DNA of 33,399 nt from Neoconidiobolus thromboides FSU 785 (Eukaryota; Fungi; Entomophthoromycota), in contig MU626468.1 of assembly GCA_025603075.1 (NCBI GenBank), forward strand, positions 1 through 33,399. The letters run 5' to 3'. Below are positions 1-33,399 of this stretch, piece by piece. The translations under genes and the position numbers were made by a program. Positions within the stretch are counted from its first letter, which is position 1. Every line of letters starts with the position of its first letter. The notes below the pieces were generated by a model, which worked only from the letters and a program-made list of their open reading frames with translations, was not told the origin of the DNA and ran no database searches.

Positions 1-244
1 AAGATAGACTTGAATTATGAGGAATAGCACGTAATAGGTTACAAGCTATATAAGACAAATAGAATAGACAATACTAATGTAAAATCTATGTAAAATACTA
101 TTAAGAAAACTTAGTAACTTTATTAAATGTTCGAGATATCAGGGATTAATTCAGTTAAAAAGCCTCGAACTACTATACTCTGTAAACTCTTTTATACTCT
201 GAAAAGTATAAATATCAAAATGAGAAGATAATATTCTTTTGGAT

Positions 245-371
245 GGAACTAGAAATTCTCATAACAAATCAAAATAAGAACATGGGATTGATTTCCTCTG
301 AGCTCGAGAACACAACAGCTTAGGGGATTGTTATGTTATAATTAACCATGGGACTGACAAAGCGATATTTC
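245..371 (-). repeat. Dispersed repeat family B, copy 1 (~125 bp)
   Basis: The reverse complement GAAATATCGCTTTGTCAG...TTATAACATAACAATCCCCTAAGCTGTTG...AATCAATCCC...TTATTTTGATTTGTTATGAGAATTT is collinear with 25377-25500. Confidence 0.8.
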
Positions 372-424
372 ACACTATTTGAGTGAAAAAATTGTTAGTA
401 AAATTCAAGCAGAAAAACATCTTG
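372..424 (-). mobile_element. MITE family A, partial copy
   Basis: ACACTATTTGAGTGAAAAAATTGTTAGTAAAATTC matches the internal part of the 98-bp family in reverse orientation. Confidence 0.7.
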
Positions 425-1082
425 ATTTAATTAAATGTCAAAAATAAAAGTTGAATAACCATCAATTGTTTTTCAATGCTTTTAAAATCAAATAACTTAA
501 ATGTTCTAGATTTCTCTCTTTTGCTTAATCTTGTCTTTATTATTTCCTTCCTATCTCTCTTATCTGCTTCCATCGCCACTTGAATTAATGTTAAAATAGT
601 TTTCCTAATAATAAATGCTTGGTAACCTTTCAAGCTCTTTAAATTATCCTAAATTTAAAAACCGAAAGTTTTCATGTTTTTATTTAATGAAAGCAATGTG
701 TTAGTGCAAAAAGTTACTCAACAAATAATAAAATTAGAGAGTACAACCTAAAGAAAACAGCGAGCTTTCTCATTAAAGGATAGTTGAAGCTTCTTAAGAA
801 GGCGTGAATTATAGAACAAGTGTGAGGTTGTTACTATTTGTCATTATGGCTAGGAAAATCCTGTATTTGAAAATTAAGTTGGATGGTCTGAAAAAAAGCA
901 AGTTAATGGAACTAAATGTTAGATGAAGCAGTAGTTTGATGTACAATCAAAAACCTAAGACTTATAAAGTGCACACCAGCATAATGTAGGGTTTTTGAAA
1001 TAGGGAGTTAAGGTGGGAAAGAATTTTCTAAATAAAATATGCAATAGATTTTTATAAATACTATTACTTATAACTAATATAT

Positions 1083-1278
1083 AGGTATGTATTTTTTAAA
1101 GAATTTTACCAATAATCTTTCTGTTCGAATAGCGCTTAGAAACGGAAAAAGTAATGAAGCCAAAAAATAATATGGGGATGTATTTTTGTGTTTAAGAATT
1201 TTACTAACAAATTTTCCGCTTAAATAACGCTTAAAAAATGAAAGAAATAATGATGTTAAAAAACACTCCCATATCCTC
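1083..1278 (+). mobile_element. MITE family A, older host copy interrupted by a nested copy
   Basis: The body at 1083-1173 matches the family, and its last 4 nt (CCTC, 1275-1278) resume after the inserted copy. Confidence 0.75.
1174..1270 (+). mobile_element. MITE family A, nested copy (97 bp)
   Basis: GGGGATGTATTTTTGTG...AAAAAACACTCCC flanked by ATAT/ATAT. Confidence 0.9.
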
Positions 1279-3003
1279 ATACATTTATGAAGAATAAATA
1301 GACTTTGAGATTATCTTTATTGCATATTTTCACTATGAAATATTATAGTTCAAAATTAGTAATAAACTTAGTATTAGTGTTGGATTGTGATTTATACAGG
1401 ACAACTTTAGTAATTAGATATCATTATTATTTAGATGTTCAAAGGATTAACAATATAATATGATATTATTTTTTATAAAATTATAAAGCTAAATTAAAAA
1501 GTCAATTTAATTTAAATCTAATAAAGTTCAAAAAAATGCAAATAACCATTTTAGTAAAACTATTTATTTGTAGATTATAATATAAAAATCTTGTTTAATC
1601 TCTTGTTACTTAATTTAGTTAATAGTACTACTTTTATTGAATGGTAATAAAGTAGTATATTGTAACTTCTATGTATTCAAATAATACCATTAGGTTTAGT
1701 ATAGTTTATTGATGTAAATCTACAACTTATTATGATAAAACATTTTGTTATACATACTAGAAATAAAAATAGTATAGAAATATAGAAGTACAATAAATAA
1801 ACTTTCTCTTTTTGTGGTAAATAAATGCTTATCATTCTAAATCTAACGATTTTAAATTTGAAGCATTGCTATAGAAAAATAGAAAAAAATATTTTGAGTA
1901 AAAAATATTGAAATAAAATACTACATTTGTAACTCTAGAAAATAATCTAGGAGCTCAACTCTACAAATATAACATTAAGTAAGGATAACAAGATAATGGT
2001 TATTGTAAATCAAAGTTTATTTAATTTTAAAGATGAGTTCTAGTGTAGAAATTAAACCTAACTATTTTAAACTTATTTAAAATAAAACTTAGAGAGTTAA
2101 CTGAAAATATCAACTATTACTAAAATTCTATTTTTAACCGAAAAGTAAATATTACTTCATCTTAGGGGTAATCGTTTGTCTTTAAGTAACTACATCTATA
2201 ATAACATTAATCTTGTTTATAACTCAAACCTTAAGCTTGATAATCTTTTGTTAATTTTGATATAGAAGTAAAGCTGGAATCGTCTCTATTATAAAGCTAT
2301 AAATAATTTAATGATTAGTAAATAATGATTTATACAATACAAAGCCCTTAGTAATATTAAAATTGGTATTTTTGATTTATAAAGTGCTTTAGACATAACG
2401 TTATTATTTAATAAAATTTCAATCTAATAAAACTTTCTTTCGGTTGGAATAATATGAGGGGTAAAATATGGAGTAAAAAAAAATATTTGTTTTTGAAAAA
2501 GTTAACTTCAATATTTGATATTTCTTGAAATTTATTAACTTCTTTTAGTAATCAATAGAGTATAATATATATCCTGAATTTAGAGATAATTGGCTATACT
2601 TTACCCTATTCCTTTAAATAGTCTTTTTACCAGGGATATAAAAATTAAAAGTTGGGTAGTAAAGATTACTTTCACAGGTTACGTCCATTTTGTTAATTTA
2701 ATAGACAAATAAAATACATCAATTAATCAAATCAATGTCCTTTTATTGAGTAATAAAGTAAAACCAAGTAATTTATTATACTAATAGACACCAAATAGGA
2801 TCTATTATCTCCAAGATTGTGGGGGTAATCTACCCCTGGAAGTAAGTTAAAGAAAGTAGATAATAAAAAAGTATATAAATGCAGCTCCAGTGATTAAATC
2901 AAATAAAATTATAAACTATTTATTTATTGTATATATAAGTATATATAACCCTACTATTTATATCATTTGACTGATTTTTTTAAATAACTATAACTATATT
3001 AAA

Positions 3004-3630
3004 ATGTTGAACCCAGATCCTATTAAACCAGATCACTCTAGTGAAACTATGATGATGAATCAAGAAGAGATGTTACAACAAGGAAACTTATATGAATTGA
3101 TGGCTTTACAACAGGCTTATGATCCTATGTTTCCAGTAACAAATGAGATGATGATGTTGAATGACCCAACCACTTTAAATTATTTAGCTATGAATAGTAA
3201 TTTGGCTAACTTAGCTAACTTTAGTGAACCCTTCAATACTGAATTTTATGAGTACAAAGGTAAAGAAGAGAAGAGTAAAGAGAATAAAAGGCGAGTTAAA
3301 ATTGAAGAAGAAGATGAAGAACAGAGTAAATTAGACTCTGCTGAACTTCGTCGTAAAATACATATCCAATCGGAACAAAAACGTAGAGCTCAAATTAAAG
3401 ATGGGTTTGAAGAGTTAAGAAAACAGTTGCCTAATTGCGCTAATAAGCAATTATCAAAGGCTGCCATTTTGAATAAGACTTGTCTACATGTGCAGCAACT
3501 AAAGGCTTCTCAGTTTGTTCTATTAACTGAGATTGATCGCTTAAGGTTGGAAAATGACCATCTTCGTCAATTAAACCAGGCTTTATATCCTAAGCACGCG
3601 GTTAATAACCTCTATTCTCTTAACCTTTAA
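3004..3630 (+). CDS. bHLH-leucine zipper transcription factor (Max/Mlx-like, group B), single exon, 208 aa
   Basis: Basic region RRKIHIQSEQKRRAQIKDGFEELRKQLP has the H-E-R E-box contact residues. Helix 2 (LSKAAILNKTCLHVQQL) is followed by a heptad zipper (LLTEIDRLRLENDHLRQLNQAL). Confidence 0.9.
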   Translation: MLNPDPIKPDHSSETMMMNQEEMLQQGNLYELMALQQAYDPMFPVTNEMMMLNDPTTLNYLAMNSNLANLANFSEPFNTEFYEYKGKEEKSKENKRRVKIEEEDEEQSKLDSAELRRKIHIQSEQKRRAQIKDGFEELRKQLPNCANKQLSKAAILNKTCLHVQQLKASQFVLLTEIDRLRLENDHLRQLNQALYPKHAVNNLYSLNL

Positions 3631-4099
3631 ATGGCAATAAATTATGTTTAATTATTTACTTAAATGATATTGTGTACTTGGGTTTTATTGAGGCCTGGCT
3701 TATTGAAATTGTTATTACTTTATAAGTGTAGTTTAATTATGTATGAAATAAAAAAAATAATGTTATATTATTTTTATGATTTGTTAAATGTATTTTGTAA
3801 GTAAACTGCTTTGTAATTGTTTGATTTTCTTTATTGTCTATATAAGCATAAAAATACTTAAACCTAATCTGTTTTGTGACTAAGAATAATATATAATAAC
3901 TTCACCTTATTATAAATCTATTTTTTATAAATTTACTATTTAAGTTGAAATCCAAATCCAAGTTTTTGATTTGCTAATTCCACTTTTATAAATTATCTTT
4001 GTTATTTTTGAAACTTCAATTTTATTCTATTTAAAGGTAGAAATTTAATAAAATAAAACCGAAAAAAAGTAACCAAAACAAAGATAGAATAGTTTTAAA

Positions 4100-5794
4100 A
4101 TGACCGAATACATTCCATTAACCGCAAGGAAATATGCTTCTAAACAACAGATAACACCAGAGGTGGCCTTTTGGAAATCGTTTACAGTAAACTGATTATT
4201 TTAAACTTTAAATCTTAAAACTTAATTTTCACTAGTCCCCAGTAATAGTAAAAGAGAATAATAGCGTAACTTCCATTCATTTCTCTCCAAATTCTCCAAC
4301 AGACTTTGCGGTTACTGCTTCTACAAGAGTACAAATTTATTCCTCCAGAACAAATTCGGTTTCAAAATCCATTTCAAGATTTACAGATACCGCTTACTCA
4401 GGAAGCTTTCGTAGCGATGGTAAGTTGGTCATTGCTGGAGATAATTCAGGGTTGATTCAAGTAATAATTATTTTCTATTGTTGTTGTTTTATTTATTTTA
4501 TTAGCTTTTTGATGTCAAATCAAGATCTGTTTTAAGAACTATGAAGGAGCATAGAGGGTAAGTAAAATAATACCTCTTAATAATTATAATTCTGATCCAC
4601 TACTTCTAGTCCAGTTAAAGTAACAAAATTCCACCCAGATAATACAAAAATATTGTCATGTTCAGATGACAGACTTGTAAAAGTATGGGATATTCCTAGT
4701 CAAGCTGCAATATCAACTTTTGATGACCATAATGATTATGTAAGATGTGGTACTATTAACCCAGCCAATCCAAATGTGTATTTATCAGGTTCTTATGATA
4801 ATACAGTAAAAATTTATGATGCTCGTAATCCAGCTTCATCAGCTTGTATATTGACTCTTGATCATGGAGCACCAGTTGAAGATGTGTTGGTTTATCCAAC
4901 AGGAAGCTTATTGGCTGTAGCAGGAGGACCATGCGTTAAAATTTATGATATTATTACTGGAAGATGTTTACACAATTTAGAAAATTTCCAAAAAACAGTA
5001 ACCTGTTTAGCGCTCGATGGAGAAAAAGTTAGATTACTAGCAGGTTCTTTGGATCATCATGTTAAGGTTTATGACCTTTCTGAGTATTCAATGCAACATT
5101 CAGTAAAATATCCATCTCCTGTATTATCCTTAGCCATTTCAGGTAATAACTCAACCCTCGCAGTTGGTATGGTGTCTGGTGCTTTATCTATTCGTAAACG
5201 CATCACAACTGGAACAAGCAGAAGCTCTTCAGTTGCATTTAAAGAAGAAGTAGTAACACCAGAAGTATCAGCACCAACTAAAAAAAAATCGAAAAACCCA
5301 CATGATAGGTTGATAAGAGACTTCAAATATAAAGAAGCTTTAGATTCATTGTTAATGGTAGAGTTTTATAGCTTGAATTTAGTTTTTATTAATAGTAATT
5401 TTAGACACCTAATAGCAACGATTTGACTATGGAATTATTAAGAGAATTGATCCGAAGAGGGGGTATTGAAGTAGCATTATCTGGAAGAGATGATGCTTCT
5501 CTTTTAATGTTGTTAAAATTTCTAGCTAATAATTTTAATCATGTTGAATATCATTCTTTAATTTTGAATGTTATTATATTAACATTAGGTAAGCTAAATA
5601 GCATTCATTTAATGTAGGTTTAAATTTGTTTATTCATAGATATTTACGACAAAGTGATAACAAGCTCCAACAAGTTAAACAAAGTACTAATTCAGCTTAA
5701 AGACAAAGTTCAAAGTGAGTTGACTTTACAAAAAGAAATGGTAGCGGTATCTGGATTAGCTGAAATGGTCAAAGCTAAAGCTATGACTAAATAG
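4100..5794 (+). CDS. UTP15: U3 snoRNA-associated protein UTP15 (WD40 + UTP15 C-terminal domain), 6 exons, 483 aa
   Basis: Exons 4100-4186, 4236-4460, 4505-4557, 4610-5357, 5405-5588 and 5640-5794 have GT-AG boundaries and join in frame (1452 nt). N-terminus ITPEVAFWKSF, SRFTDTAYSGSFRSDGKL, WD repeats (LDHGAPVEDVL) and C-terminal IEVALSGRDD...LKFL...DIY match UTP15 as I recall it. Confidence 0.92.
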
Positions 5795-6376
5795 AAAATA
5801 GATTTTATTGAATATAAATAAAAATTTGAAATATTTAAATAATATTAGAAAGCGTTTAATTATTAGCAGGCATTCATTTGATTATTAACATATTCTAGCT
5901 GAGCTAGTTTAAATTCAATATTATATAAAAATGATTATAATATATCGAAGTAATAGTTTGCTCACAAACAAGTATGCACATAATTAGTTTAACTTGTTCC
6001 TTAAGTTGGTATCGTTAAATTTCGATGCTTGCCCCACTGAAAGATAATCCAATAATCAGATTTAAAAGTTAGCTCGGGTCAGGTTTGATTGGTCGATCTA
6101 AAAACGACGCTCGTTTGGATAGATGATCGTAAATTTTAAAGTTAAAATTAAGTAAGTTAAAAGTGAAAGTTTATTTTGTTTAGGTAATAGTTAGATCATG
6201 TATAACTATATAAACTAATATATTGATAGAAAGTGGTAGCAAATTAAGCAAATTAAGTAATTATTAGAATATTAGTATGCGATTTGAAAGCTGGTTTTAA
6301 GTTAAGTTGGAAACTAATAAGTTGAAAATAATAAAGTATCTTATTTTTATTTTTACTTAAATTATATTTTAAAAAA

Positions 6377-8722
6377 ATGAATTTACAGAATAATGAGATA
6401 AGTTTTAGTGAGGGAAAGGATGTCTTAAAATGTGCCAAACAAGATATAAGTATGGCTAATGACATTAAACAACAGCCTATTAAAACCATCATAAATGAAG
6501 TACAGTTCAATGACTTATTAAATGTAATGCAGTATTTACCCATTAATAATTCGTATCAACCAAATTTGTTTAACTATGACTTTTTAAATAATACACCTAA
6601 TAATAATATGAACAATAATAATAGTGATTCGCTTCAATATAACAACGATTACTGTTTTAATCCATTTATTAATGATATAAATATGAGTATGGCAATGGCT
6701 ACCAATCCATTTTATAATCTTGTAAATAGTTTAACAGATACTACAAGCATTGATTTCAATAATAATAATACCAGTAATATCTCTACTAACAGCATTATTG
6801 ATATCGGCAGCAACAGTAACATTTTAGATACAGCTACAAACAATATAATACACAAAGGTAGTAATTCACCATACCAAGTAATATATTCTGGAAGTGGATT
6901 CGATTTGTTACAGATTTTAAATAAAGTAATAAATCGACCAAGCCCTTTGATTAAATTGGGACCTGTAGATATGGACTGTGCTTTTATAGTTGTTGATGCT
7001 TTAAAGTTTGATTTTCCAATCATTTACTCTTCGCCTTCCTTTGAAAAATTAACCGGATATGCACCCAATGAAATCCTTGGACGCAATTGTCGATTCTTAC
7101 AAGCCCCTAATGGCCATGTTACTTTGGGGTCAAGAAGAAGATATACAGATAATAATGCAGTTCATTGTATTAAATCAAGTGTTAATAATTTAAAAGAATA
7201 TCAAATATCTATCTTAAATTATAAAAAAGACGGAACTCCTTTTTTGAATTTAATTAGTATTATTCCAGTTTATGAAAATGAGCGTATACGCTATTTCGTT
7301 GGATTCCAAGCGGATGTTGTAGCTAAAACTGCTATACCTTTAGGTACCAAATATGGTTATGAGGGTGCTAATGATACTTCTGTCAATACTTACAAATTAC
7401 AGCAGTATAAACAGCCAAGTGTCAACCTTAAAGAACATTTACTTGATACTTCTGTAATGAACAATTCAAGCGATGCAGATAATATAGATATCAACCAATT
7501 ATTATTGGATAATTCTCCCGATTTAATTCAAGTATTAAGCATCAAAGGCATCTTTCTATACGTTTCTACGAATAGTATTGACTTGATAGGCTATCCAAAT
7601 CAACAATTAATTGGACGTCCAATATCTACTATTTGTCATCCAGCAGATTTAATACCGTTGACGAGGGAGCTTAAAGAATGCAGTATTAATGAAAAACCCT
7701 TTTCTTTGATTTACAGAATTAAAGATGGGCGGAATAACCAATATTTGTGGATGGAATCGGAAGGCAAGTTGCATGCTGATTCAGCAAAAGGAAGAAGATG
7801 CATTATATTAAGTAGCAGGGTACGTGAATTATATCAGATACCCAAAAGTGTGATTGAAAATTACGGGGGCTTAAATGAAGAAAGTGTTTGGTTTAAATTA
7901 TCTCTAAGAGGTCTTATTTTATATGTAACAAATAATTCCTATAATATCCTTGGGAAGGAAAGTGAGTGCTTATTAGGCTCCTCCTTTTATCAGTTTTTTG
8001 AACCTAATTCCACCTTATTCCTTAGTAATGCCTTAGATACAATTACTAATGGAAATAATCATATAGCATGTTCTTTAGAGCATGAGTTTGTATCTAAAAA
8101 GGGGAAATTACAATTGATGAGTTATTTTTATTCCAATTCCTTTAGTAATAAAGATCAACTCCAATTTATATTATGTCAAATTAAAGTTAAAAAGCAAGGT
8201 GAAATGGAGTTACCTGCAATGATGTTTAATAACAATGCTTATAATGAGAATGATAGTTTGTTCCCATACTTAAATTGTACTTATTCATCGTCCTGGCAAT
8301 ATGAAATCCATCAACTTAGAAACGCCAATAAAAAACTTGAGGAACAGATTGAAGAGTGTTTAAGTAAAAAGCAGTCATTTAAAAAAGTAAGTTGTAGCTA
8401 ATAATCGCAATAATAGACAATAATAATATCTATTTATCTAGTTGAAAACAAGCAAAAATAAGTCTCGAATCTGCCATAATTGCCATCGTACCCAATCTCC
8501 AGAATGGCGTAAAGGTCCTGATGGGCCTAAAACTCTATGTAACTCATGTGGATTAAGTAAGTTATTTTTGTTATTTTATTTTGATATTAAATCTAGCTTT
8601 TAGAATATGCAAAATCCCAATCACCTTACAAAAGCAGATCAAGTACTTCTACGGATACTAGTAGTAATAGTGGCCATGATTCATTTCATCCTTCTTGTTC
8701 TAGTTCTTCGAATAGTCCATAA
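6377..8722 (+). CDS. wc-1: White collar-1 blue-light photoreceptor/transcription factor (LOV, PAS-B, PAS-C, GATA zinc finger), 3 exons, ~747 aa
   Basis: LOV signature GRNCRFLQ with the photoactive Cys, preceded by [27 protein letters not shown], plus two further PAS domains. Exons 6377-8386, 8442-8556 and 8604-8722 add a C-x2-C-x18-C-x2-C finger ([26 protein letters not shown]) that the ORF track misses. The exact start codon is uncertain. Confidence 0.95.
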
Positions 8723-9525
8723 GAAATATTTGAGTCATATTTTGAAGTCATTAGTGCTAAGCTATTTTTAAAAATGTGTAGTTTGAGTTTATTTTGTATA
8801 TTTAAGCCAAAGATTAAGCCAGAATTTTTAATTGAAATCCCATGCTTTTTAAAATATAAGATGTTCTATTTATTAAAAATTATATTATCTGTTAAGATTA
8901 TTGAGTTTTTTATTTGAAATTTAATGTTTAGTCTAACAAATTTTTAGTTTTAGATATATTGGGTAAGTTTAAAAGCTCAGTTAAAATTAAATCTTCCAAT
9001 TATACTTGTACATTTAATATTAGCAATTTTTTAAGAAACTAATAAGACTGGTCAGAAAAATGTTCCAACATGTATTATTAAGCAAAAAAGTAAATCTTTT
9101 TATAGCACTTGGTTCAAATTTTGCTCAATTCTGATTTTTAGCAAAAATCGCAAATTAACACTCCAAGTTTTTAAATTAACCCATTTTTGAACCCTTGTTT
9201 TATGTTTTATAGCTTTGGGCTAGATTGATCTATTTTTAGTAATGTCATTTTGGGAAAAAAATTATTCTTGAATTTAACATTTTCAATCTCATGTTTTGAA
9301 GTAAGCCCATAAATTCATTTGATTTTTTAAACCCCAAAAATCCATTCACTCAACCCCTGTTAGAAAATTGGTTTCGAATAAATAAAAAGATAATAATAAA
9401 GCTTGAATGTTTTGCAATATCAATGTATTTTTGATAAGATTTAATACATAATTAAACTATTAAACCTTACTATAGCATTAAGAAAAGAAAAAGTAGAATT
9501 GATATTAAATTCTTATTTAGCACTC

Positions 9526-12130
9526 TTATTTACTTAAGCCAGGTAAATTTTCATAGCTCCATAAACGAGCACGACAATCCCCAGATCCAGTAGCAAAGAG
9601 GCGTCCAGTTGGGCTTAAAGCTACTGAAATAACTAAAAAAATACATATAAACAAACAACCTATATATATATAATTTAGTTTACCTGAATTCTTATGTCCT
9701 TGTAGCATAAATTGTGTTTGAGAGGTACGTGGGTCCCAGAATTGTACTCCACGATCTTTAGATCCAGATACTACCCAGTTACCACATGGGGAACAAGCAA
9801 CAGATAGTACAAAGTCCTATCAATAAATGATTAAATAAATATATATATATTTAGTTAGATTTGAACCTACTTTATGGCCAACAAAAGTGACCCTACAATT
9901 TGAAGTAGGTTTTTGACCTGGAGTAGATCCACGTCCGTAATCCCCTACATCCCAAAGCTTTATCGTTTTATCTAATGAACCAGAACAAATAGTTTTCCCT
10001 AATTATTAAATTATTATCAATAATGGTCTTGTTATTATCCTTAAAGTGAATTACCATCTGCTGAGAAGGCAACGGAATAAACAGAATCTTTATGGCCTTC
10101 TAATTTATCTAAAAGTTGGCCAGTATGGGTATCCCAAATTCTTACCAATCTATCCAAAGATCCTGCTGCAACAAAACGACCATCTGGACTAAGAGCAACA
10201 GAGGTAACTCCAGCATCTTTGGAGTGAATATCATCAATAGTAAATGTGAAAAGACATTTACGAGATTCCATATCCCAAAGACGGGCAGTACGATCTCCAG
10301 AACCTGAAACAATATAACGTCCATTTCTAGAAAAATCAAGGGAATAGATATCTTGCTCATGGCCTTGGAATAAATGAACAATAAACTTCTTTTTAATATC
10401 CCAAATCTACTCATTGTTATTATAATATTTTACATTGCTGATATTATTGAATTACTCTAATAAGTTTATCTTCAGCACCAGTAGCAAGATATTTACCGTC
10501 TGGGCTAAAACATACAGAACGGATATAGAGATCATCACTCTTATTTACTGAATCATCAACCAAGACACTATAATACAGTTAATCCATGGTTGGAAAATTA
10601 AGTGCATAAATAAAAATCATACCAAATTTTTTGTGAAGTTGCAACATCATAAATTTGTGCAGTTCTATTACATCCAGTAGCTAAATATTTACCATCATTA
10701 CTGAAACGTACGCAGCAAACAACACTATAATTTCAAAAATTAGCTAGAGTTTATATGTTATAAATTTATTACCTGTTATGGTCAAGGGTGCTAACTAACT
10801 CAACATTTAATACTTTGGGGATTTTTGGGTTAAAGCTATGATTATTAGTATTAGTACTATAGATCGTGTCTTTACAATATAATTTTACATAGCAAACCAA
10901 TCTCCACCTTCTTTTTTAAGCTGTGGTGGTACAGTTTCTGGATCAAGATCAGACAATCCAGTAATCATAGCATTGTTAGTTAATTGTTGCATTTGGTTTT
11001 GATTTCCTGCTTGATTTGGTGGTGGTGATTGTCTTACTAAAGCACGTCCACTTGGTTGAGCACTATTATTGAGATTAGGTGTATCCCCATTATTCTTTTT
11101 AATGCTTTGTTGGGGTGGACCTTGATTTTGCATAGTAGCTCCCATAGATGGCATATGTTGCGCGTTTGGATGATGACCTTGGTGTTGCATTTCTTGTGGG
11201 TTCATCATGTGGTGTCCAGGCATTAGCTAAAACAATCTTAATTATTTTTACTAAATTTTTATAAAAATTAAAAACCTTTGGTGGCTTATTTTGATCTAAA
11301 CAAAACGTTTAGTTATTTAATACTATGAAAATCAGATTTCTTACTAGAATGAGGGTGTGCTTGATGTGGATGCATTCCAGGTGGGTTATGATGCTGTGGT
11401 CCAGGAGGTTGATTCATATTGGCTGGATACCCTGGTGCCATGCTTGATGGCGGTCCATGCTGTATCATTGGCAATGCGCTAGCATCGGAATCAGCTCTTA
11501 GCCTTTTTGGAAGATGCATTCCTGGTCCACCTTGAGGATGGTTTGGATGGCTGGGTGGTAGCTGTTGTCCACCTTGTGGTCCACCATTGATATAGTGTGG
11601 TGGAACAGTAGGATTGCTTGTTGGGGGTGGAAAGCTGGGGTGAGGTTGTGGCTGTTGTTGTTGTCCTTGAGAAGGATCCATTAATTGTGGTGGACCACCA
11701 ACAATACTAGCGAATAAACTGTTTGTGCTGTTACCAATATTTGGTGGTGGATGTTGGGGATGAACATTTGAAGGACCCCCATTAGCTGGATGACCACCAC
11801 GTTGTTCAAGTTCCCTACGAAGGCGCACAATTTCATCTTCATAGCTAAATGACGATTAATTTTGAAGGACAATTATATACAGTTACATTACCTTTTTTTC
11901 ACCTTTTGATGAGTTAATTCTAATTCATATACAGTTTGTTGAAATGCAGACAATTCATTTATTTGAGCATTGATTTTATGGTCGAACTCATCCCTTTGGA
12001 CTTTAAATACCCCAGCATCTTGAGTATTGTTCTCATACTCTGCTTTTAAGGCATCGATAAGTTCATGGAATCTGCTTGAAGGAGCTGCCGCTTGAGGTGG
12101 CATTTGGCGATGAGTGTAATGATTGGACAT
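9526..12130 (-). CDS. TUP1: General transcriptional corepressor Tup1/RCO-1 (Tup_N + Q/P/G/H-rich linker + WD40 propeller), 11 exons, 697 aa
   Basis: Minus-strand exons 12130-11892, 11844-11345, 11295-11276, 11226-10889, 10835-10773, 10724-10623, 10567-10456, 10406-10055, 9998-9871, 9816-9684 and 9632-9526 join in frame (2094 nt). Tup_N ([14 protein letters not shown]...[13 protein letters not shown]) and diagnostic WD motifs ([32 protein letters not shown]; [30 protein letters not shown]; [14 protein letters not shown]) are present. Confidence 0.96.
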
Positions 12131-12951
12131 ATTAATAATATCCCCTTATAATAATACAATTAAACTAAAAGTTAAATGAATAAATAAGAAGAGATATAGT
12201 TATCGAGATAATATAAAGTGTGGTGAGCTTTTTTAAATTACTTTAAAAGAAAGAAACTTTTTCAATTCTTTAATTCACTTTTGTGAATTTTTATAAAAAA
12301 AACAATCAAGTTCTAATAGTAACTTGTGTATGCCGAAATAATTTTAATTTTCTAGAATAACTTAATATTTGGTGGAATAGAAGCTTATAAGTTCCAAATA
12401 TGGTGTTTAACTTGTCACTCGCTGATTGAACCTAAGATGCTTGGTTGCTATTGAGATGACGTACAATTTATTCTCAATTTAGGTATTTTACTAGAAATTT
12501 TTATTTGATCAATTAATCGTTTTTGTATTAAAGTAACATATATTATATTATATTATGTTATATTGTATTATGAATAGACAGCTTAAGTTACATTTGTAAT
12601 AAAAAAATATAATTTAGTGGTTTTCAGCATTAGCTGTATATTTGTTCATCTATAAATAATTATAATATATTGCTATTATGCTCAAGTAAGCATAATCAAA
12701 AAAACATTACTACAAAACTACATATCTTGTAGCGTTGCTTTTACTACTCTTGTTCTTTATTGTACCTGCTTTTATAAATTACTTTTTAATTCGTTTTTAA
12801 TGCTGTTTGTAAAAGTAACTTGATTCTTGCTTATAAGTAATGACATCATTTGTTTAAAATCAATCAGGTCTTAATTTTAAATTAAAACTTTAAAGTGGGT
12901 GTGGTGTAATTGCTAAAGTGAATTGCTTTTTAGAGTGATAACGTTCATGGT

Positions 12952-13342
12952 GTAGGCCGTTGAGCTTATGCTACAAGGTCCTGCTTGTCAAATAAAAATA
13001 TATCTTTAATAAATAAAAGGATTTATAGCTATTTGTAGCTAAATGTTAAACAAAGGTTTAATCTTAATTGTAACTTTGCGATTGTGCTGTGATAGAATTG
13101 ACAGTTTACTTAAGAGCAAAATCTTACTGAAATCAAGTTGAAATATAGATTAAGCATTAAAAAATCAAATTAGTAAATATTTAACTTCAAAATTATCAAA
13201 AATTAGGTTGTAATAGAATTGCAAAGTTGTAATTTAGATTAAATCTTTGTTTAACATTTAGCTACAAATAGTTACAAATCCTTTTTGTTAGGGATATTTT
13301 TGTTTGACAAGCAAGATCTTGCAGCATAACTTAGCAACCTAT
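12952..13342. mobile_element. Foldback/long-TIR non-autonomous element (~390 bp; arms ~12952-13081 and ~13219-13342)
   Basis: Arms of ~125-130 bp are inverted. The core 13015-13064 versus 13236-13285 matches at 47 of 50 nt, and the spacer is ~140 bp. No target duplication was recognised. Confidence 0.7.
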
Positions 13343-13633
13343 ATTGCCTGCTATAAAATGTTAAGGTGTTGTATTAAATATATTTTTGAAAATATTAAGT
13401 GGTTAAAACTATAGAGCTTAGGAATAGACGGCGATTACATTAATCCACGATCATTCTTCCGTCAACTGCTATTTAGCTACTTCATACTCTTAGTTTCAAA
13501 ATTTTATTAGTATGATTATTAGAAAAATTGTATTGTTTTAATTTCAACATCATAAATAAAAGTTTTGCCCAAAAAAGCTATTTTAAATGAAGTATTTGTT
13601 TAGCAGTGACTTCAACTATTATATTGACAAAAT

Positions 13634-13732
13634 GGGGATATATTTTTGTTTTTAAGAATTTCACTAACAAATTTTCCGCTCAAATAGCGCTTAAAAGATG
13701 GAAAAAATGCTGAAGCTAAAAAAGACATCCCC
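13634..13732 (+). mobile_element. MITE family A (99 bp), AAAT target duplication
   Basis: GGGGATAT...GACATCCCC flanked by the direct repeat AAAT/AAAT. Confidence 0.9.
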
Positions 13733-13934
13733 AAATAAAGTTTAATTGATTTAAGTTTTAGATTCTAAAAATAATTTTTGATGTATACCTGAATGGACAA
13801 TAGTTGTGATAAGCTCAGAAGTTTAAATAAAGTTCTAGCAACTTTTACTATTCCTATATATGTATTGGTAGTTTGGATGCATTTCTAACTTGTCGTAGTT
13901 GTTCACTAGCCAGGATACACATTGTTTTACTTTC

Positions 13935-14030
13935 AAAAAGACATCCCGATGTTTTTTTGTTTAAGATTTTATAGCAGTTTTTCCTCTTGATAGCGCCCAA
14001 AAATGGACAAACGAACTAAACCAAGAAGGC
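13935..14030 (+). mobile_element. MITE family A, degenerate copy
   Basis: GATGTTTTTTTGTTTAAGATTTT...TAGCGCCCAAAAATGGA matches the family core. It is preceded by AAAAAGACATCCC, resembling a fused 3' terminus. Confidence 0.6.
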
Positions 14031-14384
14031 ATTTAGATTACAAATATTGATTTAGTCTAGTTTAGTTTATTGTCAAATAACTTAGATACATTTGGTCTTA
14101 AAGTATTGCTTCTAAGTGAGATATTTATTTTACACTAGTGGCTTGTGTGACAAAAAATCCATCTTGCTTTATTTAAAAATGTCTCAACACTATCTTTTGC
14201 ATCTCACTATAAGTTTCCTTTTGAATGTGACAAAATTAGAAGACAAAGCCATTAACACTTAAAATCTTGCAAAAATTAACTGCAAAGTTTGAAATTAGAC
14301 TTAGCTGCACAATTTGTACTTGAACAATTTCCCATAAACTTTAATCAGTATGGGATTGAAAGCAAATTTATTTTTTAAACTAAA

Positions 14385-14821
14385 ATGAGTACATCCCAAG
14401 CCATCTTAAATAATTTAAAAGTAGGATTAGGAGCCATAAAAATTGACTCTGGTGTAAAAAGAATTGCTTTGACTTATCCAGTTAGAAATGGATACTCACC
14501 TGGAGCAAGGTGACTTATTTATTTTATGTTAAAGAGAATGATTAAACGAAATTTATAGGTTTTTTTATAAAGATTATTTGCCAAGAATAAAATACAACAA
14601 CCCAGAAGTCAAATTTGAAGTTGATAGAAAGAGCGAAAAAGTAGATTCAGTGGTTGAAGTAGAATTTAGTAATATTATCCTTTTATTATATTAGTTGAGT
14701 TATTAATGATGAATCTTAAGATGACGGTAAAGTAAAGAAACTTACTGTAGATAGACTATCTTCCCATGATATTTGTTATAAACTATTGGAATTAACTTTA
14801 CCTAAAGATAAAGCTTTATAA
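14385..14821 (+). CDS. MRP49: Mitochondrial ribosomal protein MRP49/mL61-like (L51/S25/CI-B8 domain), 3 exons, 111 aa
   Basis: Exons 14385-14509, 14559-14668 and 14721-14821 have GT-AG introns of ~50 nt. The product contains ALTYPVRNGYSPGARFFYKDYLPRIKYNNPEVKFEV, resembling the GARxFWxxYLPxLxFxNP motif of fungal Mrp49. Absent from the ORF track. Confidence 0.75.
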
Positions 14822-15249
14822 TTGAACTAGATTAATATTTAAGCTTATTAAAGAATGTATTAACTATTAAATATAGAGAAAAATAGAATTTTGAATTGTA
14901 CTTTTTTTGTAATTTTTAATTGTAGTCTTGTAGGGTTCTAAAATACTAATTAGTTTTAAATAATAACATAAATAAATATAAGCAGTTTATTATGAGTCAT
15001 TTATAGAACAGGAGTTTACAATTTATTAGTATAAATTAACAAAATTAAGAATGTTGTTATTATTGTCAAATAAGTATAAAATTTTATTATAGTTTATCAA
15101 AAAATAAAATTTTATTTAATTTTTAGAGATATAAAAAACAACTTTTACTCTAAATAAAGTGTTAAATAGTCGACCGTCTTTTTTTAAGGATAAGTTATAA
15201 ATTTATAACTTATTTATCATATTAATTGGTAAGCTATTACTAATTTTTT

Positions 15250-16566
15250 TTAAAAATCTCCGTCCATTTTAAATGGTACGTCATCTTCGCCTGCTCCTCT
15301 TGCTGCGCTACCTCCATTATAATTACCTTCTGCGTTTTTGCTTTCGGATGATTGAGAATCACTATCTTCTTTACTACCATTATTTAATATCTTATCATTT
15401 GGTGATGAGCTCATGTCTAATCCAAAAGGTTCACTAAACAAGCTATTGTTTGGTGCTTTAATCTCTTCTTCACCTCTTAAATTATTCCTTACAAATCGAT
15501 TAGAAAACCCTAAACTAGACCCTGAGGGTAATGAAGACCCAAAGTTGGAACTATCAAATTGATTGAAAAATCGAGAAGTAGAAGGAAATCCGAAACTATC
15601 TTGATTGAGCATTTGTCGATTAATACCATTATTTGACATGGCGTTTGCTTTGGTACGACGCATTTGAAGTTCTGTTGGTGTGAGAAGTTCATCTAAAGAA
15701 GAAGGAAGAATATCCTGATCACCACCAAGGTTGAAGTTAAAGTTAGGTGATAAAAATCCGCTTCCATTAACTCGTTCATTGTAACTTGAGGAGTGTGGAC
15801 CATCATATAAAGAGTTATAGTTTGATTCATAGGGCTTTAATAAATTATATTGATCTTCTAAGCCTTGATTGCCGCCAAGTGGAAGAGGAAATTTAGATTG
15901 ATTAGGACTTGGGCTTGCAAATATATTAGAAAGTTGAGAAGTTTTTGGCTGAGGTGTATAAAAGTTCATAGCTGGATTAAAAGATGGGAAACTATTTTCC
16001 AAACTAACTCTAGAAAGTGAATTTGAAAGGAGTTCTTCATTATAATCAAAAATAGCGCGGTGATCATACATTCTAGGTCTGTCTAAAGTATATTGATTAC
16101 CAGGCTTCAATTTAGTATTTGGTGTACGAAGCAAATTATTATTAGTGGTACCGGTTGGTTTCTTCTCATTCCCATGTTGAAGGGCGCACTTACTACCAAA
16201 TTTACAGTTACCTTTGACGTAGTATTTACAAACAGATGTACTAGTTGTTAACTCTTTAGAATGAGAAAATATACAATTCTTTCCAGCAGTGCATGCACCG
16301 TTTTTAAAAAACTTACATGGAACATGTTGAACCGAGCCTAAATAGAATTAAATTCACTTGTTATAAATTAAACTTTAAAACTTACTTTTTGAGCTACTAC
16401 TATTATTTGGGGATTTTAATGGAGAATCCATATTTGAAGTTTTTGAGTTCATACTTGTTGAAATGTTTAATGGAGAAGTCATCGGAGAAAAGTTATTACT
16501 TAAAAAATTTTCAGAGTCAAACTCGGTTGAAGCGTTGATATTTGTAGGGGTTGACGCGGTGTTCAT
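15250..16566 (-). CDS. Tandem CCCH zinc-finger protein, Cps3/Lee1-like, 2 exons, 422 aa
   Basis: Exons 16566-16386 and 16337-15250 join in frame. There are two C-x7-C-x5-C-x3-H fingers (HVPCKFFKNGACTAGKNCIFSH; VCKYYVKGNCKFGSKCALQH), then a Ser/Asn/Phe-rich low-complexity region with LPSSLDELLTP and an acidic DDVPFKMD end. Confidence 0.85.
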
Positions 16567-18553
16567 GGTTAATATTATGAGATGATTAAAGGAGCTTATA
16601 AATTAAATCTTGCAGTTGTTTAATAATTGATATTCTACAAATGTTCTGAATCGCCTATTTTAAATAAGTTTAATTGATTTAAAACTAATTAAAGAATTGA
16701 AATGTTTTGTGCTAAATATTATGTTTTGTTGAAATGGTATTAAATCAAGGAAATGTGAACTTAATGAGGAGAAATTGGATTTTTATTTGTTAAGAACTGT
16801 TTGCTATCCTAGAATGTTAACTAACCCAAAAGGTGAAAATTACAGTTAAACTAAGCATTTCCAATCATGCATTCATTAAATAAAGCGATGTGGTTGGTTA
16901 AATTCATATTATGATTTGAATTGATTTGTTGAAGCAAATTTAAATGCCACTTATTTATTGTATATCTATCTCAACGTCATTTATCAACATTTAAAGTTCT
17001 TATTTAGGGCAATTAACAATGAGCGGTTATTAATTGGCTAAACAATGTTTATTAAAAATAAATGTTTACACAATCTCCAAATAATACATTATAAAGTTAT
17101 TTCCTATAAGCAAATGCTATTATAGGATAATATGGCATATTTAAGAAAATTAGTTTATATTTAAGCTAACAAGGTTAATTCTAAGAGAGTTTTTTTAATA
17201 TTCTCAAAAGAAAAATAAATCTCCAGGAGCCCTATTAGATGAAATATAAAAATCAGTTAAAGGCGAATGGGCCATTTAGCATGGGCTTTCCTGCCCAAAC
17301 TATTATTAAACAATACAAATTAGAAAATGAGATCTGTATAGTCCAGATTGAAGTTGTATGTTGCTTGTTTATAATTTGTATCAAACTTTTTTTTAAAATG
17401 CTCAATATTATAAAAAAAATTGTAACACTTGATTTCATACTAAAAAACTAGCTTCAAATTAACAATGGTGAATAGCATCCAACTACAATCTGTTTGTAAT
17501 CAACTAATCTTCTACTTAATAAAAAATAAAAGTACTGATAGCCTTTTGAATATTCTATTAAAGGAGTTGTCAATTATTCAAGCGCTTTAGTAAGATAAGC
17601 GAGCTGATAGAGAATAAAAGCTCAAATTTTATAGTAAAGTACAATTTAAAATGGCTGCCTAGTCCAATTTTAGCTACCTTGACCTTACAACCATAAAATA
17701 ATAGCTTTTAAAGATCAAACATTTAAGCATACAATAGTTATTTTTTTATACATGCAACATTCCCATAACATTGTGGTTATTTAATGGTTCAAATTAGTCA
17801 AGCTTATAGGTTTTTTCGATGATATTGCATTTAGGTAGCAGTCAAGAAGGGACCTTTTTGCAAATTCTATTTGTTTTAGTAAAGAATCACTTTTTAGCCA
17901 ATAAATGGACATAAGTTGATTAAACCGCTTTAACTAATTAATAAAATTTACCCTAGCTTTAATACTAGCCTTTACTGGATACAAGCTATTTTTCTAAGCT
18001 TTTAAGCTTTTTAATTATTACTTTTCAATTAACTCTTTTTTTAATTAGAAAGAACAAATTTTGGAAAAACTGACAGGGAAAAAAGGTTCTTACTCTTCCG
18101 ACTCCCACCCAAAAAATATTTTATCAGATTGACCAAATTTGAACTGTTAAATATATGGTATCATGAAAAGGGTTTAGAGACGATATTCGGATTGTGTTGA
18201 GGAGAGAGTATAAAATATACTATGTCTTTTATCAAAAGCTATATTAGCTTTGAAAACAAACTTTTATAAAAGAATATGATGTACTAAGGCTATAGCAATA
18301 TATCAACTATGCTAAATTTTTAAGTGCCAAAAACTTTTCACTGTATTTAAATATGATCCTCGTAAACACCTAATAGGTATTTTTAGGGAAATAAAGTAGT
18401 TTATTAAGGCTTTAGTTGTTTAGTAAGTTATTGTTACAGATATTTGAAAATAGCTATTAAATTAATATCATACTATGGTAGCGTTAATTGGTTGATTAAA
18501 TTTTTTAAGTGTTCTAAATAAATTTGATTTACAATAGATAGTGTAAAACATAT

Positions 18554-18652
18554 GGGGATGTATTTTTGTATTTAAGAATTTTACTAACAATTATTCTACT
18601 CAAATAGCACTTAAAAAGTGGAAAAAGTAATGAAGCCAAAAAAAATATCCCT
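18554..18652 (+). mobile_element. MITE family A (99 bp)
   Basis: GGGGATGTATTTTTGTA...AAAATATCCCT flanked by ATAT/ATAT. Confidence 0.9.
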
Positions 18653-19505
18653 ATATTTTCATAATACTACATTATACCTATGGTACTATTATATTATTTT
18701 CTCTATTAGCGTTACAACCCAAAATAATCAATTAGACGCTGTTTAGTTTTGATATGAATAATATTTTAAAATTTTAAATATTTATTTAAATAGTTATTTA
18801 TAATAAAAAATGAATGAATAAAATAGTTTATTTAGGAACAAAGTCATCATTATAGCTAAATACTTAAACAACAGTAGCTGATAAACAAAGAATTAGAAAA
18901 GAATAAATTAAACAAACAGGATAACCTTCGATAGTTTAGTACTCTTTCTCAGCCCACATAAAGTTAAAATTTTTTGATGCTCTTAACTTTAAAAAATACA
19001 AATACCTAATTTCCCCCATAATAGTATTGATAGCCTCATAAGGTTGGTAGCTGAAATAAATCCAATTTAACATAGTTGGATAATCGTAACTGGTACTTTT
19101 TGAGTTATGTTTAATGTGTTCATGATATAAAAATCAAATCTAGCAATAGTGATAAATAAACAAAATCTATATGTTTGTTTAATGTAGCTTCTATTGGATC
19201 TAATACTTTATTTACATGACCTATATTAGCTCTATAGAGCTTCTTTGAGTGATTGTAAGGTCGGATTTATAGGTTTCACAGTGTGCTACTCATAAATAAA
19301 TATACTGATAGGAGCAATATTATTTAATTATTCATATAGTAGTTAAGCTTTTGTTTTTTATAAAACAAAGTAGTGACAGTATAACCAATTAAATCATTTA
19401 CGTTGATTTCTAATTGTAATAACAAACGCCTTCATAATAAACCTTTGAGCTATAGATCAATGTTTGAATAGACTTTAGACATATGTATGGTATTAAACAA
19501 TATAC

Positions 19506-19601
19506 GGGAGTGTTTTTTTGGTTTCATCACTTTTTCCATCTTTTAAGCACTATTTGGACGGAAAAACTGTTAGTAAAATTGTTAAATAAAAATACATCCC
19601 C
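19506..19601 (-). mobile_element. MITE family A
   Basis: GGGAGTGTTTTTTTGGTTTCATC...AAAAATACATCCCC. The flanks (ATAC/TAAT) do not match each other. Confidence 0.85.
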
Positions 19602-20679
19602 TAATCTTTATAACTTGGTTATAACTTTGACTTAACCCTGTGATTAATCTAAATCGAGTAACTGTCCTGAGCAATACGTAGTCTAATGGAAAATCAGAGC
19701 GCTATCTCGATCGTGAACCGCACATATATGTGCTAGCTAACAAAGCCTTGGCTGAAATGTCTTATACAGCCACAGCAGGTGGAATAAAATTTACAGCATT
19801 AATAAAGAAAAGTTGTTGGAGGAGATGCTTTAATGATGGTGACTAAACTTAACATGTTTTTTTGGTAGTTTAAAATAATAAAAATTAATGTATATTTTTA
19901 TTTTAATTAGCAGTTTCACTATTGTAACGCTTTTTATTAACATCTGCCATCGAAATAAAATCCAAGCTCAACCTTTATTTAATATCTTTTTAAAACTCAA
20001 AATTTTTATTTAGAAATCAAAATTTAAATCCTGGAACATATAATCTTACAATTTAGCCAGAAATCAAAATTTGCTTAAAAAGGAATATCATGGAAAATGC
20101 TAACCTGTTACAGAATCTAAAAAAAAACAAAGCTAAAGTTCATTTTATAAAAGAACAAAATAAAAATATATAAATCATAGCTTTCAAAGAGCTTGGTAGT
20201 AAATAATAAAGACTACCAGTCTTCAATAGAAGTCTCTATATAAACATAAGCCCTTTAATGGATTATAATCAAATATCAATAATACTCAATTCAATAAAAC
20301 CATGCCATTGCTGTTAAATACTCATTAAAAGGTTGTACTAGTTTATAAAAAAAATGACAAAGTCAGAGCCTAATATAAGAGCAGTAAAATAACTTCTTTG
20401 ATTCTTCAATGTCATGGGCGAATGAATGTTTTTGACTAATCGGTATAAATTAAAGTGGGGATTTATGCTAATGAAATGAAGATAACTTTAGCAAAGAAGT
20501 GAAATATTACTGAAGGTTGGCTTAAAGAACAAATGGTTAAAGTTAATGTAGCGTAAACTTAAATAATGATAAAAGGTGTTATAAAATAGATTTACTATGT
20601 TGCTGTTTTTTTGTTTTTTAAAGAAAATAATGAAGATCCTTGAAGCTCTTATTTTACAAAAATTAAAATTAAAATATTT

Positions 20680-20771
20680 GGAGGGGAGATTTTGGCTTCA
20701 ACACTTTCTCCATTTTTAAGCGCTATTAAGTGGAAAATATGTTGGTAAATTTCTTAAAAAAGGGACACCCT
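20680..20771 (-). mobile_element. MITE family A, diverged
   Basis: Core TTTTGGCTTCA...TTTTAAGCGCTATTAAGTGGAAAA...GACACCCT, followed by ATAT. Confidence 0.8.
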
Positions 20772-22145
20772 ATATAGTTATCTAACTTGACTTAGAATGA
20801 AGAGTAAGTTAAGATTATTTCTATATGGGTTAATTTAAAAACTCAGTTCAAGTTTTACCAATTTGATTTTCAAAAGTTACAAATTAAGCACTAAGTACTA
20901 TCAAAATATTTGCTTTCTTGCTTAGTTTCCAAATAGCTCATATTGTAACGTTTTTTTAGCTAGTTTTATTTGATAGTTTTTTAAAAATTTATGCTAGATA
21001 TTAAATGGACAAAAAGGTATAGTTGGAAAATTTTACTAATTTTAACTGAACTTGTAAACTTACTCATATTTATTTTTGTATATTTATATATTATTAAGGA
21101 ATAGTATTTTCAGTTAGCAAACATCCCCTATTATTTTAAACTAATAAAAACCGCATGTTTTCAATTATATGTGATGATAGGGAGAATTATTATTATTAGT
21201 TAAGGATTTCCATAGAAGAGAGTAGTTTAGTATACAACAAATTCAAACCACATTCGACTAAGTAAGCGATATGATTAACAGAATCGACAAACATAGTTGT
21301 GGAGGTTATTATAGTATTATGAAATAGGTGGCTATTAAGTGATATAATATGGGATTTTAACTCTAAAATTTTAATAAAAAACATAATTAAGTTTACTCAT
21401 TTAATTCGAGTTCTTATAGTATAAATTGATACATCATATACATATGGCATCAATAACCTCATAAAATTGATAAATATAACGCAAAAATTTCAAAGCTATT
21501 TCCAAAATCCTCTTTTATTTTGGATCAAATTATTAATAATAGTAAACCAATGGATATCATATTTGGCTATTATATTTAGTTTTTATATCTTTGTTTCTTA
21601 ATATTGTTTCAATCATATTTGTTGTTTCAAATAAATTGTTAGGTTTTTAATTTTACAAATGATCATGAACACATGGCTATATATTTATAACCAGTTTAAT
21701 TTAAAGAGAAGGTCCATAGGTAGAATAATGTTGTTTTAAGACTCCTGAGTAATAATTGATTCATTTGTTTTGGAAATAATTAGACATAAAGTCAATGTAT
21801 GCACGATGCTCAATATCAATTTAGCGTAGTATCTTTAATATAAATGCTGAAGCCATCTCTAAAAATACTTCAATCACACTTTTATATTTCTTCAAGTGAT
21901 TTCTCAAAGTATAGCCTTTCATTCATCACAGTATTTTAATCTTTCATTTATTAATTCGATTAAATGCTCTATTAATTGAATTGTTACAAAAAAAACTTTA
22001 AAAAAGATTAATTATCCCTAATCGCCTTCATGTCCTTGATATAGTATGTATAACAGGGATTCTAAACTTAACTGCTTCATTATCTTAATTATGCCCTTTT
22101 AACCTCCTTCTACTAAAAGGTTATACCTAACGATTTTAATTATAG

Positions 22146-22240
22146 AGGGATCTATTTTTTTGTTTAAGAATTTTACTAACAATCTTTCTGCTCAAATAAG
22201 TGCTTAAAAAACGTAAAAGTAATGAAATCAAAACATCTCC
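22146..22240 (+). mobile_element. MITE family A, diverged
   Basis: AGGGATCTATTTTTTTGTTTAAGAATTTTACTAACAA...AAAACATCTCC, followed by ATAT. Confidence 0.85.
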
Positions 22241-23214
22241 ATATAATGAATTATAATTCTTAAATCTATCTTTGTTAAGGTCCAAATTAAATATAAACTT
22301 TATTAATGTTGAACACCCTAAAACTTAATGTATTATTAAGAACTTTTTATAAAACATCGAATAGATCAAAGCTTATGTCTAAGTTGAACTTCGTTCCAGT
22401 TTCATAGCTCTCCATTGTTTGTATTACTCAATAGGTTGGGTGGATCTAGTTGTAATATTAAATTAAAAATTCAAACATTTAATAAATTTGAAAATACCTT
22501 TAGCAAAGTCATTTATAAAAAACCTAATTTATTGTGCATTGATGACTCATACTGGTAATGAATAATATAAAAAATTCAAAACTATCTTAATATCGTAATA
22601 GTTGATTTCATCAATTATTTTAAACTTCCGATAATTGATTAATTTATTAGCTTCAATTTCTGCAAATAAGATTTACCAACAAGAAAGTTTTAAAGCGAAC
22701 TCAAGCAGGATTACTATGAAATTTGGTTATTCTATATTAAAGAATTTATGTACCATTCAGCTTTTTAAAATCTAAGCTTGGGGATTTGGGGGCTAAGTTA
22801 AAGGAATCAAATGATACCTTTATCTATCTAAATTAAGCTTCATATTCAATAAGTTTTACATCGGACTCTAAAAACCATTTTAATTGTGAAAACTATACAG
22901 TACTACATAAAAAAGAACAAACAGTTGAAAGTTATTATGTGGTAATAATGAAGGAAGAAAGAATAAGCCACCAAAGGGGGAACTCCTTAAGAATATGAGT
23001 AATAATATGGTTTTAAATTTAATTTAGATTTTCCACCATACAAATGTAAACTAAATAAAAATAGAAATGCTTAAGGATAAAAAGGAAGTAACATAACTGG
23101 TTAGTTTACGAGCCATGTTTTAAATACTATTTAAAACATGATTTGAACACTATATTAGAAAATAAAAATAACTTTGTTATTCCATTTTATTCTATTTTTA
23201 CATTTTGTATTTAG

Positions 23215-23871
23215 ATGATTAACAGCAGTAGTAGTAATAGCTACCACACTAACAGCTCACGTCTTAGTTTTGGTAGCAAAGAAAATGAAGACGAGAATAG
23301 GAAGATGATCGCATCTGCTATTGCAATGGCAGGGTTAGGAGAACTAGAACGCAAATCTCAGCTCATGGAAGTCTTCCGTCAATTAGGTGGCGAGGATGGG
23401 ATTAGAAATTTGGTAAAAAGAGTATATCAATACAATGTAACAGATTTACGGATCGCTCATTTTTTTGATATTGCTATGGTGGAACGGTTTGAAAGAATGT
23501 TCGTTAGCTTCTTAGTTGGCTTACTTGGTGGTAAACCTTATAACCGTGAGCAAATGATTACTTCTCATAAAAGATTTGGTGGCCTTAAAGATAAGCATTT
23601 TGACGCTTTCATCCATAACTTCACTATTGCTATGATGCATGAGCAAGTAAATCATTCCGCTATAAATATAATGGTTGGGCTTATGGAAACTACAAGAGAA
23701 GACGTAACTGGTAGAACTAAATTAGAAGAGCTTCCTTCCCCTCATGTAGTCATACAGGGAGGGGATGCAACTAAATGTCCCTTCTGTTGTACTAAATTAG
23801 ATAAAAGTAGCAAGTGGAAAAAAAGTAGAAGCTTTTCTAAAAAAGCAAGCGGGGAATGCAGTCTAATGTAA
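23215..23871 (+). CDS. Group I truncated (2/2) hemoglobin with C-terminal polybasic-CaaX tail, 218 aa (5' end may be incomplete)
   Basis: The core VFRQLGGEDGIRNLVKRVY...DLRIAHFF...FLVGLLGG.KPY...MITSH...LKDKHFD aligns by eye to trHbN: Gly-Gly motifs, TyrB10 (Y71), PheCD1 (F84), proximal HisF8 (H118). It ends ...KKASGECSLM*. The ATG directly follows a pyrimidine tract and TTTAG, so an upstream exon is possible. Confidence 0.9.
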   Translation: MINSSSSNSYHTNSSRLSFGSKENEDENRKMIASAIAMAGLGELERKSQLMEVFRQLGGEDGIRNLVKRVYQYNVTDLRIAHFFDIAMVERFERMFVSFLVGLLGGKPYNREQMITSHKRFGGLKDKHFDAFIHNFTIAMMHEQVNHSAINIMVGLMETTREDVTGRTKLEELPSPHVVIQGGDATKCPFCCTKLDKSSKWKKSRSFSKKASGECSLM

Positions 23872-24694
23872 TATATATCGCCTTCTTATTTATCATATTT
23901 AAAGCACAGTATCTTTATTAAAGCTTTTTCATTTACGTTTATCTTTCATAGCTACCTTTTTCTTATATACATAATGTTTATACTTGTACATTATTTTATT
24001 ATACTTTTAAATAGCCTTTTAATATTTTATTTAAGCGACTTATTTTAATACCAGTACAATTTAAGGTACGATAATTTTTAGTTTATGATTTAATTGACCC
24101 ATTGTTATGAAATAAATTTAATATATAAATTACTGTTGTAAATCGCTTTTACCATAAAAATTAATATTATATACCATCCCATTTATTCTTGAATTGATTT
24201 AGTCGTGCGATCCAACTAAACTTGTTATAATAGTAGAGCTATTTTAATATGAAAATGTTGTTTTTTGAATTTTTGTTATAAAATTATAAAGTTGTAATAT
24301 TTATTTATAAACTTTTGTTTTTTATCTATAATAATCTATAAATAAAATAACGCAACTTATTATTTAAAATACGGCAAAAAGGATTTTAAAGATTTTAATA
24401 ACATTATCTATTTTTTAATTTACCTTCAATTTTTATTCTAATAAAAACTAGATGCGCAGTTCATCCAATACTCTTAAAATATTTCTAAAAGAACAAATAA
24501 GCGCAACTTAAAGATTATTTTGGTCAAATAAAATTTAACCGTAAAGATAATCCCCAAAATTTATAATTTTGGTTTTACCTACTGCTAAAAGAACCGAAAG
24601 CCTAGAATTTATTTTTAAATTTTATTTCAAAGTAGCAACTTTTAGGGTCAAATCCAAGTTTTTATAACAGTATAAATTTTAATATTTAAAATAC

Positions 24695-24789
24695 AAGGGT
24701 GTTTTCTTTATTTTATCACTTTTTCTATTTTTAAGCGCTATTTGCATAGAAAGCTATTAGTAAAATTCTTAAACAAAAAATGGACCTTT
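24695..24789 (-). mobile_element. MITE family A, diverged
   Basis: Core TTTTTAAGCGCTATTTG...TTAGTAAAATTCTTAAACAAAAAA. Confidence 0.75.
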
Positions 24790-25330
24790 ATATAATGATT
24801 GTATGATTATACAGAGTCAAAAACTAATCTTTATCCGATTTGAATATTTTAACTTAATTTGAAGTTCATTTATTTATATATGCAATGTAATAGCAAACAG
24901 CTTTTTATACTATATTAAGCTTAATCAATGTGTTAGCTTTGATTAAAAACAATTTTTATTATCACTTAATGTCTAATACCTTAATTGTTTATATAGAAAG
25001 CTAGAGCAATTTGAAAAGAAGTTTCATTAAATGTTATATTAATAACTATGATTAAAAAGCTTATATAAGAGATAAATATATAAAAATAAATTCTTAAGGT
25101 AAAAATACTTGAAGTTTTAAATTTCATTATAACACGTAAATTAGCAGAGTTTCTACCTAATTTAATAGAAACTTCCATATTAGCAAGGCTTTTACTAATA
25201 TAACTTATACAGTAATATTAATCAAAGTTGTAATATTTAAACAAATACCTATTTTCATGAAGTCTTATTAAAAAATATTTACTATTGACTGTTTTATAAC
25301 TAATTTCACAAATTTATTATTAAATAAATA

Positions 25331-25369
25331 AATTGTCAGTAAAATCCTTAAACACAAAAATACATTCCC
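25331..25369 (-). mobile_element. MITE family A, terminal fragment
   Basis: AATTGTCAGTAAAATCCTTAAACACAAAAATACATTCCC followed by ATAT. Confidence 0.75.
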
Positions 25370-25376
25370 ATATTGT

Positions 25377-25500
25377 AAAATATCGCTTTATTAGCTCTAT
25401 GATTATTTATAACATAACAATCACTTAAGTTGTTGCATTCTTGGGTTCAGGCACAATCAATCCCAAACTTTATTTTAATTTGCTATGATAATTTTTGCCA
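25377..25500 (+). repeat. Dispersed repeat family B, copy 2
   Basis: AAAATATCGCTTTATTAG...TTATAACATAACAATCACTTAAGTTGTTG...AATCAATCCC...TTATTTTAATTTGCTATGATAATTT is homologous to 245-371. Confidence 0.8.
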
Positions 25501-25613
25501 TGTGGTTCCGAGAGACCTTATCCTCCTGTATTAACATTCATACTTGTTGGAGTATAAAAGAGATTTTAGAGCATAATAACTCGAGGCTTTTTAATTGAGT
25601 TGTTCCTTGATAC

Positions 25614-25711
25614 GGGGGTGTTTTTTTGTGTTTAAGAATTTTACTAACAATCTTTCCACTCGAATAGCGCTTAAAAAATGGAAAAATAATGAAATTAAAA
25701 AAAACATCACC
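25614..25711 (+). mobile_element. MITE family A, left member of inverted pair
   Basis: GGGGGTGTTTTTTTGTGTTTAAG...AAAACATCACC. It shares ATAT 25712-25715 with the next copy. Confidence 0.9.
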
Positions 25712-25715
25712 ATAT

Positions 25716-25814
25716 GAGAGCATCTTTTTTGACTTCATTATTTTTTCCATTTTTTAAGCGCTATTTAAGTGGAAAATTTGTTAGCAAAACTCTTAAACAC
25801 AAAAATATATCTCC
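25716..25814 (-). mobile_element. MITE family A, right member of inverted pair
   Basis: GAGAGCATCTTTTTTGACTTCA...AAAAATATATCTCC flanked by ATAT/ATAT. Confidence 0.85.
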
Positions 25815-26718
25815 ATATTGTACTTTTAATAAAACCACTAAATCTTTCTGATAGTATTTTACATAGGTTTTACAGTAGTGTTATCTATTCTATTTGTCTT
25901 ACATAGTTCATAGCCTACGACATGCTATTTTTCATAATTCAGGTCTATCTTAGTTACATAAATTAAGACCTTTTGACTCAAACCATTGAGTACCAGATTT
26001 CATAGAGTATCAAAAAACTATGAGATTTTTTATACTTGTATTTAAGGCTTTGGTTGAAATCAAAAATAAACAGTAGTTCTTTACAATTTTTTAAGGAAAA
26101 AGTATATCAGATAGTTTTAAAAAATAAACAAATTTAATAGCACTGTTAGTATGTTTTATAGCTTTAGTTCAATTCTAACATTCACTATATGAAATTATAA
26201 AGATGAATTTAATAATATCACGCTATTTGGTTGTTATATTTGTAATTATAAATGAAAAATTTATGTAGGGATCTTATAGAAGTAGATTGAAGTTTAAAGA
26301 TGTATAAGATTGTAATTTTATTTTACTATTTTGTCCGTTTTTTAAAGAGCATAAAAATTCAAATTTTTTTTATTTAAACTTAACAAACATGTTTTTGTAT
26401 CTTAATTCAAAGCTATTCAAACTTAAAGCAGTACATTTTTAAAACTGATATTAAAATACAGTTACTTAAACTATAAATTGCAATCAACTTATATAATATT
26501 TTGTTAATCACAAACAACTAAATGCCTTTAGGCTTTCGACAACCAAAGCTATGTAGCCTTTAAAAATAAGATATTAGGCTTTATAATTAGCAAACATTTA
26601 TTATTGAAAAGAACATAGAATGGATACTTAAAATAAAACATAATCAAATTATTTACAATTTAAATTTGACCATAAACGATCCCAAATCATATTATTTAGC
26701 ATGTAATTTAAGCCTAAT

Positions 26719-28449
26719 TTATCTGTGAAAGATATCCTTTTCTAAGGCAATCAACGATTGCACAGTTCCAGTAATCACCACAAAGATCCCAGTAATAAAA
26801 ATAGCGGAGCAAATAAATTTCATATATAAAGAGCAGCTTCTCCAGCCATAAAGTTTAACATAAAATAATGGAGGAAATATCTAAAAATCAAATTAATATA
26901 TAAACAAGTCATAAAATTTAAAATATACAAAAACAATTATTCCATTTGAAAGAGCACCAAGCAAAGCCATAACATGGTCAAAATAAGGTAATAAAATCGC
27001 AAACGAACAGGTGAAGATTGATATCAGCATACGAAAAGCAACCCTATAAACTGCTTGCCTACCTGGAGAAACATTGCTTGATGTTAAGCCTAATGAATGC
27101 TCAGCCTAATTAAGTTAGATTAAGAGATGACATAACATAAATATAATTTACTTCAATCGAAAAACTAGTAAGATTGATAGGAATAGCTAACAAAACATGC
27201 GCAGTTAACATAATGATGGCTACTGTAACAGCTAAGCCAGGTTGTAGGTTGTTAAATATAGGAGAAACGGTATTGTTGCCATAGGCTAAATAGCCAATGA
27301 AAGCCACTGAACTGTAAAGAAAACACACAAATAAAAGTGCCCACTTTAAAACGTTGTTGAATGATTTTGGATTTTGCATGGAATGCTCAACATGTGAAAA
27401 TACAGAGTTACCTCCAAAACTAAATGAAATTGAAGCTAATGATAATGGTAAATACTTTAAAGAAATCCATGAATATGTTGGATAATTGGCTGCATTCCCA
27501 TAGGCTTCTATTATTGTGTTTCCAGAATTTTCTAAATGATTATAATCTACATAAGCTACATTTAATACTACTACTACCATTACAATCGTGGTAATGACAC
27601 CAAATACACTAAAAATGAATAAATGCTATAAGATCTTAAATATTGGCTTACCTCAACATAGCCGCCTCCTTCAAAGTTTTAATACTAACAAATGGAACAC
27701 AGCTTAGAATGGTACATATGATGATCCTGAATCATTATAAATTATTTGACAATTTAAAATAGAGTTTTCAATCAGTTTACCATTCATGTTTAGTTAGCCC
27801 AGTCCATTTATCCACTAGCTCCAAATTATTAGACGCAAGTATAAGATATAGTCCACAAGCACCAACTGTTAATGAAGAAAAACAAATTTCCACCAATCTT
27901 TTACCATTTTTACCATACGCCGCTTCCCCAATTTCAATAATTCCATTTAATCGATTTAATCTAAATAGATCGTAAATAAAACCTAATTAAATAATCTTGC
28001 TATCTATTACCCATCATAATAGAGACAGGCTACTGTAAGCTTGCCACCTTGATAAGCCAAAAATCCAGATATGAAGATCCAAAGCAGAGCAAACCAGCCA
28101 CCTGTTTTTAAAGCGTAAGGAAGTTGTAATATACCGGTACCTGCCATCACACATACAATATGGAAAAATGCGACCAAGGAACTGGATTTGGTATATAGAT
28201 CCATTTCATTGCTGACAGCTCCATTATTTACTAATATAAATTTAACTTTGGTTGGGCCTTCGTTTTTAATAGTTTATACTTACTTGATCCATAGCCTATT
28301 GTTTCTCTATCTACGATATGGTAAGTGGATAGTAATTCTTCTACTTCTTCATCTGTAATGATACATGAATTAAGGCTAGTCATTGTGAGCCTTGGTGGCG
28401 GATTGGATCTTGGTATTGGTTCATTGGATCTTGTTGTTGTTCCTGTCAT
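26719..28449 (-). CDS. Amino-acid transporter, Aa_trans/AAAP family (AVT1-like vacuolar type), 7 exons, ~478 aa
   Basis: Exons 28449-28284, 28230-28011, 27960-27781, 27726-27652, 27608-27152, 27105-26929 and 26880-26719 join in frame. Motifs include FFHIVCVMAGTGILQLPYALKTGGW, FSFGGNSVFSHVEHSMQNPKSF and LPYFDHVMALLGAL, with many hydrophobic helices. Confidence 0.9.
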
Positions 28450-29442
28450 AGTAGTTTATTTACAAGTATTGTTACTGTTATTTATTATATATTTTAAAAG
28501 TGATTGAGTTAAAGCGTACTTAATTTTCATTTTGTTTTATTTTAGCCGTTAATTTATGATCATGTGCTTTAACTAGCCTCTCTGTTTTGATAGGTTAATA
28601 AGGTTTGTCCTTTCATTTTCACTAGTCAACCATTAATATGTGGGAGCTTTTCTAATTATTAGACTTTTACTCTAGTGCCTCAATTTGAGTTTAAATTATA
28701 ATTACATAAGGAAGATAATGATTATATAAAAAGAATTATATTATAATGTCTTAACCTTTTGTTCATCTTAAACGACTTAAAATTCAAATAAATCTTAATT
28801 AACTTTTAACTTGATTTGAAACTGTAAATTGTTCATTCTTATTTGTGAAAAGATAGCTATGAATTATTAGAATAACAGTTCCACAGCTAAATAACAACAG
28901 TAAAGGCTTTAAAGTTAAAGAATAATGAAGATCTAATATGATTATTTTAATTAAAAATTTAAAGGCTAAAATACATTTTATTTGGCTAAAAGAGAATCTA
29001 TGGAAAGGCAGAGGGAAAAGTCAAAAAATAACGACAATAAAAAGGATGATAGCTCTCTAACCACTTAATTCTTAATTTCGTCCAATTTAATATTGTAACG
29101 TTTTCTAGTTGATTACAAATATCAGGAATTATATAGTTAACAGAAATTATAAGTAATACTGAAGTAGAAAGTTGATGGTTGAATACTATATCAGCATCTT
29201 ATAAATATTTAATAATTCACTTTGACTACTTCAAAGTTCGGAAACAGAGACAAAAAACATAACTTTCAACTGTATCAAAAACAACATCAATTATAATCTG
29301 CTTTGTATATCTATAGTTGTATAAACTCAATCTTTTTATCGATATGAGGTTTGTTTGCTTTTGGAACATCAGAATGAAGACTCTGGATATTCGGAAGCTC
29401 ATAAACTGATTTTGATAATGTGATGACATTTTTCTGACATAT

Positions 29443-29540
29443 GGGGATATTTTTTTTGGCTTCATTACTTTTCCATCTTTTAAGCACTAATTGAGTGGAA
29501 AAATTGTTAGTAAAATTCTTAAATACAAAAATACATCCCC
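29443..29540 (-). mobile_element. MITE family A (98 bp, near-consensus)
   Basis: GGGGATATTTTTTTTGGC...AAAAATACATCCCC flanked by ATAT/ATAT. Confidence 0.92.
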
Positions 29541-29599
29541 ATATACTCCTTTTAATGTTGATATTTTAAAAAAACTGTAATCAGGTAAATTAGATGGAT

Positions 29600-30432
29600 C
29601 AAAGCACCTTAAAGTAGAGAGACACTACCGTTTTGAATAACCTTTCCATTTTCTTTCTTTTTCTCCAAAAAAGTTCCCATAAGGTCAATAAAATATACAC
29701 TTTTGAGTAATTTTAAATCTTTAAAACATCAAACATCAAAGCTTCAACCAAATTTCCCTCAAACCAACAATTTTAACTCTATATTAAAATTTAATATTGG
29801 ATTATATATAGTACATGAAAAAATAATTGCTTGAAACTTAAAATGCAACAATTTTAGCTTATTGAATTTTAATTTTATAGCATCTATCCCATCAAGATGT
29901 AAATAAGAATGGGAATGTATCTTTAATAATTTCAAGTTATTGAGACTCAAAGATCTAATAGTTTCATTAACACTATCATCTTTTGCATTGATGTTCACTA
30001 TTTCAATTTGTGTTATATAGCTATTAAATTACGTTATTCTATAAGGGGTAATGTTTGTTGATACACACAAAGCTTTTATTAATGGTAATCTAATACCGAT
30101 AAAAAGGTCATCACTATTATAAGCGCTACTATAATTAGTATGCTTTGCATACTTCATAAAGTTACATTAGGGCAAGAATTCGCTAGCCCAATATTCATCT
30201 TATTTAAACATAATTGTTTGATTATATCCCTATTTTCTTGTATATAAATCTTCCGGCGTTCATTATATTTAGTACAAGGATAATGTTAATGAATAAAATT
30301 ACGTCCAATAACCCCATTTATAACCTTAAATAAATATTTGTTTAAAAAGTGCAACTCAAGCAATCCTTCTACCTTCACTGGTTCAAATATTTCTTCTAAT
30401 AAAATGACAAGTAAATAATCAAATTGGATTGG
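29600..30432 (-). pseudogene. Decayed F-box/LRR-like gene
   Basis: Minus-strand translation gives an F-box-like N-terminus (DYLLVILLEEIFEPVKVEGLLELHFLNKYLFKVI), then LRR-like segments (ANSCPNVTL, IRLPLIKAL, LSLNNLKLLKI, FKDLKLLKSVYF). It is interrupted by several in-frame stops and at least one frameshift, and no ATG is evident. Confidence 0.5.
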
Positions 30433-31629
30433 TATTATAAAATAAAGTTAATGAAGTTAATAAAAAAGAAACATTTTATGTAAGTTACTTTATTGAAATA
30501 ACTATAAAATTTAGTCGTTTAACAGTCAGATTAAATATTTGTAAATTCAGAAGTTGTCAGGGATTGGGATCAAAGTGAGATTGAAAGCTACCCAAATTGT
30601 AAGATTTTTATAGAAACACATTTCATTATTTGAGAAATGTTTTGAAGATGTTTTCAAATTTCGGTAGTTTTTACATCCGTTAGCTAACTCAAAATAAAAA
30701 AGATGTAGTTAAATATAAAACCAAAAAGTACATTTCATCTCATTTTTGTATTTTATATTTTATAACTATTAAATTTTACTTAGTCTGTTCATATTGATCG
30801 CCATGTCTTTCCCACGATTTTGGCTAATAAACATGATAACTAACGTGAAACAGACCGAGTATTCTTTTCTTTCGTGACATAGCTATTGCTAAATAGATAA
30901 GCCAAAAAATTACTGCTTGATTTTTTTCATAAAGTTCATTCAAAACAATTCAACTACAACAAACAATTAATCGTATAGATTTATTGCAATTAAAGACACA
31001 AACATTTTAATAAGAGCATTTGTTATTTTATTCTGAGCATTTCGCTTTTTTATCTTAATAATTCAATTTATTTAATGTTTTTAGAGATCAGAGCTAATTT
31101 TTTGAAACTTTACGTGATACTTACTATTATTTCATTTAAATATTATATTTAAAGAAACTTGTTTTACGGCTCTTGACAATAGAATTTCAAATCAGCATTA
31201 AAGCTGGATGGAAAAAACAAAAAAAACAAATTTTAAAAAAGAAAGCTTAGACAAAGGAATGTATCTTAAATATAAAATGAGTAGATTTCTGATCCTTAAA
31301 ATACTAATTAGTCATTTACTGTATAAGAGCTATAAGAGCTATAGTAGCGAAGGTTCGGAAAATGCTCGCCAACCTATTTGATTAATGATAAATGGAATAG
31401 AGTTTAAGCTAAAATCTAAATAACTAGGCATCAAGATGCATGAATTTAAATGTTTTTAGGGTTATACAGGCTTTTCATTTTTCTATTTTTATAAATATAG
31501 ATTTGATTTACTTAACGTTTGTTTTTCTTATCATACTTTATGATTATCAAATAATATGGCGTTTTACGTTATTGTTTCCGGTAAACTTATAATATACGTT
31601 ATAGGGAATAATGCTATATAAAATAATAT

Positions 31630-31727
31630 GGGGATGTATTTTTGTGTTTAAGAACTTTACTAATAAATTTTCCACTCAAATAGCGCTTAAAAAATGGGAA
31701 AAATAATGAAATCAAAAAAACACTCCC
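31630..31727 (+). mobile_element. MITE family A (98 bp, near-consensus)
   Basis: GGGGATGTATTTTTGTG...AAAAAAACACTCCC flanked by ATAT/ATAT. Confidence 0.92.
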
Positions 31728-32088
31728 ATATAGTATAATAACATACATGCTCCAAACTTAAATAAACCAAAATAAAATTGAATGATTAAAAAGACATAAT
31801 AGCTTTATTAGGTGATTTAGTTTCCAAAATAACAAATAGGTTTATCAATGTAGGACAAAAGTAAACGGAATAGGGATCAAAAAGAGTTTGATGAATATAA
31901 TGAGCATTATATAGCTGAATTTTAAACGGTAAATAAATATAATATATATCATACAAACAACTATTAACCAAATAAAATTTCTAAATCAACCGTATATATA
32001 TTAATGTCAGCTAACCAGTCATTATAAAAAAAGGAAGACACAAATTAATTAGCAAAAAATAAACAATTAAGTGCAGATAATAACATAT

Positions 32089-32186
32089 GGGGGTGTTTTT
32101 TTGGTTTGATCACTTTTTCCATCTTTTAAGTGCTATTCAAGTAAAATAATTGTTAAAAAAATTGTTAAATACAAAAATAGATTTCC
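32089..32186 (-). mobile_element. MITE family A, first member of tandem pair
   Basis: GGGGGTGTTTTTTTGG...AAAAATAGATTTCC. It shares ATAT 32187-32190 with the next copy. Confidence 0.85.
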
Positions 32187-32190
32187 ATAT

Positions 32191-32284
32191 GGGGATGTCT
32201 CTTTTGGCTTCATCATTTTTTCTATCTTTCAAGCGCTATTTAAGTGGAAATTTTTTTAAAATTCTGAGATATAAAAACACATCC
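32191..32284 (-). mobile_element. MITE family A, second member of tandem pair
   Basis: GGGGATGTCTCTTTTGGC...AAAAACACATCC flanked by ATAT/ATAT. Confidence 0.85.
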
Positions 32285-32869
32285 ATATATGTTATTGTTA
32301 AATTTATAAAATTATTACCATTTGTATTAATAAAATCAAATGGGATCTAAAACATTTTGAATATCAGCATAAAGGGCTATAGTTCGAACCATATTGACTT
32401 TATTTTATATTGCAACATCACCAAGAGTTTTTATCTTCATATTATTAATAAGAGCGATTTGAACGAGCACTTTCCGAAATACAGAACTGGGATAAACTCT
32501 TTTTAGTCATTTGAGTCACTAAACTACTTATAATGATCACAATAAAGCTAATCAAATCATTCCATTTTAATAATAGATTTAAAATCAAGTTCTTCGATTT
32601 GATATAATGTTATATTAGGATTTTCTTGATTTATTGTTGATAGAATTTACTGGTATTTTCTTACCATATTTTTTCCCTTATTTACATTCAATAAATATAG
32701 ATGCATAAGTTCTATTGCTTCCTGTATTTATTTATAGTCCCTTGGTTAATTCGGCTATCTTTAGTTACTTCATTGACTTCGTCTATTAAAAAAGGATTTT
32801 GATTTTCTTTTGATCCAAGGTTAATGAGATGATATCTAAAAAATAAAGTAGACAAAGTATTAAATATAT

Positions 32870-32967
32870 AGGTGTGTTTTTTTGGCTTCATTACTTTTTT
32901 CATCTTTCAAACACTATTTGAGTGGAAAAATTGTTAGTAAAATTCTTAAATACAAAAATACACCCCC
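32870..32967 (-). mobile_element. MITE family A (98 bp)
   Basis: AGGTGTGTTTTTTTGGCTTCA...AAAAATACACCCCC flanked by ATAT/ATAT. Confidence 0.9.
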
Positions 32968-33399
32968 ATATAGTAATACTCTAGAACCAAATGATAGTTT
33001 ACACAATTGTTTAACAAATAAGGTTTAAAATCGCGTTTTTGAATAAGTTAATATTTTTGGTGAATGTTTGGTATAGGCTTACCTTCTACAAAACTTGAAA
33101 GTTTTCTCAACTTTGTAAATATTCTGAAACTTTAATATTAGCAGATAATAATCTTTTAGTTATTTAAGTCAATAAATTCCTCATGAGTCTTTTCATCATC
33201 TTTTCAAGGACATTTATATAAAGTAATAAATAAAAGAGTAATTTTAATAATAATAAAGATACTCATTACTGATAATCCCGAAAAAAATTATAAATTGACT
33301 TTTAAGAAAGTTAAAAAGTAAACAAACTTGATAATAAACATAAAATTATAACACTTACATTTCAATTTTAAACCTTGAAATAATTTAATAATAAATAAG

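Follow-up and report, generated by a model that had tools for sequence, protein, structure and literature searches.

A group I truncated haemoglobin of Neoconidiobolus thromboides with a conserved C-terminal CaaX box: a probable farnesylated, membrane-anchored globin

The gene and its transcript

The window, a stretch of 33,399 nt from contig MU626468.1 of the fungal assembly of Neoconidiobolus thromboides FSU 785, carries a gene for a 218-amino-acid protein in which a truncated haemoglobin domain runs into a tail ending in a CaaX box. Features of the locus are collected in Table 1. An earlier sequence-only reading had described domain and tail as a single intronless reading frame, and the frame is present as described; an in-frame TAG (23212-23214) lies directly 5′ of its ATG and it closes with TAA at 23869-23871. 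The genome is AT-rich, with about 27% GC.

Table 1. Features of the globin gene and its product (window coordinates)
Feature	Coordinates	Strand	Evidence or remark
5′ untranslated leader, at least 258 nt	22957..23214	+	RNA contigs X6, X2
Complete intronless CDS, 218 codons plus TAA	23215..23871	+	ORF call, RNA contigs
N-terminal extension, aa 1-51	23215..23367	+	AF2 pLDDT 51-88; not conserved in relatives
Group I truncated (2-on-2) haemoglobin domain, aa 52-168	23368..23718	+	Pfam, PDB matches, AF2, Foldseek
TyrB10, Y71	23425-23427	+	Near-invariant in 61 sequences
Proximal HisF8, H118	23566-23568	+	Invariant in 61 sequences
C-terminal tail, aa 169-218, predicted disordered	23719..23868	+	AF2 pLDDT 46-61
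Cys-Pro-Phe (C188-P189-F190) within KCPFCC	23776..23784	+	Cys-Pro in 8/8 clade members
Basic, Ser-rich patch, aa 194-210	23794..23844	+	Proposed electrostatic second membrane signal
CaaX box C215-S-L-M plus TAA, proposed farnesylation site	23857..23871	+	ORF, yeast positive set
3′ untranslated region, 70 nt, up to poly(A) addition site	23872..23941	+	Contig X7

The RNA evidence consists of assembled contigs, which hold no strand information. One from N. thromboides (X2) agrees with 22677-24261 throughout, showing neither mismatch nor gap nor joint, and two from a close relative are colinear with the locus (X6, 22957-23486; X7, 23551-23941). After 23941, X7 continues into 22 A that are absent from the genome and hence non-templated poly(A). 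Tail and stop codon are therefore present in the mature plus-strand mRNA. An RNA check of the stop, suggested along with the first reading, did not refute it: the tail is not spliced out, the stop is retained and poly(A) follows downstream.

In the main transcripts no intron lies 5′ of the start codon, and the leader holds six short upstream ATGs that open uORFs of 1-10 codons. An extra exon and intron ahead of the ATG was not adopted, because the only sign of it was a low-depth joint to a repeated element, the RNA contigs being colinear across 22957-23486 and 22677-24261. The upstream part of contig X2 contains minus-strand GT..AG introns at 22446-22497 and 22625-22676. A minus-strand gene overlapping the globin was rejected, the spliced minus strand there being without an ORF of at least 30 aa; antisense to the globin it has only a 44-aa ORF. 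We treat the minus-strand spliced RNA as a separate non-coding transcript that the assembler fused to the other. A ciliate genetic code, under which TAA would be read as Gln and the stop abolished (the best solved relative is from Tetrahymena), was rejected because the assembly is fungal, poly(A) is added 70 nt past the TAA, and orthologues stop at the same place.

Nine of ten coding variants in the close relative are synonymous; in the tail the counts are five synonymous and one non-synonymous. The genes of the paralogue and orthologues are likewise single uninterrupted reading frames. An exact look-up of the 218-aa protein gave no record, and what is on record for the locus is only a 114-aa fragment without the tail; the public Massospora model ends three residues early, and its terminal CVIQ was read from the DNA. 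Given such a fragment and such a shortened model, proteome-wide prenylation surveys would miss these proteins.

The globin domain

The domain had been called a group I 2/2 globin, and independent comparisons bear this out. Pfam family Bac_globin (PF01152) matches aa 53-164 (E 1.9e-9; 38.2 bits against a gathering cut-off of 21), and the best solved relative is the group 1 truncated haemoglobin (trHb) of Tetrahymena pyriformis (3aq5; E 2.8e-12, aa 52-167). The AF2 model has pLDDT 89-98 over the domain, and Foldseek aligns it to 3aq5 with TM 0.85 and rmsd 2.2 over 113 columns, its top matches all being group 1 trHbs. HisF8 and TyrB10 are both in place. Across 61 sequences Y71, F84, G59 and G105 are conserved at 90% or more; Gly-Gly hinges lie at aa 58-59 and 105-106, and PheCD1 is present. 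The distal pocket has PheE7 (F92), PheE11 (F96) and PheG8 (F132).

The N-terminal extension begins with a Ser/Asn-rich, low-confidence segment and continues as a predicted long pre-A helix (aa 23-56). A hydropathy scan of the whole protein found no signal-peptide-like or transmembrane stretch; the highest 15-residue value, 1.34, falls inside the globin E helix. By sequence and model, then, the 218-aa protein is a cytosolic group I truncated haemoglobin (trHbN), for which haem binding is predicted.

The C-terminal tail

Past aa 164 the AF2 model has no secondary structure, and we propose that the tail is a flexible linker bearing three motifs: Cys-Pro, basic patch and CaaX box. The first of these, KCPFCC, lies in the predicted disordered tail and resembles a haem-regulatory motif (HRM), in which a hydrophobic residue usually follows Cys-Pro; C191 and C192 may be extra acylation sites, the latter being Tyr in the close relative.

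The basic patch, KLDKSSKWKKSRSFSKK, contains the eight Lys/Arg that the sequence-only reading had counted (7 K and 1 R), together with 6 Ser, one Trp and one Phe. Only 4 of 2378 17-aa windows (0.17%) in the contig's long open frames hold at least 8 K/R, so that the patch stands out even against the AT-rich background of the genome. The 21 residues upstream of the CaaX box contain 8 K/R and 2 D/E, but the run is broken up and stops 5 residues short of the Cys. The patch, which the first reading had likened to that of K-Ras, is more diffuse than in K-Ras4B and is placed 5-21 residues from C215 with a Glu at -1 of the Cys, in a genome that is Lys-rich as well as AT-rich. A search of the ESM Atlas with the tail reached a best score of 0.63, too low to be informative. 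At its very end the protein reads C215-S-L-M followed by TAA, as had been stated.

A clade of CaaX globins

Seven close relatives, and no more, came out of an exhaustive phmmer run over 1.84 billion representatives and a profile search of 5.8 billion proteins. The tree unites these with the 218-aa globin in one clade of eight (support 100/99), all from Entomophthorales, whose members include a paralogue in the same N. thromboides genome, four proteins in Entomophthora muscae and one in Massospora. The clade sits on a long stem branch (1.12 changes per site) and groups with other Zoopagomycota, near a chytrid sequence. Homologues from Basidiobolus and Mycoemilia are without CaaX, and C-terminal transmembrane (TM) tails occur in one Basidiobolus ranarum homologue and in several metagenomic ones.

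The first reading had proposed looking for a terminal CaaX in orthologues, and all eight orthologous or paralogous clade members keep one: CSLM, CSIN, CAIQ, CVIQ in E. muscae, CVIQ in Massospora, and CTIQ twice. The Cys stands at exactly -4 although the tails differ in length and sequence; the rest of the tails can barely be aligned, and C188 and C215 are the only invariant residues there. Only three species of a single order contribute these eight sequences (Zoophthora, Entomophaga, Pandora and Conidiobolus sensu stricto lie outside the sample), so the conservation of the box counts few independent lineages.

What precedes the box varies by lineage. In the 21 residues before it the 218-aa globin has 8 K/R and its paralogue (P0002) 6 K/R, while the five others, from E. 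muscae and Massospora, have 1-4 K/R only and carry a Cys at -6, two residues before the CaaX Cys. Of the K-Ras-like pairing of polybasic stretch and CaaX, the CaaX half accordingly extends to 8/8 members, but the polybasic half is confined to the two N. thromboides paralogues and is not lineage-wide.

Could the terminal Cxxx and the basic patch have arisen by chance, without function, in a disordered tail that is rich in Lys and evolves fast? An AT-rich genome, poorly conserved tails and the small number of species sampled would all allow it. Against this, the Cys falls at exactly -4 in 8/8 tails of differing length and sequence, five distinct boxes are all prenylation-competent (four positive in yeast, CAIQ by prediction), tail variants are mostly synonymous, and equally basic windows are as rare locally as given above. 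Chance is already disfavoured by these observations, and we regard it as very improbable.

The literature searched described no prenylated, farnesylated or CaaX globin, the terms co-occurring only through reporter plasmids. The sequence-only suggestion of a lineage-wide undescribed subfamily is thereby supported for Entomophthorales, by the tree and by our finding no paper on a prenylated globin. Judging from the sequences, the clade is probably a trHbN subfamily, farnesylated and membrane-tethered, that the searched literature does not describe; and, because all eight members keep the CaaX box, it is probably the first family of haemoglobins to be held at membranes by a prenyl group.

Proposed farnesylation and membrane anchoring

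Boxes were compared with a positive prenylation set of 489 of the 8000 possible Cxxx sequences, from in vivo screens in yeast with Ras61 and Ydj1 (PMC9231725). CSLM, CSIN, CVIQ and CTIQ all belong to this set, and CAIQ is predicted to be prenylated and cleaved (p 0.99999), the specificity data being those of the Saccharomyces cerevisiae farnesyltransferase rather than the N. thromboides enzyme. Since the stretch before the box is disordered and no signal peptide or TM segment was seen, the C-terminus should be accessible to cytosolic farnesyltransferase. The N-terminus, M-I-N-S, lacks the Met-Gly myristoylation signal of the globin X type. Three other protein ends, among more distant relatives, were not counted as lipid signals: that of P0137, KKKKILNKCLKN, whose CLKN is in the yeast negative set, and those of P0028 (ending CC) and P0049 (ending CATC), which are of Rab type. 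Rab-type C-terminal ends need a Rab fold.

Tail cysteines could serve another chemistry. The Cys-Pro and terminal Cys might bind haem or metal or act in redox, as a second, regulatory haem site or a thiol/disulfide switch, and not be lipidated. Beyond the Cys-Pro present in 8/8 members, the tripeptide CPF occurs 14 times in trHbN relatives where 0.77 are expected (~18-fold), always outside the globin domain and also in Basidiobolus proteins without CaaX; aa 140-199 give a weak Pfam match to the presequence of ALAS, a haem-regulated protein; and the HRMs of haem oxygenase-2 (HO-2) form a redox switch (PMC2742820). Haem or redox use would leave unexplained, however, why the spacing between the final Cys and the stop is a constant four residues, why a2 (I/L) and X (M/Q/N) are always farnesyltransferase-friendly, and why all boxes fall within the 6% of Cxxx found positive in the yeast screens. 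As a replacement for lipidation we consider it improbable; an HRM and a CaaX anchor can coexist, being compatible and not exclusive.

With gene, transcript, fold, haem-binding residues, conserved CaaX box and its compatibility with the yeast farnesyltransferase in hand, we infer lipidation, membrane and chemistry, and find it likely that the overall explanation is a farnesylated, membrane-anchored trHbN with the CaaX box CSLM. After translation, Cys215 would receive a farnesyl group from farnesyltransferase; as happens with Ras, cleavage of the last three residues and methylation of the C-terminus thus exposed would probably follow. Farnesyl and the nearby basic patch would together hold the haem domain, on a leash of ~45 residues, at the cytosolic face of a membrane, most likely the plasma membrane. 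In Entomophthora and Massospora the upstream Cys, which is likely to be palmitoylated like that of H-Ras, would complete the anchor.

The destination could differ even if farnesylation is right. Farnesyl alone targets proteins to endomembranes, and lamins combine a nuclear localization signal (NLS) with a CaaX box, that of lamin A being CSIM. The CSLM box and the basic stretch might by analogy place the globin at the inner nuclear membrane, with the patch acting as an NLS, or farnesyl by itself might bring it to ER/Golgi; the patch is neither adjacent to the Cys nor conserved outside N. thromboides. Yet all members have a candidate second signal of Ras type, either polybasic or CxC-aaX, and the clade shares no NLS pattern, bipartite or classical. 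Ras second signals direct proteins to the plasma membrane. A nuclear or endomembrane location is on these grounds unlikely, and the plasma membrane is the destination that we prefer.

Distal pocket and chemistry

At the membrane the haem domain would most likely deal with O2 and NO, small gases that become concentrated in lipid, for example by NO dioxygenation or by redox or ligand sensing. GlnE7 and GlnE11 stabilize bound O2 in NO-dioxygenating trHbN. This polar distal network, a typical though not defining trHbN feature, is missing from the CaaX clade: at E7 the clade has Phe throughout, against Leu or Gln in each of the other 54 sequences in the comparison; at E11 it has Phe, or Leu in the paralogue, where Gln mostly stands elsewhere; and Phe occupies G8 but has been lost from B9. 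HisF8 is kept in all clade members, and TyrB10 in 6/8, being missing in one E. muscae paralogue pair. The NO-detoxifying role first assigned to the protein is not supported as stated, Phe/Phe in place of GlnE7/GlnE11 having weakened it; with those Gln absent and TyrB10 lost in one E. muscae pair, NO dioxygenase is a weaker guess than the anchor. The Phe-rich pocket suggests ligand handling unlike that of classical trHbN.

It is possible, if the less expected case, that the anchor is real and the haem domain does not detoxify O2 or NO. It would then be a sensor tethered to the membrane or a haem protein directed at lipids, one that might bind or reduce lipid hydroperoxides or sense NO selectively. 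Changes in the pocket at E7, E11, G8 and B9 are specific to the clade and fall on its long stem branch. Apolar distal pockets lower O2 affinity. Bacterial haemoglobins bind membrane lipids, according to works cited in PMC4081604. Such a role sits less well with the retention of TyrB10 in most members and HisF8 in all, and there is no partner signalling domain.

A more elaborate proposal, which we rate as doubtful, is that the clade is a new globin class in which a haem domain with a Phe-lined, gas- or lipid-tuned pocket docks reversibly at the membrane, the switch being farnesyl-electrostatic or farnesyl-palmitoyl. The domain would be released or sent elsewhere when the Ser-rich basic patch is phosphorylated, or when the Cys-Pro motif takes up haem or changes its redox state, and it would serve membrane-proximal NO/O2/redox signalling, perhaps against insect immune NO, and not simple detoxification.

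Implications

If the farnesylated globin is real, C-terminal prenylation is a third independent route of anchoring beside N-terminal acylation and the predicted TM tail, and the case becomes stronger that a haem-gas module at the membrane is repeatedly selected. The lipid signal, the shift of Cys-Pro into the C-terminal tail and the remodelled distal pocket arose, as far as the sequences indicate, together on one branch; these joint changes would be a natural experiment on the co-evolution of location and ligand chemistry in trHbs. As far as sampled, the clade is confined to insect-pathogenic Entomophthorales, which makes it testable whether these globins serve to withstand host NO or hypoxia.

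Comparison with known systems

With other trHbN (T. pyriformis 3aq5, Mycobacterium tuberculosis HbN, Chlamydomonas THB1) the N. thromboides globin has in common the Pfam family, the 2-on-2 fold, HisF8, TyrB10, PheCD1 and the Gly-Gly hinges. The others are soluble, single-domain proteins that have no CaaX and carry Gln at E7 and/or E11, whereas the CaaX clade has Phe/Phe(Leu) and PheG8. A 2012 census found T globins in only two fungi, Batrachochytrium dendrobatidis (single-domain) and Allomyces macrogynus (chimeric) (PMC3287990). Their T1 globins are, like ours, group 1 T globins of early-diverging fungi; the census includes neither the Entomophthorales and Basidiobolus families nor a CaaX tail.

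Among membrane globins, N-acylated forms in vertebrates (globin X), Caenorhabditis elegans and crab have been proposed to act in ROS/NO protection or signalling (PMC7475203, PMC4081604). They are tethered to the cytosolic face by covalent lipid, as we propose for the N. thromboides globin, but they have the 3-on-3 fold and are myristoylated on Gly2 and palmitoylated on Cys3, while ours is 2-on-2, starts MINS and has a C-terminal isoprenyl signal. Acanthamoeba castellanii AccaN is a eukaryotic trHbN with predicted membrane attachment through a C-terminal TM segment (PMC4081604). AccaN and the tail-anchored trHbN use a hydrophobic TM helix, in contrast to the N. thromboides globin, which has a CaaX box and no hydrophobic segment. 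On sequence evidence, C-terminal membrane tethering recurs independently in trHbN (B. ranarum, the metagenomic homologues, AccaN).

HO-2 carries a C-terminal tail anchor, a TM helix. Its layout of haem-binding core, flexible region with Cys-Pro HRMs (PMC2742820) and C-terminal anchor is alike, as an analogy only, for fold and chemistry are unrelated and the anchor is of the TM type. A parallel to the tail is the Ras hypervariable region, whether of K-Ras4B (polybasic stretch and CVIM) or of H-Ras (C-x-C-V-L-S). Ras has a GTPase domain and the N. thromboides globin does not, and the contiguous Lys run of K-Ras4B differs from a patch that is interrupted by Ser, Trp and Phe and followed by ASGE before the Cys. 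The clade nonetheless has the same disordered tail and farnesylation box and a candidate second signal, which by lineage resembles K-Ras4B in the basic patch of N. thromboides and H-Ras in the upstream Cys of E. muscae and Massospora.

The globin gene and its transcript

The window gene of Neoconidiobolus thromboides, an aphid-pathogenic entomophthoralean fungus, encodes an expressed, intact group I truncated haemoglobin (trHbN) with a flexible tail and a conserved, farnesyltransferase (FTase)-compatible CaaX end. Its 218 codons form one uninterrupted open reading frame, in which the Pfam Bac_globin domain is found at aa 53-164 (38.2 bits; cut-off, 21 bits). The top solved relative is the group 1 truncated haemoglobin of Tetrahymena pyriformis (E 2.8e-12, aa 52-167), followed in rank order by M. 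tuberculosis HbN, cyanobacterial GlbN and Chlamydomonas THB1. An AlphaFold2 model, computed from an alignment of 61 sequences, has block-mean pLDDT of 88-98 across aa 41-170, a long predicted pre-A helix at aa 23-56 and an unstructured tail from aa 171 (pLDDT 46-61); its globin domain matches solved group 1 structures in Foldseek with TM 0.85 and rmsd 2.2. In that alignment H118 (F8) is invariant (61/61 sequences), and conservation reaches at least 90% at Y71 (B10), at F84 (CD1) and in the Gly-Gly hinges. Window 17500-27000 (about 10 kb) is repeat-rich with 21-32% GC and contains no ORF of at least 100 aa apart from the globin gene.

Positions of features in the window
Feature	Position	Strand	Remark
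Repeated element, inverted copies	22147-22240, 24698-24780		flank the gene
Introns, 52 nt each	22446-22497, 22625-22676	-	skipped in RNA contig X2
Leader	22957-23214		six upstream ATGs
Globin ORF	23215-23871	+	in-frame TAG directly 5'; TAA at 23869-23871
Public gene model	23380-23721		aa 56-169
Phe-rich pocket codons	23422-23427, 23488-23502 (F92, F96), 23608-23610	+	
Cys-Pro-Phe	23776-23784	+	
C192 codon	23788-23790		G>A at 23789 in close relative

Contig X2 (1890 nt, from an RNA run of the same organism) matches window 22677-24261 with no mismatches, gaps or joints. Contigs X6 and X7, from a close relative (about half of 31-mers common to both), are colinear with window 22957-23486, 23551-23908 and 23779-23941, the last followed by 22 non-templated A. 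All are assembled contigs that carry no strand information and whose depth is no measure of expression; their colinearity and the poly(A) run point to a + strand mRNA with a leader measuring 258 nt or more, the TAA stop kept and a 3' UTR of 70 nt, and to no intron within or adjoining the coding region. The stop proposed in the sequence-only reading is thus present in RNA, and splicing-out of the tail was not seen in contigs that run through it. Coding differences in the close relative number ten, nine synonymous plus C192Y; six lie in the tail, five of them synonymous, which fits purifying selection there. C192, the second Cys of a CC pair, is Tyr in all close-relative RNA contigs, so the pair is unconserved even inside the species complex.

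The uORFs of the leader span 1-10 codons and may have arisen by chance, the sequence being AT-rich, or may act in translational control. On the + strand, both introns skipped by X2 (region 22271-22676) begin with CT and end with AC, which gives them GT..AG borders on the minus strand, and the spliced minus strand of this region has no ORF of at least 30 aa. This pattern suggests a non-coding, spliced RNA from the minus strand, lying upstream of the globin gene or possibly antisense to it. The flanking inverted repeat has 42-nt arms, 74% complementary and 2457 nt apart. A great many RNA contigs contain its element (summed depth about 29,800), which yields spurious RNA joints, e.g. 22178 to 24720.

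The sole database protein at this locus of contig MU626468.1 (assembly GCA_025603075.1, N. thromboides FSU 785) is a 114-aa fragment without start or stop, lacking the N-terminus and the entire tail, which may explain how the CaaX end escaped notice.

Relatives and the CaaX end

Relatives were sought using HMMER over all 1.84 billion representatives and a profile search of a 5.8-billion set. A terminal CaaX, which the sequence-only reading proposed to look for in orthologues, is present in 8/8 close single-domain members (eight sequences from three species), with Cys exactly four residues before the stop, a2 = I or L and X = M, Q or N. P0002, named globin-like protein at NCBI, is also encoded in GCA_025603075.1 and is therefore a paralogue of the window gene, not an orthologue. 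Clade tails are about 27-48 residues long and hardly alignable, the only invariant positions being C188 and C215.

C-termini of CaaX clade members
Protein	Species	End
Window gene	N. thromboides	...KKASGECSLM
P0002	N. thromboides	...KNKTKSKKSCSIN
P0001	E. muscae	...QCQCAIQ (stop confirmed in DNA)
P0015	E. muscae	...LCPCVIQ
P0019 / P0151	E. muscae	...GCACTIQ
P0153	Massospora cicadina	annotated ...LCPC; V-I-Q-stop from DNA (L004 1501-1971)

In a maximum-likelihood tree built from the globin domain only (the clade comprising seven rows and the window protein), the eight are monophyletic (support 100/99; stem, 1.12 changes per site) and nested in a 99/91 group with Basidiobolus and kickxellomycete Mycoemilia proteins (Zoopagomycota), none of which has a CaaX end; the simplest reading would be that the end was gained once, at the root of those Entomophthorales that were sampled. 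The matches with highest total score (P0003, P0005, P0006, P0007, P0008) are giant proteins of 900-1900 aa with 7-12 tandem trHbN domains.

From in vivo prenylation screens with Ras61 and Ydj1 in yeast, Berger et al. (PMC9231725) assembled lists of 489 positive and 508 negative Cxxx motifs; 8000 such motifs are possible. CSLM, CSIN, CVIQ and CTIQ are all on the positive list, CSIN and CVIQ also on the ‘cleaved’ list, and CAIQ is predicted prenylated and cleaved (probability 0.99999); as a control, CLKN, ending the distant tandem trHb P0137, is on the negative list. All of this describes specificity in yeast.

The tail has the composition first read: residues 187-192 are K-C-P-F-C-C, 194-210 include seven Lys and a single Arg, and A-S-G-E-C-S-L-M follows. 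Such density (at least eight K/R per 17 residues) occurs in 4/2378 windows of that length from long open frames of the contig. Hydropathy gives no signal-like or transmembrane stretch, which together with the disordered linker fits access of cytosolic FTase to the C-terminus.

The ‘K-Ras-like’ label applies to one species only. Of the 21 residues preceding the CaaX box, eight are Lys/Arg in the window protein and six in P0002, with no Cys nearby, whereas the five Entomophthoraceae proteins have 1-4 basic residues there and always Cys at -6, giving C-x-C-a-a-X. H-Ras, ending C184-K-C186-V-L-S, has this same arrangement, so that on sequence criteria the clade repeats the polybasic-or-palmitoyl dichotomy of Ras.

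Haem pocket and Cys-Pro motif

Compared with 54 other trHbN sequences, the clade has Phe at E7 (others Leu/Gln, Ile in three), Phe or Leu at E11 (mostly Gln), Phe at G8 (mostly Val) and Val/Met/Leu at B9 (mostly Phe). This combination, found in 0/54 others, dates to the long branch on which the CaaX end also arose. Together with PheB10 in one E. muscae pair, it lowers confidence in a classical O2-avid NO dioxygenase, and NO dioxygenation as the main activity is possible, with the balance slightly against it.

Cys-Pro motifs are haem-regulatory motifs; those of haem oxygenase-2 form a redox switch (PMC2742820). Soon after the globin domain, all eight clade members have Cys-Pro, as CPF in four and CPH or CPN in the rest. 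CPF occurs 14 times among all retrieved relatives (0.77 expected, about 18-fold over), the trHbN relatives being eukaryotic, and always in N- or C-terminal extensions, never inside the globin domain; carriers include P0025, P0027, P0031, P0152, P0033, P0035, P0052, P0094 and P0100, and one Basidiobolus protein has three copies. The only other Pfam signal in the window protein, a weak ALAS presequence match (aa 140-199), spans the motif. CPF may be a candidate haem-regulatory motif travelling with this globin family.

Proposed membrane attachment and known globins

C215 would be farnesylated, aaX removed and the new C-terminus methylated; the lipidated trHbN would then attach to a membrane on its cytosolic leaflet. 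The second signals favour the plasma membrane. Haem-based O2/NO or redox chemistry might, more tentatively, adjoin the membrane. True prenylation of the window protein is probable; its residence at the plasma membrane is an evenly balanced call.

A 2012 census found fungal T-family globins in Batrachochytrium and Allomyces only (PMC3287990). Reviews on globin diversity and membrane-bound globins describe N-myristoylation/palmitoylation, e.g. of globin X and of nematode and crab globins, with no mention of prenylation (PMC7475203, PMC4081604). A PRENbase-type prenylation survey makes no mention of globins, and a full-text search for globin with CaaX gave reporter constructs only; the limited library covered contains no description of a globin family with a CaaX end. 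Tail-anchor-like ends (a hydrophobic helix, then basic residues) are seen in trHbN relatives P0041, P0044, P0067, P0070 and P0109; relatives of this type include a 366-aa Basidiobolus ranarum protein and several metagenomic trHbN with C-terminal transmembrane tails, so C-terminal membrane tethering recurs in trHbN. Acanthamoeba trHbN likewise has a predicted C-terminal transmembrane helix (PMC4081604). The CaaX clade, ending instead in a CaaX box, would add a new variant to this recurrent tethering.
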